DNA of 60,435 nucleotides from an uncultured virus (IMG/VR IMGVR_UViG_3300030103_005599) (taxonomy: Duplodnaviria > Heunggongvirae > Uroviricota > Caudoviricetes), in the IMG/VR virus record IMGVR_UViG_3300030103_005599; one strand, 5' to 3'. Of this stretch, positions 1 to 60,435 are shown piece after piece; position 1 is the first letter of the stretch; the number at the start of each line of letters is the position of its first letter. The notes under the pieces are model-generated. The model saw only the letters and a list, made by a program, of their open reading frames with translations. It did not search any database and had not been told where the DNA came from. Both the position numbers and the translations under genes were made by a program.

Positions 1-1
1 T

Positions 2-475
2 GCGAAAGCAACGAAAACACTGAATGATCAGATTAGTTCAGGGTACTCTGTGTTAGGTGAAGTCGACCATCCAGATGATTTAAAAATTAATTTGGACCGA
101 GTGTCTCACATGATTACTGAAATGTGGATGGACGGTCCAAATGGATATGGCAAAATGAAAATTTTGCCGACACCAATGGGTCAACTTGTCAAAACTATGT
201 TGGAATCGGGTGTGAAACTAGGCGTATCGTCAAGAGGAAGTGGTAACATTTCCGAATACGGTAGCGGTGAAGTTTCAGATTTCGAGATCATCACAGTTGA
301 TGTTGTGGCCCAGCCTTCGGCACCGGGTGCTTATCCTACGCCAATTTACGAACACCTAATGAATACCAAGGGTGGTAACATGGCAAAAGGACTGGCCGCT
401 GAAGTTAGAAATGACCCTAAAGCACAAAGGTATCTAAAAGATGCCCTAACAAACATAATAAAGGACCTAAAATAA
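2..475 (+). CDS. Prohead core protease (T4 gp21-like), 5'-truncated by the window edge
   Basis: Frame is open from base 2 (AKATKTLNDQISSGYSVLGEVDHP). Has GExDHP, LGVSSRGSG and DVVAQPSAPGAY motifs of gp21. Lies directly upstream of scaffold and capsid genes. Confidence 0.92.
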   Translation, partial: AKATKTLNDQISSGYSVLGEVDHPDDLKINLDRVSHMITEMWMDGPNGYGKMKILPTPMGQLVKTMLESGVKLGVSSRGSGNISEYGSGEVSDFEIITVDVVAQPSAPGAYPTPIYEHLMNTKGGNMAKGLAAEVRNDPKAQRYLKDALTNIIKDLK

Positions 476-1539
476 TGATTGATGCAATATCAAAACTTGT
501 TGAATCAGGAGCAATTTCAGAAGATGTGCAAAAAAGCATCCAAGAGGCTTGGGATTCAAAAATCAAGGAAAACAGAGAAACTGTTGGTGCTGAATTAAGA
601 GAAGAGTTCGCAAAAAGATACGAACACGACAAGTCTAACATGATCGAAGCGATCGACAAGATGATGACTGAGAAGTTATCTGAAGAGATCACGAAGTTCG
701 TTGAAGACAGAAAAGCACTAGCACAGGAAAAAATATCCTACAAAGAAAACGTAGGCAAACATTCTGCTAAATTAGAATCATTTATTCTTTCTAAATTATC
801 AGAAGAACTAAAAGAGTTACACAGTGACCGAAAAGGTGTTCATGAAAACTTTAAGAAAATGGAAGAGTTCGTAGTAAACGCTCTTGCAAAAGAAATTAAA
901 GAGTTCCATGAAGACAAAAAAGGCGTTGTGGAAACGAAAGTCAAACTAGTAGCCGAAGCCAAAAAACAAATGGCTAAGATGAAAGAGGCTTTCATAACAA
1001 GATCTGCTAAAGTTGTAGAATCTGCTGTAAACAAAAAACTTGCTGAAGAGTTAAAATCTCTGAAGGAAGACATCACAGCGGCAAGAGAAGTCAACTTTGG
1101 TAAGAAAATATTCGAGGCGTTCGCTTCTGAGTACCAGAATTCTTACTTAAATGAGAAATCTGAGACTGCGAAGTTAATGAAAGTTGTGGATGAAACCACT
1201 CTTAAATTAAAAGACGCCGAGAAAGCCGTCGAAGATAAACAAGCGGTGATTGAGTCCAAAGAGGCGGAAGCCAAAAGACAAGCGGACTTGATGGAACGCA
1301 AGGAAAAGATGGCTGAGATGCTCAAACCATTGGGCAAAGAAAAGAGTGAAGTAATGGGTCAACTGTTAGAATCAGTTCAAACAGCGAAACTTCAGGCTTC
1401 ATTCGACAAGTATCTACCACACGTGATGGCTGACAAACCAGTTGCAGAACAGAAACAAGTTATTTCTGAAGCGGCAGGTGACAGAGCACAAAGGGAAGAT
1501 GCTGACTTAACAAATATCCGTAAATTAGCGGGTATATAA
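475..1539 (+). CDS. Prohead scaffold/core protein (gp22-like)
   Basis: Long Glu/Lys-rich coiled coil between protease and capsid. TAATG overlap with the protease stop. KIFEAF motif. Confidence 0.8.
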   Translation: MIDAISKLVESGAISEDVQKSIQEAWDSKIKENRETVGAELREEFAKRYEHDKSNMIEAIDKMMTEKLSEEITKFVEDRKALAQEKISYKENVGKHSAKLESFILSKLSEELKELHSDRKGVHENFKKMEEFVVNALAKEIKEFHEDKKGVVETKVKLVAEAKKQMAKMKEAFITRSAKVVESAVNKKLAEELKSLKEDITAAREVNFGKKIFEAFASEYQNSYLNEKSETAKLMKVVDETTLKLKDAEKAVEDKQAVIESKEAEAKRQADLMERKEKMAEMLKPLGKEKSEVMGQLLESVQTAKLQASFDKYLPHVMADKPVAEQKQVISEAAGDRAQREDADLTNIRKLAGI

Positions 1540-1563
1540 CAATAACTAAGGGGAAAGATACAA

Positions 1564-2736
1564 ATGTCAGATATATTTGAATCAAAATGGGGCGAAACTA
1601 AACAGGCCCTAACCGAAGGTTTAACAGGCAACAAAAAGAAGACTATGGACGTTGTGTTAGAAAACACAAAAAGATACTTGTCTGAGGCTTCAACTGCTGG
1701 TGCAACTAGTGCCGGTAACGTTGCAACGTTAAACAGGGTTATCCTACCAGTAATCAGAAGGGTTATGCCAACTGTGATCGCTAACGAGATCGTAGGTGTA
1801 CAACCAATGACTGGTCCTGTAGGACAAATCCACACACTAAGAATAAGATATGCGGACACTGTAACATCAAACACAGTTGCAGGTGAAGAAGCATTATCTC
1901 CATTCAAAATTGCGAAAGCATATTCTGGTAACCAGAACAACAGTACACCTAAAGGTGCTTCAACAGCCTCTTTAGAAGGTACACCTGGTAAGAGATTATC
2001 TATCCAAATCTTGAAACAACCAGTTGAAGCCAAATCAAGAAAACTATCAGCAAGATGGACTTTTGAAGCGGCTCAAGATGCTCAAGCACAGCAAGGTATC
2101 GATGTAGAAGCAGAAATCATGGCGGCATTAGCTCAAGAGATTACTGCAGAAATCGACCAAGAGATCATTGGATCATTAAGAACATTGGCAGGAAGTGCTA
2201 GTGAAACTTTTGACCAAGCGGCTGTGTCAGGTACTGCAACATTCGTTGGTGATGAACACGCGGCTTTGGCTGTGTTAATCAACAGAGTTGCTAACCAAAT
2301 CGCAACAAGAACAAGAAGAGGCGCTGGAAACTACGCGGTAGTATCTCCAACTGCTTTAACTATTCTTCAATCAGCAACAACTTCAGCATTTGCAAGATCA
2401 ACTGAAGGTACATTCGAAGCACCTACTAACACAAAATTTGTTGGTACATTAAATGGTGCAATGAGAGTATACACTGACGCTTACGCTTCAGATGGTACTT
2501 CAGTACTTGTAGGTTACAAAGGTGCAAGTGAGGCAGACGCTCCAGCGTTCTATTGTCCTTACATTCCTTTAATGTCTTCAGGTGTTGTGTTAGATCCATC
2601 TACTTTCGAACCGGTAGTAGGCTTCTTAACTAGATATGGTTATGTAGAGTTAACAAACACTGCATCATCTCTAGGTAACGCGGCTGACTACGTTGGATTA
2701 GTAGCGGTAACATCTGGAAACTTAAAATTCAAGTAA
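1564..2736 (+). CDS. Major capsid protein (gp23-like)
   Basis: VQPMTGPVGQI, SRKLSARWTFEAAQD, EITAEIDQEII, FYCPYIPL and FLTRYG motifs of T4-like capsid proteins. Confidence 0.96.
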   Translation: MSDIFESKWGETKQALTEGLTGNKKKTMDVVLENTKRYLSEASTAGATSAGNVATLNRVILPVIRRVMPTVIANEIVGVQPMTGPVGQIHTLRIRYADTVTSNTVAGEEALSPFKIAKAYSGNQNNSTPKGASTASLEGTPGKRLSIQILKQPVEAKSRKLSARWTFEAAQDAQAQQGIDVEAEIMAALAQEITAEIDQEIIGSLRTLAGSASETFDQAAVSGTATFVGDEHAALAVLINRVANQIATRTRRGAGNYAVVSPTALTILQSATTSAFARSTEGTFEAPTNTKFVGTLNGAMRVYTDAYASDGTSVLVGYKGASEADAPAFYCPYIPLMSSGVVLDPSTFEPVVGFLTRYGYVELTNTASSLGNAADYVGLVAVTSGNLKFK

Positions 2737-2761
2737 GCCAAGGCTTATTTTATTTTCAAAG

Positions 2762-2788
2762 AAAGGCGGCTTTATGTCGCCTTTTTTT
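2762..2788 (+). terminator. Rho-independent terminator after the capsid gene
   Basis: AAAGGCGGC-TTTAT-GTCGCCTTT stem followed by a T run. Confidence 0.85.
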
Positions 2789-2937
2789 GTGACTGTACTT
2801 TAAAAAGTACACACATATAAAATTTTTTTCACCTTCATACTATTCGCAGACCAAATGTTGTAGTTTTACTTTTGTGTAGGACTTCTAAATAATTCTAAGT
2901 TTCATTAGAAACTTTTCAACATCAAGGGAGGTCCAAC

Positions 2938-3171
2938 ATGGATATCATGATGAAAATAAAAGGATGGGCAAAAGGAATTGCTGATGTCGGTGTGAGTTTA
3001 ATCGCATTAGGAATTGTTTTAGAAATCCTTTTCAATGGTCAAGGTATTCCGTTCTGGCCACAAGTTTCCGTAATTGGAAATGTACAGAGCGTACTGCAAG
3101 GGTTTTCAGATCAAGGTTTGATCGGACTAGTAGCAGTTTGGATTTTATATCATATCTACAACAGAAAATAA
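2938..3171 (+). CDS. Small membrane protein with two hydrophobic segments
   Basis: Segments VGVSLIALGIVLEILF and GLIGLVAVWILYHIY. GGAGG SD, upstream TAAATA (2886-2891) and its own terminator. Confidence 0.75.
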   Translation: MDIMMKIKGWAKGIADVGVSLIALGIVLEILFNGQGIPFWPQVSVIGNVQSVLQGFSDQGLIGLVAVWILYHIYNRK

Positions 3172-3199
3172 TATAAAAATCTAGAAATACGATAACCTC

Positions 3200-3246
3200 A
3201 AGGGTGGTGTGATTAATTTATGGATTGTATTGCACCACCCTTTTTT
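3200..3246 (+). terminator. Long-stem terminator
   Basis: AGGGTGGTGTGAT ... ATTGCACCACCCT followed by a T run. Confidence 0.75.
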
Positions 3247-3286
3247 CTTTGTACTTTATTGTTTTAAAATTTTGGTAAATACTATC

Positions 3287-3376
3287 AGTTCAAACGTGCT
3301 TTGACACAAAGTCAAAGACTTATGCGGAAACAAACCGCGTACCCAGGAGAACTGGGATTGGACTCCTAAATAGGAG
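3287..3376 (+). ncRNA. Candidate structured cis-regulatory RNA leader (four-way junction plus SD-sequestering hairpin)
   Basis: Closing stem AGTTCAA/TTGGACT encloses three hairpins: CTTTGAC/GTCAAAG, TATGCGG/CCGCGTA and CCCAG/CTGGG. It is followed by CTCCT/AGGAG over the SD. It begins just after TAAATA at 3276-3281. Confidence 0.55.
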
Positions 3377-3383
3377 AAAACAA

Positions 3384-3815
3384 ATGGGAAGACCTATCAA
3401 GAAAAGTAACTTCACATCTGAAGGATCACCGGACGGAATTGCAGGAAGAATTGAAGTATCTGCATATTTTCCAACTGGCGGTTCTCTTCAGCAAAATGAT
3501 AACTCGTTTATCATCTCGCAAAGAGGATCTAAACAGTTCAAGATCCAACAAATGAACGACTCATCAGTTGCTACATACACGTTGGTTGCTAAAGCACCAG
3601 CAGAATTATCAGCAGGTGAGATGTGTGTGAAAGTTACAATCAGGAATACTGATTCAGGTGTACCACAGGATGCATGGGTAGAAAAGTTCTACAACAGAAC
3701 TTTACACTTTGCAGACGCTCAAGGTACAGAAACTGGTTCAGTTACATACTCACTTGGCGCAGAGGCAGGCGAAGATTCAACTGTTGCTGGTCAAGGTTCA
3801 GTAGACGTTATCTAA
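3384..3815 (+). CDS. Hypothetical protein, probably virion-associated
   Basis: AGGAG SD, late-type promoter and own terminator; located in the structural region. Confidence 0.7.
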   Translation: MGRPIKKSNFTSEGSPDGIAGRIEVSAYFPTGGSLQQNDNSFIISQRGSKQFKIQQMNDSSVATYTLVAKAPAELSAGEMCVKVTIRNTDSGVPQDAWVEKFYNRTLHFADAQGTETGSVTYSLGAEAGEDSTVAGQGSVDVI

Positions 3816-3831
3816 TAACGCACACGTGCTT

Positions 3832-3860
3832 AAAGGGGGAGTTTTTACACTTCCCCTTTT
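3832..3860 (+). terminator. Rho-independent terminator
   Basis: AAAGGGGGAGT ... ACTTCCCCTTTT stem. Confidence 0.7.
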
Positions 3861-3863
3861 CTT

Positions 3864-3871
3864 TATAAATA
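3864..3871 (+). promoter_or_regulatory. T4-type late promoter TATAAATA
   Basis: Exact T4 late consensus 7 nt before ATG 3879; no SD. Confidence 0.75.
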
Positions 3872-3878
3872 CTAGCAA

Positions 3879-5138
3879 ATGGCAAAAACAGTACGAACAT
3901 CAGGTGATTACACAATAAAAGCAGGTGATGGTTACAACGCAGGATCCGGTACAAATACGATAAATCTTGACAGTTTAAACGTCAGCATCACTGGTAATTT
4001 AACAGTTGGTGGTACTTCGTCAACAATCAGTACAACAAACACAGTTATCGAAGATAACATCATCGAATTACAAACAGGAATTTCAGCAAGTTCCAATGAT
4101 GCAGGAATCATCATCGAAAGAGGATCAACAGGTGACAACGCCGCAATAGTCTGGGACGAATCTGCTGACACATTCAAATTAGGAACAACAACTGCCACAG
4201 GTGCAGACAAATCAGGTGGCATCACTGTCACAGCAGGTGCATTGGAAGTTGGTGCCTTGACAGCAACGACAGGAACGTTCAGTGGTGCACTTACAAGTGT
4301 AGGTTTCACTGTTGAAGGAAACCTAACAGCAGGACAAGTTACTACAAACGAGATTACAGCCAATGGTTCGAACGCGGCCTTAACAGTTGCATCTTCAGGT
4401 ACAGGAGATGTAACAATAGATTCGGGTGGTGACCTAATAGTAGACGTTGACAATGCTGATCTAATATTAAAAGATGACGGCACAGAATTTGGTAGACTCA
4501 GCAGAGTGACGGCAGACTTTGTTATCAAGTCATCGGCACAAGACCAAGATCTTATTTTCAAAGGCAATGACGGCGGTAACACTGTAACTGCATTGACATT
4601 CGACATGAGCGAGGGCGGCGAAGCAATTTTTGGTGCAGGCATCACTGCAAACAGTTTAACAACAAATACTATAACATCAAATGGATCAAATGCAGAATTA
4701 TCTTTACAAGCAAGTGGTACAGGTGATGTTGTTATTAGTGCATTAAGAGTAAATGGTACAACATTAGATTCAGCAGATTCCACAAAAATTACAGTGGCAG
4801 AAGATGTAGATGTCACAGGTACTTTATTCTCTCGAGGAAATGTTTATGGTGTGCAAACGCTGACTGGCTCAGGTAGCACAGAGGTCATAAATTTGACAGA
4901 CACTGTCACACTACTAGTTACAACAGGATCCAACCAGCAATTTTCGTTGGCAGATGGTGTGGAAGGACAACTTAAAATAATTTCAATGAAGACAGACGCT
5001 GGCGATGGAATAGTCACTCCTGCAAACTTTGTGAACGGAACCAACATAACATTCAATGATGTAGAGGACACCGTAACAATGCTTTATCAATCAACTGGTT
5101 GGGTATTATTGGCACGTCAAAATGCTGTTGTAGGATAA
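3879..5138 (+). CDS. Tail fibre-like virion structural protein
   Basis: Gly/Ser/Thr-rich beta-repeat composition. Shares the IEDNIIEL...DAGIIIERG...WDESAD module with the 7258 gene. Confidence 0.7.
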   Translation: MAKTVRTSGDYTIKAGDGYNAGSGTNTINLDSLNVSITGNLTVGGTSSTISTTNTVIEDNIIELQTGISASSNDAGIIIERGSTGDNAAIVWDESADTFKLGTTTATGADKSGGITVTAGALEVGALTATTGTFSGALTSVGFTVEGNLTAGQVTTNEITANGSNAALTVASSGTGDVTIDSGGDLIVDVDNADLILKDDGTEFGRLSRVTADFVIKSSAQDQDLIFKGNDGGNTVTALTFDMSEGGEAIFGAGITANSLTTNTITSNGSNAELSLQASGTGDVVISALRVNGTTLDSADSTKITVAEDVDVTGTLFSRGNVYGVQTLTGSGSTEVINLTDTVTLLVTTGSNQQFSLADGVEGQLKIISMKTDAGDGIVTPANFVNGTNITFNDVEDTVTMLYQSTGWVLLARQNAVVG

Positions 5139-5141
5139 TAG

Positions 5142-5588
5142 ATGAGATATAAAGAGATCGACATCAACATAAAAGCAATTCCAGACAAAGAGGACGAAGC
5201 ATTATTAAATCAACTTATGGGTGCTAAAGGCGTATCAGTCACTGACGCTGACAGCAAACCTGAACAACCTGCCGCTGACAACAGCGACAACCCAGGTAAG
5301 GTACCATCAGATGACCCAACTACTGTTGCGTCGGTATATCCCTTACAACAAGAATTAGAACTTAAGAAAGCAGAAGCAGGCAAGGACCTTGCACAGTTTG
5401 ATCACATACAACAAGATGCAGATGAATCTGAAACAGATCAAGAAGCGAGAAAAGATCCGCCTTTAGTACAACAGCCAGAACTTACAGGTGGAGACCAACC
5501 GGGTGTGCCTGCCGACATGAAGAAAAAAGAACCAAAGACCGAAAGCGAATTCATACAAAGATTAAAGACATTATCTGGCCAAAATTAA
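5142..5588 (+). CDS. Hypothetical acidic protein
   Basis: 148-aa ORF packed in the operon; ends in QRLKTLSG, resembling the scaffold C-terminus. Confidence 0.65.
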   Translation: MRYKEIDINIKAIPDKEDEALLNQLMGAKGVSVTDADSKPEQPAADNSDNPGKVPSDDPTTVASVYPLQQELELKKAEAGKDLAQFDHIQQDADESETDQEARKDPPLVQQPELTGGDQPGVPADMKKKEPKTESEFIQRLKTLSGQN

Positions 5589-5597
5589 GGAGCGTAC

Positions 5598-6047
5598 ATG
5601 GCATTTAGAAAACTAGTAGGATCTTACAAAGATTACAATCTATCAACCCACGTACTAGAAGACGGTTATCTTGCCGTTGATGTGGACAGCGGAAGTTTAA
5701 GATTAGGTGACGGATCTACTGCAGGCGGAATAGCAATATCTACAGGCAGTGGCGGAGGAGGCGGCGGTGCCGCAACAAGTCTTGGTGACTTATCTGCTAC
5801 AGGTTCTACACTTTCAGCGCCTACCAATGCTGACTTAACTTTAGCAGTAGCAGGGACAGGTAGTATAGTATTGACAGGAATAACTTTTCCAAATACAGAC
5901 GGCTCGAACACACAGGTACTTGCAACAAACGGATCTGGAGTGTTAAGTTTTGTTGATCCCGTTAGCACAAATAATATCGACGGTGGCACTGCAGATTCTG
6001 TATTTGATTCATCATTAACAACAATCGACGGAGGCACTGCCGCATAA
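5598..6047 (+). CDS. Short fibre-like structural protein
   Basis: AAGGAG SD; LRLGDGSTAGG N-terminal motif, Gly linker and shared APTNADLTL/FPxxDG..QVL modules. Confidence 0.65.
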   Translation: MAFRKLVGSYKDYNLSTHVLEDGYLAVDVDSGSLRLGDGSTAGGIAISTGSGGGGGGAATSLGDLSATGSTLSAPTNADLTLAVAGTGSIVLTGITFPNTDGSNTQVLATNGSGVLSFVDPVSTNNIDGGTADSVFDSSLTTIDGGTAA

Positions 6048-7183
6048 TGCCAACTAAAATACAATTAAGACGAGACACGGCGGCGGACTGGGCAAGTAAC
6101 AATCCAACATTGTCCGCAGGAGAATTTGGTTGGGAGTCGGATACTAATAGATTCAAAATTGGTACAGGGTCAACAGCATGGAACAGTCTTGATTATTCTG
6201 ACACCCTTAAAACTTTAGGTGACCTAGGAGTTACCGGTTCAACTATATCGGCTCCGTCTAATGGAGATTTAACTCTTACAACATCTGGTTCGGGTAAGGT
6301 CAACATATCTAATGCATACACTCTTCCGTCTTCAGACGGTAGTGCAAATCAAGTTCTGCAAACTAATGGATCTGGAGTTTTATCTTTCGGCACTGTCTCT
6401 GTAGGAGATTTTTCTTTTGTAGGATCAACCATGAGCTCGCCGTCAAACGCAGATATTACACTATCGCCAAGCGGTTCAGGCAAAGTAAACATAAGCGGAG
6501 CATATACCTTACCGTCCTCGGATGGAAGCGCCAACCAAGTTCTTCAGACAGATGGTGCAGGTAATCTTTCGTTTGGTACTGTTTCAATTGGTGATCTGTC
6601 AATAGTTGGATCAACAATTGGTTCACCTAGTAATGCTGATCTTACATTAACATCAAGCGGTGGTAACGTAGTAATTGAAGGAATCAGAGTAGCAGGTACA
6701 ACAATATCAACAGAAGACTCCAGTGCTGGAGTGCAGGTAGCAGGTAACTTAATACCAAGTGCAGATGGAGTTTTTCAGTTAGGTTCATCATCAAGAAGAT
6801 GGTCAACAGCATTTCTTTCTGCAGAGACATTAGACATTGGTGGTGCAACTATTTCATCGGATGGAACAGGTAGTATTGCTATTGCGGCCACAGGTGCAAC
6901 ACTTCCAACAGGAAGTAAAGTTGTCGACCAGGCAATAGTTCTTGGTGGTAAAACAGACAAAACTACCGCTAGACCGGTACAAATTGTAAAGGTATTTGTC
7001 AGTGACGGAAGTAGCAATTTTACCGATGCACAATTACTTGCCAAAACAGCAGATTTAGAACTAGAATTCAACGGCACTGTTGAGACTGTTCCAGTATACA
7101 CAGAAGCAAGTCAAACTTTTACACTCGCAGACGGCACATCATTATCAAATAATGCCGCTGGTATAACACTATTTCAATTTTAA
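6047..7183 (+). CDS. Tail fibre protein with Mtd/hyaluronidase-type N-terminal anchor
   Basis: IQLRRDTAADW..NPTLSAGEFGWESDTNRFKIG N-terminus; about 2.5 tandem copies of a 63-aa repeat. Confidence 0.75.
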   Translation: MPTKIQLRRDTAADWASNNPTLSAGEFGWESDTNRFKIGTGSTAWNSLDYSDTLKTLGDLGVTGSTISAPSNGDLTLTTSGSGKVNISNAYTLPSSDGSANQVLQTNGSGVLSFGTVSVGDFSFVGSTMSSPSNADITLSPSGSGKVNISGAYTLPSSDGSANQVLQTDGAGNLSFGTVSIGDLSIVGSTIGSPSNADLTLTSSGGNVVIEGIRVAGTTISTEDSSAGVQVAGNLIPSADGVFQLGSSSRRWSTAFLSAETLDIGGATISSDGTGSIAIAATGATLPTGSKVVDQAIVLGGKTDKTTARPVQIVKVFVSDGSSNFTDAQLLAKTADLELEFNGTVETVPVYTEASQTFTLADGTSLSNNAAGITLFQF

Positions 7184-7257
7184 TTAGTACACATAAATAC
7201 GTAAACAAAAGGGAATGCATCCGGTGAGGGCAATAAGGCCGGGCACAGAACTAGGAT

Positions 7258-10200
7258 ATGGCAGATAAAACACCGGTACGAGTAGTCTTTAATGAATCTA
7301 ATGTGGCCACGGGTATGGCAGAGTTCCAATCGGGCGACACGGTTGCAGTAGCAAACGGTGGTACAGGTCTTAGTTCAATAGGTTCAGCGGGACAGGTTTT
7401 AAAAGTAAATGCCGCAGGAAATGGATTAGAATTTGGTGCAGAAGGTGATATATCAATCACAAATTTAGTTGCACCAACAAACGCAGATTTAACATTTACA
7501 ACATCAGGCACTGGAAATATTGTATTAGATGCAGTAACATTAAATGGTACGACTTTCAGCGCCGCGGATTCAACACAAATTACATTCGCAGAAAATGTCG
7601 ACGTCACTGGCACTCTAGGAGTTGCAGGTGCATTAAGTTCTTCGACAAGTTTAGCATTGGCATCAGGGGCAACAGTCACAGGCATTGCAGACGAAGACAA
7701 CATGTCAAGCAACAGTAATACGCTTTTGGCAACACAACAGTCAATCAAAGCCTACGTTGACAGTGAGGTGGGAAGTATTTCCGCCACATCTATTGTACAA
7801 AACAATTCAAACATAACTGTTGCAGATACTGGAACTGGTACAATCACAGTAACAGTAGACGGATCCACTATTGGAACTTTTAACGCATCAGGTTTGCAAC
7901 TAGGCGGTTCGGGTGCAAGAGTTACGACTGTATTAGATGAAGATAATTTAAGCACTGACAGTGCAACTGCACTTGCTACACAACAATCTATCAAAGCATA
8001 TGTTGACGCACAAATTACAGCAGAAGACCTTGACTTCCAAGCGGACTCGGGTGGAGCATTATCAATTGACCTAGATTCAGAAACAATGACGTTTACTGGT
8101 GGAACAGGTATTGACACATCGGGATCAGGCAACGCAGTTACATTTGCAATAGATTCAACAGTGGCAACACTGACAGGTTCTCAAACACTTACAAATAAAG
8201 TTTTAACTACACCAACTATAAACGGTGCTACCATGACGGGTAACGTAACTGTTGACAACTTGACTCTAAATGATAACATAATTTCTTCAAGTTCAAATGC
8301 AGATCTAATACTTGATCCTTCAGGCACAGGAAATGTTAAATTAAACGCGGCAACAGACGTAACCGGTGCAGTAACAATTACGACAACAACAACAGATGCA
8401 TCACTTTTAATCACGACGACAGAGGCCTCAAACAGTGCCGCCCCTGTAATTGAACTGAAAAGAAACAGTTCAAGTCCTGCCGACGCAGACTACATTGGAA
8501 GATTAACTTTCAAAGGAGAGAATGACGCGGACCAGGCAGTAACGTATGCAAGAATATCAGGAAAAATTTTAGATGCATCAGATGGTTCTGAAGATGGTGC
8601 CATAGAATTCAACACAATAAAAGCAGGTTCAAGCACTATTTCTGCTAGACTTAACAGCGACGAACTTAAACTATTAAACGGCACATCACTAGATGTAGCA
8701 GGATCAGTCACAATAGCAGGAGACTTGAATGTGACGGGTAGCACAACAACTGTCAACACATCAAACACTACCATTGCTGACAACATCATAGAATTAAATT
8801 CAGGAATATCTCAGTCATTGAACGATGCGGGTATCATAATAGAAAGAGGATCAACAGGCGACAATGCGGCCATACTATGGGACGAGTCAGCAGACAAGTT
8901 CATTATGGGTACGACAACTGCAACGGCAAGTGATAAGTCAGGTGGTGTCTCGGTAACGACAGGTACATTGGTTGCCAACATAGAAGGTAATGCAACAGGT
9001 AACGCGGCGACTGCCACTGCCCTTGAAACTGCAAGGAACATAGCAGGACAGAGTTTCGACGGAACAGGCAACATAACGATTGCGTCAACTGACCTATCGA
9101 ATACAAGTGCTATCACACTCAACACAGCATCACAGACTTTAACAAACAAAACACTAACAAGTCCGACAATAAATTCACCTACTATTAACACACCAACAGT
9201 GCTTGGTGCAATGGTTTCGACTTCTGTCACAACTAACGACATAACAACAAATGGTTCCAACGCTGATTTAGATTTAGCACCGCAAGGCACAGGAAAAGTT
9301 AAATTTTATGGAACATATACTCTTCCAACATCGGATGGAGACAACGGACAAGCACTTGTAACAGACGGATCAGGGACACTATCTTTTGGTACAGTGGCTG
9401 ATGCATCTGCCAGTGATGACAGTGCCGCAGTTGTTATATCAGACAAACGTATTACATCAACTGCGAGAACAGTAGATTCATTCCACAGCAGTTTTCAAGA
9501 CAGTGTTTTGTACTATGTTGTATCAAATGATCACAACGAAGACTGTATAAACGTGCAAAAAGTTTCTGTGTGTCACAATGATTCAGGGTCATTCATAACT
9601 TCTGCAGGTGCACAATCAAAAGCGTCGGCCACAATGACGGCGTTCACAACGTCCTTAGACAATGACATGGTCAGGGTAAAGGCGGCAAGTTCAAATGCAG
9701 TTGGAGGCACATTATCTTTTTACAAATTTGGACTAGGTGATAACACATCAACAGGAACATCAGGAAATATTATTATATCACAGAATACAGATGTTGACTC
9801 GGCATCAGAATCACTGGTAAGTTTTGCTCATGCAACTTTTAGAGGTGCAAAATTGTTTATATCAATTAATAATGCTTCTAAAACAGAAGTAGGAAACGTG
9901 GAAGCCTTGGTTGTACATGACGGATCTGATGCTTATATTTTACAATATGGCGGCATACAATCAGGAAGTGATCCACTGCTTACGCTAACGGCGGCCATAG
10001 ACGGAAGTAACGTTGTTGTATCAGCGGCAGGACTAGAAACAAACCTGAGAGTGACTACACATGCAATCATGTTGAAGGACACAATGGTATCAAATGACGG
10101 CACTTATGCCAATGCTGAAGCCATTGCACCAGTAACTATTTCGTCAACAGCAACAGAAATAGACACACTAGTTGAAACAACTAGCAACGGTGCAGTATAC

Positions 10201-10443
10201 TACACAGTAAGTAAAAATGCATCAGAAGGATCTTTTGCAGTGAATGAAGTTTTCGTTGCACTTGGATCAGGAGAGATAGCAGTAGCAAGTGGTCCGTATG
10301 TGAGTACTAAAGGCACGAACCAATTGACATTCTCTACTGACTATAAAGATGACGTTGAGAACACAGGACAACTATTTGCGGCATCAACATCAGGTGCCAG
10401 TACTACTGTTAGCGCCTACAGAATTAATCTACTAGCCAAGTAA
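7258..10443 (+). CDS. Long tail fibre-like structural protein
   Basis: 1061 aa, Thr/Ser/Gly-rich. Duplicated LATQQSIKAYVD, QTLTNK motifs and three related C-terminal beta domains. Confidence 0.75.
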   Translation: MADKTPVRVVFNESNVATGMAEFQSGDTVAVANGGTGLSSIGSAGQVLKVNAAGNGLEFGAEGDISITNLVAPTNADLTFTTSGTGNIVLDAVTLNGTTFSAADSTQITFAENVDVTGTLGVAGALSSSTSLALASGATVTGIADEDNMSSNSNTLLATQQSIKAYVDSEVGSISATSIVQNNSNITVADTGTGTITVTVDGSTIGTFNASGLQLGGSGARVTTVLDEDNLSTDSATALATQQSIKAYVDAQITAEDLDFQADSGGALSIDLDSETMTFTGGTGIDTSGSGNAVTFAIDSTVATLTGSQTLTNKVLTTPTINGATMTGNVTVDNLTLNDNIISSSSNADLILDPSGTGNVKLNAATDVTGAVTITTTTTDASLLITTTEASNSAAPVIELKRNSSSPADADYIGRLTFKGENDADQAVTYARISGKILDASDGSEDGAIEFNTIKAGSSTISARLNSDELKLLNGTSLDVAGSVTIAGDLNVTGSTTTVNTSNTTIADNIIELNSGISQSLNDAGIIIERGSTGDNAAILWDESADKFIMGTTTATASDKSGGVSVTTGTLVANIEGNATGNAATATALETARNIAGQSFDGTGNITIASTDLSNTSAITLNTASQTLTNKTLTSPTINSPTINTPTVLGAMVSTSVTTNDITTNGSNADLDLAPQGTGKVKFYGTYTLPTSDGDNGQALVTDGSGTLSFGTVADASASDDSAAVVISDKRITSTARTVDSFHSSFQDSVLYYVVSNDHNEDCINVQKVSVCHNDSGSFITSAGAQSKASATMTAFTTSLDNDMVRVKAASSNAVGGTLSFYKFGLGDNTSTGTSGNIIISQNTDVDSASESLVSFAHATFRGAKLFISINNASKTEVGNVEALVVHDGSDAYILQYGGIQSGSDPLLTLTAAIDGSNVVVSAAGLETNLRVTTHAIMLKDTMVSNDGTYANAEAIAPVTISSTATEIDTLVETTSNGAVYYTVSKNASEGSFAVNEVFVALGSGEIAVASGPYVSTKGTNQLTFSTDYKDDVENTGQLFAASTSGASTTVSAYRINLLAK

Positions 10444-10487
10444 TAAATACAGCACATTAACAATAATCATGCGGGAGATATGGAACC

Positions 10488-11498
10488 ATGACAACACGTA
10501 ACTTTAGAGTTAACAACGGTATTGAAGTAGGCGATATTACGATATCAGCATCTACTAACAAAATTACCGGCGGAAGCACAGCGGCACCATCGGGAGACGG
10601 TGACTTTGCAAACAAAAAATATGTTGATGATTCAATTGCGGCAGTTTCGACAACTGCGATATCGCAAGGGAACAGCAACGTAACAGTATCAGATTCTGGA
10701 ACTGGATCAGTAACAACAACAGTTGACGGTAACACAGAAATGACAGTCACTGATGTGGGTGTTAGGATACACGGAAACTTAACAGTAGACGGTACACAAA
10801 CAATCCTTAACACAACGACATTATCGGTTGAAGATAACATTATCGAAGTAAACAGAAACGTTTCTTCAAATTCTGGAATGCCAACATTATCAGGCTTGAA
10901 AATTAACAGAGGTGACGCATCAAGTGCCACAGAAAACGATCTTTTCTGGGTATGGGATGAATCATTTGCAGATGACGGAACAACGATCCATGGAAACTCA
11001 GGTGGTGCCTTTACAGCAGGTAGAGGACAGAACCCGGGCGACATCGATGCACTAGTAGACATCAAATGTAACGTAGTACACGCCCTAGCAACTTCGGCTC
11101 AGTACGCGGACGTTGCCGAGCGTTTCGAAGCAGACGCTCCAATGACAGCAGGCGCAGTGGTAGAAGTAGGTGGCTCAGCAGAAATCACAGAAACAACATC
11201 AGATTTATCTGAGAACGTTTTTGGTGTTATCTCTGATCAACCGGCATATGCCATGAACGCGGCGGCAGGTTCAAGTGAGACTCACCCATTTGTAGCAATG
11301 ACAGGTAGAACACCAGTTAGAGTTACAGGTGCGGTAACAAAAGGTCAAAGACTTGTTACTTCAAGTATAAAAGGTTGTGCTAGAGCAGTGGCGGCAGGTG
11401 AGTCAATTTCACCTTTCAACGTTATTGGTAGAGCATTAGAAAGTTCAACAGACGCAGGTATCAAATTGGTAAACTGTGCAGTGAGAACTAACAACTAA
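10488..11498 (+). CDS. Fibre/spike protein with C-terminal auto-cleaving intramolecular chaperone-like (peptidase G2-type) domain
   Basis: ATSAQYADVAERF...VFGVIS..PAYAMN...VAMTGRTPVRV.G.V.KG..LV..GRAL pattern. Confidence 0.65.
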   Translation: MTTRNFRVNNGIEVGDITISASTNKITGGSTAAPSGDGDFANKKYVDDSIAAVSTTAISQGNSNVTVSDSGTGSVTTTVDGNTEMTVTDVGVRIHGNLTVDGTQTILNTTTLSVEDNIIEVNRNVSSNSGMPTLSGLKINRGDASSATENDLFWVWDESFADDGTTIHGNSGGAFTAGRGQNPGDIDALVDIKCNVVHALATSAQYADVAERFEADAPMTAGAVVEVGGSAEITETTSDLSENVFGVISDQPAYAMNAAAGSSETHPFVAMTGRTPVRVTGAVTKGQRLVTSSIKGCARAVAAGESISPFNVIGRALESSTDAGIKLVNCAVRTNN

Positions 11499-11524
11499 TA
11501 AATATTCATACTTTTTAGTAGAAC

Positions 11525-11556
11525 AAAAAGGCGGCTTTCGGGTCGCCTTTTTTTTT
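11525..11556. terminator. Bidirectional terminator between convergent genes
   Basis: AAAAAGGCGGC-TTTCGG-GTCGCCTTTTTTTT; stem almost identical to that at 2762. Confidence 0.85.
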
Positions 11557-11983
11557 AGGTGATAAGATCTAATATTGTCTGCAACTTTCCTTTAATTGCT
11601 TTATTATTCAGCGTGTTCTTAAGTCCCATGTGAAGATTTTTTGGCCAGCATTCAAAAGCACACCAACAATATCCGTTGTGTTCTTCATTTAATTTTGGAA
11701 TAAATTCGGATTCAATTGCAATAAGATAGGTATGAAAATAAAATTTTTGGTCATTTGAAGTAAACATTTCTAGGGGAATTACTTTCTTGAATTTTGGCGT
11801 GCCGCCCACTTCTTCTTCAATTTCTCTCTTCAGTCCTTCAAAAGCACTTTCAGTAAATTTTGATTTACCACCTACCAATCCCCACAGGCCTTGGGTCTTT
11901 TTGTCGGTCCTTTGTAGAAAAAGGAAACGTTTAGTGCTTGTTGAATAGAATAGAGCACCTGAACAAATTATATTTTCTTTCAT
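11555..11983 (-). CDS. NUDIX hydrolase
   Basis: Nudix box WGLVGGK...ESAFEGLKREIEEEVG. Confidence 0.88.
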   Translation of the reverse strand: MKENIICSGALFYSTSTKRFLFLQRTDKKTQGLWGLVGGKSKFTESAFEGLKREIEEEVGGTPKFKKVIPLEMFTSNDQKFYFHTYLIAIESEFIPKLNEEHNGYCWCAFECWPKNLHMGLKNTLNNKAIKGKLQTILDLIT

Positions 11984-12013
11984 AACGTATTATAACAAAA
12001 AATTATTTAATTA

Positions 12014-13453
12014 TCAAGGCGTTGTTGCATCAACAGATGGGTCATAGTCTACGCTACCGCCTTCTAAAACTATCGTCCAATTACCTTGTGTGTACACACC
12101 CTCGTAAGATTTTACCCATTCTGTGCCGTTGAATCTGTACTGTATGCCTGTGTTTGTATTGGTAACGTAATGTAAAGTAGAGTCTGGATGACTAGCGTCA
12201 AAGACCTTTTGCCATCTGCTTTCTGATGAATTATATTGGATAATATCACCAACACTTGCCACCAATGTCCCCCAAGTAGAACTTTGTTGAGTTGCAGTAG
12301 AGTCACCTATTTCGTCAATTATCAAATATCTATCGCCGTCTGCAGGACTTGTTGGAGCAAACGTTGTGGGATTTATTATTTTCTTAACCGCGGTCAATGT
12401 GTTAGCAGGAATAGTGTCTGAATCTATCGTATATAATAAAATTGTATCATCTAAAGTTGTTGTAGCAATGGTTCCTATCACTTCTGTACCATCACTTTGT
12501 TTCAATCTTATCTGACTCGTGCCATTTACAACCTTGCCGTATTGATCTAACAACACTTTCCAATTCACAGGTGGTCCAAAAGTTTCGAAAGGATCTGCAA
12601 GTCCGGGATCTTTTGCTCCGGTATGAAATCCATCTCCGCCCGATTTGACATTGACCCCTGTTGTCCCAAGCAATCTTAACTGGTTACCCGTCACTAATAA
12701 TCCAAAATTGTTTGGTGTAATAAAACTTTGCGAAAGCAAAGGTCCGCTTATTAAACCTTTGTTGAATCCACCGTCGTCGTCGTAAATGCTCATAATAATC
12801 TTTTGTACTACACCTAATTTTTTAACTTTGACCGGAGGAGAAAGCCATATCGGCATACTGAAAGTCATTGTAGCGACATCTATTTCTGTGTCGGCACCTA
12901 CCGGAATGGTCCTCGAACTAAATGATATGTCTTTTAACTCGACATAACTCAAACTTGTCCAATCTATGTAGTTGTCTGATTTTTGGATTTCAAAATCTGG
13001 ATTGAACAAATATAAAATCTGTTCCAATATTTGTAATTTTTGATCAGTGTTAGAACTGTAAATGTCGGCTGTGACTTCTAATCTAAAGGGCGATGGCATG
13101 ACCTTTTCAACAGTGTATCCTGCACCTAAACGATTAGTGTAGTTTCCGTCCGAATCAACATCTCTTTCACGCAAATGTTGTTTTTCAACATGATAAGGAT
13201 TTTGCATTCTTTCCCTATCGTAATTTAATTCTCGAATATAACAAGCAATTTTAGGAGCATAATTTAATGCATTTTCACTATTGTTACGTATTATATTTGC
13301 TACCTGCCTTGTTGGATCACCATATACTACAGGCACCGGACGTAACGCTATCTGATTATCGCTACCTCTTCCTGTTTCAACAGAAAAATTATTCAAAATT
13401 CTCATAAATTGCGTTAAGAACTTTCTTACCTGCCCTGAATAAAAATGTAGCAT
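12014..13453 (-). CDS. Tail terminator/sheath stabiliser (gp15-like) with C-terminal extension
   Basis: HFYSGQVRKFLTQF, VPVVYGD, LNYDRER and QILEQILYLFNP motifs; adjacent to neck genes. Confidence 0.72.
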   Translation of the reverse strand: MLHFYSGQVRKFLTQFMRILNNFSVETGRGSDNQIALRPVPVVYGDPTRQVANIIRNNSENALNYAPKIACYIRELNYDRERMQNPYHVEKQHLRERDVDSDGNYTNRLGAGYTVEKVMPSPFRLEVTADIYSSNTDQKLQILEQILYLFNPDFEIQKSDNYIDWTSLSYVELKDISFSSRTIPVGADTEIDVATMTFSMPIWLSPPVKVKKLGVVQKIIMSIYDDDGGFNKGLISGPLLSQSFITPNNFGLLVTGNQLRLLGTTGVNVKSGGDGFHTGAKDPGLADPFETFGPPVNWKVLLDQYGKVVNGTSQIRLKQSDGTEVIGTIATTTLDDTILLYTIDSDTIPANTLTAVKKIINPTTFAPTSPADGDRYLIIDEIGDSTATQQSSTWGTLVASVGDIIQYNSSESRWQKVFDASHPDSTLHYVTNTNTGIQYRFNGTEWVKSYEGVYTQGNWTIVLEGGSVDYDPSVDATTP

Positions 13454-14622
13454 TAATTGTCAGCCTTTGGTTTAAGTGCGTTTTCTAACGACTGTCTTTG
13501 GTCTACTGTTAATCCATTTATCGTATCTGTTGATGTGTTATTAACAAATCCGGTTTTTTGTGTTGACCTAGTGTCAGTATTAGAATGCGTTATTCTTACA
13601 GAGTCTTCTACCTTGACCCATCTGTTGCCATCGTAACGGAACAATCTGTTTGGTAGGAAGTCTGTTCTTAAAAAATAGTCGCCTTGATCAACATTTGAAT
13701 TAGGAAAACTAATGCCAAAGCCTGCTGGGTTTCCGTTTGGCGCTACTCCATCACCATCGAGATAGAATCCATAATGAGAACTTGCAGGAGTATCGATTGT
13801 AGCGTTTACAGTCTTGTCCATGCTTACTCGTTGGTCCTCGGTGTTTACATTATCAGTCCTGATGTTGCCACGTTCGTCTATAGGTGCAACATAGTACTGT
13901 TTGTAGTTGAAACCTGCTTTTGGCGAATCTGCTTCTGCCTGTGCTAGAACTTGATCCGAAATAGTTTTTTCTCTGTTGAAAGTTGACATATAACTTGCAA
14001 GAGAATTTTCTGTGGTTGCATCTCCCAAAATATCTCTGTATTCCTGTGAATCTACCAAAGACTTTAATTTTAGTCTTAGTAAATGCGGCCACCATGTTGC
14101 CGAAAATCCTTCAGCCGCTCTGTTTACGTCCTCTACAACATAGTATCTTTTCAATGCTATTGGAATAGTTTCATCCAATGAGTAATCTTCTTTCATGTGA
14201 GGAAATTCTATTACATCGCCACTCATAGGCTTCCTGCCCAATCTTTCAACAGAATCATTCAAATGCACGGTCAAAAATAGTGTGTCATTTTGTAAGAACA
14301 TACCAAACTGACTTAGATTAAAATCAACGTCTTGAACGTTATAAATCCCCCTGATTGTATAGATATCTGAGTCGTATTTCCTGTCTCGATTTTCTAAAAA
14401 GAGTAAATCTTGAATGGTCCTTTCATTTAAACTATCGCCCGAATACTGTGGTTGAGTTGGACTAGCATCACCGTCCTTGTTTGTTTCCCCCTGATCGTAA
14501 GGACCTAGGTATTTGTGGAAATGTAGATCAGTGCCACCTACCGTAAACATCTCCTTGATGTTACGATCGAAGAACTTATAGTCACTGCCCTTTTCAGGCT
14601 TGAAAATGGATAATCTTGGCAT
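13453..14622 (-). CDS. Neck/head-closure protein (gp14-like), extended
   Basis: LSQFGMFL.ND...RKPMSGDVIEFPH motif. Start moved to ATG 14622 because the ATG at 14631 overlaps the TAAATA box. Confidence 0.65.
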   Translation of the reverse strand: MPRLSIFKPEKGSDYKFFDRNIKEMFTVGGTDLHFHKYLGPYDQGETNKDGDASPTQPQYSGDSLNERTIQDLLFLENRDRKYDSDIYTIRGIYNVQDVDFNLSQFGMFLQNDTLFLTVHLNDSVERLGRKPMSGDVIEFPHMKEDYSLDETIPIALKRYYVVEDVNRAAEGFSATWWPHLLRLKLKSLVDSQEYRDILGDATTENSLASYMSTFNREKTISDQVLAQAEADSPKAGFNYKQYYVAPIDERGNIRTDNVNTEDQRVSMDKTVNATIDTPASSHYGFYLDGDGVAPNGNPAGFGISFPNSNVDQGDYFLRTDFLPNRLFRYDGNRWVKVEDSVRITHSNTDTRSTQKTGFVNNTSTDTINGLTVDQRQSLENALKPKADN

Positions 14623-14625
14623 ATC

Positions 14626-14665
14626 ACACATATTTATTGTGCAGGCAACGGCTATAAATATGTGT
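14626..14665. promoter_or_regulatory. Back-to-back divergent late promoters forming a 12-bp inverted repeat
   Basis: ACACATATTTAT (14626-14637) and ATAAATATGTGT (14654-14665); each TAAATA precedes an ATG. Confidence 0.7.
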
Positions 14666-15427
14666 ATGTCAGAACTGCAAACAGGTCAACAAGAAATATT
14701 CGATTACGTTAAAAATAACCTTGGTGAGGGAATGATCGACGTAGAGCTCGATCCCAAACACTATCAAACGGCTCTTACAAGGGCAATCGATAGATACAGA
14801 CAGCGTAGTTCAAATGCAGTCGAAGAATCCTACGCTTTTTTAACTTTGAAGAAAAATCAAAATTCATACATCTTGCCAAATGAAATAATCAATGTGAGAA
14901 ACCTTAACAGAAGAACTGTTGGATCCAGGACAGAAGGCGGTGAAGGTGGTACACTTTTCGAACCATTCAATTTGGCATACACAAATACCTATCTCCTAAG
15001 GGCAGGTGCAACAGGTGGATTGGCAACTTACTACGCTTTTGCAAGTTATCAAGAGTTGGTTGGAAAAATGTTTGGAAGTTTCATACAATTCCACTTTGAT
15101 GTAGCAACTAAAAAACTTACAATCACGCAAAGACCTAGGGCAGATGATGAAACAATATTGATGCATACAGATAATTTTAGACCAGACATAACATTATTCA
15201 AAGACATCTATGCAAAACCCTGGATCAGAGATTACACACTTGCAGTTTCCAAAGTTATGTTGGGCGAAGCAAGAGGCAAGTTTACGCAGATAGCAGGACC
15301 ACAAGGTGGCACAACACTTAACGGTGCTGAACTGAAACAGCAAGGACTTGCTGAAATGGAAAGACTAGATAACGAAATTGGCAACTTTGCCGAAGGTGGA
15401 ACTCCACACAGTTTTGTTATTGGTTAA
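14666..15427 (+). CDS. Neck protein (gp13-like)
   Basis: LGEGMIDVELD, WIRDYTLA..K..LGEARGKF..IAGPQGG.TLNG and terminal FVIG motifs. Start set at the ATG after TAAATA. Confidence 0.8.
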   Translation: MSELQTGQQEIFDYVKNNLGEGMIDVELDPKHYQTALTRAIDRYRQRSSNAVEESYAFLTLKKNQNSYILPNEIINVRNLNRRTVGSRTEGGEGGTLFEPFNLAYTNTYLLRAGATGGLATYYAFASYQELVGKMFGSFIQFHFDVATKKLTITQRPRADDETILMHTDNFRPDITLFKDIYAKPWIRDYTLAVSKVMLGEARGKFTQIAGPQGGTTLNGAELKQQGLAEMERLDNEIGNFAEGGTPHSFVIG

Positions 15428-15459
15428 TAACCTACAAACAGCATTTAAATAAAAGAGTC

Positions 15460-15642
15460 ATGACAGACTCCAATTATAAAAAATATTCTGACCTAACACT
15501 AGAAGAGTTAGAAGATGTAGTGCAAGACATAGAAAATATGAGTCTTGCGGCCTTGAAGCAACAAAAGAAAGATCTCAGAATTACCATGTTAAAGACTGTG
15601 CAAGAGGCTAAGAAAGAGATTGAAAAACGATTGAAAAAATAG
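15460..15642 (+). CDS. Small hypothetical coiled-coil protein
   Basis: 60-aa ORF, with TAAATA at 15446-15451. Confidence 0.55.
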   Translation: MTDSNYKKYSDLTLEELEDVVQDIENMSLAALKQQKKDLRITMLKTVQEAKKEIEKRLKK

Positions 15643-15648
15643 TATAAT
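15620..15648 (+). promoter_or_regulatory. Sigma70-like early promoter
   Basis: TTGAAA-17 nt-TATAAT, 6 nt before ATG 15655. Confidence 0.65.
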
Positions 15649-15654
15649 AACACT

Positions 15655-16290
15655 ATGTTGATAGGCGTAGTAGGATTAATAGGTTCCGGAAAAGGCACTG
15701 TTGCGGATAGGCTGGAACAGAAACACGGATTTCGAAAAGATTCATTTGCTAAAAGCCTTAAGGATGCCGTAAGTTTCATGTTCAATTGGGACAGGGAAAT
15801 GCTTGAAGGCAAGACAGAATCAAGCAGGCACTGGAGAGAACAACCTGACAAGTTTTGGAGTGACAAATTTGGAAAGCCGGTAACGCCAAGATGGGTGATG
15901 CAATATTTCGGGACAGAAGTAATGCGTGGACAAATGCTTGATACAATCTGGATAGACAGTTGTCTAATGAGATACAACGGTACTCCAACTGTAATAGCAG
16001 ATACCAGGTTCAAGAATGAACTGAAAATGATACAAAAATCAGGTGGCAAACTTATACTTGTAAAACGTGGCGAACTGCCAAGTGTAGAAGAAATGCAACA
16101 AAAAGGTGCTCATAAATCCGAGTGGGATTGGATGGGTTGGAACTTTGATTACACTATTGAAAACGACGGTACTAAAGAAGAGTTATATGCAAAAGTCGAC
16201 GACTTAATCGTCAGCAACAAGATCGCCTACACGCCATCCCAATCTACGGATAGCACCCAACCTTTGGCAATTGGCGCAAACAGTTTTTAG
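15655..16290 (+). CDS. Deoxynucleoside monophosphate kinase (T4 gp1-like)
   Basis: GLIGSGKGT P-loop, SFAKSLKDAV, TPRWVMQYFGTE, DTRF.NE and H.SE motifs. Confidence 0.9.
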   Translation: MLIGVVGLIGSGKGTVADRLEQKHGFRKDSFAKSLKDAVSFMFNWDREMLEGKTESSRHWREQPDKFWSDKFGKPVTPRWVMQYFGTEVMRGQMLDTIWIDSCLMRYNGTPTVIADTRFKNELKMIQKSGGKLILVKRGELPSVEEMQQKGAHKSEWDWMGWNFDYTIENDGTKEELYAKVDDLIVSNKIAYTPSQSTDSTQPLAIGANSF

Positions 16291-16563
16291 ATTAGTTTCA
16301 GCGACATTTCTTAAATTTCCATCTACAAAAAAGACGTCCAATTGGCTAGTGTGCTGTGCTTTGAAGCCACATAACTCACATTTCCTACGCTTTTTGTAGC
16401 CTGACCTTTGAAGAGGAGTGACGCCTCCTATCTTCTTGCCAGCATTTTTCCTTATGCATGAATCACATTTACTACGCCAATATATCTTGTCATTCCGCTT
16501 GTAGGCATATGCCCGTGGCCTTGTCTTACAGTTCTTGCACAAAGGTCTGCTAATATGTCGCAT
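16204..16563 (-). CDS. Zn-binding HNH-like protein, probably catalytically degenerate
   Basis: Four CxxC pairs; LDVFFVDGN..N...NL..VCANC HNH scaffold. Start at ATG 16563, 5 nt after a minus-strand TAAATA. Confidence 0.65.
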   Translation of the reverse strand: MRHISRPLCKNCKTRPRAYAYKRNDKIYWRSKCDSCIRKNAGKKIGGVTPLQRSGYKKRRKCELCGFKAQHTSQLDVFFVDGNLRNVAETNLKTVCANCQRLGAIRRLGWRVGDLVADD

Positions 16564-16679
16564 GTTGCTATTTACGTCACCTATATAGGTACCTCGAAAA
16601 TGGTAAATTATGTCAACAAAACCGTATGATTGAATAAATAACTCTAGTATATACGTAACTTGCAAGGAGAATACGAAAA

Positions 16680-19600
16680 ATGGCTTTAACATCACCAGGA
16701 GTAGAGGTTTCAGTAATAAACGAAAGTTTCTACGTACCATCAGATGCGGGTACAACACCTTTATTCATAGTAGCATCATCACAAGACAAACAGAATGGCG
16801 CAGGGTCAGGCACAGCGGCAGGAACACAAAGTTCAAATGCCAATACAGCATACTTGATCTCATCGCAAAGAGAATTAACAGAGACTTTTGGAGATCCAAA
16901 ATTCTACACAGACGCATCAGGAAATTCATTAAATGGATATGAATTAAATGAATATGGATTACAAGCGGCGTACTCGTTCCTTGGAGTTGCCAACAGAGCG
17001 TTTGTATTAAGAGCAAACATAAACACTTCAGAATTAGTAGGAAGTGCATCGGCTCCTACAGCAGACCCATCAGATGGAACATACTGGTTAGACCTTGCAT
17101 CAAGCAGTTATGGAATATTTGAGTGGTCACAAGCAAATCAAAAATTCACTGCTAAGACACCAACTTTAATTACTAGCGTTGGTGACCTAGTAGGCGCAGT
17201 ATCAACAGGTGCTCCAAAAACATCAGTTGGTTCTATTGGTGATTACGCAATCAACACAACACACGTTTCAAACAAGATTTACAAAAAAACTGCAAGTAAC
17301 ACATGGGCACAATTAGGATCACTTGCATGGCACAATTCACTACCAGTAGTGACAGTGGCATCAGGCACAACAGTTTCAAGCGGTAACACTTTTGTAATAA
17401 ACGGAATAACAATTACACCAGGTGGCACAGCATTATCAGATGTTGCAACAGCAATTGGTTCAAGTGTTGTAAACGTTTCAGCAAGTGTAAACGCAACAAC
17501 AGGTAACCTAGAAATATTCCACAATGGTCTATTAACAGGTGACAGTACATCAGGTGCTAACACAATTAGATTTGAAGAAGGTAACGGTGTATTAGCAGAA
17601 TTAGGAATAACAGCAGGTGTTAAAAACGGTGCTAAATTCTTACAAGCGGCGCACACTTCTAGACCAACTTGGAAAACAGCAGACGAAGATAGACCTAACG
17701 GATCAGTTTGGTTCAAAACTACAAGTGCCAACTCTGGTGCTAACATCATTGCAAAACTTTACAGTTCTGCAAGTGCTAGTTTCTCAACAGTAGCGTCACC
17801 ATTACATGCTACACATCACAGTGCAATCTTTAATTTAGATGCCGCTGGCGGTGGAGCAAATTTATCAGTTGGAGCACTTTATACACAATTCAACATCACT
17901 GAACAGTCATTGTCAAGTGGTGCTGACGCAACTACAAATGTTGGTGACTTCCAATTATTCAGATACGAAGGTGGCACAACAGTTATTTCATCTAAAACTA
18001 CAAGTCCAAGTTTCACACACAACGAAACTTTCACTGTAAGAGAATCACTTAAAAATCAAGAAGCATTGGACACTGCAAAAACAGTCACAATACAATCTGG
18101 TGATGGTTCAACATTAGCAGACGCTGATGATTTTGTTACGGCTTTCACAGCGGCAAACTTCACAAACTTGACAGCAGAAATAATTGCTACAGGTGAACAC
18201 GCAGGTGCAATCAGAATAACACATGCACTAGGCGGTGAGTTTAGAATGAACAACACATCAGGTACACCACTTGATGACGCAGGCTTTGGAACGTCAAATG
18301 CACACGCATATGGCACATTCACTGCAAACAGTTCAACATTAATTGACAACTTATATGTTACTCCAACAGGCGAATCTGAGGACTCAACAGTTGGTAACGA
18401 AGTAATGGCAAGTAACTGGAAGAGATTAAGTTACACTGCTTCTGTAAATGCTCCTACAAATGAGCCAGCAGACGGCACACTATGGTACGACACAAACACA
18501 GATGTTGCGGACATCATGGTGCATAATGGAACAACTTTCAAAGGTTACCTACAAGTTTACGCTACAACAGATCCAGCAGGTCCACAGTTCAGTGCAACAG
18601 CACCAACTACACAGTCAGATGGTACTGCACTTGTGAACAACGACTTATGGATTGACACTAGCGACCTAGAAAACTATCCAAAACTTTACAAATACAACAC
18701 AGCGGCAACGTTGAGTTCAACTAACACAAACAACCAGGTTGCTGTTACTACAACAGGTGCGGCTTGGGAATTAGTTGACAAATCAGACCAAACAACAGAA
18801 GACGGTATTGTGTTTGCGGATGCTAGGTTCCACACTTCAGCAGACAAGCAGGCAGGAACATCAACAGCGGCGGGTACTGCATCATCAATCAAAGACTTAT
18901 TGAGTGATGACTTCCTAGATCCAGATGCTCCAAATCCTTCATTGTTTCCAAATGGTATACTTTTATGGAACACAAGAAGAAGTGGTTTCAATGTAAAAGA
19001 ATACAAAAACAGTTACATCACAACAACAAAATATCCTGGATCAGGTTCGTCAGGACTTGGTAACGTGAGATTCAGCAACGAATCAGTTGCATCTTACTAC
19101 CCAGACAGATGGGTTACTAAATCAGGCAACAATGCTGACGGTTCTGGAACATTTGGCAGAAAAGCACAGAGAAAAGTTATTGTTGAGCAACTTAAATCTG
19201 AGATAGACACTAACCAAGCAATCAGAGAAGACCAAAGAGGTTACAATGTAATTGCTTGTCCTGGATACCCAGAATTAATAGCAAACATGATTAACCTAAA
19301 CACAGATAGAAACAACACAGCGTTCATCTTGGGAGACACACCTTTCAGATTAGAAGGAACAGCAACTTCTATACAGAACTGGGCTAACAACACAGCAGGT
19401 GCAAGTGACAACGGTGAAGACGGTTTAGTAAGCGGAAGCGATTACTTGGGCGTGTTCTACCCGTCAGGTCAAACAACTGACAACACAGGCAAGTCAATCG
19501 TTGTTCCACCATCACACATGATGTTGAGAGTATTAGCAAACAATGATAATGTTGCTTTCCCATGGTTCGCACCAGCAGGTACTAGAAGAGGTGTTGTTGA

Positions 19601-20102
19601 CAACGCAACAGCAGTTGGATACATTGAAGCAAGTACAGGTGAGTTTGAAACTATTTCTGTAACAGAATCAGTTAGAGACTCAATGCACGAAGTTAAAGTA
19701 AATCCAATTACGTTCTTCTCAGGTTCAGGAATAGTAAACTTTGGAAACTTAACAAAAGTTTCAGGAAGTTCAGCACTAGACAGAATAAACGTATCAAGAT
19801 TAGCAGTATATCTAAGAACACAATTAGATGCCATTGCTAAACCGTTTATCTTTGAACCAAATGATCAACTTACAAGAAATGAAATTAAACAAGCAGTTGA
19901 ATCATTCTTGTTAGAACTTGTTGGTCAAAGAGCACTATTTGACTTCCTAGTAGTTTGTGACGAAACAAACAACACTGCTACAAGGATTGACAGAAACGAA
20001 CTGTATGTAGACATAGCAATTGAGCCAATCAAATCAGTTGAATTCATTTACATACCGTTGAGAATTAAAAACACAGGAGAAATTGCAAAGTTAGGGAACT
20101 AA
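16680..20102 (+). CDS. Tail sheath protein (gp18-like) with large internal insertion
   Basis: N-terminal SPGVEVSVINES; C-terminal PWFAPAGTRRG, LDRINVSRL, FEPND..TR and IEPIKSVEFIYIP motifs. Confidence 0.93.
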   Translation: MALTSPGVEVSVINESFYVPSDAGTTPLFIVASSQDKQNGAGSGTAAGTQSSNANTAYLISSQRELTETFGDPKFYTDASGNSLNGYELNEYGLQAAYSFLGVANRAFVLRANINTSELVGSASAPTADPSDGTYWLDLASSSYGIFEWSQANQKFTAKTPTLITSVGDLVGAVSTGAPKTSVGSIGDYAINTTHVSNKIYKKTASNTWAQLGSLAWHNSLPVVTVASGTTVSSGNTFVINGITITPGGTALSDVATAIGSSVVNVSASVNATTGNLEIFHNGLLTGDSTSGANTIRFEEGNGVLAELGITAGVKNGAKFLQAAHTSRPTWKTADEDRPNGSVWFKTTSANSGANIIAKLYSSASASFSTVASPLHATHHSAIFNLDAAGGGANLSVGALYTQFNITEQSLSSGADATTNVGDFQLFRYEGGTTVISSKTTSPSFTHNETFTVRESLKNQEALDTAKTVTIQSGDGSTLADADDFVTAFTAANFTNLTAEIIATGEHAGAIRITHALGGEFRMNNTSGTPLDDAGFGTSNAHAYGTFTANSSTLIDNLYVTPTGESEDSTVGNEVMASNWKRLSYTASVNAPTNEPADGTLWYDTNTDVADIMVHNGTTFKGYLQVYATTDPAGPQFSATAPTTQSDGTALVNNDLWIDTSDLENYPKLYKYNTAATLSSTNTNNQVAVTTTGAAWELVDKSDQTTEDGIVFADARFHTSADKQAGTSTAAGTASSIKDLLSDDFLDPDAPNPSLFPNGILLWNTRRSGFNVKEYKNSYITTTKYPGSGSSGLGNVRFSNESVASYYPDRWVTKSGNNADGSGTFGRKAQRKVIVEQLKSEIDTNQAIREDQRGYNVIACPGYPELIANMINLNTDRNNTAFILGDTPFRLEGTATSIQNWANNTAGASDNGEDGLVSGSDYLGVFYPSGQTTDNTGKSIVVPPSHMMLRVLANNDNVAFPWFAPAGTRRGVVDNATAVGYIEASTGEFETISVTESVRDSMHEVKVNPITFFSGSGIVNFGNLTKVSGSSALDRINVSRLAVYLRTQLDAIAKPFIFEPNDQLTRNEIKQAVESFLLELVGQRALFDFLVVCDETNNTATRIDRNELYVDIAIEPIKSVEFIYIPLRIKNTGEIAKLGN

Positions 20103-20125
20103 TTTTGAATAAATAGGAGAAACAG

Positions 20126-20746
20126 ATGGCAATATCAACTTTATCAAAATTTACAGTACCTTTAGCAAACGATCAAAGTTCAGCATCACAAGGCTTATTG
20201 ATGCCAAAACTACAATATCGTTTTAGAGCAATACTGGAAAATTTTGGAGTATCAACACCAAGATCAGAACTAACAAAACAAGTTATCGACATAACAAGAC
20301 CTAACTTGACTTTTGACAACGTTACATTAGATGTTTACAACTCTAAAGTATATGTTGCAGGTAAACACACTTGGGATCCAATTACAATTACATTGAGAGA
20401 TGACGTGAACAACTCAGTAACTAAACTAGTTGGTGAGCAGATCCAGAAACAGTTTGACTTCTTCGAACAGTCAAGTGCGGCATCTGGTATTGACTACAAA
20501 TTCACAACAAGAATTGAAATGTTAGATGGTGGTAACGGAGCAAGTGCACCAAATGTATTAGAAACATTTGAATTATACGGTGCATATGTTGAAAACGTAA
20601 ACTACAACACACTAGCATACGCAACTTCAGATCCAGCAACAATCACAATGTCAGTTAGATATGACAACGCAATCCAAACTCCGACAGGAACAGGAATTGG
20701 TACAGCAGTTGCAAGAACTATCGGTACGTTAAGTACAGGTGGTTAA
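20126..20746 (+). CDS. Tail tube protein (gp19-like)
   Basis: Follows the sheath gene; PKLQYRFR, AGKHTWDPITITLRDD and RYDNA motifs. Confidence 0.85.
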   Translation: MAISTLSKFTVPLANDQSSASQGLLMPKLQYRFRAILENFGVSTPRSELTKQVIDITRPNLTFDNVTLDVYNSKVYVAGKHTWDPITITLRDDVNNSVTKLVGEQIQKQFDFFEQSSAASGIDYKFTTRIEMLDGGNGASAPNVLETFELYGAYVENVNYNTLAYATSDPATITMSVRYDNAIQTPTGTGIGTAVARTIGTLSTGG

Positions 20747-20776
20747 TAAGAATTAAGTTAGCAATTATAAACAATC

Positions 20777-20803
20777 AAAGCGCCTTTATATGGCGCTTTT
20801 TTT
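20777..20803 (+). terminator. Rho-independent terminator
   Basis: AAAGCGCC-TTTATAT-GGCGCTTT followed by a T run. Confidence 0.8.
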
Positions 20804-20821
20804 GTGGCCATAAATATCCAT

Positions 20822-22210
20822 ATGCCAAGCATTAACAATTTTCTAAAAGGTTTCCAGGACGGACTGCCGGGTATGAAAGACTACCGACACGCATCTAGAT
20901 TGTATATAGACGACAATTACAAACTGATGCCAAAGCAGAAGTTTCTGTTTCATGTGGTTTTCAACACCGACGAAACTTTGTTTTACAACGGATTCAATCA
21001 AAACGAAAGATACCAATTGAACATGTTAGTAAAAAGTTGTGACCTACCTAGGTACAACATGAGCATGGAAGAAAAAACACAGTACAACAAGAAGATGTAT
21101 GCGGCAACCAGGATAGCATACGAGCCTGTCAACATAAACTTCCACGACGATCACGCAGATACCGTGAACGCTTTCTGGAAAAAATATTACGAATATAACA
21201 TTGCAGACTCTGTGTCTATGAACTCCGATCTGCAAATAGCCGCAACCAAAGACGATGCATATGATGGCATTGAACAGAAAAGCATTACAAAGTTTGGTAT
21301 GGATACACCTAAAGTGCGTAAAAAACCATATCTTAAAGGCATAGAAATTTTTGTACTTCACAAGCAAAGATTTACATCAATGACACTTGTAAATCCAGTT
21401 ATAGGATCTTTCAGCCACGACGGCGTGGATCAGGCAGATGGTGCAGGCATAATGTCCAACGCCATGCAAATACTCTATGAAACTGTAATCTATAAATCGG
21501 GTGTTATTAATAGGAATTCGGTACCTGGATTTGCTACAATCAACTACGACAAAGAGCCAAGTCCACTTACGGTGCTAGGTGGAGGAACAAATAGCATATT
21601 CGGTCCAGGTGGTGTAATTGACGGAGTAGGTTCTGTGATTAGAAACTATCAAGAAGGCAATATTTTAGGAGCAATTCTAGCCGCAACTAACACTTATAAC
21701 AATGCTAAAAAGATTAAAAAGAAAGATGCAAAAGAAGAATTGAAAGGCATAGCAAAAAAAGGAGTTTTAGAAGTCGCAAAAGAGGCCGGTACAATTACTA
21801 ATCCTGTAGGTGGATTTAATGTTGGAGCCGCAGTAGCCGCCGGAGCAATAATTGCCACAGCAAAAGGCACAAATGATAACAATAACAAAAACAATTTAAG
21901 AGTAATCACAAATGCAAATCAGGATTACACAAACTACCTTACTCCGGACGAATCTTTTAATCTAATTAATAATGACGAAACTCTTAAAGATGAAATTGCG
22001 TCTGGCATATACTACAAAGATATTGGCTCAAGAAACAACCTAACAGTTGCAGAGTCAGATGTGCAATACACAAACAGCACAGCAACAACAAAGACTGTTT
22101 ATAGAAACAAAGCAATTACGGATGTACGGAAACTAGTTACAGAAGGATATCTAAAAATTGAAAGAAACACTAACGACGTAAGCATTGCAACAGAGAAAGT
22201 AGGATTATAA
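20822..22210 (+). CDS. Tube-like baseplate/tail-tube initiator (gp48/gp54-like)
   Basis: Tube-fold-like motifs (LVKSCDLP, YEPVNINFHDD, YETV); directly follows the tube gene. Start set after TAAATA 20811. Confidence 0.55.
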   Translation: MPSINNFLKGFQDGLPGMKDYRHASRLYIDDNYKLMPKQKFLFHVVFNTDETLFYNGFNQNERYQLNMLVKSCDLPRYNMSMEEKTQYNKKMYAATRIAYEPVNINFHDDHADTVNAFWKKYYEYNIADSVSMNSDLQIAATKDDAYDGIEQKSITKFGMDTPKVRKKPYLKGIEIFVLHKQRFTSMTLVNPVIGSFSHDGVDQADGAGIMSNAMQILYETVIYKSGVINRNSVPGFATINYDKEPSPLTVLGGGTNSIFGPGGVIDGVGSVIRNYQEGNILGAILAATNTYNNAKKIKKKDAKEELKGIAKKGVLEVAKEAGTITNPVGGFNVGAAVAAGAIIATAKGTNDNNNKNNLRVITNANQDYTNYLTPDESFNLINNDETLKDEIASGIYYKDIGSRNNLTVAESDVQYTNSTATTKTVYRNKAITDVRKLVTEGYLKIERNTNDVSIATEKVGL

Positions 22211-22587
22211 TGGCTGACTTTTACACAAACTTACCACCAAAAGAAAAAGACGATTTACAGAAAACAATTGACAAATTAACGACGAACAATTACGAAACAG
22301 AATACCAATTTAATGTTGGAGAGTATGACAGCACTATTGCTTTCTTTGTAAACAGAGGATTTAAAAGAGCATCTGCTGAATCTACTGCATATGTAATATT
22401 GTCACAGGCAAAAATTGATAACATTTCTGCAAGGGAAATATTAGATAAACTTGCCGTAGTCGATGATGCACAACTTTCAGAAATAATAACAATAATTCTA
22501 AACGCCAACAGATACAAATCAAGTAGACTGGGTGTTAGACAAACACTTACCACTACAGAAACAGTATCTAGAAACATAATAGACTAA
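22210..22587 (+). CDS. Hypothetical protein
   Basis: 125-aa ORF coupled by TAATG overlaps on both sides. Confidence 0.7.
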   Translation: MADFYTNLPPKEKDDLQKTIDKLTTNNYETEYQFNVGEYDSTIAFFVNRGFKRASAESTAYVILSQAKIDNISAREILDKLAVVDDAQLSEIITIILNANRYKSSRLGVRQTLTTTETVSRNIID

Positions 22588-23027
22588 TGCTTCCTAGATT
22601 TGCACGCGGTAAGTTCTCCCCAAAGAACAAAGAAAAATATGTTGGTACAAGAACACCAACTTACAGATCTAGTTGGGAACATGCGTTTATGAGATTGTGT
22701 GACGAACACCCAAGCGTGTATCAATGGGCCTCAGAATCAATCAAGATACCTTACAGGCATCCATTGACTGGCAAATACACTGTGTACGTTCCTGATTTTT
22801 TTATCATCTACATGGACAAGAACGGGAAGAAACATGCAGAGATGATTGAAGTCAAACCAATGGCTCAAACCACAATGGAAAAGGCCGGCAGGAGTATGGG
22901 TAAAAGGAAGCAGGTAATAATTAATCAGGCCAAATGGGAGGCCGCTAGTTCGTATGCCAAGCAAAGAAGGATAGGATTCCGTGTCGTATCAGAAGAGCAG
23001 TTATTCCACAACGGCAAACGTAAGTAA
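22587..23027 (+). CDS. Head completion nuclease (gp4-like, TnsA-type PD-(D/E)xK fold)
   Basis: YRSSWE, WASE...IPY, Y.PDF, IEVKP and NQAKWEAA motifs. Confidence 0.88.
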   Translation: MLPRFARGKFSPKNKEKYVGTRTPTYRSSWEHAFMRLCDEHPSVYQWASESIKIPYRHPLTGKYTVYVPDFFIIYMDKNGKKHAEMIEVKPMAQTTMEKAGRSMGKRKQVIINQAKWEAASSYAKQRRIGFRVVSEEQLFHNGKRK

Positions 23028-23035
23028 ATATAGGC

Positions 23036-23557
23036 ATGACAAAAAAGTTAGAAGATATTCTTAATTTACCAAACGTAAAAGAAGCGTTCAAAGAGGTGGA
23101 TAAAAAAGAACAAGCCAAAGCAAACAAAGATCAAACAAAAGAAGTAATGAAAAATGTTGATCCAGAAACAAGGAAAAATTTAGAGAAAAGTTATGCTGAA
23201 TTTGACAAAGTAGCGGCCGCACTTCCTCAGGTTAAAGGATTGGGCGAATTGTCGGATCTTGAGTTGGACAAGTTGGCCATAGAAGCAGAAGAGAGTTACA
23301 AGAACTTGATGGACTTGGGAATGAATGTAGACTCACGTTATTCGGGCAGAATTTTTGAAGTAGCGGGTAATTTCCTTAGAAACGCCATAGATGCTAAAAG
23401 CGGCAAAATAGACAAAAAACTCAAAATGATAGAATTACAACTTAAAAAGCAGAAGATAGACCAAGGAAACAAAGACGGCCCAGCAGTACAGGAATCTGAG
23501 GGTTTTGTAATATCTGATCGTAATGAATTAATGAAGAAACTACTTAAAAAAGACTAA
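23036..23557 (+). CDS. Putative terminase small subunit (gp16-like)
   Basis: Helical LMDLGMNVD.R...RIFEVA...L..AIDAK core ending in DRNELMK; upstream of the large terminase. Confidence 0.55.
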   Translation: MTKKLEDILNLPNVKEAFKEVDKKEQAKANKDQTKEVMKNVDPETRKNLEKSYAEFDKVAAALPQVKGLGELSDLELDKLAIEAEESYKNLMDLGMNVDSRYSGRIFEVAGNFLRNAIDAKSGKIDKKLKMIELQLKKQKIDQGNKDGPAVQESEGFVISDRNELMKKLLKKD

Positions 23558-23566
23558 ATATTGCAT

Positions 23567-24187
23567 ATGAGCACGTTTTCACAATACCTTACAGAATCAA
23601 CAAAGTCGTATGACTACAAAATAAAGGTAGCAGGACCAATTGCAGATGACTTTGCAAACAAAATGGAAACTGCTTTACAAAAGTTTGAAGTAGCAAAAAT
23701 GTCAGCAGGTAAGAAAACGCCTATTATGACACAGCCTTTAGATTTTCCGCAGTTAAGCAACGAAGAAGTAACCATCTATGATGTGACTACAAACTATCCG
23801 GTGTCTGTCAGAGAACTAAAAGAGTACCTAGGCGTGTACATGAACTTGCCACAAACACATATCGTTGTTAGAAAGCCAGGTGAGCCAACTGAGGAATACC
23901 AAGACCAGATGCAGGTTGCAAAGAATTCAGAATACCAAAATAAATTATTAGACATTGAAATGAAAGATTCTCCAAAAGTAAACGCAGAAGATTTTCATTC
24001 AACACAGGCAAACATGAGTTTGTTAAAAGAATTATTGAAAGACAAAGACAATAGATACGAGATCGAAAAAGGGTCTGATAACAAAACTCAAGAAGCACAG
24101 AGTAAAGAAGAAAAAGCAAGTCCTTCACCAATTAAAGGACACGATGGTCCAATAAAAGGAAACCCACACCCAGCAGGAGCAAAATAA
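23567..24187 (+). CDS. Hypothetical protein (possible prohead-core protein)
   Basis: N-terminal FSQYLTES with an LxE protease-type site; TAAATA promoter. Confidence 0.6.
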   Translation: MSTFSQYLTESTKSYDYKIKVAGPIADDFANKMETALQKFEVAKMSAGKKTPIMTQPLDFPQLSNEEVTIYDVTTNYPVSVRELKEYLGVYMNLPQTHIVVRKPGEPTEEYQDQMQVAKNSEYQNKLLDIEMKDSPKVNAEDFHSTQANMSLLKELLKDKDNRYEIEKGSDNKTQEAQSKEEKASPSPIKGHDGPIKGNPHPAGAK

Positions 24188-24189
24188 TT

Positions 24190-25020
24190 ATGGAAATGAT
24201 CGACGTATTAAAAAGATTACAAGAGATTGCAGAGACTAAACCAGAGTTAGTTAAAGACGCTGTTGAAAATGTAGAGAAGACAAATCCTAAACAGGTTAGT
24301 GAGGGCGGAATGAAAGATTATTTACATGGTGAAGCAGAAAAACTTTCAAGAGAAGAATTTTTAAAGAAACACGGTGAAAGCCTAAGAGGTTTTTACAATG
24401 CAATAAATGGCGAAGAAGACGACGAAGACGGCATTGCGGCAGGAGAAGGAAAAATGATGAAAAAAGAAACTGTAAAAGAAGATATCAAAATCCAAGCAGA
24501 TACTCCACAAGAAGCATCAATGATGATGCAGATTTTAAAATTGGCAGGTGTAGAACAAGTGACACCAGACATGATGGGTATGGACAAACCTGAGATGGAT
24601 CCAGGTGCCATGAATAAGAAAATGGACGTACCGGGCGATGATGCAATGGGCAGTATGCAAATGGGTAAAATGAGAGACATGATGACTGCACCAGAAGAAG
24701 AAAAAGCAGAAGAAACATTTGCAAACACACCGGATGAAAAAACTTCGGATGTGGACACTTTAGTAAATGTGCATTCGGGCGGTGCTAATAGACAAAAAAT
24801 TCAATACAAAAAAGAATATCCGGGCGACAATCCATTAGCAGTGGAAGACACTATTACTCAAGAAAGTTTAGCAAATAGCCTGAGAGAACAATACGACAAT
24901 TTCAAAAAGGCTTACCAAGAAGCGGCAAAACCAGACTACATCGACCTAGATAAGGACGGTAACAAAACTGAACCAATGAAAAAGGCCGCAAAAGACAAAG
25001 AAGCCAAAGAGAAAAAATAA
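24190..25020 (+). CDS. Acidic Met-rich hypothetical protein (possible internal head protein)
   Basis: Low complexity; ILKLAG motif and DLDKDG loop near the C-terminus. Confidence 0.6.
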   Translation: MEMIDVLKRLQEIAETKPELVKDAVENVEKTNPKQVSEGGMKDYLHGEAEKLSREEFLKKHGESLRGFYNAINGEEDDEDGIAAGEGKMMKKETVKEDIKIQADTPQEASMMMQILKLAGVEQVTPDMMGMDKPEMDPGAMNKKMDVPGDDAMGSMQMGKMRDMMTAPEEEKAEETFANTPDEKTSDVDTLVNVHSGGANRQKIQYKKEYPGDNPLAVEDTITQESLANSLREQYDNFKKAYQEAAKPDYIDLDKDGNKTEPMKKAAKDKEAKEKK

Positions 25021-25061
25021 GTTAGTTTTCCTCCACACTTTAAGGTATTAAATACTACGTT

Positions 25062-26654
25062 ATGGCATACGTAAGTTTAGATTCAGACCAAATAAAAAAG
25101 GCCAATAAGAAGCACAAATATTCTAAAGAACAGGTAGAACAATTAGAAAAGTGCATGGACCCTAACACCGGCCCAATATATTTCATGAAAAAATTCATGA
25201 AAATTCAACATCCTACAAAAGGCGAAATGGCCTTTCAACCCTTTCCTTATCAAGAAAGATTGATAGAAAGTTACAACAATCATAGATTTAGCATTGCTAT
25301 GTTACCAAGGCAAACAGGTAAGACCACATGTGCATCCGGTTACCTTATTTGGTATGCAATGTTTAGACCCGACTCACAGATCTTAATAGCGGCGCACAAA
25401 TATGCTGGTGCATCAGATATCATGTCAAGGGTGCGTTATGCATATGAGATGTTGCCTTCATGGATCAAGGCAGGGGTAAACCAATATAACAGAAACTCTA
25501 TAGAATTTGATAATGGATCAAAAATAATGGCGACTACTACTACAGAAAACACAGGTAGGGGTATGTCACTAACATTGATTTACTGTGATGAGTTTGCTTT
25601 CGTGCAACCACCAGAAAAAGCCAAAGAATTTTGGACATCACTATCTCCAACTTTGAGTACAGGTGGTAAATGTATGATTACATCAACACCTAATAGTGAC
25701 GAAGATCAGTTCGCTATGATTTGGAAAGAAGCAAACAAGAGATTTGACGAATATGGAAATGATAAGATAACCGGAACAAATGGCTTTTATGCCATGAAGG
25801 CTCACTGGTCTGAACACCCGGATAGAGACGAAGCCTGGGCAGATGCAGAACGAGCCAGAATTGGTGAAGAAAGATTCCGTAGGGAACACGAGTGTGAATT
25901 CTTAATTTTTGACGAAACTTTAATCAGCAGTTTAACTTTAGCAGATATGGAAGGAACAACACCTGTGGAGACAACAGGACAGGTACGTTGGTTTAAGAGA
26001 CCAACTCCAGGACACACATATATGGTTTCTTTGGATCCTAGTATGGGTACAGGAGGAGATTTTGCCGCTATACAAATATTTGAACTGCCTACATTTGAAC
26101 AAATAGGTGAATGGCATCACAATATGACTCCAATGAATCAACAAGTAAGAATCTTGCAAGGCATCAACAAACATATTCATGATACAATTATGGAGAAAGA
26201 TGCCAGTGCAACACCACAAATTTTCTACAGCATGGAAAACAATACAATAGGTGAAGCCGCACTTATGCGTGTGATGGATATTGGGGAAGAAAATATAATG
26301 GGAATGTTCTTAAGTGAACCGATACGTAAAGGACACAGGAGGAAATTCAGAAGAGGATTCAATACCACAGCCAAACATAAGATTGACGCCTGTACAAAAT
26401 TTAAGGAACTTGTCGAAGGTGGCAAAATGAAAATAAACTCTCAACTGCTGATATCAGAAATGAAGGACTTTGTTGCGTCGGGGTTAAGTTACAAAGCAAA
26501 ACCAGGACAGCATGATGACCTTGTAAGTGCTTGTTTATTAATGACTCGTATGATGAAGGTCTTGGCCGATTTTGACCCTAAAATATTCGAAAAGTGGACA
26601 GACAGAACCAGCGAAGTTACGCCAATGCCTATATTTGGATCGTTCACAGGATAA
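25062..26654 (+). CDS. Terminase large subunit (gp17-like)
   Basis: PRQTGKTT Walker A, LIYCDEFAF Walker B, ITSTPN, nuclease DPS.G.GGD and HDDLV motifs. Confidence 0.96.
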   Translation: MAYVSLDSDQIKKANKKHKYSKEQVEQLEKCMDPNTGPIYFMKKFMKIQHPTKGEMAFQPFPYQERLIESYNNHRFSIAMLPRQTGKTTCASGYLIWYAMFRPDSQILIAAHKYAGASDIMSRVRYAYEMLPSWIKAGVNQYNRNSIEFDNGSKIMATTTTENTGRGMSLTLIYCDEFAFVQPPEKAKEFWTSLSPTLSTGGKCMITSTPNSDEDQFAMIWKEANKRFDEYGNDKITGTNGFYAMKAHWSEHPDRDEAWADAERARIGEERFRREHECEFLIFDETLISSLTLADMEGTTPVETTGQVRWFKRPTPGHTYMVSLDPSMGTGGDFAAIQIFELPTFEQIGEWHHNMTPMNQQVRILQGINKHIHDTIMEKDASATPQIFYSMENNTIGEAALMRVMDIGEENIMGMFLSEPIRKGHRRKFRRGFNTTAKHKIDACTKFKELVEGGKMKINSQLLISEMKDFVASGLSYKAKPGQHDDLVSACLLMTRMMKVLADFDPKIFEKWTDRTSEVTPMPIFGSFTG

Positions 26655-26666
26655 TAAATACGCTAT

Positions 26667-28697
26667 ATGAATCCAAAAAACTCAGTAGACCTATTCAACA
26701 AAATTAGATCACAGTTTGCAAACATACGTTTAGGCGACGAAAATGGCGCCGCCACCGCTGATCCAAACAGTGCAGTATTTTTTGAATTTGAATTCAGAGA
26801 AGATGCTGATACTTTTGGTGCTGTAAGCATTAGTCTTGCAGACGGCGAACACATGAAAGTGTATTATAATAGAGATCTTGTTAGTAAAATAGACGAAGAC
26901 AGCAGAGACGAGTGGTACGCATTCTTAAAAGAGCTCAAAGACTTTGCTGTGGAGCATCAATTAGGATTTGATGTTAGAGATATCACAAAAAACAACCTAA
27001 CGAAGCAGGATTATGAAAATCTTGCAGATACGAACAAAACGGTAAATACTGATGAAATGTCAGAAGAATTAGCAAGAATTACAAAATTAGCAGGCGTTAA
27101 TGAAGGCCTGACAGGCACTGCCAAACGTTCATACGAAAATCTAGACAAAACAAAATTGATAATCAGACACAAAGGCAAAGTTGACGAGACTGTGCCAGGA
27201 GCAAGATCAAGACAGATACAATCATTATACATTGAGAACGAAGACGGTGAAAGATTCAAGTATCCAATGACACACCTAGCAGGTGCAAGAGCAATGATGA
27301 GACACGTTGCAAACGGTGGAAGACCACATGACGAGTTTGGGGAACACATTATTAAAACTTCAGAAGACATAGCAAAATTAAATTCATTTCAAAGATATGT
27401 TAGCAACAAAGATCAATTAAATGATAATGCAGGCGATATTATTGAAAATACAAAATTACAACTAGAAAATTTAAGAGAATACATGAGAAATCTTTCTAAA
27501 CAAGGACACTACGAATCTAGTTGCAAGAGTTACAAGAAAGCAGAAGATCAAGTACTAGACGATGAAACTGTAAACAAATTAAGAGAAAAATTCACACAAA
27601 CAAATTTAGACAGCAGAGTTGAAGATGCTTTTCCACTTATTAGTAGGGTAATGGCAGAATTAGAAAATGCACCTAAAGAAGAACCAATCAACGAACTTGA
27701 GCCAGATGCAGAACCAATCGATGCACCTATACAGCCACCTGTTGATCATGGAGCAATAGTACAGTCTTTCCTAACAGATCCAGATAGCAAACTTATTTTA
27801 AGAAAAGACGACTCTGCAGACAAAATGTTACAGAACACAAAATTTACAAACAAAAATACGATGTTAAGTTCTATACTTTCTGATATAGCATCAAGACTTT
27901 TAACTAAATCAGGTGAAGAGGACAGGTTGGCAAACTTTGCTTCAAGAGTAGCAGACGAAATGGAGCAGGAAAATTCGGCGACATTCAAACCAACACCGGA
28001 CTACATCAAAAACAAAAAAATTGCTGTACAATTAGCAAAAAGATACATCGACGACTACAAAAAAATGCAGAAAGATCCAGCATTCAAAGACGAAGTAAGA
28101 AAAGATCCTGGTGAATTTGCACCTAAGAAAGATCTTAAAGGCAAAGCAAAAGAACAAGAAGCATTTGAGAGTTGGGTAGACAATGTAGGCGAAGCAACTA
28201 TCAAACCTTATGTGAGTATGTACAAAGGTGAAGATGGTAAAATGGTTTACGATGTCTTAGATAAAGATAGTAAATCAGCATTCAAAAGCAATGACATGGA
28301 AGCGGCTCAAGAGTATCTAAAACAAAATTACAAAAAATTAAGAGAAGAACCAAAACCAGAACCAGAGTCAGAAAAAAAAGACAAAGAAAATCCTGTTAAA
28401 CTTAATGTAACAAAAGCGGACAAGGACGGTGGAACAGTTGCTTACAAAAGAATGAAAGCCGGTGCACCTGGATATGTTGACAAAACAGACGAGGGTAACG
28501 AATTCGCTCATGCTGTAAGAAAAGCAAAAGCGGCTGGAATGAAACAAGGCGACAAATTCAAAGTTGGCGACAAAGAATACACACTACAAGACGCAATCGA
28601 ACTTGCTGGAATGCAACTAGAAGATTTCTTTTCTGAAGAAGAACAAGCATACGACAATCAAATAGATCGTATCAAAAACCTAGCATTTTACCAATAA
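26667..28697 (+). CDS. Large hypothetical protein (possible head-internal protein)
   Basis: 676 aa, late TAAATA promoter, repeated xKLAG-like motifs. Confidence 0.65.
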   Translation: MNPKNSVDLFNKIRSQFANIRLGDENGAATADPNSAVFFEFEFREDADTFGAVSISLADGEHMKVYYNRDLVSKIDEDSRDEWYAFLKELKDFAVEHQLGFDVRDITKNNLTKQDYENLADTNKTVNTDEMSEELARITKLAGVNEGLTGTAKRSYENLDKTKLIIRHKGKVDETVPGARSRQIQSLYIENEDGERFKYPMTHLAGARAMMRHVANGGRPHDEFGEHIIKTSEDIAKLNSFQRYVSNKDQLNDNAGDIIENTKLQLENLREYMRNLSKQGHYESSCKSYKKAEDQVLDDETVNKLREKFTQTNLDSRVEDAFPLISRVMAELENAPKEEPINELEPDAEPIDAPIQPPVDHGAIVQSFLTDPDSKLILRKDDSADKMLQNTKFTNKNTMLSSILSDIASRLLTKSGEEDRLANFASRVADEMEQENSATFKPTPDYIKNKKIAVQLAKRYIDDYKKMQKDPAFKDEVRKDPGEFAPKKDLKGKAKEQEAFESWVDNVGEATIKPYVSMYKGEDGKMVYDVLDKDSKSAFKSNDMEAAQEYLKQNYKKLREEPKPEPESEKKDKENPVKLNVTKADKDGGTVAYKRMKAGAPGYVDKTDEGNEFAHAVRKAKAAGMKQGDKFKVGDKEYTLQDAIELAGMQLEDFFSEEEQAYDNQIDRIKNLAFYQ

Positions 28698-28703
28698 TAG
28701 TAC

Positions 28704-28732
28704 TAGACATTAGATAAATATAGTTGTATATT
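28704..28732 (+). promoter_or_regulatory. Overlapping sigma70-like and late promoters for gene 32
   Basis: TAGACA-17 nt-TATATT, with TAAATA (28715-28720) in the spacer. Confidence 0.5.
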
Positions 28733-28797
28733 AAACTATATGTCTAATATACATTTAGGCACAAACAACATAGGCACAATAAAAGGAGGCTTACATT

Positions 28798-29772
28798 ATG
28801 GCATCATTGGCTGAAATAAGAGCGAAGTTAAAAGCACAAGAAGTGAATCGCTCCACTTCCAACACAGGCGGAGACAACGCCATCTACCCACACTGGAATA
28901 TATCAGAAGGCTCAGAAGCAGTAGTTAGATTCTTACCTGACAAGGATCCAAACAATACTTTTTTCTGGACTGAAAGAAATATGATCAAGTTACCATTTAA
29001 TGGTATAAAGGGTCAAACAGATTCAAGACCGGTTACAGTACAAGTACCGTGTATGGAGATGTATGGCAAAACTTGTCCTGTACTCACTGAAGTGAGACCA
29101 TGGTTCAAAGACAAGAGCATGGAGGACATGGGTAGGAAATATTGGAAAAAGAAAAGTTACATATTCCAAGGTTTCGTAGTCAACAATCCTTTATCAGAAG
29201 ACACAACACCTGAGAATCCAATCAGAAGATTTATAATTGGACCTCAGATATTCAACATAATCAGAGGGGCACTAATGGATCCAGAGATGGAAGAAATGCC
29301 AACTGATTACGTAAAAGGTGTAGACTTCAGGATAACAAAAACCACAAAGGGTGGTTATGCTGACTACTCAACATCAAAATGGTCTAGAAGAGAACGTGCA
29401 TTAGACGAGGCAGAAAGAGCCGCGATCGAGACACACGGATTACACAATCTGAACGACTTCAGACCAAAAGAACCAACTGAAGCAGAAGTAAAAATAATCA
29501 AAGAATTATTTGAAAAATCTGTTGAAGGTGAGGCTTATGATCTAGAGCAGTATGGACAATACTTCAGACCTGCAGGCGTGGCTTACCAGGCTAAACCACA
29601 GACCCCTGTGGCAGAAACACCGGCAAGTACACCAGCACCAGCGTCTGAACCAGCACCAGTAACAGAATCTGCACCAGCACCACAACCAGCGGCGGCTACG
29701 GCTCCAGCAGGTGACAGTGCCAAAAGAGCAGAGGACATACTGAAACTGATCAGATCAAGACAAGCAAAATAA
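28798..29772 (+). CDS. Single-stranded DNA-binding protein (gp32-like)
   Basis: VRFLPD, CPV, YWKKKSY, GVDFRI.K...GGYADYSTSKW motifs; Pro/Ala linker. Confidence 0.88.
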   Translation: MASLAEIRAKLKAQEVNRSTSNTGGDNAIYPHWNISEGSEAVVRFLPDKDPNNTFFWTERNMIKLPFNGIKGQTDSRPVTVQVPCMEMYGKTCPVLTEVRPWFKDKSMEDMGRKYWKKKSYIFQGFVVNNPLSEDTTPENPIRRFIIGPQIFNIIRGALMDPEMEEMPTDYVKGVDFRITKTTKGGYADYSTSKWSRRERALDEAERAAIETHGLHNLNDFRPKEPTEAEVKIIKELFEKSVEGEAYDLEQYGQYFRPAGVAYQAKPQTPVAETPASTPAPASEPAPVTESAPAPQPAAATAPAGDSAKRAEDILKLIRSRQAK

Positions 29773-29798
29773 TCTGACATTTTACCATGGCCCTGATA

Positions 29799-29827
29799 TT
29801 GACTGTTAGGGCCATGTGTAGTAAAAT
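29799..29827 (+). promoter_or_regulatory. Sigma70-like promoter embedded in a hairpin
   Basis: TTGACT-17 nt-TAAAAT; the -35 sits in the loop of CATGGCCCTGATA/TGTTAGGGCCATG. Confidence 0.6.
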
Positions 29828-29833
29828 AAACAT

Positions 29834-29932
29834 ATGAAAAAGAAAATACAAAAGGCTGTCGAATGGATATTGTACAAACAAATACCTGCATGGGTGTTAA
29901 TAGTTGCATTACTCCTTTGGATAGTGTTATAG
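29834..29932 (+). CDS. 32-aa single-pass membrane peptide (not in the ORF track)
   Basis: MKKKIQKAVEWILYKQIPAWVLIVALLLWIVL*; ATG 6 nt after the -10 box; fills the gap before uvsX. Confidence 0.55.
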   Translation: MKKKIQKAVEWILYKQIPAWVLIVALLLWIVL

Positions 29933-29939
29933 GAAAATT

Positions 29940-30992
29940 ATGACAAAAGTTTTTGACGCAACAAAATTTAGAAAAAGTATCACAAAATCAATACAAGGAC
30001 TAGGCATAGGATTCAGTGATCCAACCGATTGGATATCGACTGGAAATTACGCATTGAATTATCTAATGACTAGCGATTTCAATAAAGGAATTCCCCTAGG
30101 CAAAGTTACAGTACTTGCCGGTGAGTCTGGTGCGGGTAAATCATACATAGCATCAGGCAACATTATTAAAAATGCACAAGATCAAGGTATATTCGTTATA
30201 CTGATTGACACAGAGAATGCATTAGATGAACAGTGGCTACAAGCATTAAAAGTTGACACATCGGAAGACAAACTAATGAAATTAAGTATGTCTATGGTTG
30301 ATGATGTAGCAAAGACTGTTTCAGAGTTTATGAAAGGTTATAAAGACCAACACGCAGACAACAAAGAAGGTGCACCTAAAGTACTATTCGTAATAGATAG
30401 TTTGGGTATGCTACTAACACCGACAGATGTTAATCAGTTTGAAGCAGGCGAGATGAAAGGTGACTTGGGTAGAAAGCCTAAGGCATTAACAGCACTTGTA
30501 AGAAACTGTGTTAATATGTTTGGAAGTTGGAACGTGGGACTTATAGCAACTAACCACACATACGCATCACAGGATATGTTCGATCCAGATGACAAGATAT
30601 CAGGTGGACAAGGATTTATCTATGCATCAAGTATTGTGGTTGCAATGAAGAAATTAAAACTAAAAGAAGACGAAAAAGGTAACAAAGTTACAGATGTAAG
30701 AGGTATCAGAGCCGCTTGTAAAGTTATGAAGACAAGGTATGCTAAACCTTTTGAAGGAGTGCAAGTAAAAATTCCATACGATACAGGCATGGATCCTTAC
30801 AGTGGACTTGTGGACTTGTTTGAGAAAAAAGGCTTACTTGTACAGCAGGGTAACAGACTAAAATATGTAGATTCTAAAGGCAAGGAACACATAGAATTTA
30901 GAAAAGCATGGGTAGGAGATAAATTAGATATGATAATGGCAGAGTTCAAAGAAACTGCAACCATTGAACCAACAGAGGAAGAAAAAGAGTAA
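29940..30992 (+). CDS. uvsX: RecA-like recombinase UvsX
   Basis: GESGAGKS Walker A, IDTENALD, VIDSLG, TNHTY and SGG.GFIYASS motifs. Confidence 0.93.
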   Translation: MTKVFDATKFRKSITKSIQGLGIGFSDPTDWISTGNYALNYLMTSDFNKGIPLGKVTVLAGESGAGKSYIASGNIIKNAQDQGIFVILIDTENALDEQWLQALKVDTSEDKLMKLSMSMVDDVAKTVSEFMKGYKDQHADNKEGAPKVLFVIDSLGMLLTPTDVNQFEAGEMKGDLGRKPKALTALVRNCVNMFGSWNVGLIATNHTYASQDMFDPDDKISGGQGFIYASSIVVAMKKLKLKEDEKGNKVTDVRGIRAACKVMKTRYAKPFEGVQVKIPYDTGMDPYSGLVDLFEKKGLLVQQGNRLKYVDSKGKEHIEFRKAWVGDKLDMIMAEFKETATIEPTEEEKE

Positions 30993-31226
30993 ATGATAGA
31001 TTTTACACACGAGGACATTGAAAGATTATGGACCTCTATAATTCACTACGTACCCGAAAGACAGAAATCAGACATGGCTATAGACTTTATAAAAAGTTTA
31101 GAAGACATAGGAATAGAGCAAGATGAAATCAAAGCATCTGCCGAATACGATCCAAAACTTGAAGAAGCAATAGCAACTGTGTTCGAAGATGAAGATGATT
31201 CAGACGGATACGGCGACGATGATTAA
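30993..31226 (+). CDS. Small acidic hypothetical protein
   Basis: 77-aa ORF between uvsX and uvsY. Confidence 0.65.
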   Translation: MIDFTHEDIERLWTSIIHYVPERQKSDMAIDFIKSLEDIGIEQDEIKASAEYDPKLEEAIATVFEDEDDSDGYGDDD

Positions 31227-31680
31227 TTGGTACAACGAAGTAAGCAGAAGTTTAGATAAAATTCCAAATTGTGTTGCATATTTTGAAGCAGAATTGCAAG
31301 AAGCAAAAAAACAATGCAAAATTTATGGCAACCTGGAGAGGGCCAGTGCCGCACTGCCAGGAATAGTTGAAGAAAGATTTGGACAACTACAACAACTTGA
31401 AGCAATATTAGAATACCTAAACATAGAACTTCGTAGACTAAGATCAAAAACTTTCAAAAAATTTTTAGAAAACTACAACAGAGCATTATCAAGCAGAGAT
31501 GCTGAAAAATATGTTGACGGAGAAGACGATGTAGTTGATTTAACAAAGATTGTAAATGACTTTGCATTAATAAGAAATCAATACTTAGGTATCACCAAAG
31601 GACTGGATCAGAAACAATGGCAAATCACAAACATTGTAAAACTGAGAGTAGCAGGAATGGAAGATGCCGATATCAAATAA
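31219..31680 (+). CDS. uvsY: Recombination mediator UvsY-like
   Basis: Helical protein with KYVDGE and KGLDQKQWQITNIVKLR motifs, downstream of uvsX. Confidence 0.7.
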   Translation: MINWYNEVSRSLDKIPNCVAYFEAELQEAKKQCKIYGNLERASAALPGIVEERFGQLQQLEAILEYLNIELRRLRSKTFKKFLENYNRALSSRDAEKYVDGEDDVVDLTKIVNDFALIRNQYLGITKGLDQKQWQITNIVKLRVAGMEDADIK

Positions 31681-32293
31681 TCGAATAATACTAACAGACG
31701 TTGACGGGGTCCTATTGGAATGGGAACACCATTTCACCAAATGGATGCTACAAAGGACTTTGTTTGACGAAAGAGGTGCAAGGTATCATCCGTATAGACT
31801 TTTACCAAACAAAGAAAACACGTACGAAATGGCAGAACGTTTTGGATTGACAAAAACAGAAATAAGAAAAGAAATCAGAGAGTTTAATAGAAGTGCATGG
31901 ATGGGCACACAACGACCTATGATGGAATCTCAAACATGGGTAAAGTTGTTAGCGGCTGAGGGTTGGACTTTTATTCCTATCACATCGCAAACTTCTGATA
32001 TCCCAGCACAAGAATTACGTAAGAAAAGATTAGGAGAATTATTTGGAGATCACGTTTTTACAAACTATCATATACTAGGCACTGGTGCAGACAAAGATTC
32101 AGCATTGGCAGAGTTTCATAACACCGGACTATACTGGGTAGAGGACAAGCCTCACAATGCATTAGCCGGGCTCAAATACGGTTTAAAACCTATAATAATA
32201 GATCATCCATATAATCAAGATTTCAACCATCCCGATATTATCCGTGTAAGTAATTGGCAAGACATACACAAATTAGTATCAGGAAGAAAATGA
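31664..32293 (+). CDS. HAD-family 5'(3')-deoxyribonucleotidase-like phosphatase
   Basis: DVDGVL motif I, ITS, WVEDK.HN and HPYN motifs. Confidence 0.8.
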   Translation: MPISNNRIILTDVDGVLLEWEHHFTKWMLQRTLFDERGARYHPYRLLPNKENTYEMAERFGLTKTEIRKEIREFNRSAWMGTQRPMMESQTWVKLLAAEGWTFIPITSQTSDIPAQELRKKRLGELFGDHVFTNYHILGTGADKDSALAEFHNTGLYWVEDKPHNALAGLKYGLKPIIIDHPYNQDFNHPDIIRVSNWQDIHKLVSGRK

Positions 32294-32964
32294 AAATATA
32301 CGTAGGTTGGGATTCAAGGGAAGACATAGCATACCAAGTATGCGAACACAGTATCAAGCGTAGAGACCCGTCAGCAGAAGTTGTACCACTTAAACAAAAC
32401 GACATGAGAGCTCAAGGAATTTACACACGTGAAAAGGATAAACTTGCATCAACAGAATTTACATTTACAAGATTTTTTGTCCCTTACCTAAACGATTTCA
32501 AAGGATGGGCAGTGTTCTGTGACTGTGATTTCCTATGGAAAGTTCCGAGCCATATGCTTACCAAGTATATGGATCCTAGTAAAGCAGTAGTTTGCGTACA
32601 GCATGACTATACACCAAAAGAAACAACCAAAATGGATGGACAAGTGCAAACCGTGTATCCTAGAAAAAACTGGTCAAGCATGGTCCTTTGGAATTGCGAA
32701 CACGAAAAAAATAAAATGCTTACACCAGAATTTCTTAACCAACAGACGCCAAAATTCTTACATAGATTTAGTTGGCTTGAAGACTCGGAAATTGGTGATT
32801 TACCTCACAACTTCAATTGGCTAGTTGGTTGGTACAGAGAACCAGAAGACGGCTCGCCCAAGATATTACACTATACCGAAGGCGGACCATGGTTTGATGG
32901 ATACAGAAATTGTGAGTACTCGGATGATTGGAAAAAAGAAGCAATCAATTTATTCAGTGCATAA
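32290..32964 (+). CDS. GT-A glycosyltransferase (GT8-like)
   Basis: IYVGWDSRE, STEFTFTRF, FCDCDFL (DxD), YPRKNWSS and LHYTEGGPWF motifs. Confidence 0.8.
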   Translation: MKIYVGWDSREDIAYQVCEHSIKRRDPSAEVVPLKQNDMRAQGIYTREKDKLASTEFTFTRFFVPYLNDFKGWAVFCDCDFLWKVPSHMLTKYMDPSKAVVCVQHDYTPKETTKMDGQVQTVYPRKNWSSMVLWNCEHEKNKMLTPEFLNQQTPKFLHRFSWLEDSEIGDLPHNFNWLVGWYREPEDGSPKILHYTEGGPWFDGYRNCEYSDDWKKEAINLFSA

Positions 32965-33398
32965 TGGACTGGCATAAACTAAAAGACAAACATATCCACA
33001 ACGACCCCGTTCCGCATATTCATGTTATTAACTTGATAGAAGAAAAGGAATACGATAAGTTATACGAAAATCAAAACGACCTAGACCACCAATTGTGGCA
33101 GGACTTTGACGAGAAATATAAAATAGGTTTTGAATTTAAAGAAGATATTTCCGAAATAGATTTAAAAAGAGATATCATTGCAATATGGTGCTTTAGGGAA
33201 AGGAACGATAGAACTAGGCCACCGCATATAATACTTGGCGGTAAAAAAATTGCATACTATCCAAATGCAATTATTATAACAAGTAGTAATGACATAATAA
33301 TTGATGATTCTAAAGTAAAAAAATATATTAGAAGACCTTTTATACAACTAGACATAAACAAGAAAAAATTTAACGAACTAATGGCGAGTAAAAAATGA
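32964..33398 (+). CDS. Hypothetical protein, possibly a degenerate paralogue of the downstream oxygenase
   Basis: N-terminal DPVPHIHVINLI..EYDKL parallels EPWPHQILTDTF..TFEKL of the next gene. Confidence 0.5.
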   Translation: MDWHKLKDKHIHNDPVPHIHVINLIEEKEYDKLYENQNDLDHQLWQDFDEKYKIGFEFKEDISEIDLKRDIIAIWCFRERNDRTRPPHIILGGKKIAYYPNAIIITSSNDIIIDDSKVKKYIRRPFIQLDINKKKFNELMASKK

Positions 33399-34009
33399 GT
33401 GTTGGACAAAGATTCTTGGATAAGTGTTTAAACACAGAAGTCAATTTAGAACCATGGCCTCATCAAATACTGACCGATACTTTTGACGAAAATACTTTTG
33501 AAAAACTCACAGATGTTTGCTTAACAAAATTATCGCATATTACAACAGACAAGTTGATACAGATACATCCAAAGGACTACAAGGACTATGGTATAGATTT
33601 TTATGCTGAAACTGTGGACATATGTGAAAAATTATTTCAAAATATTAAAGAGGTGCATGATGTATATCCGGCCTATAGAAAATATCCAACGCTCGGTATA
33701 AACGCACACATCAACATTACACCACCTTTGCCTTATAAATTTTATATCCATCAAGAAGGTTTAGAGAAAACCTGGAGTTCAGTAACGTATATCTCACCTA
33801 AACAAAATGTTGGAACTAAAATGTATACTGCACAATCCGAAGATGCTTTCACTAAAGAAGCAGAATGGAAACCTAATTCAACATTTATTTTTTGTGGACA
33901 ACAAAATAAAACATGGCATTCCTATGAGAGCAACCAAACTACAAATAGAATTACTTTTAATCTATTCATTATGAAGCCTAGATCGGATAAGTGCTTTTAT
34001 CCTTTGTAA
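33395..34009 (+). CDS. 2OG-Fe(II) oxygenase-like protein
   Basis: HQE (HxD/E), K.WSSVTY, GTKMY, TWHSY and RITFN jelly-roll motifs. Confidence 0.7.
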   Translation: MSVGQRFLDKCLNTEVNLEPWPHQILTDTFDENTFEKLTDVCLTKLSHITTDKLIQIHPKDYKDYGIDFYAETVDICEKLFQNIKEVHDVYPAYRKYPTLGINAHINITPPLPYKFYIHQEGLEKTWSSVTYISPKQNVGTKMYTAQSEDAFTKEAEWKPNSTFIFCGQQNKTWHSYESNQTTNRITFNLFIMKPRSDKCFYPL

Positions 34010-34743
34010 TCCTTTATGAATTTTTGTAGTGCCTCAACATCGGCTGTTAGATAACGATCTCTTGTTCTTTTCCATACATCAAGATCTCGTTCAATGATAT
34101 TCATCTCTTTTCTTATTCTCTTCCCGGTATGATCGTCGATCATTTTCTTTGATTGAATCTGCACATGGGGAAGTACATATGCCCTTCCTAATCTTACTGC
34201 TAATTTTGTTAACCAATTATCTATATGCCAATGCCAAAACTGTGGAGGCAAGAAATATCCAACTGTATTAATCCAGTTTTTATGCAACACAAAGTGAGCG
34301 GCGCCTATCGGGGAAGGATGTGTTTCTATCTTGTATGGCTTATCTGTGGGTACCTTATTTTTGATCCATCTTCTTTTGTCACTGCCTGTCATATCTCTTG
34401 GACACACATACAAAATTTTATCTTTATATTCATAATTTTCAAAAAAATCAATTATGTGTTGATCCCAGTTTGTAGTTAAAAATTGTGCATCATCACCGAC
34501 TAGCATACAATAATCATGCCTGGCAAGTGTAGACAAGTAGTTCCAACTGAAACAACTGCTTTGGTCCGGACCGATTATATAAACATTTTCAGGAAGTAAT
34601 TGTTTGTATTTTTCAATTGTCGGATCGTTGTCATTTAGATAAAACTTGACTTCTACATCTGTTTTTTTCGTACCATTGATAGTATCAAGCAGACGTTTTG
34701 CCAGTTCTGGCCTATGACGTGAAGGAACTAATACAGAGATCAT
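33997..34743 (-). CDS. GT2-like glycosyltransferase
   Basis: ISVLVPSR.R N-terminus, LVGDD motif and HWHIDNWL. Confidence 0.72.
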   Translation of the reverse strand: MISVLVPSRHRPELAKRLLDTINGTKKTDVEVKFYLNDNDPTIEKYKQLLPENVYIIGPDQSSCFSWNYLSTLARHDYCMLVGDDAQFLTTNWDQHIIDFFENYEYKDKILYVCPRDMTGSDKRRWIKNKVPTDKPYKIETHPSPIGAAHFVLHKNWINTVGYFLPPQFWHWHIDNWLTKLAVRLGRAYVLPHVQIQSKKMIDDHTGKRIRKEMNIIERDLDVWKRTRDRYLTADVEALQKFIKDYKG

Positions 34744-35927
34744 ATTAATTCCGCAGTTGGAAAGTATCGTATAAACTTGTCGTTCTTACTATTCCTTACT
34801 GCCTTAATTCTTAATTTTATTTCATCAAAAAAGTTCCAGGCCAATGGGACAAATGTAATAGCGTCGTCATCTGAAATTGTTGTTAAACTATCTATAGATT
34901 TTATAGGAATATGTTGGCCAGGAGTAAATTTGCCTTGTTTTAATTTGTTGTCATCTATTATAAAATCCAAGGGCCTATCTATAAAATTAAGAAATGTATT
35001 GCCTTTTGCGGCCGCACCATAGCCTATCAAATGTGTGCCTTTTCTTTCTCCAAGCAAATTTAAGTAATCCTCTTTTACTTTTAGTATATTTTTGGCCCAT
35101 GCATGATAGTTTGCCATAGAGTTAATAGAACTTTCGTCATGCAAAAATTGTTCTAACGTTTCGTTATTTTTATTATTCGATATAACAAAAATATAACTGA
35201 CACCGTGTATAGGATTTTTAATAATATCCGTAATTTGAAGTCCTACTGACTCTACCAATGTACTCATGCTTTTAGCACAATAAAAGTTTATGTGTTCATG
35301 ATAGATTGTATCAAACTCATTATTTTTAACCATGTCTGCCTGACTAGTCTGTATAAAAATAAATCCGTCGTCGTGTAAAATTTTTTTGATGTTTTCTAAG
35401 AATGCTCTTGGATTTGGTTGATGAGCAAAACTATTCTGCATCACTACCATATCGAATTTGGTTCCAAAATCTATTTTATCGCTAAAATAATCATTAATCA
35501 CTTTGTGATTTGACTTTGAATACTCATAAAGATTTTTTGCTGGATCTATTCCGTATGTTTCTACACCTTTATCTTTAAAGATGTCCAGTTGTGTCCCGTC
35601 ATTACACCCAATATCTAAAACGTTTTTACATGCTTTAGAATAATATTTCAATGCTGTATCCGAGAACCAATCCATGTATTTCTTATAAGTGTCCGTGGTA
35701 CCACTTCTATACAAATATGTTTCGTACATTAATGGCAAACTTACAGCATGTGATAGTTGTAAATGGGAACATTTTTCACACGCATTAACTTTAAGGGGGA
35801 AAGTTTTTTCTTCTTGTACACTATCTAAAAAGCCATTTGCCAGGGGTTGATCTCCTAAATCAACAACATGTGACACTGTGTTATCGCACACTACACAATT
35901 TTTAAGAGTTACGCAACCATCTATCAT
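34740..35927 (-). CDS. NDP-hexose C-methyltransferase
   Basis: Zn-binding CVVC...LGDQPLAN...CEKC, SAM motif LDIGCNDG, DTIYHEH, GYGAAAKGNT and LAWNFF.EI. Confidence 0.88.
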   Translation of the reverse strand: MIDGCVTLKNCVVCDNTVSHVVDLGDQPLANGFLDSVQEEKTFPLKVNACEKCSHLQLSHAVSLPLMYETYLYRSGTTDTYKKYMDWFSDTALKYYSKACKNVLDIGCNDGTQLDIFKDKGVETYGIDPAKNLYEYSKSNHKVINDYFSDKIDFGTKFDMVVMQNSFAHQPNPRAFLENIKKILHDDGFIFIQTSQADMVKNNEFDTIYHEHINFYCAKSMSTLVESVGLQITDIIKNPIHGVSYIFVISNNKNNETLEQFLHDESSINSMANYHAWAKNILKVKEDYLNLLGERKGTHLIGYGAAAKGNTFLNFIDRPLDFIIDDNKLKQGKFTPGQHIPIKSIDSLTTISDDDAITFVPLAWNFFDEIKLRIKAVRNSKNDKFIRYFPTAELI

Positions 35928-36927
35928 TTGCCAATGTCCAATCTACAGTTTCTTTAATTCTTTCCGACAACTTAATTCTAGGTTCCCAACCCAACTGTTT
36001 TAACAAATCTCCACTTAATGCATAGCGTAAGTCATGTCCTGGCCTCGATGTATGGAAATCAACCATTTCGTAATTTAATGGTTTGCCTACGGAATCTGAA
36101 ATCATTTGTGCTAGTTTAAGATTATCTATTTCCTCGGTGCCAACTAAATTGAACTTTGGACATTTTGCCCAGCCAAAATCTCCTTTGTGTGTGTAATTTT
36201 CTAAATTCAAAATGAACATCAAGCCTTCTGCTACATCACTTGCGTGAATATACATTCTCGAACCTGCTTGGGTTTTGCTAGAGTCTGCATGTATTGTAAC
36301 TTTATCTCCGTCTCTTACTCTCTGAATGGTACCGGGAATAAACTTTTCTGGATGTTGCCTTTGGCCAAACACATTCATAGTATGGGTTATGTATATTGGC
36401 ATTTTATAGGTATTTTCATATGCTACACAAAATTCCTCAGCCGCGGCCTTACTTGCACTATAAGGGTTTGTCGAATTGTACCTATCATATTCCTTATAAG
36501 ATACTCCGGGAGGTGCAACACCAAAAATTTCATCAGTGCTGAAGTAAACAAATTTTTTCAGACTTGGTAATTGTTTCGCCCAATTTAATAAATTGACAGT
36601 GCCAATCACATTATCCTGAACAAACTCCATAGGATGTGTAATAGACCTATCTACATGACTTCCTGCCGCCAAGTGTAGCACAATATCAATTTCGCCTATG
36701 TCTGCACGTATTTGGCTGTTTAAAGCCGCCTTTAGATCGTGAAATACTGTTCTATGTCTTCTACGATTTTCAGGTGTATGCTCTTTTAAAATGTCATGCA
36801 GGCGATTTAAATTACCAGACTCATCTAATCTGTCCAATGTGGTAATATGCCAATCGGTAGTTTTTAAAATATGATCTATGACGTGGTGTGCAATAAAACC
36901 AGCACCGCCTGTAATTAAAACTTTCAT
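35902..36927 (-). CDS. rmlB: dTDP-glucose 4,6-dehydratase-like
   Basis: TGGAGFI, HLAAGSHVDRSI, STDE, PYSASKA, HPEKFIP and RPGHDLRY motifs. Confidence 0.88.
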   Translation of the reverse strand: MKVLITGGAGFIAHHVIDHILKTTDWHITTLDRLDESGNLNRLHDILKEHTPENRRRHRTVFHDLKAALNSQIRADIGEIDIVLHLAAGSHVDRSITHPMEFVQDNVIGTVNLLNWAKQLPSLKKFVYFSTDEIFGVAPPGVSYKEYDRYNSTNPYSASKAAAEEFCVAYENTYKMPIYITHTMNVFGQRQHPEKFIPGTIQRVRDGDKVTIHADSSKTQAGSRMYIHASDVAEGLMFILNLENYTHKGDFGWAKCPKFNLVGTEEIDNLKLAQMISDSVGKPLNYEMVDFHTSRPGHDLRYALSGDLLKQLGWEPRIKLSERIKETVDWTLANDRWLRNS

Positions 36928-36946
36928 GTGCGGTATTTAATTTAGG

Positions 36947-37573
36947 TTAGGCACGGTGGAAAACTTTATCTGGCCAATGGCTCATCAAAACTTTAAACCC
37001 CAAAGTTTCCAAAAATTTTTCTATCGCCATGTTGTTGCTTCCATACTTCTTTGTATTGTTGTTCAGTTCGATCATTAGGTACTTTGTATTTTTTAATGTT
37101 TCACTAGCACCTTTCAATACTTCCATTTCGTACCCTTCAACATCTATCTTTATAAGATCTATATCATCCATTCCGAGGCTATCAACGGATATCATAGGTA
37201 TTGCTCCTTCGCCGATTACCCTTTTACTTTGAGTAAAATTGTCTTCCGAAAGCGATACCATTTTGTCCTCTTGCCCTACTGCCAACTGATGTGTCTCAAC
37301 GTCTTCTGGTACATTTTTAACCAAACACTCATAATGCAAAGCATCCGGTTCGAAGGCCACAACCCTGCCACAATATTTGTTCATCGCCATGCTCCATGTT
37401 CCGACCCATGCACCTATATCTAATATATGATTAAATTTTTTATTATTGTTCTCACAATAGTCTATGAATTTTTGCAAACATTTATTTTGGGTAAAAGGCT
37501 GTCCTGCCTTCCAATCTTCTATGTGTATATCGTTTGCTGGCACAAAGAATCCGTTTACTTTCTCTATTTTCAT
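36947..37573 (-). CDS. FkbM-family methyltransferase
   Basis: LDIGAWVG, AFEP and IKIDVEGYE..VLKGA motifs. Confidence 0.87.
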   Translation of the reverse strand: MKIEKVNGFFVPANDIHIEDWKAGQPFTQNKCLQKFIDYCENNNKKFNHILDIGAWVGTWSMAMNKYCGRVVAFEPDALHYECLVKNVPEDVETHQLAVGQEDKMVSLSEDNFTQSKRVIGEGAIPMISVDSLGMDDIDLIKIDVEGYEMEVLKGASETLKNTKYLMIELNNNTKKYGSNNMAIEKFLETLGFKVLMSHWPDKVFHRA

Positions 37574-38571
37574 AACTTTTTTATCCTAAGTGCGACACCG
37601 TTCTGTCTTTTGTGTAACTTGTCTTGCATTGGTTGTGTCCAGTGTCCTATAAACTTGCCCCTTGAACACGTGTTGCATATCAAATCCTTCTTTGCTTCAT
37701 TATACTCTGTTGCGTATATAATGTCATGTTCTTTTTGTAGGTTTTGCCATACAGTTTCTATACCCAGTTCAAACACATTTCCATAGTTAGTTTTTCCTTC
37801 AGCATCATCACAACACAAAACCGCTTGTCCATCGACTAAAATTTCCATTTGTCTTAAAATACGTCCACCGCCCATTGCACATCCTTGCATATAATTATTT
37901 TCATTAATCACCACATTGTAAGGTTTGGTCCAACTGCCGTCGCCGTCTCCCATTCTATTTTCAACCCAATTAGTTTTGCTTTTTACTTTACCAAGTATTG
38001 CGGAACTATATTCCTGTATAACGCTCTGTGGTGCGTTCTTACTCTGATCCTTATGCTTAATACCAATACGGATCCTACGTGACAAAGCCGGATAGTTTTC
38101 TTTCACAAAACGCAGACCATCCAAAGTTTTTTGTTTTTTGACTTTCATAAACTCCCAAAGTTCTTCTGCTGTGTGTCCTATTACGCTCATGTGTATGGGT
38201 CCAATCACATGTTCATATCTATTAAGTATTTCGCATTGTTTTTTAGTAAAAGACACACCGTTGGTGGTTATTCCAACATGTATTTTGTGCTCATCACAAA
38301 GATGAAGAATGTATTCTAAATCAGGCTGTACTAATGGATCGGAGTACCTCCATGGATTGATACCACACGAATAATCTTTCATTCCATATTTTTTAATCAA
38401 TGAACCATAATCATCTAATAGTAATTTCAACTGTTCTCGAGTCATACGCTTTCCGTGATATGTTTTGTCTTCACTCAATGTTGTGTAAGGACAGCAAAAA
38501 CATTTTGCATTACAAAGATTAATAGGCTCGAATGCTATGAATGTTGGCATGGGTATCTTTGCGTACTTCAT
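37570..38571 (-). CDS. Radical SAM enzyme with SPASM/Twitch-like C-terminus
   Basis: CNAKCFCC (CxxxCxxC), TTNG, C-terminal C...LCCDD...GNV...CNTC. Confidence 0.85.
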   Translation of the reverse strand: MKYAKIPMPTFIAFEPINLCNAKCFCCPYTTLSEDKTYHGKRMTREQLKLLLDDYGSLIKKYGMKDYSCGINPWRYSDPLVQPDLEYILHLCDEHKIHVGITTNGVSFTKKQCEILNRYEHVIGPIHMSVIGHTAEELWEFMKVKKQKTLDGLRFVKENYPALSRRIRIGIKHKDQSKNAPQSVIQEYSSAILGKVKSKTNWVENRMGDGDGSWTKPYNVVINENNYMQGCAMGGGRILRQMEILVDGQAVLCCDDAEGKTNYGNVFELGIETVWQNLQKEHDIIYATEYNEAKKDLICNTCSRGKFIGHWTQPMQDKLHKRQNGVALRIKKL

Positions 38572-39113
38572 GCCTTTACCATTAGATAATCACTTTTAAA
38601 CATGTCATCTATACCTTTCAATTCATAACCCCACTTTTGTAAAAGTTCTACACAATCTATGTTGCCTTTGTTTTGTTCTACAATTATTACTGGAAAATAT
38701 TTTTTTATTGTTTTTTCACTTCCTTTTATTGCCCGTAATTCGTATCCTTCAATATCATACTTGATGAATCCAACATTATCATATTCAAAACTGTCTATGG
38801 TTTTAATAGGTACCTTGATATTTCCCCTATCTTTGATTCTTCCAACACGATCACTACTAGTGAATGAATGTCCTACTCTTTCCCCAATACCACAAACTGT
38901 GTAAGTAAATTTTCTATTGTCTTTTACATTACGTGAAAATTCTTTTCTTTTATCCCTAAAGTCAAATGCAAATACGTGCTTAAAGTCATCCTCCATCTGT
39001 GCCGAAAAACCTCCCTCTCTACATCCGACATCAATACCGATTGTGTTTTTTGTAATATAAGGTTTTGCCATGGCATAGGTTTCTCGCCAGTTTTTTAGAT
39101 GCTGTTGATCCAT
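38568..39113 (-). CDS. FkbM-family methyltransferase
   Basis: IDVGCREG and FIKYDIEGYE..AIKG motifs. Start set at the TAATG overlap at 39113. Confidence 0.8.
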   Translation of the reverse strand: MDQQHLKNWRETYAMAKPYITKNTIGIDVGCREGGFSAQMEDDFKHVFAFDFRDKRKEFSRNVKDNRKFTYTVCGIGERVGHSFTSSDRVGRIKDRGNIKVPIKTIDSFEYDNVGFIKYDIEGYELRAIKGSEKTIKKYFPVIIVEQNKGNIDCVELLQKWGYELKGIDDMFKSDYLMVKA

Positions 39114-39379
39114 TATAATTTTTTTTCGTGTTCGGTTAGCCATGCCTCTAGTTCGGGACCGGTGAGCGGATGAGGTGTAAGCCATTCTTGAACTCCGGGT
39201 GTAGATGCCCATTTACCGCTTGGCATTTGCCATGCATTATGCTTTGGCTCTTCGACATGTCTCCCGACCATGTACCTTCTTGTGCCTGGCCCATATGGTT
39301 TAATTTCAGATTGCACTACGACTAGTCCAAGTTTCTCAATCCATTCGAGCATTCTCTCTTTGTGATTTTTTTTTGGCAT
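39113..39379 (-). CDS. Hypothetical protein
   Basis: 88 aa, with minus-strand TAAATA 5 nt upstream. Confidence 0.6.
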   Translation of the reverse strand: MPKKNHKERMLEWIEKLGLVVVQSEIKPYGPGTRRYMVGRHVEEPKHNAWQMPSGKWASTPGVQEWLTPHPLTGPELEAWLTEHEKKL

Positions 39380-39404
39380 ACACTTATTTAACGGGCAAAA
39401 TAAG

Positions 39405-40217
39405 TTACAATATCTGCATATCCATAAGGATCTCTACTGCCCGACCGTTACTAAATTCTTCTGGTGTGAATTGCTGGTAAGCCAAACTATACAGCCATGG
39501 TTCTGGATCAGCGAAAAAAGGTTCTTCTATATCTTCTAGATGTAAATTACCCATTGCACTTGCAAAACTTTTTTCATGACTAAACACAGGCACTCCCATG
39601 CATACTGCTTCGACGGCACTAATACTACAACTAGTCACACACGCCCATGCATCTTTGAGATCCTCGGATAGGGGAACTTTTGCCTCACTTGGTCCTGACG
39701 TTCCCCTGCCCCTAGGCTTGTGTCGAAGTTTGATTGGTCTGTCTGTGTATCGCTTTAACGACTCCACAGTGTTATTGGTCCAATTTATTTGGTCCAAATA
39801 ATTGTGTATACCTGCAGAACTCGGACAGACAAGAATATGATCGCCTTTTAATTTTGGTGCTTTTATTTTTATATTGAACTTGTCAAATCTATCAGGTTTA
39901 CAATCTTTGTAAAACTTTGCATGAATTCTGTTGTTACACAAACGCCAATAATGATTATTAGGCTGAAGATTGTTATTATCAAATCTACCAAAGTAAGGGG
40001 TATCCGCAAACCAAAAATTATGTTTCCGTTTTTCTAACTTTCTCACCATGTCCAAATTGTTATTAACAAACCCCCAAAACATAGAATTAGCCTTTGGCTC
40101 TTTGTGTTTAGTATTGTCTAAAACATCAACTTGGTCTGGCCAGGACTTCTGCACACCGTTAAAAACTTCCCAGGCTTTGCTATTTTTATTATTGAATGGA
40201 GCGTAAATTGTTAGCAT
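39405..40217 (-). CDS. GT-B-like protein, capsule-synthesis (KpsS/KpsC-like) family paralogue
   Basis: ILVCPSS, TDRPIKLRHKP and VT..S...EAV..GVPVF motifs. Confidence 0.55.
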   Translation of the reverse strand: MLTIYAPFNNKNSKAWEVFNGVQKSWPDQVDVLDNTKHKEPKANSMFWGFVNNNLDMVRKLEKRKHNFWFADTPYFGRFDNNNLQPNNHYWRLCNNRIHAKFYKDCKPDRFDKFNIKIKAPKLKGDHILVCPSSAGIHNYLDQINWTNNTVESLKRYTDRPIKLRHKPRGRGTSGPSEAKVPLSEDLKDAWACVTSCSISAVEAVCMGVPVFSHEKSFASAMGNLHLEDIEEPFFADPEPWLYSLAYQQFTPEEFSNGRAVEILMDMQIL

Positions 40218-40884
40218 CTATAAATTCTTTCATCAGTGTTGCCCATTGTGTGTGTCCTTCTGTATTTGGATGAGGATCTCCTGTTTTACATTCTTGTTTG
40301 TTTGCAACTGTAAAGTCTAGATGACTTGTTTCGGGCCTAAAAAATCTTTTTTTGTTTAAACTATCATGCATCAATTGGACATCACTGTTAGTAATCTTTG
40401 CATCTGCTAGAGTATTATAAAAGAGATATGGATATTTTCTCTTCTCAAAAAAATCTTGCAAGTCAAGTAAAGTTAATAATGATTCTATCTGTGTCATTTG
40501 GTCTATATCAGCACCTAACTTGAATAGATATTTCATAAAAGATCTAGTGCTATTGTCTCTGTTTGGATCCCAAGTTTTCCAAGTTGTTTCCATTGTGGGG
40601 AACTTATGTTTTTTATAACCGTCATTAGTTGGATAATCAAATCTATTACCGCCGCTTGATCCAATTAGGAAAAAACATTTTTCTGCTTGATCCGGAAATT
40701 TTTCACACCAGGTCCTTGTAGTCCACATTAATCTTTTGCTACCACGTCCGCCATTTGCCAAATTAACTTCTACTTCAAGGTCCATCATTTTTGCTAGTTG
40801 CTCGCCTGCATGAGTGTGTACATTGTCGCGAGGACGTGTGGTTAGAAACGAACAACCGTTTATGAACATCTTGGATATTGCCAT
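40189..40884 (-). CDS. SGNH/GDSL-like hydrolase or acyltransferase
   Basis: NGCSF (block I), NLANGG.G (block II) and DPHPN..GH (block V). Confidence 0.7.
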   Translation of the reverse strand: MAISKMFINGCSFLTTRPRDNVHTHAGEQLAKMMDLEVEVNLANGGRGSKRLMWTTRTWCEKFPDQAEKCFFLIGSSGGNRFDYPTNDGYKKHKFPTMETTWKTWDPNRDNSTRSFMKYLFKLGADIDQMTQIESLLTLLDLQDFFEKRKYPYLFYNTLADAKITNSDVQLMHDSLNKKRFFRPETSHLDFTVANKQECKTGDPHPNTEGHTQWATLMKEFIDANNLRSIQ

Positions 40885-40913
40885 GCGATAATTATATACT
40901 AATTATTGCCAAA

Positions 40914-42002
40914 ATGCCAGTAAAAAATATTAACTCATTAAAGTACTTTTTAGATAGGTGGGAAACTGTTGATCAAGAATACCAGTACACCGTGCCGTAT
41001 AATAATTCTGTAAACACAAATTTTAAAAGTTTACCAACATTTGTTGCAGAATTTCATAATTGTAAAGTACATTCGTGTCCATTATTAATCACAATGGAAA
41101 ATAAAATGATAACGCAACATGTATGGCCATTGACACACCAATCTAGGATGAAACCAAAAAAATCTCATAACCTTTGGGCCGAGTGGAAAGAAAATATGAA
41201 CGTGGATATTCCGCCAGTTACACAAACATTTCCTGAAAAATATTGCTATGTATGGTTACCAATAGACGAAGCAAGTGCCAATAATCCGTGGCATATATGG
41301 ATCGACGTAATTTCTAAATTTAGACTGGTCGAAAAGCGATGGTCAACAAATTTTAGTAGGTACTGTTTTGTTTTAGCCAATCATAGTCCATACTTCGACA
41401 AAGTGTTAAAAGAATTATTTCCTGATGTAAAAGTTGTTGTGATGCCTAAAAATGAAACATGGCAATTTAAACATTTGTTAGTGCCTAGTATGAGTAACAC
41501 CCAGGACGGCGTGATAACACCACACCTTGCTCCATGGCTACGTCATTTCAAGGGTTTGCATGGTCTCAAAGAAATACAACCTTCTCGTAAGATACTAGTG
41601 CTACGTCCAGGAGCAAAAACTAGAAGACTGGTAAACTCAAACGAATTAGTTCTAGCGTTGAAAGGATGGGAAACTGTCGCACTAGAAAATATGACAATCA
41701 AAGAACAGATGAAAACATTTGCAGAGGCAACACACGTGGTTGCGGCTCATGGTGCCGGTCTAGTAAATCTGTTATGGTGTAAGTCGGGCACAAAAGTAAT
41801 CGAGATTCAAGATCCAAAAATGGTTCACAAAAAAGTTTACCCAGTTTTATCTCACCATTTGGGATTGAAACATGAATTATATCTTGCTAACACTGTTCCT
41901 ATAGAAATGACCGGCGGTAAGAAGCCTAAGGGTGTAAAAAGATTTAGTGATCTGATCAACTTCGAAGTGGATGTAGCAAACTTTATAAAACATTTAGATT
42001 AA
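40914..42002 (+). CDS. GT61-like (DUF563) glycosyltransferase
   Basis: NPWHIWID, R.LVN, EQ...F..A..VVAAHGAGLVN.LW....TKVIEI motifs. Confidence 0.78.
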   Translation: MPVKNINSLKYFLDRWETVDQEYQYTVPYNNSVNTNFKSLPTFVAEFHNCKVHSCPLLITMENKMITQHVWPLTHQSRMKPKKSHNLWAEWKENMNVDIPPVTQTFPEKYCYVWLPIDEASANNPWHIWIDVISKFRLVEKRWSTNFSRYCFVLANHSPYFDKVLKELFPDVKVVVMPKNETWQFKHLLVPSMSNTQDGVITPHLAPWLRHFKGLHGLKEIQPSRKILVLRPGAKTRRLVNSNELVLALKGWETVALENMTIKEQMKTFAEATHVVAAHGAGLVNLLWCKSGTKVIEIQDPKMVHKKVYPVLSHHLGLKHELYLANTVPIEMTGGKKPKGVKRFSDLINFEVDVANFIKHLD

Positions 42003-42892
42003 TGAAAATAAAACTAATAACATCTTATAAACCAGGAACTTGGAGTCAATTTGCAAAACGTGGAATTGATTCCATGGCAAAAAATCTTCCTAATAATATA
42101 GATATAGTTTTGTACTGCGAAGAACCAAAACCAGCAGATGTGGATACGAGGATTACTTGTATTGATTTGAATACTGCAGAACCTGAACTAGTAAATTTCA
42201 AAAACAAATACAAAAACGATCCTGTTGCAAATGGCAAGTTAGAAAAAATTGATGGCGGGGTACGTAGATCACAGCACCTAAAAGGTCTGGACAAGGACAA
42301 ACAATCTTTCTTATGGGACGCTGTTAGATTTTCAAATAAAGTATTTTGTATTATAAATGCTGTACGTAATTCACAAGAGTATGATTATGTTGTTTGGTTA
42401 GATGCAGATACATACACATTCAGGCCCGTACCTATAGATTTTTTTACAAATATTTTACCAACAGACACAATGTTGACTTACCTTGGCAGAGAAAATCCTA
42501 CGTTAGGCGATGGAGGGGTGTATCCGGAATGTGGTTTTGTTGGATACAATCTTAAACACAAAGAAACTATTAATTTTATAAATGATTGGGAGCAGTTGTA
42601 CGTCACCGGCAATGTATTCAATTTATTAGAATGGCATGATTCTGCAGTGTTTTGGGATTTGTCAAAACAATATAGGAAAGAGAAAAATATCAAAGTAAAT
42701 GATATTGGTTATTGGAAAGGTGTTAAAGGACATCACGTTTTCGTCAATAGTGAACTAGGTCTTTACATGGACCATTTCAAAGGCAAAAGAAAAACCCATA
42801 AAACATCAACACAAAAAGATCTTAGGCAAAATCCTAAAGCAAAAGTTGACGTGCAAAACATCGACTATTGGAAAAAAGTACCACGAGCATAA
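42002..42892 (+). CDS. GT-A glycosyltransferase-like protein (paralogue of 47441)
   Basis: WDAVRFSNKVF, VWLDAD, ECGFVGYN, WHDS and MDHFKG motifs. Confidence 0.7.
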   Translation: MKIKLITSYKPGTWSQFAKRGIDSMAKNLPNNIDIVLYCEEPKPADVDTRITCIDLNTAEPELVNFKNKYKNDPVANGKLEKIDGGVRRSQHLKGLDKDKQSFLWDAVRFSNKVFCIINAVRNSQEYDYVVWLDADTYTFRPVPIDFFTNILPTDTMLTYLGRENPTLGDGGVYPECGFVGYNLKHKETINFINDWEQLYVTGNVFNLLEWHDSAVFWDLSKQYRKEKNIKVNDIGYWKGVKGHHVFVNSELGLYMDHFKGKRKTHKTSTQKDLRQNPKAKVDVQNIDYWKKVPRA

Positions 42893-42911
42893 ACAACCAT
42901 AATTAAATTAA

Positions 42912-43895
42912 ATGAAAAAGATTGCATTTGTAACAGGAATGACCGGGCAAGACGGTCCATACCTAGCCAAACATTTATTAGAAAAAGACTACAAAGTTTA
43001 TGGTTTGGTAAAAAGATATAGCAATCCAAATCTATCAAATTTAAATTACCTAGGAATAGAAAACGACGTAGAACTGATAACAGGTGATATCACTGACGAT
43101 GCCAACATGAATCATCTTGTAAGAACTATTCGTCCTAACGAATTTTACAATTTGGCCGCACAAAGTTTTGTTGGTGCCAGTTGGGAACTCAACAAACAAA
43201 CAAGTGAAGTAAATGGCATGGGTGTCCTAAACATCCTAAACGCAATAGTAAATCAAAATCCACTGACAAGATTTTATCAAGCAAGTACAAGCGAACTGTA
43301 TGGTAATGCAAACATTGAAGGTGTTCAAGATGAAAACACACCTTTCCATCCACGTTCACCATATGGTGTGTCAAAACTTTATGCTTACTGGATGACCGTA
43401 AACTTCCGAGAAAGTTACAGCATACATGCTTCTAATGGAATACTGTTTAATCATGAATCGCCAATCAGAGGTAAAGAATTTGTAACAAGAAAAATTACAG
43501 ACGGAGTCGCTAAAATTAAATTAGGATTATCAAAAAAACTTACATTAGGAAATCTTGATGCAAAAAGAGATTGGGGATTTGCTGGAGATTTTGTTGAGGC
43601 AATGTACACAATGGTACAACAGAAGGACCCAGGAGATTACGTAATCTGCACAGGAGTGCAACATTCTATCAGAGAATTACTTACCCATGCTTTTAGAACT
43701 GCTGACATAGAAGATTGGGAACAATACGTCGAGTCAGATCCACGTTTCAAACGTCCAGCGGAAGTACATGCATTGCATGGATCATATTCAAAAGCAAAAG
43801 AAAAATTAGGGTGGGAACCTAAAACCGAATTCAGAGACATGGTTGCTTTGATGGTTAATGAAGATATCAAGAGACTGTCCCATGATTTACGTTAG
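42912..43895 (+). CDS. gmd: GDP-mannose 4,6-dehydratase
   Basis: TGMTGQDG.YL, YNLAAQSFV, QASTSELYG, PRSPYGVSK, LFNHES..RG.EFVTRKI and RDWG motifs. Confidence 0.94.
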   Translation: MKKIAFVTGMTGQDGPYLAKHLLEKDYKVYGLVKRYSNPNLSNLNYLGIENDVELITGDITDDANMNHLVRTIRPNEFYNLAAQSFVGASWELNKQTSEVNGMGVLNILNAIVNQNPLTRFYQASTSELYGNANIEGVQDENTPFHPRSPYGVSKLYAYWMTVNFRESYSIHASNGILFNHESPIRGKEFVTRKITDGVAKIKLGLSKKLTLGNLDAKRDWGFAGDFVEAMYTMVQQKDPGDYVICTGVQHSIRELLTHAFRTADIEDWEQYVESDPRFKRPAEVHALHGSYSKAKEKLGWEPKTEFRDMVALMVNEDIKRLSHDLR

Positions 43896-44697
43896 TGCAA
43901 CTAACAGAAAACTTACTGAAAAATATGTTGACTGGGCCGTACAAGGCTTGCCAGGTGCACAAAAATTATTACCTAACGAAATAGTTGGCAAAACAGACTG
44001 CACCAAAGTGGTACTATTCGGTGTCCTACGTGGCACACATTTAGTTTACAAATGGGCTCAGCAAAATAAAATAGATTTCTACTACATGGATAGACCTTAC
44101 TGGGGAGAGACAAGGAACTCTCCTTTTTATACAAAAGTAGTAAAAAATAATCATCTTAAAAACTGGCAAGAGCAAAGACCCGATGATCGTTTTAAGAATT
44201 CGTTCCCATGGCCTATAAAACCATGGAAGAAAGATGGCAAAAATATAATAGTGTGTCCGCCATCCAATGCTATGCAAGAATTTTTTGGAGTGCATAATTG
44301 GCTCGACAAAACGATCGAAACACTTAAGGCAAATACCGACAGACCCATCATTGTCAAAAACAAAGGATATAATCCTATAATAGGATTCGACAAGCACGGG
44401 GGATATGTTGTGACGGGCAAAGACGACACAAAACCTAGCGGACCAATAGATTGGGACGATGCTTATGCAGTTGTCACGTACAATTCAAATATCACATTGG
44501 AGGCAACAACAAGAGGTATACCGTGTTTCACTGACCCGCACAATGCGTGTGCACCTATATCAGAAACTGATTTCACAAAAATAGAAACACCTAAATATGT
44601 TGAAAGAGAGCCATTATATCATTCAATGGCATATGGACAGTTCACAGCAGAAGAAATAAAAAACGGATATGCATGGAAAGTATTAGATGAAAGTTGA
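43882..44697 (+). CDS. GT-B-like capsule-synthesis family paralogue
   Basis: IIVCPPS, TDRPIIVK and VVTYNS...EA..RGIP motifs. Confidence 0.55.
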   Translation: MIYVSATNRKLTEKYVDWAVQGLPGAQKLLPNEIVGKTDCTKVVLFGVLRGTHLVYKWAQQNKIDFYYMDRPYWGETRNSPFYTKVVKNNHLKNWQEQRPDDRFKNSFPWPIKPWKKDGKNIIVCPPSNAMQEFFGVHNWLDKTIETLKANTDRPIIVKNKGYNPIIGFDKHGGYVVTGKDDTKPSGPIDWDDAYAVVTYNSNITLEATTRGIPCFTDPHNACAPISETDFTKIETPKYVEREPLYHSMAYGQFTAEEIKNGYAWKVLDES

Positions 44698-45667
44698 AAT
44701 ATTTAGAAGGACAGTAAAAGACAGACGTAGGGGTGCAAGTTGGGACCTTCTACAATATATGGCAGAGGGTGTGAGAGCATGTGGTGACGAACCTGTTATT
44801 GTTAACGAACACATGACGGGTCCGTGGCAGGACAATGAGATGGAACCAACAGCACCAATCGGTTGCATGTTTGGTTACGGAGGCACAAAGCAAAGGCATC
44901 ACACCAAAGGCCGAAGACTGGATCTCGTTGAACGTGCAAAGAAAAAAGGCATATACATAATAACATTTGACGGAGGATTGCTTTCAAGTTTTGGTAATGT
45001 GCATGGACCTAATCATCATTGGCGAGTATCTTTATATTCACCCATGAACAACGGAAATTTTTTAAGTGATAACTCACCACCTGACAGATGGGAAGCGGCA
45101 AAGGCCAGATGGAATGTGAAAAGTGAACCGTGGAGAAAGTCTAATCAAGATGATCCAATTATGTTTGTTTTACAACCTAAAGATAATTGGAGCATGAACG
45201 AACTTGATCCTATAGAATGGTTTCATGGAGTGTATGAAAAATTAAGACCTATAACCGATAGGAAATTTATTGTGAGGCCGCATCCAAATCATGTAGTAAA
45301 CATAGAACAACGAAGAAAAGAATTTCCCGAAGACGTAGAAGTGCATATTGGTCAAAAATACTTCCAAGGAGATGAGAAAAAGTACTATAGATTCCATTTC
45401 CAAGAAGCAATAACTAATATTCATGCTGTTGTTACTCACAATTCTACTGCCGGTGTCGACTCCTGCGTTCGTGGAATCCCTACCTTTAATACCTCAGATC
45501 TTGCAATTAGTTGGCCAGTAGCAAACAAAGATTTAAACAATATAGAAACTCCAGAATATCCTGATAGGACACAGTGGCTACACGACCTAGGTTACAAACT
45601 ATGGAGCGAAAAAGAAATCAAGGACGGCACAGTTTTCAAAAGATATAAAACAAAGTTAGGCCTGTAA
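44687..45667 (+). CDS. GT-B-like capsule-synthesis family paralogue
   Basis: LQPKD, IVRPHP and VVTHNST.GVD...RGIP motifs. Confidence 0.6.
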   Translation: MKVEIFRRTVKDRRRGASWDLLQYMAEGVRACGDEPVIVNEHMTGPWQDNEMEPTAPIGCMFGYGGTKQRHHTKGRRLDLVERAKKKGIYIITFDGGLLSSFGNVHGPNHHWRVSLYSPMNNGNFLSDNSPPDRWEAAKARWNVKSEPWRKSNQDDPIMFVLQPKDNWSMNELDPIEWFHGVYEKLRPITDRKFIVRPHPNHVVNIEQRRKEFPEDVEVHIGQKYFQGDEKKYYRFHFQEAITNIHAVVTHNSTAGVDSCVRGIPTFNTSDLAISWPVANKDLNNIETPEYPDRTQWLHDLGYKLWSEKEIKDGTVFKRYKTKLGL

Positions 45668-47427
45668 TGTGTGGCATATACGGAATAACCGAACACAATC
45701 CAGAATTTATACAGAACTTTATCCAGACCTGTGAACATAGAGGGCCAGACGGGAACAAGGTCTGGTGGGATCCGGAACATAAACTTACATTGGGACACAA
45801 TCTATTAAGCATCATGGCCAACCCACAACTTTCTATACAACCATGGAAGACACCCAAAGGTAACACTCTGGTCTACAACGGTGAAATTTTCAACTACTAT
45901 GAATTGAAAGAAAAATATAACAACAAAGGCTTTGCGGGTATCACCGGATGTGACACAGAACTTTTGGCTTGGGGACTCGACAAGTTTGGACTGGATTTCA
46001 TAGACGAAATAGATTCGATGCATGGATTTGCATATTACAAAAAAGACAAACAACAACTTTGGTTGTCTAGAGACCATGCTGGCGTGAAGCCTCTGTACTA
46101 TGCTGAAATCGATGAAGGATTGGTGTTTGGATCGGAAATTAAAGGCATGTTAGACAAGGTACCGGGAAGCAGGAAGATGGATAACCTAGCAGTCAGTTTT
46201 ATGGCACGTACCGGTATAAATGCTCTGCGTAATACTTTCTTCACTGGCATCAAAAAATTATTAGCAGGCGAAACAATAGTATATGACATGGCCCAAAAAA
46301 AGATTACAAACACCCATAGGGTTCATATCAAACCAATCGGAGATAAAAGTTTCAGCGAAGAAGAATTTAGAAAAATGGCACGTAAGACAGTTGAGATGTG
46401 TGCTATTGGCCGTAGAAAAATTGGTGTGTTCTTAAGCGGTGGATTAGATTCAAGTGTAGTTGCATACGAATTGAAACAAATAAAAGGTGAAGCAAATACA
46501 TTCACGAACAGAATGAATCCAAATGTACAAGCCGACGAAGACTACAACAGTGATGCAAATTGTGCCAAAATACTAGCAAACGAAAATAGTTTCAATCATA
46601 AAGAAGTGGTAATCACTCCAGAAGCATTCATCGACAAATGGGACGACAGCATATATTACATGGAACAGCCGGTGTACAATCCTAGCATGTCGATGTATTG
46701 CTATACAAACAAGTTTTTAGCAGACAATGAAATCGTAGTAACACTAGCAGGTGATATGGGTGATGAGATATTAGCAGGATATCCAAAATATTGGAAAATG
46801 AAAAATCCAGAATTCTTACAGAAAAAAATAGGAAAATCAAAAATAGAAAGTTGGGACGATGTGTTGAAACTTTGGCTGAACCGTATCAAGCGTCCACTGA
46901 ACCTCACAGATAATCCTGTTCCCGATCACATACTGCTCGAAGAGTTCAAAAAGTGTTATGAGGGAGAACTATGGAATCCAAATGATCCAATTGGCTCTCA
47001 TATGGCACTAGACTGTGTTGCACAGGTGCCGGAAGAAATGTTTAGTAGAAATGACAAATACGGCATGGCGTACAGCATGGAGGGACGTTTCCCTTTAGCA
47101 ACCAAGACTTTTATGAAATATTGTTTTGGCATTCACACAGATGACAAGATGGGAAAAGACAAAAGTGATACAAAAATATTGATTAAGAAAGCGTATGCTG
47201 GTAGACTGCCAGATGCAATTATTAACAAACAAAAGACAGGATGGACTGTGCCTGTAGGACACTGGCTTACAAAAAGTACAAGTAACAAACTTAACAAGTT
47301 CTACAATGAACGCACAGGCAAGGAATCCAAACTGAACGTAGTACGTGCCAGCCAAAAAGCAGGCAAGGCATTAATACCAGCGTGGATGGTCAGCGATTGG
47401 ATTAAAAAATACAACATGACAAGGTAA
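45667..47427 (+). CDS. asnB: Asparagine synthase-like glutamine amidotransferase
   Basis: N-terminal MCGI, HRGPD, YNGEIFN, RD..GVKPLYY, LSGGLDSS, GDE..AGY and E.RFP motifs. Confidence 0.9.
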   Translation: MCGIYGITEHNPEFIQNFIQTCEHRGPDGNKVWWDPEHKLTLGHNLLSIMANPQLSIQPWKTPKGNTLVYNGEIFNYYELKEKYNNKGFAGITGCDTELLAWGLDKFGLDFIDEIDSMHGFAYYKKDKQQLWLSRDHAGVKPLYYAEIDEGLVFGSEIKGMLDKVPGSRKMDNLAVSFMARTGINALRNTFFTGIKKLLAGETIVYDMAQKKITNTHRVHIKPIGDKSFSEEEFRKMARKTVEMCAIGRRKIGVFLSGGLDSSVVAYELKQIKGEANTFTNRMNPNVQADEDYNSDANCAKILANENSFNHKEVVITPEAFIDKWDDSIYYMEQPVYNPSMSMYCYTNKFLADNEIVVTLAGDMGDEILAGYPKYWKMKNPEFLQKKIGKSKIESWDDVLKLWLNRIKRPLNLTDNPVPDHILLEEFKKCYEGELWNPNDPIGSHMALDCVAQVPEEMFSRNDKYGMAYSMEGRFPLATKTFMKYCFGIHTDDKMGKDKSDTKILIKKAYAGRLPDAIINKQKTGWTVPVGHWLTKSTSNKLNKFYNERTGKESKLNVVRASQKAGKALIPAWMVSDWIKKYNMTR

Positions 47428-47440
47428 TGTAAATATTTTC

Positions 47441-48322
47441 ATGAAGATCAAAGTAATAACATCATACAAGCCAGGCACATGGAACCAATACGCCAAACGT
47501 GCAGTAGACAGTGTATTAGAACATTGGCCGGAGGGCACTGAAATCGCAGTGTACCATGAGTCACAGGCACAGGATATTTTTGAACATCCAAGAGTGCAAT
47601 GGCTTGATGTCCATGCTGTTCAGCCAGAATTATTGAAATTTAAAAATAAACACAAAGACGATCCTGTAGCAAATGGTGAGATAGAATTAAAACCCAACGG
47701 GGTGAGGAGGCCAGGTCCTATGCCGTCCAAAGGATCATTCCAGTGGAATGCTGTTAGATTTGCAAACAAAGTATTTTGTGTGACACACGCAATAAAGTCT
47801 AATACTGATTATGATTATGTAATTTGGCTTGATGCTGACACATATAGTTTCCGTTCCATGCCAGAAAGTTTTTTACAACAAGTGTTACCCAAAGACACAT
47901 TAATAACCTATCTTGGGCGAGAGAATCCAAAACTAAACGACGGAGGCAAAGATCCAGAATGCGGATTTGTTGGATATAATTTAAAACATCCAGAGATACA
48001 AAACTTTAACACCGACTGGGAAAATCTTTATATAAATGGAGGAGTATTCAAACTTACGTCAGGATGGACAGACTGTTCTTCGCTTTGGTTCCTCTCTAAA
48101 AAATATCAAAAAGAAAAAGATGCAAAAGTAAATGACATAGGATACGCTAGTGGCGTAAGAGGACATCATGTATTCATTAATAGCGTCTTAGGATTATACA
48201 TGGACCACTTCAAAGGCAAAAGAAAGGAGACAGGAACTAGTTGGAAAAAAGATTTCAAACCACAATCACGCGAAGAAACAAAAGGTATTGCTGATTTGGA
48301 TTATTGGAAAAAAGTAAAATGA
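47441..48322 (+). CDS. GT-A glycosyltransferase-like protein (paralogue of 42002)
   Basis: End-to-end similarity to 42002-42892 (ITSYKPGTW, WLDADTY, YLGRENP, GLYMDHFKGKRK). Confidence 0.7.
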   Translation: MKIKVITSYKPGTWNQYAKRAVDSVLEHWPEGTEIAVYHESQAQDIFEHPRVQWLDVHAVQPELLKFKNKHKDDPVANGEIELKPNGVRRPGPMPSKGSFQWNAVRFANKVFCVTHAIKSNTDYDYVIWLDADTYSFRSMPESFLQQVLPKDTLITYLGRENPKLNDGGKDPECGFVGYNLKHPEIQNFNTDWENLYINGGVFKLTSGWTDCSSLWFLSKKYQKEKDAKVNDIGYASGVRGHHVFINSVLGLYMDHFKGKRKETGTSWKKDFKPQSREETKGIADLDYWKKVK

Positions 48323-49188
48323 AGTTAGAAGTTTGGACACAGCACGGGCCATTAAATTCGGAGCCTATATTCAATGCGTTTATAAAAAGTTTGCAAGACG
48401 CAGGTGACGAAGTAATACTCAACAGAGATAGCAACGCCGACGTGGCAGTAATATGGAGTGTGCTATGGCTAGGCAGGATGCGTAATTACAGACAGATATG
48501 GAAACGATACAGACAGGCCAACAAGCCTGTGATCGTGCTGGAAGTAGGAGGACTTAGAAGAAATAAAAGTTTCAAGATTGGAATAAATGGAGTCAACAGA
48601 AGAGCAGACTTTGCCAATCAAGAAGTCGACGCAACTAGATGGCCATTATTCAAACACAACATTAAACCATGGAAACAGACAGGTGACAACATAATAATTT
48701 TAGGACAACATGATGCATCCGAGCAGTGGAGTGGTATGCCTAGCATGAAAGTTTGGTTCGAACAACAGATAGAGCAAATTAGAAAACACACCAACAAGCC
48801 TATTCAGGTTAGACCTCATCCTAGGAACCCTGTCGGTTTGGATACAAACAAATATAAAAATGTAACAATTACTAGACCTGTAATGGACAGCAACACAATT
48901 GACGACACCAATTTTAAAGACACTCTAAAAAATGCTTGGGCAGTAGTAAACCACAGTTCAAATCCTGCCATGGAGGCAGTAATCAACGGCATTCCTGTTT
49001 TTGTATCTGAAAGCAGTCTGTGTTACGATGTTGGTAATCATTCTCTAGAAAATATTAATGATCCAAGAATGCCTGATAGACAAACATGGGCAAACAAGTT
49101 ATCATACACTGAATGGTTTCAAGACGAAATTGAAAATGGATTACCATGGAAAAAAATTAAAGAAAGACTTATTAAAAATTATCTATGA
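48319..49188 (+). CDS. GT-B-like capsule-synthesis family paralogue
   Basis: IILGQ, IQVRPHPR and AVVNHSS..AMEAVINGIPVF motifs. Confidence 0.6.
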   Translation: MKLEVWTQHGPLNSEPIFNAFIKSLQDAGDEVILNRDSNADVAVIWSVLWLGRMRNYRQIWKRYRQANKPVIVLEVGGLRRNKSFKIGINGVNRRADFANQEVDATRWPLFKHNIKPWKQTGDNIIILGQHDASEQWSGMPSMKVWFEQQIEQIRKHTNKPIQVRPHPRNPVGLDTNKYKNVTITRPVMDSNTIDDTNFKDTLKNAWAVVNHSSNPAMEAVINGIPVFVSESSLCYDVGNHSLENINDPRMPDRQTWANKLSYTEWFQDEIENGLPWKKIKERLIKNYL

Positions 49189-49922
49189 ATAAGATCGAGC
49201 CAATCGAATGGAAGCCGTACACAGGGGAAACTGTAAACACAAATCTGATTATACGTAACGGCAAGAAAACACAGGAGACTGCTTACTACGAAGACCGGGT
49301 CAAGGCCAAGGTGCGAGGTAACGCTTACTGCATCGGAAATGGTCCATCGAGAAAAAATTTTGATCTCAATAAACTTAAAGCAACAGGACAAACTTACGGC
49401 TGTAACGCACTCTACAGAGACTTCATGCCAGATTTTATTTTTAGTGTTGACATGAGGATGACTCTTTCAATGGTCAAGGATAAAGTTTACGAAAAATGTA
49501 TACACTATGCGCCTTCAATAGAAGTCAACAGACATCCTAAAGGCGGACCGCCACTTTTACATTTGATACCAAACAATCCACACTGGATATCAGGAAACAC
49601 AGCCTTTTGGACTGCCGGTGTCCATGGACATAAAAACATCTACCTGATTGGTTATGATTTCAGAGAGTACGGCAAGGGTGAATTAAACAACATGTATCAA
49701 GACACGTTGAATTATGGTCCTCGAAATGACGACACTGTATTCGATGGTTGGTTAAAACAATTTAGAGATATGATCAAAATGAGACCATATGTAAATTATG
49801 TTGTTGTACATGACAATCCTCCCGAATACATGCAAAATTTACAAACAGGTACAGACCTGGGCAATACAAAAACTATTAGTTACGCTGAATTTGAAAAAGT
49901 TTTAGCACCTGGACAGGTTTAA
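49185..49922 (+). CDS. Maf/CstII-like (DUF115-type) glycosyltransferase candidate
   Basis: CIGNGPSR, YGCNALY, SG..A and IYLIGYD motifs typical of this fold. Confidence 0.6.
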   Translation: MNKIEPIEWKPYTGETVNTNLIIRNGKKTQETAYYEDRVKAKVRGNAYCIGNGPSRKNFDLNKLKATGQTYGCNALYRDFMPDFIFSVDMRMTLSMVKDKVYEKCIHYAPSIEVNRHPKGGPPLLHLIPNNPHWISGNTAFWTAGVHGHKNIYLIGYDFREYGKGELNNMYQDTLNYGPRNDDTVFDGWLKQFRDMIKMRPYVNYVVVHDNPPEYMQNLQTGTDLGNTKTISYAEFEKVLAPGQV

Positions 49923-50378
49923 ACCTGCAACCTTAAATTTATTTTTCCAAGCAAAGAAGTTAGAGTTATGGTTTGAATAAGGATCTTTCAGCCAAGTCAT
50001 TTGATATAGATGTACCATTTCGTGTGCAAGTGTTTCTATAAAATCTTTCCACCTAGGAAATTTGCAGTGTAATTCGATATAGTATTCAACTTCGATATGA
50101 TATGGTATTACCCTTTGATCAAATTTGCCTTTGGGTGTCTTTCTATTGTCCCAATTTGCCACACATCTTCCCCAATCCTTATGTAATTTTTTAATATGTA
50201 AAGGTACTCTTGGTAATCTACTGTTGAAAAGTCCTCTGTTGATCACACCAAACCAGTGATATAATTGTTGTTCTGTTGGTTTGAATCCGGCAATGTTTTT
50301 ATGTCTAGTCAGAGTATTTTCCAACTTAATTTTAAGTTGTTTCCTGACATTTACACTTTTGTTTTTGTACTTTTTCAT
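49902..50378 (-). CDS. SprT-like zinc metalloprotease
   Basis: TLAHEMVHLYQ...H...F motif. Confidence 0.8.
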   Translation of the reverse strand: MKKYKNKSVNVRKQLKIKLENTLTRHKNIAGFKPTEQQLYHWFGVINRGLFNSRLPRVPLHIKKLHKDWGRCVANWDNRKTPKGKFDQRVIPYHIEVEYYIELHCKFPRWKDFIETLAHEMVHLYQMTWLKDPYSNHNSNFFAWKNKFKVAGLNLSRC

Positions 50379-50380
50379 GG

Positions 50381-50408
50381 TTGACTATATTACCAATTAT
50401 GCTATAAT
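50381..50408 (+). promoter_or_regulatory. Sigma70-like promoter (extended -10)
   Basis: TTGACT-16 nt-TATAAT, with TG one base upstream of the -10. Confidence 0.55.
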
Positions 50409-50442
50409 ATACTAATAATTATCTAAATTACCAGGATAGAAA

Positions 50443-51789
50443 ATGCAGTCAGATTTGCCAAAAACAGTTAACGAAGCACTCAAAATATTAGCATATAATG
50501 ATTATTTTTGGGCAAACCCCGGTATGATAGGAAATACAGGGGGAATCAAGCCACATCCAAAGGATAGGCAAACAATCGTATCACTGGCCGAATCACAGTA
50601 TGCTTGGACAGAAAAACAAGCCAAACTTGCATTGATGATCTTTAAAAGATATCTCACAAAATTTGAAGCACACGGGATGGACCTGAAATATCTTGCAGAT
50701 AATCCAGTATATGAATCAGAATTCAGAGTTATAAATTTTGAAAAAACAATCAAGTACGTAACACACAACAACGAGACATACATTCATGTAAAATTTCCTT
50801 ACAACAAAAAAGTTATACAATTAATTAGATGTATCAAAGACAAACGTAACTTGCCAACATCCTATTATTCCTACGACGGAGATTCTAAAACATGGCTATT
50901 CAAACTTACTGATCTTACTGTGTACTACATCACCCTTATAGCCGCTAGATATGATTTTGAATTTGTAACAAAAGACATTCTAAAAGATTACGATGAAGTA
51001 AACAAAGCAATAAGCAATTACAAAGTACCGTCCGCAGAAATAATTGATGGGTCAGTGCAACTCCGTCATGCACCTGATTCGATGGCGGAGTATTGGCAAA
51101 CACATATGGCCAATAAATCTTTAATCGAACAAGTAGACTGTCTTAAAAATTTAAGGATAGATGCAAGTCAATTAGACTTTCCTGCTGTAAATCCTCTAGC
51201 CAAAAAAATTGCTAAAAAAAATTATCACAAACTTTGGATAGATTCTAAAACATATTCCAAAAAGGAAGTAGTAAAATCATTGATAGAATTGAATGCTTTT
51301 CCTCTACTAATGCCTTGCCACAGCGAAGTACAGGAACCTAAGGAAGTTGAAGAGTTCTGGGAATGGCTAAATGCATTCAAAGAGTATGGAATAGATTTAT
51401 TAAAAGAATGTAGTTGGGGTTTTGACTTGAAAGAACCTATATTCAAAAAAGACTTAGATCGTTTTAATCAAGAAAGAACTTACTTACTCAATAACCAAAT
51501 GTCTCAAGAGTTCTTTGAAAACCTATACGAACTACATCAAATGAGCAAACAGTTCAAATTCATAGATAAAAATACCAAAATAATTTTTGTGAGAAACAGA
51601 GTTCCTCGGGCACTGATTAAAAGTAAGATTCAACCACAATCGTCTTTAGTTGCTTTAGGCGGTGGTTATTATGCCACAGGGACAGACAATCTAAAAAGAC
51701 TACTTGAAAATCTTCCTAAAAAGTTGTATTATAGTGATCACCAACCTAGTAGTTGGGATTGGCATGATAACGTTATTAAAAAATTATAA
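50443..51789 (+). CDS. Hypothetical protein with HARP-like motif
   Basis: 448 aa; FPYNKKVIQLIR...YDGDSKTW segment; abuts uvsW. Confidence 0.6.
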   Translation: MQSDLPKTVNEALKILAYNDYFWANPGMIGNTGGIKPHPKDRQTIVSLAESQYAWTEKQAKLALMIFKRYLTKFEAHGMDLKYLADNPVYESEFRVINFEKTIKYVTHNNETYIHVKFPYNKKVIQLIRCIKDKRNLPTSYYSYDGDSKTWLFKLTDLTVYYITLIAARYDFEFVTKDILKDYDEVNKAISNYKVPSAEIIDGSVQLRHAPDSMAEYWQTHMANKSLIEQVDCLKNLRIDASQLDFPAVNPLAKKIAKKNYHKLWIDSKTYSKKEVVKSLIELNAFPLLMPCHSEVQEPKEVEEFWEWLNAFKEYGIDLLKECSWGFDLKEPIFKKDLDRFNQERTYLLNNQMSQEFFENLYELHQMSKQFKFIDKNTKIIFVRNRVPRALIKSKIQPQSSLVALGGGYYATGTDNLKRLLENLPKKLYYSDHQPSSWDWHDNVIKKL

Positions 51790-53259
51790 ATGAGTAGTTG
51801 TAAACTAGTAATCAAAGACGAAGTAAATGTGAAGTTTGAGAACTTGTCTCTCGAATGGCGTAAACGTCTATCCAATAAATTTAAATATGAGATTCCATAC
51901 GCTAGACATCTACCAGCCGTGAAACTTGGCAGGTGGGACGGCAAAGTAAGTTTTTTTGGACTGGGAGGCACAACATATCTAAATCTTGTTGACCAAATAT
52001 TGCCAATATTAGAAGACGGCGGCGTATATGTGGATTTCGAAGATCGGAGACAGCAACACAATTTTGAATTTAAAAAAGTAGATAAAGATTATCTATCACA
52101 CATAACATGGCCCGACAATCATCCATGTGCAGGACAAAAACTAGAACTTCGTGATTATCAAGTTGAGACTATAAACAAGTTTATAGAAAATCCACAGTGT
52201 ATACAGGAGATTGCCACAGGTGCAGGTAAAACAATTATTACAGCGGCGTTGTGTCAACTTGTAGAACCATATGGACGAACACTTACAATAGTCCCTAACA
52301 AAAGTTTAGTAACACAGACAGAAGAAGATTTTCTTACATGTAATTTGGATACTGGAGTATACTACGGAGATAGGAAAGAACTTGGAAGATACAACACGAT
52401 TGCAACGTGGCAAAGTCTTAACGTGCTAGAGAAAAAAGCCAAAGACGAACACACAACAGAGTTCCTCGAAGCCATACAAGGTATCAACACAGTAATAATC
52501 GATGAAGTTCACATGGCAAAAGCAGACGTCCTAAAGAGATTGCTTACTGGCCCGTTTGCACATTGTGGCATACGTTGGGGACTAACAGGTACTGTGCCAA
52601 AAGCAGATTACGAATTCATGGGACTTAAATGTAGCATAGGTGAAGTTGCAAACAGAATACAGGCTAGTGAATTGCAAGACAAAGGAGTATTGGCAAACTG
52701 TCATGTTAATGTTTTACAAACACAAGATTTCCCGCAGTTCAAAAGTTATGGCGAAGAATTAAAATGGCTCACAACAGACACAACACGGATGACATGGGTA
52801 GCACAAACCATCCAAAGCATAGCAACTTCAGGTAATACTTTGATACTTGTTGATAGAATAAGTGCAGGTGAGATACTGGAGAAGAAATTAAAGGACGCAG
52901 TATTTGTATCTGGTTCAACTAAAAATACAGACAGAAAGGAACAATATGATGAAATCTCTACTAGCCAAAATAAAATTATTATTGCCACATATGGAGTTGC
53001 CGCTGTTGGCATTAATATTCCTCGTATTTTTAATCTTGTCCTAATAGAACCGGGCAAGTCATTTGTGCGTGTGATACAATCGATAGGACGTGGTATACGT
53101 AAGGCAGAGGACAAGGATAGTGTGCAAATATGGGATATAACCAGCAGTTGCAAGTTTGCAAAAAGACACCTCGGTCAAAGAAAAAAGTTTTACAAAGAGG
53201 CAAATTACCCGTATAATATAGAAAAGATAGATTATGAAAATCCTTACTCTGGACGATAG
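51790..53259 (+). CDS. uvsW: SF2 DNA helicase UvsW-like
   Basis: LRDYQ, ATGAGKT, DEVH, GLTGT and QSIGRGIR motifs. Confidence 0.9.
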   Translation: MSSCKLVIKDEVNVKFENLSLEWRKRLSNKFKYEIPYARHLPAVKLGRWDGKVSFFGLGGTTYLNLVDQILPILEDGGVYVDFEDRRQQHNFEFKKVDKDYLSHITWPDNHPCAGQKLELRDYQVETINKFIENPQCIQEIATGAGKTIITAALCQLVEPYGRTLTIVPNKSLVTQTEEDFLTCNLDTGVYYGDRKELGRYNTIATWQSLNVLEKKAKDEHTTEFLEAIQGINTVIIDEVHMAKADVLKRLLTGPFAHCGIRWGLTGTVPKADYEFMGLKCSIGEVANRIQASELQDKGVLANCHVNVLQTQDFPQFKSYGEELKWLTTDTTRMTWVAQTIQSIATSGNTLILVDRISAGEILEKKLKDAVFVSGSTKNTDRKEQYDEISTSQNKIIIATYGVAAVGINIPRIFNLVLIEPGKSFVRVIQSIGRGIRKAEDKDSVQIWDITSSCKFAKRHLGQRKKFYKEANYPYNIEKIDYENPYSGR

Positions 53260-53737
53260 AACATACACACTAGAAAGAATACCTGAATGGGTTGATGAGA
53301 AATTGCGATTTGCTGTTCTGGACAACTCAGATCCTGCCAATCCAGATTTCTTTTACATACCATTAATATTCTTAGAAAGTTTCAATGCTCCGGCCGCCGT
53401 TCTTGAAATAGGTGAGCACAAAATTAAAATGCCACTTGATTGGAAAATGTTAATAGGAGAAGCAGGCCAATCAGAGATGCACGTTCTACCAATTACAAGT
53501 TTGAATGACAGAGGTTTTGATGCTTTTACGTTTAATCCTTTGAGCAGTAGTAAACCGGACTTTATGCCTATTGATGTTGTAGACATATACACAGAAGTAA
53601 AATGGTACTTTCCAAAAATAAAATCAGGACAGATGTTAGCAGTTCCATTGCGAGATGGTCCAAAGCCAATGTGTGCCTACTTTGTAAAAGATATATCAAG
53701 ACAATGTGAACAAGTAGATTATGGCTCAGTCTGGTAG
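53234..53737 (+). CDS. Hypothetical beta-rich protein
   Basis: 167 aa; preceded by TTTACA-17 nt-TATAAT (53189-53217). Confidence 0.7.
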   Translation: MKILTLDDRTYTLERIPEWVDEKLRFAVLDNSDPANPDFFYIPLIFLESFNAPAAVLEIGEHKIKMPLDWKMLIGEAGQSEMHVLPITSLNDRGFDAFTFNPLSSSKPDFMPIDVVDIYTEVKWYFPKIKSGQMLAVPLRDGPKPMCAYFVKDISRQCEQVDYGSVW

Positions 53738-53963
53738 AAAAACAATTAAAATAGAGGCTCCTATTATGTTAACAAGTAACGGAACGCCTGTGTGGATGGA
53801 CGACGGTAAATGGGCAATGGATTTCTTTGATTGGTTAGGGAAAGCAAAATTAAATGATAAAGTTTCAGGTTTACAACACATGAACAACAAAATAAAATTA
53901 ACATTTATTACACCAAAAGATTGTACAACATTTGGATTAAAATATGCCAGCAGAAAAAAATAG
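53721..53963 (+). CDS. Hypothetical protein
   Basis: 80-aa ORF overlapping both neighbours. Confidence 0.6.
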   Translation: MAQSGRKTIKIEAPIMLTSNGTPVWMDDGKWAMDFFDWLGKAKLNDKVSGLQHMNNKIKLTFITPKDCTTFGLKYASRKK

Positions 53964-54399
53964 AAAATTTTTTGATCTTAGGAACGGACTCAAGGCAGTC
54001 GATTTCAGAAACAAAGATTACTTTGACAGGATAGACGACAAGGAAAAATCTTTGTACTCTCCTTACATGCTCATGAGATACGTATCAAGCACATCTTCAA
54101 AAGACCCATTTTATGTAGAACACTACGTAGAAATGATCAACGAATGTGTTAATAAACATTGCTTCACTCTAGGCAAACACAAAAAACTTCTATGGATACT
54201 CACGGCAATGTGTGGATCGCTTCAGCAACAGTTCCATCCATGGATCAAACCAATGAAGCGTGTTCCAAATAAAAGTCTGAAGCAGTTGCAACAAATTTAT
54301 CCAAACTGGAAAGAAGCAGACTTAGAAGTGTTAGACAAAATTATCTCAGATAAAGAACTTGAGGAATTAATAGAAGCACATGGCATCGAATCAAAATAA
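53944..54399 (+). CDS. Possible clamp-loader small subunit (gp62-like)
   Basis: YSPYMLMRYVS...N...H..L.W......F.PWIK pattern resembles gp62. Confidence 0.45.
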   Translation: MPAEKNRKFFDLRNGLKAVDFRNKDYFDRIDDKEKSLYSPYMLMRYVSSTSSKDPFYVEHYVEMINECVNKHCFTLGKHKKLLWILTAMCGSLQQQFHPWIKPMKRVPNKSLKQLQQIYPNWKEADLEVLDKIISDKELEELIEAHGIESK

Positions 54400-55066
54400 A
54401 TGTACCTACTGTGGCAAGGAATTTGCAAAGGCAAGAACCTTGCAAGTACACCTATGTGAACCAAAGCGTAGATATCTACAACGCGATGAAAAATGGGTGG
54501 TCAACGCATTTATGGTATTCCAAAGATTCTATCAAATACATCAACACAATGCGAAAGTAAAAACATACGACGACTTTTGTAAAAGTGCTTACTATAACGC
54601 ATTCGTAAAATTTGGTAGATATATCATGCACATCAACCCAATATATCCAGAAAAATATATTGATTATGTTTTACAATCAAAAATTAAATTGGACCACTGG
54701 GCAAGAGACGATTTATACGAAGCATATCTAATAGACACACTCAAGACGGAACCAGTGGAGGCCGCACTGCAAAGAAGTATAGCAACAATGATGGATTGGG
54801 CAAACGAACAAAATGCACAGTGGTCAGACTACTTCAGGCTTGTGAATACAAATAGAGCAGTTGCACACATACAGCAAGGAAAGATAAGTCCGTGGTTGTT
54901 GCTAGGTTGCAACGCAGGCAAAAGGATGTTAAAATCATTTAACGACGAACAATTACAAATGATAGAAAGATTTATAAACCCAAGTTTCTGGCCAAGCAAA
55001 TTGAAAAGTTATCCTGCTGATCATATGCTGGTGCAGGACACAGCAAAGGAGGCCAAAATTGTCTAA
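54380..55066 (+). CDS. Hypothetical protein with N-terminal zinc finger
   Basis: CTYCGKEF.....L..H.C motif. Confidence 0.65.
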   Translation: MASNQNKCTYCGKEFAKARTLQVHLCEPKRRYLQRDEKWVVNAFMVFQRFYQIHQHNAKVKTYDDFCKSAYYNAFVKFGRYIMHINPIYPEKYIDYVLQSKIKLDHWARDDLYEAYLIDTLKTEPVEAALQRSIATMMDWANEQNAQWSDYFRLVNTNRAVAHIQQGKISPWLLLGCNAGKRMLKSFNDEQLQMIERFINPSFWPSKLKSYPADHMLVQDTAKEAKIV

Positions 55067-55292
55067 GATAAAATTAGAAATTACTGATGATCTTAAATTC
55101 GAGGAAGGAGATTGTGCTGTGGTTATCAAGGAGGATGGATCGATCGGTAGAGTGATTATGCCCGATATGAATAAGGATTATCTTAACACAGAAGGTTACA
55201 GAAAATTACTAGACGTCGTTGACGTTCTAGATCCTGGTAGCAAAGAACATTTTATAAAATATACTGAAAAGAAAAAAGGAAGTGTACACTAA
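55059..55292 (+). CDS. Hypothetical protein
   Basis: 77-aa ORF coupled to its neighbours. Confidence 0.6.
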   Translation: MSKIKLEITDDLKFEEGDCAVVIKEDGSIGRVIMPDMNKDYLNTEGYRKLLDVVDVLDPGSKEHFIKYTEKKKGSVH

Positions 55293-55882
55293 TGCCTGAT
55301 GTAGATATAGATTTTTACGATAGAGATGGAGTGCTGAAACTTTTCAAGCACACACCTGCTACAATAATAAAGGACGACAAAATGGAAAAACATAAGACAG
55401 GAGTTTATTTCCATGCTTGTCCAGAGCATCCTGTGACAGGACACAGTTCTCTAGATTACAAGGAAGCGGAAGAAAGAAAATATTTTAAAATAGACATGTT
55501 GAATGTAAACATATACAAAGAAGTCAAATCAGAACAAGAACTAGTTGAATTGATGATACAAGAACCTGACTGGGATATGTTGGAAGATCAAAAGATAGTT
55601 GAAAAACTTTTCCACCTTAACGGGCACTTCAGTATTGTGTCGACACTACGCCCTCGAACTATTGAACAACTTGCGGCTGTACTAGCAATAATAAGACCAG
55701 CCAAGCGACACTTGATGCACAAGGAGTGGAAGGATATAACAAACGAAGTATGGGTACGTCCTGCAGACGGATCATATTTTTTCAAGAAGTCACACGCTGT
55801 GGCATATGCACAGGCCATTGTTGTGCAGATGAATTTAATCAGCAGAGCTAAATATAGTTTTGATGCACCATCAAAAATATAA
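55292..55882 (+). CDS. Miniature DNA polymerase III alpha (DnaE)-like catalytic core
   Basis: MPDVDIDF, KHKTGVYF, FKIDML, LAIIRP and YFFKKSHAVAYA match, in order, the DnaE motifs PDFDVDF, KHAGGVVI, VKFDFL, VALFRP and YGFNKSHSAAYA. Confidence 0.82.
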   Translation: MPDVDIDFYDRDGVLKLFKHTPATIIKDDKMEKHKTGVYFHACPEHPVTGHSSLDYKEAEERKYFKIDMLNVNIYKEVKSEQELVELMIQEPDWDMLEDQKIVEKLFHLNGHFSIVSTLRPRTIEQLAAVLAIIRPAKRHLMHKEWKDITNEVWVRPADGSYFFKKSHAVAYAQAIVVQMNLISRAKYSFDAPSKI

Positions 55883-56015
55883 AAAGAAAAAATCCAAAAA
55901 ACGTACTAAAAGAAACTCCGCTTCAAAAAAAGACCCATATGGCTATCAGCCAGATAGTCCTTTAACATTACACTATATTACAACAGGTTCTATACTTCCT
56001 GAGAAAAAAAATTAG
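55863..56015 (+). CDS. 50-aa highly basic small protein (not in the ORF track)
   Basis: MHHQKYKKKKSKKRTKRNSASKKDPYGYQPDSPLTLHYITTGSILPEKKN*; TAAATA at 55849-55854. Confidence 0.45.
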   Translation: MHHQKYKKKKSKKRTKRNSASKKDPYGYQPDSPLTLHYITTGSILPEKKN

Positions 56016-56386
56016 ATAGGTCTTCTAACTAGTTGGATTGTTTTCCGCTTTACCCGTTTCTTAGAAATTTCCGAAAGTTTAACTGTTGGTCCATGCACGA
56101 TTTCGATATCTTTTGCATTAAGAGTTACCAACGTTGAACGGAAATAACGGAACTCGCCCTTAAGGAAAATGTTAATTGGTAATTTGCGATTAGACTCGTG
56201 CCACCAAGTTTCCCCACATTTGAGATATTTCATTTTATCCTGCGGTAGCATAAGTCTACCATAGTCGTAAAAACTGATAACGTTGGCGTCTTGATTTTGT
56301 ACAATACCAACATATTCCAAATCGCCCTTTCTAATGAGGCTCAAAAATGGAAATTTATCCCTTAAAGTCTTAAAAATTTCGTTCAT
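56012..56386 (-). CDS. Hypothetical protein
   Basis: 124-aa ORF with YVGIVQNQD and WWHESNR.LPINIFL; basic C-terminus. Confidence 0.7.
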   Translation of the reverse strand: MNEIFKTLRDKFPFLSLIRKGDLEYVGIVQNQDANVISFYDYGRLMLPQDKMKYLKCGETWWHESNRKLPINIFLKGEFRYFRSTLVTLNAKDIEIVHGPTVKLSEISKKRVKRKTIQLVRRPI

Positions 56387-56418
56387 GCTCTATCTATAAA
56401 TACTGTTAAATATGTATT

Positions 56419-57237
56419 ATGCAAACAGTATCAAGGTATTTACTATCACAGTTGGTAATATCCTACGTAAATGGTTTTCACGGGAGGAACTCAGAAGTGT
56501 ACGATAGACGATTGACTATACACAGAGGGGTCAGTAATCCCCTTACATTCACGTTCAAAAACGAGGATCAAAAGGCCCAAGATATCACTTCTAAGACTTA
56601 TGAGTTGAATGTGATTGATACGGAGTCCAAAAAATCCGTAATCACCAAAACTCTAACAATACTAGACGATGGCTCTACTGTGAGCACAAAGGGTGATGCT
56701 AGTTGCACTATCACAGAAGGCGACTTGTTACCACTAGATGCTAAATTTTACAACTTTGCAGTGCGTGAAGTAAAATCAGATGGAAGCAGAGAAGTCACAT
56801 ACGCAGACACAGGTTACGCATCTGCAGGCACAATAGAGATTTTGGATGGTGCTTACCCTGAACATATTCCAAGCACAGAAATATCAAGTTTCACTGCTTC
56901 GGGCGGTCCACTAGAATTTACTTCAGGTGCAATAGATGGCAAACCTGGAATCAACAATAACAAAGCATTACACACGATTGCTGTTTACCTTAAAGACTTT
57001 GCAGGTTCGTTCAAAGTCCAAGGAACTATGTCCAGCGATCCAGAAACATCAGACTATTTTGATATTACCTTAGAAGGCGAGTCTGGAAGCACTGTGACTT
57101 TTGAATTACCTGAAACCAAAGTTGCGAATTACAACTTTACCGGTGTTTACCATTCGGTAAGATTCTGTTGGGACAATGGAAGTTCCATGGCTCCAGACAA
57201 CACTGGAAAGATTGACAAAATCCTTTATAGACAGTAA
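56419..57237 (+). CDS. Late structural protein, two beta-sandwich domains (BppU-like N-terminus)
   Basis: Tandem late boxes TATAAATA 56395 and TAAATA 56407; RG..N.L.F.FKN.DQK..DIT pattern. Confidence 0.55.
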   Translation: MQTVSRYLLSQLVISYVNGFHGRNSEVYDRRLTIHRGVSNPLTFTFKNEDQKAQDITSKTYELNVIDTESKKSVITKTLTILDDGSTVSTKGDASCTITEGDLLPLDAKFYNFAVREVKSDGSREVTYADTGYASAGTIEILDGAYPEHIPSTEISSFTASGGPLEFTSGAIDGKPGINNNKALHTIAVYLKDFAGSFKVQGTMSSDPETSDYFDITLEGESGSTVTFELPETKVANYNFTGVYHSVRFCWDNGSSMAPDNTGKIDKILYRQ

Positions 57238-57240
57238 AAT
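57212..57240 (+). promoter_or_regulatory. Sigma70-like promoter for primase/helicase
   Basis: TTGACA-17 nt-TAAAAT, 7 nt before ATG 57248. Confidence 0.7.
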
Positions 57241-57247
57241 ATAGGGT

Positions 57248-58261
57248 ATGAACCTGATCCAATCTACTATTCTGACGAGCCTGCCTGCGGGTAGGAAAAA
57301 AACTCCTTCTGGATGGATCTCATTCAATGCACCTTGTTGTGTACACAACGGTGAAACTGCAGACAAGAAAAAGCGTGGTGGAATAATGACAAGTGCAGAT
57401 GGTACTGTCAGTTATCACTGTTTCAACTGTGGGTACAAAGCAAGTTATGTGATAGGAAGAAAACTTACATACAAGATGAGACAGTTCATGGGATACATTG
57501 GCATACCCGATGACACAATACGTAAATTAGCAATAGAAGCCATGCGTGAAGAAGAAGGTGACGTCAAATACGAAAAGAAAAAATTTGTCACATTCAAGAA
57601 AAAAGACTTGCCAAAACAAACAAGATCACTTGGCGAATGGTTGGAAGAGTACACAGTAGGAACAATGACTAAAGAGCAACAAACCAAAATTGATAATTTA
57701 TTAAACTATCTAGCAGGAAGAGGCATAGGTGCTGATTGGTATGACTTCATGTATTCGTCTGACAGGCATTGGGACGTTGATCGAAGATTATTGATTCCAT
57801 TTTACTGGCGTGGTGATATCGTTGGCTTTACAGGAAGGATATTTGATCAATCTGACAAAGTAAAATATTACACGGACGTGCAACCAGGATATGTGTTTAA
57901 CATGGATGCACAGGACTGGACAAGAAAGTTTGTAATAGTTACTGAAGGTCCATTTGATGCAATAACCGTTTCTGGTGTAAGCATACTAGGATCGGAGATA
58001 AATGAAACACAAAGAGAGTTAATAGATGCATTAGGCAGACAAGTAATTGTGGTGCCAGACAGAGATGCTCCGGGAGAAAAACTGATTAACCAAGCAATAG
58101 AATTTGGATGGAGTGTTGCTTTTCCAGAATGGGACAAAACGGTTGGCGATGTGGCGGATGCTGTGTTAAAATATGGCAGGTTGTTTACTATACAATCAAT
58201 ATTGAAAACAACAGAACGAAGTAAACTGAAGATAGATTTAAAGAGAAAGATGTATGGCTGA
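57248..58261 (+). CDS. DNA primase (gp61-like)
   Basis: Zn-binding PCC...HCFNC; TOPRIM VTEGPFDA, VPDRD and DVADA motifs. Confidence 0.9.
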   Translation: MNLIQSTILTSLPAGRKKTPSGWISFNAPCCVHNGETADKKKRGGIMTSADGTVSYHCFNCGYKASYVIGRKLTYKMRQFMGYIGIPDDTIRKLAIEAMREEEGDVKYEKKKFVTFKKKDLPKQTRSLGEWLEEYTVGTMTKEQQTKIDNLLNYLAGRGIGADWYDFMYSSDRHWDVDRRLLIPFYWRGDIVGFTGRIFDQSDKVKYYTDVQPGYVFNMDAQDWTRKFVIVTEGPFDAITVSGVSILGSEINETQRELIDALGRQVIVVPDRDAPGEKLINQAIEFGWSVAFPEWDKTVGDVADAVLKYGRLFTIQSILKTTERSKLKIDLKRKMYG

Positions 58262-59693
58262 ATACACATTTGATGTACAAAAACTTTATATAGAAATGCT
58301 ATTGGCGGACGCCGAGTCGTTTGCAAGGGCACAGAACATATTCAAACCTGAATCGTTTGACCGTAAACTACAACCTATTGCAAAGTTTGTAAAAGACTAC
58401 ATGGACGAATACAAAGTAATGCCCGACGTAGAACAGGTAAATGCAAAACATGATATAAAATTAAAATCAGCAAAAGATTTAGACCCAAGCCATTTCAATT
58501 GGCTGTTAGATGAATTTGAAACATTTTCAAGACACAAGGCACTAGAACATGCAATACTACAATCGGCAGACTTGCTAGAGAAGGGTGACTATGCTCCTGT
58601 AGAGGACATGGTCAAGGAAGCAGTCAATGTAGGACTGACACGTGATCTTGGTACAGACTACTTTGAGGATCCGAAAGGAAGACTAGAGGCACTCAAGGCA
58701 AACAACGGACAGATCAGCACAGGCTGGGCGAACTTAGACAAGAAACTGTTTGGCGGTTTCAACCGTGGAGAACTAAACATCTTTGCAGGTGGATCAGGCG
58801 CAGGTAAGAGTTTGTTCTTGCAGAATCTTGCAGTGAACTGGGCACAGGCTGGTCTGAACGTTTGTTACATATCTTTTGAATTAAGTGAACAACTTACGGC
58901 AATGAGATTGGATGCAATGATGACAAACATTCCAACAAAGAAAGTGTTTCCGGAGATTGACAACGTGGAAATGAAAGTGAAGATGCTGGCCAAGAAGTCA
59001 GGAACTTTACAGATCAAATACTTGCCTAGTGGAAGCAATGTGCTAGATGTTAGAACTTATCTTAAAGAACTAGAACTTAAAAACAAGAAAAAAATAGACT
59101 GTATACTGATTGACTATTTGGATCTCATGATGCCAAAAAGCAAAAGAATATCGCCGGCAGACTTATTCATAAAAGACAAATACGTATCTGAAGAATTGAG
59201 AAACTTGGTTGTTGAGAAACAGTGTGTGTTGGCAACTGCATCACAGTTGAACAGAGCCAGTGTTGAAGAGATAGAGTTTGATCACTCTCACATATCGGGT
59301 GGACTATCCAAGATACAGACAGCAGACAACGTGATAGGTATATTCACAAGTAGAGCAATGAAAGAACGTGGCAGATATCAGATACAGTTCATGAAGACTA
59401 GATCAAGTTCTGGTGTAGGACAAAAAGTAGATTTAGAATTTGATGTGGATAGTTTGCGTATTAGAGACTTGGCAGACGATCCGGAATACAAACAGTTTGA
59501 CAAACAGAGAAGTACAATTTACGATAATCTTAAAAAGACATCAAAAGTTACGGGTAATGACACTCCAAAAGATGCAAGACCAGAGATACCGGATCCACGC
59601 AAGGGCGACACTATTGGTAAAGTAAAAGCCACCGTTGAGGGCGGCAAACTGAGACAACTTCTAAACGAACTGCACTCAGATGAAGAACAGTAA
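58254..59693 (+). CDS. Replicative DnaB-type helicase (gp41-like)
   Basis: GGSGAGKS, ISFELSE, IDYLDLM, TASQLNR and KTRSS motifs. Confidence 0.93.
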   Translation: MAEYTFDVQKLYIEMLLADAESFARAQNIFKPESFDRKLQPIAKFVKDYMDEYKVMPDVEQVNAKHDIKLKSAKDLDPSHFNWLLDEFETFSRHKALEHAILQSADLLEKGDYAPVEDMVKEAVNVGLTRDLGTDYFEDPKGRLEALKANNGQISTGWANLDKKLFGGFNRGELNIFAGGSGAGKSLFLQNLAVNWAQAGLNVCYISFELSEQLTAMRLDAMMTNIPTKKVFPEIDNVEMKVKMLAKKSGTLQIKYLPSGSNVLDVRTYLKELELKNKKKIDCILIDYLDLMMPKSKRISPADLFIKDKYVSEELRNLVVEKQCVLATASQLNRASVEEIEFDHSHISGGLSKIQTADNVIGIFTSRAMKERGRYQIQFMKTRSSSGVGQKVDLEFDVDSLRIRDLADDPEYKQFDKQRSTIYDNLKKTSKVTGNDTPKDARPEIPDPRKGDTIGKVKATVEGGKLRQLLNELHSDEEQ

Positions 59694-60360
59694 TGACATC
59701 GAATACATTTACGAGAAGTTAAGTTCTCTATATCCGCACTATTCAAATCGTAAACCTAAAGCAAAAATATATTCCAAGGCCTATACAAGTTTGATAGGTG
59801 TGATGTTGTCTGCACAAAGTCAAGACAAGAGAACAGCAATAGCATGTAATCAACTGTTTGCGTTAGCGGATACACCAGAAGAGATGATAAAATTATCACA
59901 AGAAGAAATTATTGAAGCAATCAAACCTGCAGGATTATTCAATGCTAAAAGCAAAAACATCCTTGCCACAAGTAAAATGTTATTAGAGAATTTTAACGGG
60001 CAAGTACCAAGGACACAAAAAGAATTAATGACACTGCCCGGAGTTGGAAGAAAAAGTTCAGACATCGTGATGAGATTTGTATTTGGTGAACCGCACATAG
60101 CAGTAGACACCCACGTCTTTAGAATGCTATGGCGTTTGGGTTGGGTAGATAATTTGGACGAAGGTAAGGCATCAATTACAGTGAACAATACAACACCAAG
60201 CAAGTACAAATACGGTGCTCACATGTGGTTGATCACACATGCCAAGAAAGTTTGCAAGTCAAGATCTCCGGTCTGTGATCCTTGTGTGTTGAGTGCCGCA
60301 TGTGACAAGAGAGATATCAATATTCCTAAAAGTAAACTTCGCCAAAATTTACAGTCATAA
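59680..60360 (+). CDS. nth: Endonuclease III (HhH-GPD glycosylase with 4Fe-4S loop)
   Basis: LSAQSQD, LPGVGRK, AVDTHV.R and C..R.P.C..C.....C motifs. Confidence 0.9.
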   Translation: MKNSNDIEYIYEKLSSLYPHYSNRKPKAKIYSKAYTSLIGVMLSAQSQDKRTAIACNQLFALADTPEEMIKLSQEEIIEAIKPAGLFNAKSKNILATSKMLLENFNGQVPRTQKELMTLPGVGRKSSDIVMRFVFGEPHIAVDTHVFRMLWRLGWVDNLDEGKASITVNNTTPSKYKYGAHMWLITHAKKVCKSRSPVCDPCVLSAACDKRDINIPKSKLRQNLQS

Positions 60361-60423
60361 TAATATACGTAGATAAATATATTTGCTCAAGGCAATAACA
60401 GGCAAACATAAAAGCATAGGCAA

Positions 60424-60435
60424 ATGAAAGACAAA
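60424..60435 (+). CDS. Start of a probable CDS cut by the window edge
   Basis: ATG AAA GAC AAA after TAAATA (60374-60379) and an AGGCA-repeat leader. Confidence 0.35.

Follow-up and report, generated by a model that had tools for sequence, protein, structure and literature searches.

Introduction

The translational operators of bacteriophage T4 include the leader of gene 32, the RegA sites and the hairpin of gene 43. Structures of another kind are found at the T4 late genes soc and e, where the Shine-Dalgarno sequence (SD) is masked by a hairpin only in the longer early transcripts. The late promoters of T4-type phages are characterised by a TATAAATA-like box located about 6 nt before the start of the transcript. 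In translational ON riboswitches, such as the adenine-sensing add, the 3' strand of the closing helix (P1) overlaps the anti-SD.

Here we have analysed a structured RNA leader in a stretch of 60,435 nucleotides of DNA from an uncultured virus (IMG/VR record IMGVR_UViG_3300030103_005599), called the window from here on; all features of the window are on the + strand. Gene content identifies the window as part of a T4-type myophage. It contains a gp21-type prohead protease, a gp23-type major capsid protein, tail sheath, tail tube, head closure and large terminase genes, and, among the replication and recombination genes, a gp32-type SSB, UvsX, UvsY and the gp41- and gp61-type helicase and primase. 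Comparison of the capsid protein with its counterparts in gp23-type jumbo phages gives 68-72% identity.

We think that the leader may work like the translational operators of T4. In both cases a T4-type phage has a structured or sequence-specific RNA site beside the ribosome-binding site of one gene, but the two are likened by layout alone, and the gene in the window is late whereas the genes with operators in T4 are early or middle. With soc and e the window has in common a putative late promoter directly upstream and an SD-masking hairpin; here, however, both arms of the hairpin are downstream of the late box and the late transcript itself would be masked. The clade to which the window belongs also presents, in the same order as the translational ON riboswitches, a closing helix, an aptamer-like junction, an anti-SD and the SD, but in the window the overlap is only 2 nt, the helices are predicted to coexist, and much of the family lacks this layout. 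Rfam already contains the RNA family, and what is added here is its gene, promoter and clade context, which could be useful for assigning a function. The RNA-gene pair is compact and abundant, and this makes it a tractable case for the function of orphan phage leaders.

Identification of the RNA element

The first-pass annotation of the window, made from the sequence alone, had described the leader as a compact four-way junction with a hairpin sequestering the SD, and had stated that its novelty would be lost with a match to a described Rfam family. A scan of the whole window with the covariance models of Rfam 15 gave such a match, to RF02980 (freshwater-2, type Cis-reg), at 3300..3386, with 79.2 bits against a gathering score of 49.9 (E 1.7e-10). 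It is the sole match in the window above the gathering score and is full length (model positions 1-84 of 84, untruncated). The folded stretch is real, and it is a full-length copy of the already catalogued freshwater-2 motif.

The RF02980 model consists of three successive hairpins, which correspond to the helices P2, P3 and P4 of the first-pass annotation, followed by an unpaired tail with AAGGAG, an A-rich spacer and the AUG. Its end, AAGGAGAAAAcAAAUG, is aligned to 3371-3386, and the ORF starts at 3384. The family and the element of the window share the three hairpins, the invariant P3 and P4 loop and the presence of the SD and the AUG inside the model, and there is no essential difference between them; the 5' strand of P1 (3287-3293) falls upstream of the model. 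Neither P1 nor the SD hairpin is among the pairs of the model, in which the stretch after P4 is unpaired, though the consensus keeps 'uugga' there.

The source of the freshwater-2 motif we take to be the 224-motif survey of Weinberg et al. (2017). The main text of the survey (PMC5737381), which describes a search for RNAs of the small-molecule riboswitch kind, does not contain the word 'freshwater', and a full-text literature search on the motif name and on RF02980 returned nothing on the function of freshwater-2.

We have also scanned the loci of 15 relatives chosen for being atypical. RF02980 matched in 13 of them, nine at or above the gathering score and four at 44.9-48.6 bits, and was absent from the loci L068 and L201, both discussed below. 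No match was found in the nearest record (G001) either, a fragment only 18% complete and uninformative for the window phage. On another viral contig the freshwater-2 copy has just upstream of it, at L084:692-898 (- strand), a stretch that resembles the manA RNA motif (RF01745) but scores below the threshold (36.6 bits against 55.2, E 2.6e-6). Among approximately 185,000 species genomes the motif pattern appeared in only three contigs (L203, L204 and L205, of 3-42 kb), all from metagenome-assembled bins. Their labels, Vampirovibrionales, Pelagibacter and Legionellales, belong to unrelated lineages, and the three are probably phage contigs binned together with cellular genomes.

Fold and conservation of the core hairpins

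All the strings named in the first-pass annotation are present at the positions it gave, including the ATG at 3384, and the minimum-free-energy fold of 3276-3400 (-35.6 kcal/mol) reproduces the five helices that had been drawn. The observation is confirmed as real and well above chance, with a z-score of -5.38 and none of 200 dinucleotide shuffles as stable. The core is formed by P2 (CTTTGAC/GTCAAAG, 3299-3305 with 3311-3317; 3299..3317), P3 (TATGCGG/CCGCGTA, 3321-3327 with 3335-3341; 3321..3341), which has a variable A/C-rich loop, and P4 (CCCAG/CTGGG, 3342-3346 with 3352-3356; 3342..3356), which has the conserved loop nAGAAC. All three appear both as Rfam hairpins (1, 2 and 3) and in the fold. 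The description of the stretch as GC-rich was right with respect to the intergenic sequence before it (0.42-0.47 over 3280-3399 against 0.23-0.33 over 3120-3319), but not to the coding sequence that follows, which has about the same GC content. Its likeness to a cloverleaf without tRNA identity was also correctly recognised; ARAGORN found 0 genes in the window, and no tRNA family appeared in the Rfam scans of the window.

Covariation among the leaders of homologous genes had been suggested as a check. The alignment comprised 64 leaders of the long class described below, that is, the window and 63 of the 66 other class A leaders, leaving out two near-duplicates (L050 and L054) and an aberrant one (L122). 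Double-sided changes were found at six of the seven pairs of P2 and at all five of P4. P3 is paired in 100% of the cells, five of its seven pairs being invariant and the other two having a compensated variant. The covariation score observed (0.269) was reached by none of 500 column shuffles, and sliding of the 3' partners reduced the paired cells from 88.7% to 21-47%. The check thus came out strongly for P2 and P4 and with two compensated variants for P3, but with almost nothing for P1 and the SD hairpin. The exact sequence of the P3 stem, the P4 loop and the linker between P2 and P3 is kept in both protein clades (see below).

Several other candidate features of this region were considered, and most of them were rejected. 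An invariant AUG inside P3 opens a frame of 15 codons in the window (stop at 3368-3370), but a conserved upstream ORF is ruled out by P3 loop lengths that differ by non-multiples of three and by the loss of the stop in one leader (L002). A CsrA-type site with GGA in the loop would fit the P4 loop of the window (GGAGAAC), but most relatives have GUAGAAC or CUAGAAC. Pairing between the P3 loop and the start codon was discarded for the window, the P3 loop of the window (AAACAAA), the one loop that was checked, having no complement to AUGGGA; CCC[AG] is found in this loop in 21 of the 39 class B leaders and in none of the 50 A1, 13 A2 and 4 A3 leaders. A candidate pseudoknot could form in the window between a 5' GUUC and the GAAC of the P4 loop. 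This loop is constant among the leaders, some of which have GUC or GUCUA in place of the 5' element.

Association with one gene family

The gene that follows the leader (3384..3815) codes for a protein of 143 aa with the N-terminus MGRPIKK. The 202 loci fetched gave 111 unique 130-nt leaders of ORFs with this MGRP start. Among the 61 leaders that were found via the protein alone, 60 have the core, 57 in its strict form and three (L036, L065 and L077) as variants that are compensated or have a longer loop. Starting from the DNA pattern, 120 matches were reduced to 99 unique ones, of which 88 precede an MGRP ORF (87, plus L190 identified by eye), three precede ORFs beginning with MARP or MGRA and eight are unrelated sequence. 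The three MARP/MGRA cases (L120, L126 and L186) carry the motif at 68.5-69.9 bits; the ORFs of the first two have 186-188 aa and that of the third is cut by the end of the locus. The motif is nearly specific to the MGRP gene family.

Two loci depart from this pattern. L068 is a homologue of the MGRP gene without any freshwater-2 leader. At L068:1371-1512 there is a terminator and then a TATAAATA box, only 9 nt from the ATG, and no SD can be seen; this suggests a late message with little or no leader. In L201 a P3-like DNA pattern is located before an ORF (MKDTITMVKGW...) that resembles the 77-aa ORF of the window at 2938-3171, and it may be a chance match or a degenerate relative.

At E 0.001 or better, 446 relatives of the 143-aa protein were found. 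All of them are metagenomic, and the family diverges to about 40% identity. It belongs to no Pfam or PHROG family, a tblastn search against 50,697 records of isolated phages gave no match, and the best hit of a profile search against the PDB had an E of 0.98. No recognised RNA-binding family was found in the Pfam, PHROG and PDB profile searches, and the Protein Atlas yielded nothing usable. A structural model built from 97 sequences is all-beta, with a pLDDT of 84. Foldseek searches of the PDB with two models gave no row at E 0.001 or better. The proteins that the model does match are all uncharacterised and come from uncultured phages and Agrobacterium phage Atu_ph07 (E 1e-6 to 1e-4), with a weaker match in Yersinia phage fHe-Yen9-04 (E 3.9e-3). 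An independent structure aligner placed residues 81-143 close to small SH3/Tudor-like barrels with a Z of at most 6.0, a value reached over residues 81-141 and within the stated noise range of the tool. The matches in Atu_ph07 and the uncultured phages are to several proteins of different lengths, and the modelling suggests that the fold is a domain which large T4-like phages have put to use in several of their proteins.

A probable late transcription unit with a single gene

Upstream of the leader, an intrinsic terminator would close the preceding unit (GGGTGGTG ... CACCACCC, then a T run; 3202..3246). A simple terminator scan did not list it, and in the Rfam scan its stem and T run were aligned as the terminator-like stem in a weak CyaR row. 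It is followed by a TAAATA box (3276..3281; GGTAAATA in the window), similar to the core of a T4-type late promoter and with a putative promoter function. The box is invariant in all 64 rows of the alignment and is found upstream of P2 in 67/67 leaders of the long class and 37/39 of the short class (104/106), with a spacing of 17-18 nt to P2 in 62 of the 67 long-class leaders. GGTAAATA matches what we take to be the late-promoter consensus at six of eight positions. Late boxes are not enriched in the window (TATAAATA 3 against 4.3 expected, GTAAATAC 3 against 2.4), and all three TATAAATA are just upstream of + strand ORF starts. No late sigma factor or co-activator of the gp55/gp33 type was annotated among the 62 ORFs of the 60-kb window when compared to PHROGs.

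From the upstream terminator the order is TAAATA box, leader, strong SD, 143-aa MGRP gene and a terminator-like hairpin (3832..3859, found by the terminator scan), the next TATAAATA being located at 3864-3871. Having terminators on both sides, the gene therefore looks like a one-gene unit, and the terminator scan found none between the motif and the ORF.

Contigs from RNA libraries, in which DNA can be present as well, are identical to the window at 3299-3789 (run X1) and 3287-3446 (run X2, same sample); a second study has coverage at 3486-3752. The contig at 3299-3789 runs from the leader into the ORF. In one contig the alignment starts at 3287, the first base of P1 and the place where a T4-type late start would fall; this is no more than a weak hint, and contigs cannot show a start. 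The four runs gave no RNA contig over 2900-3286 or 3790-4100, which says nothing on transcript ends. The proposal of a structured leader acting in cis agrees with the Cis-reg type of the Rfam family, with a model that runs through the SD and the AUG and with the RNA contig joining leader and ORF.

Accessory helices and leader classes

Apart from the core, two further helices had been described. P1 pairs AGTTCAA at the predicted 5' end of the transcript (3287..3293; present in sequence, fold and alignment) with TTGGACT (3358..3364; present in sequence and fold and confined to the long class). In the fold, the SD-occluding hairpin (3363..3376) pairs the anti-SD CTCCT (3363-3367), across a loop, with the SD AGGAG (3372-3376). 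The overlap of 2 nt between the 3' strand of P1 and the anti-SD was correctly placed. The SD hairpin alone has -4.6 kcal/mol, and the probability that the SD is unpaired is 0.055 in a model of the window leader that begins at the predicted start and takes in 42 nt of the coding sequence. P1 is thermodynamically marginal, the first 7 nt of this modelled transcript being 60% unpaired with the 42 nt of coding sequence included.

In the 64 rows P1 is paired in 94.4% of the cells, with a double-sided change at one of seven pairs (in two sequences), and its central C-G pair is broken in 16 of the 64 sequences. Given the paired cells in the long class, P1 could be a real conserved closing helix. The native 5'/3' duplexes of P1 average -6.3 kcal/mol against -5.1 to -5.6 after swapping partners, a weak effect, and 13-24% of shuffled 5' strands equal the native one. 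The SD hairpin is paired in 94.7% of the cells and has double-sided changes at none of five pairs (64 rows); with the SD side fixed, such changes are not to be expected. The hairpin varies by a C to U change in 13 sequences and the loss of the last pair in 17. It speaks for the hairpin that both arms are kept with a spacing of CTCC and GGAG that ranges from 5 to 8 nt. An RNA-library contig of run X4, from a relative that is 90-95% alike, has an extra T behind 3369, in the loop of this hairpin, which fits the variation of loop length among relatives.

A cis-regulatory switch was among the roles proposed in the first-pass annotation, and it would here be built on competition of P1 with the SD hairpin. 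For the leader with an enforced core, the thermodynamic model gives -34.9 kcal/mol for 7 bp of P1 plus 3 bp of SD hairpin, -35.6 for 6 plus 4 and -35.2 for 5 plus 5; the three registers are within 0.7 kcal/mol of one another, and each of them keeps the SD paired. The two helices would coexist, sliding over their shared bases, and a bistable switch is therefore unsupported.

A way to see which parts of the leader are general is to compare its architecture throughout the gene family. Segmentation succeeded for 106 of the 111 leaders, the five failures being two without core, two without detectable P2 and one with a variant P4 loop. Class A1, to which the window belongs (50 leaders), has the 5' strand AGTTCAA and the 3' strand TTGGACTCCT; in A2 (13 leaders) these are CAGAG(C) and AGGCTCTG and in A3 (4 leaders) AGTCAA and TTTGGCTCC, one base being deleted on each side of P1. 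These form the long class, with the P1/anti-SD architecture, 67 of the 106 segmented leaders. In class B (39 leaders) an A-rich stretch and the SD come directly after P4, and there is thus neither a P1 partner nor an anti-SD. CTCC is found 3-12 nt before GGAG in 48/50 A1 and 4/4 A3 leaders, and in 0/13 A2 and 0/39 B. The predicted probability of an unpaired SD is 0.09 in A1, 0.08 in A3, 0.37 in A2 and 0.69 in B. Class B leaders begin with 10-20 unpaired nt, the probability being about 0.5 for the first 7 nt. As features of the element, the four-way junction and the SD hairpin do not stand, for the 39 class B leaders among the 106 have neither of them, and the 13 of class A2 have no anti-SD.

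In A2, CAGAG(C) is paired with (G)CTCTG in 13/13 leaders, against 1/54 of the other long-class leaders, and one of them (L026) folds with the closing helix in place and a free SD. The alternative solutions for P1 found in A2 and A3 hint at selection for closure, but the coupled change in A2 may be a single event because these leaders are alike throughout.

The maximum-likelihood tree was built with 103 proteins, leaving out three leaders with the ORF cut below 120 aa. A deep split, with support 100/99, divides it into two clades. The first contains 33 class B rows and one row labelled as A1 (the aberrant L122); the second contains 66 long-class and three class B rows, and within it A1, A2 and A3 are intermixed and resolution is poor. 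P1 and the anti-SD are accessory and limited to one clade of the downstream-gene family. With at least two leader architectures, a general mechanism cannot rest on P1 or on SD masking, the latter being a robust prediction for the sub-lineage of the window and not a property of the family.

Possible function of the leader

The picture that emerges is as follows. The transcript probably begins at or near A3287, about 6 nt downstream of the TAAATA box. It would then fold into P2, P3, whose sequence is invariant, and P4, whose loop has the conserved AGAAC, and these hairpins would run into a strong and conserved ribosome-binding site formed by AAGGAG, the A-rich spacer and the AUG of the 143-aa gene. 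We are nearly certain that the freshwater-2 copy is the 5' leader of a one-gene late message of a T4-like myophage, with its start around A3287, three hairpins and a strong ribosome-binding site. The sub-lineage of the window would add the weak closing helix P1 and the 5-bp hairpin covering the SD. Since the two coexist in the folding model, we regard it as fairly probable that their role is to lower or adjust basal translation and not to act as a switch.

A trans-acting factor, probably a protein and possibly the product of the gene itself, may recognise the core and set initiation at the adjacent SD. The core would then be the sequence-specific site of this factor, a translational operator, because the P3 stem and the P4 loop are exact while the stems of P2 and P4 covary and the protein drifts to about 40% identity; we put this part forward tentatively, with less than even confidence. 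The invariant nucleotides could instead be involved in tertiary RNA contacts or form a small-molecule pocket. The combination of a known leader RNA, accessory helices and a putative operator core is our best explanation overall, and we find it somewhat more convincing than not. A more elaborate version, unlikely in our opinion, is that in the clade of the window a factor bound to the P3/P4 core makes the weak helix P1 more or less stable, shifts in this way the boundary between P1 and the anti-SD and so tunes translation of its own late message. The factor could be the 143-aa product itself, possibly a tandem of small beta-barrels. If true, an abundant late protein of uncultured aquatic T4-like phages would be under autogenous feedback control.

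The strongest competitor of the operator reading is a passive leader, whose hairpins would only shield the 5' part of a heavily used late message from nucleases and insulate the A-rich ribosome-binding site from long-range pairing, with no factor acting in trans. In E. coli, 5'-terminal stem-loops are known to stabilise mRNA, and here about 12 nt separate the predicted 5' end from the hairpins, both SD and spacer are very strong and conserved, and in class B the SD is predicted to be mostly open (probability 0.69). A stabiliser, however, needs structure only, yet the sequence of the P3 stem, the P4 loop and the P2-P3 linker is exact across both clades; the unpaired first 10-20 nt of class B (about 0.5 for the first 7) and the homologue that does without the leader (L068) also argue against it, and we consider it doubtful. 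An ON switch, in which P1 and the SD hairpin compete for their two shared bases and a ligand or protein stabilising the four-way junction frees the SD, is quite unlikely. It would account for the overlap of 2 nt, for a layout that recalls the translational ON riboswitches and for the coupling of CAGAG(C) with (G)CTCTG in 13/13 A2 leaders, with the SD of L026 free when its closing helix is formed. The 7+3, 6+4 and 5+5 registers nevertheless differ by at most 0.7 kcal/mol with the SD paired throughout, and the pairs hardly covary (one of seven in P1, in two sequences, with C-G broken in 16/64; none of five in the SD hairpin). Native P1 duplexes are only slightly better than swapped ones (-6.3 against -5.1 to -5.6 kcal/mol) and are equalled by 13-24% of shuffles, class B has neither strand, and the A2 leaders, alike throughout, may reflect one event.

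The search for riboswitch-like RNAs described in the main text of the survey (PMC5737381) invites a comparison with small-molecule aptamers, with which the leader shares a multi-hairpin junction, highly conserved nucleotides and an SD directly downstream. An aptamer is nonetheless very unlikely, as the conserved bases are mostly in the P3 stem and the P4 hairpin loop and not in junctions, the gene regulated is a phage late gene with no metabolic link, and no expression platform is common to all the classes. The 78 nt of 3287-3364, with four helices and a 7-bp closing stem, might also be taken for a free-standing small RNA or a tRNA mimic. This is the least credible of the alternatives and highly improbable, given that ARAGORN finds nothing, that there is no terminator between motif and ORF, that the RNA-library contig is continuous over 3299-3789 and that 39 of the 106 leaders have no closing stem.

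Other late-type boxes in the window

TAAATA or TATAAATA boxes are also located 5-10 nt upstream of other + strand starts in the window, at 3864-3879 and before the starts at 20126, 23036, 25062, 26667 and 47441. The genes with such near-start boxes include the tail tube and the large terminase. If these boxes are late promoters, the messages would be nearly without leader, and some may be chance overlaps with TAA stops.
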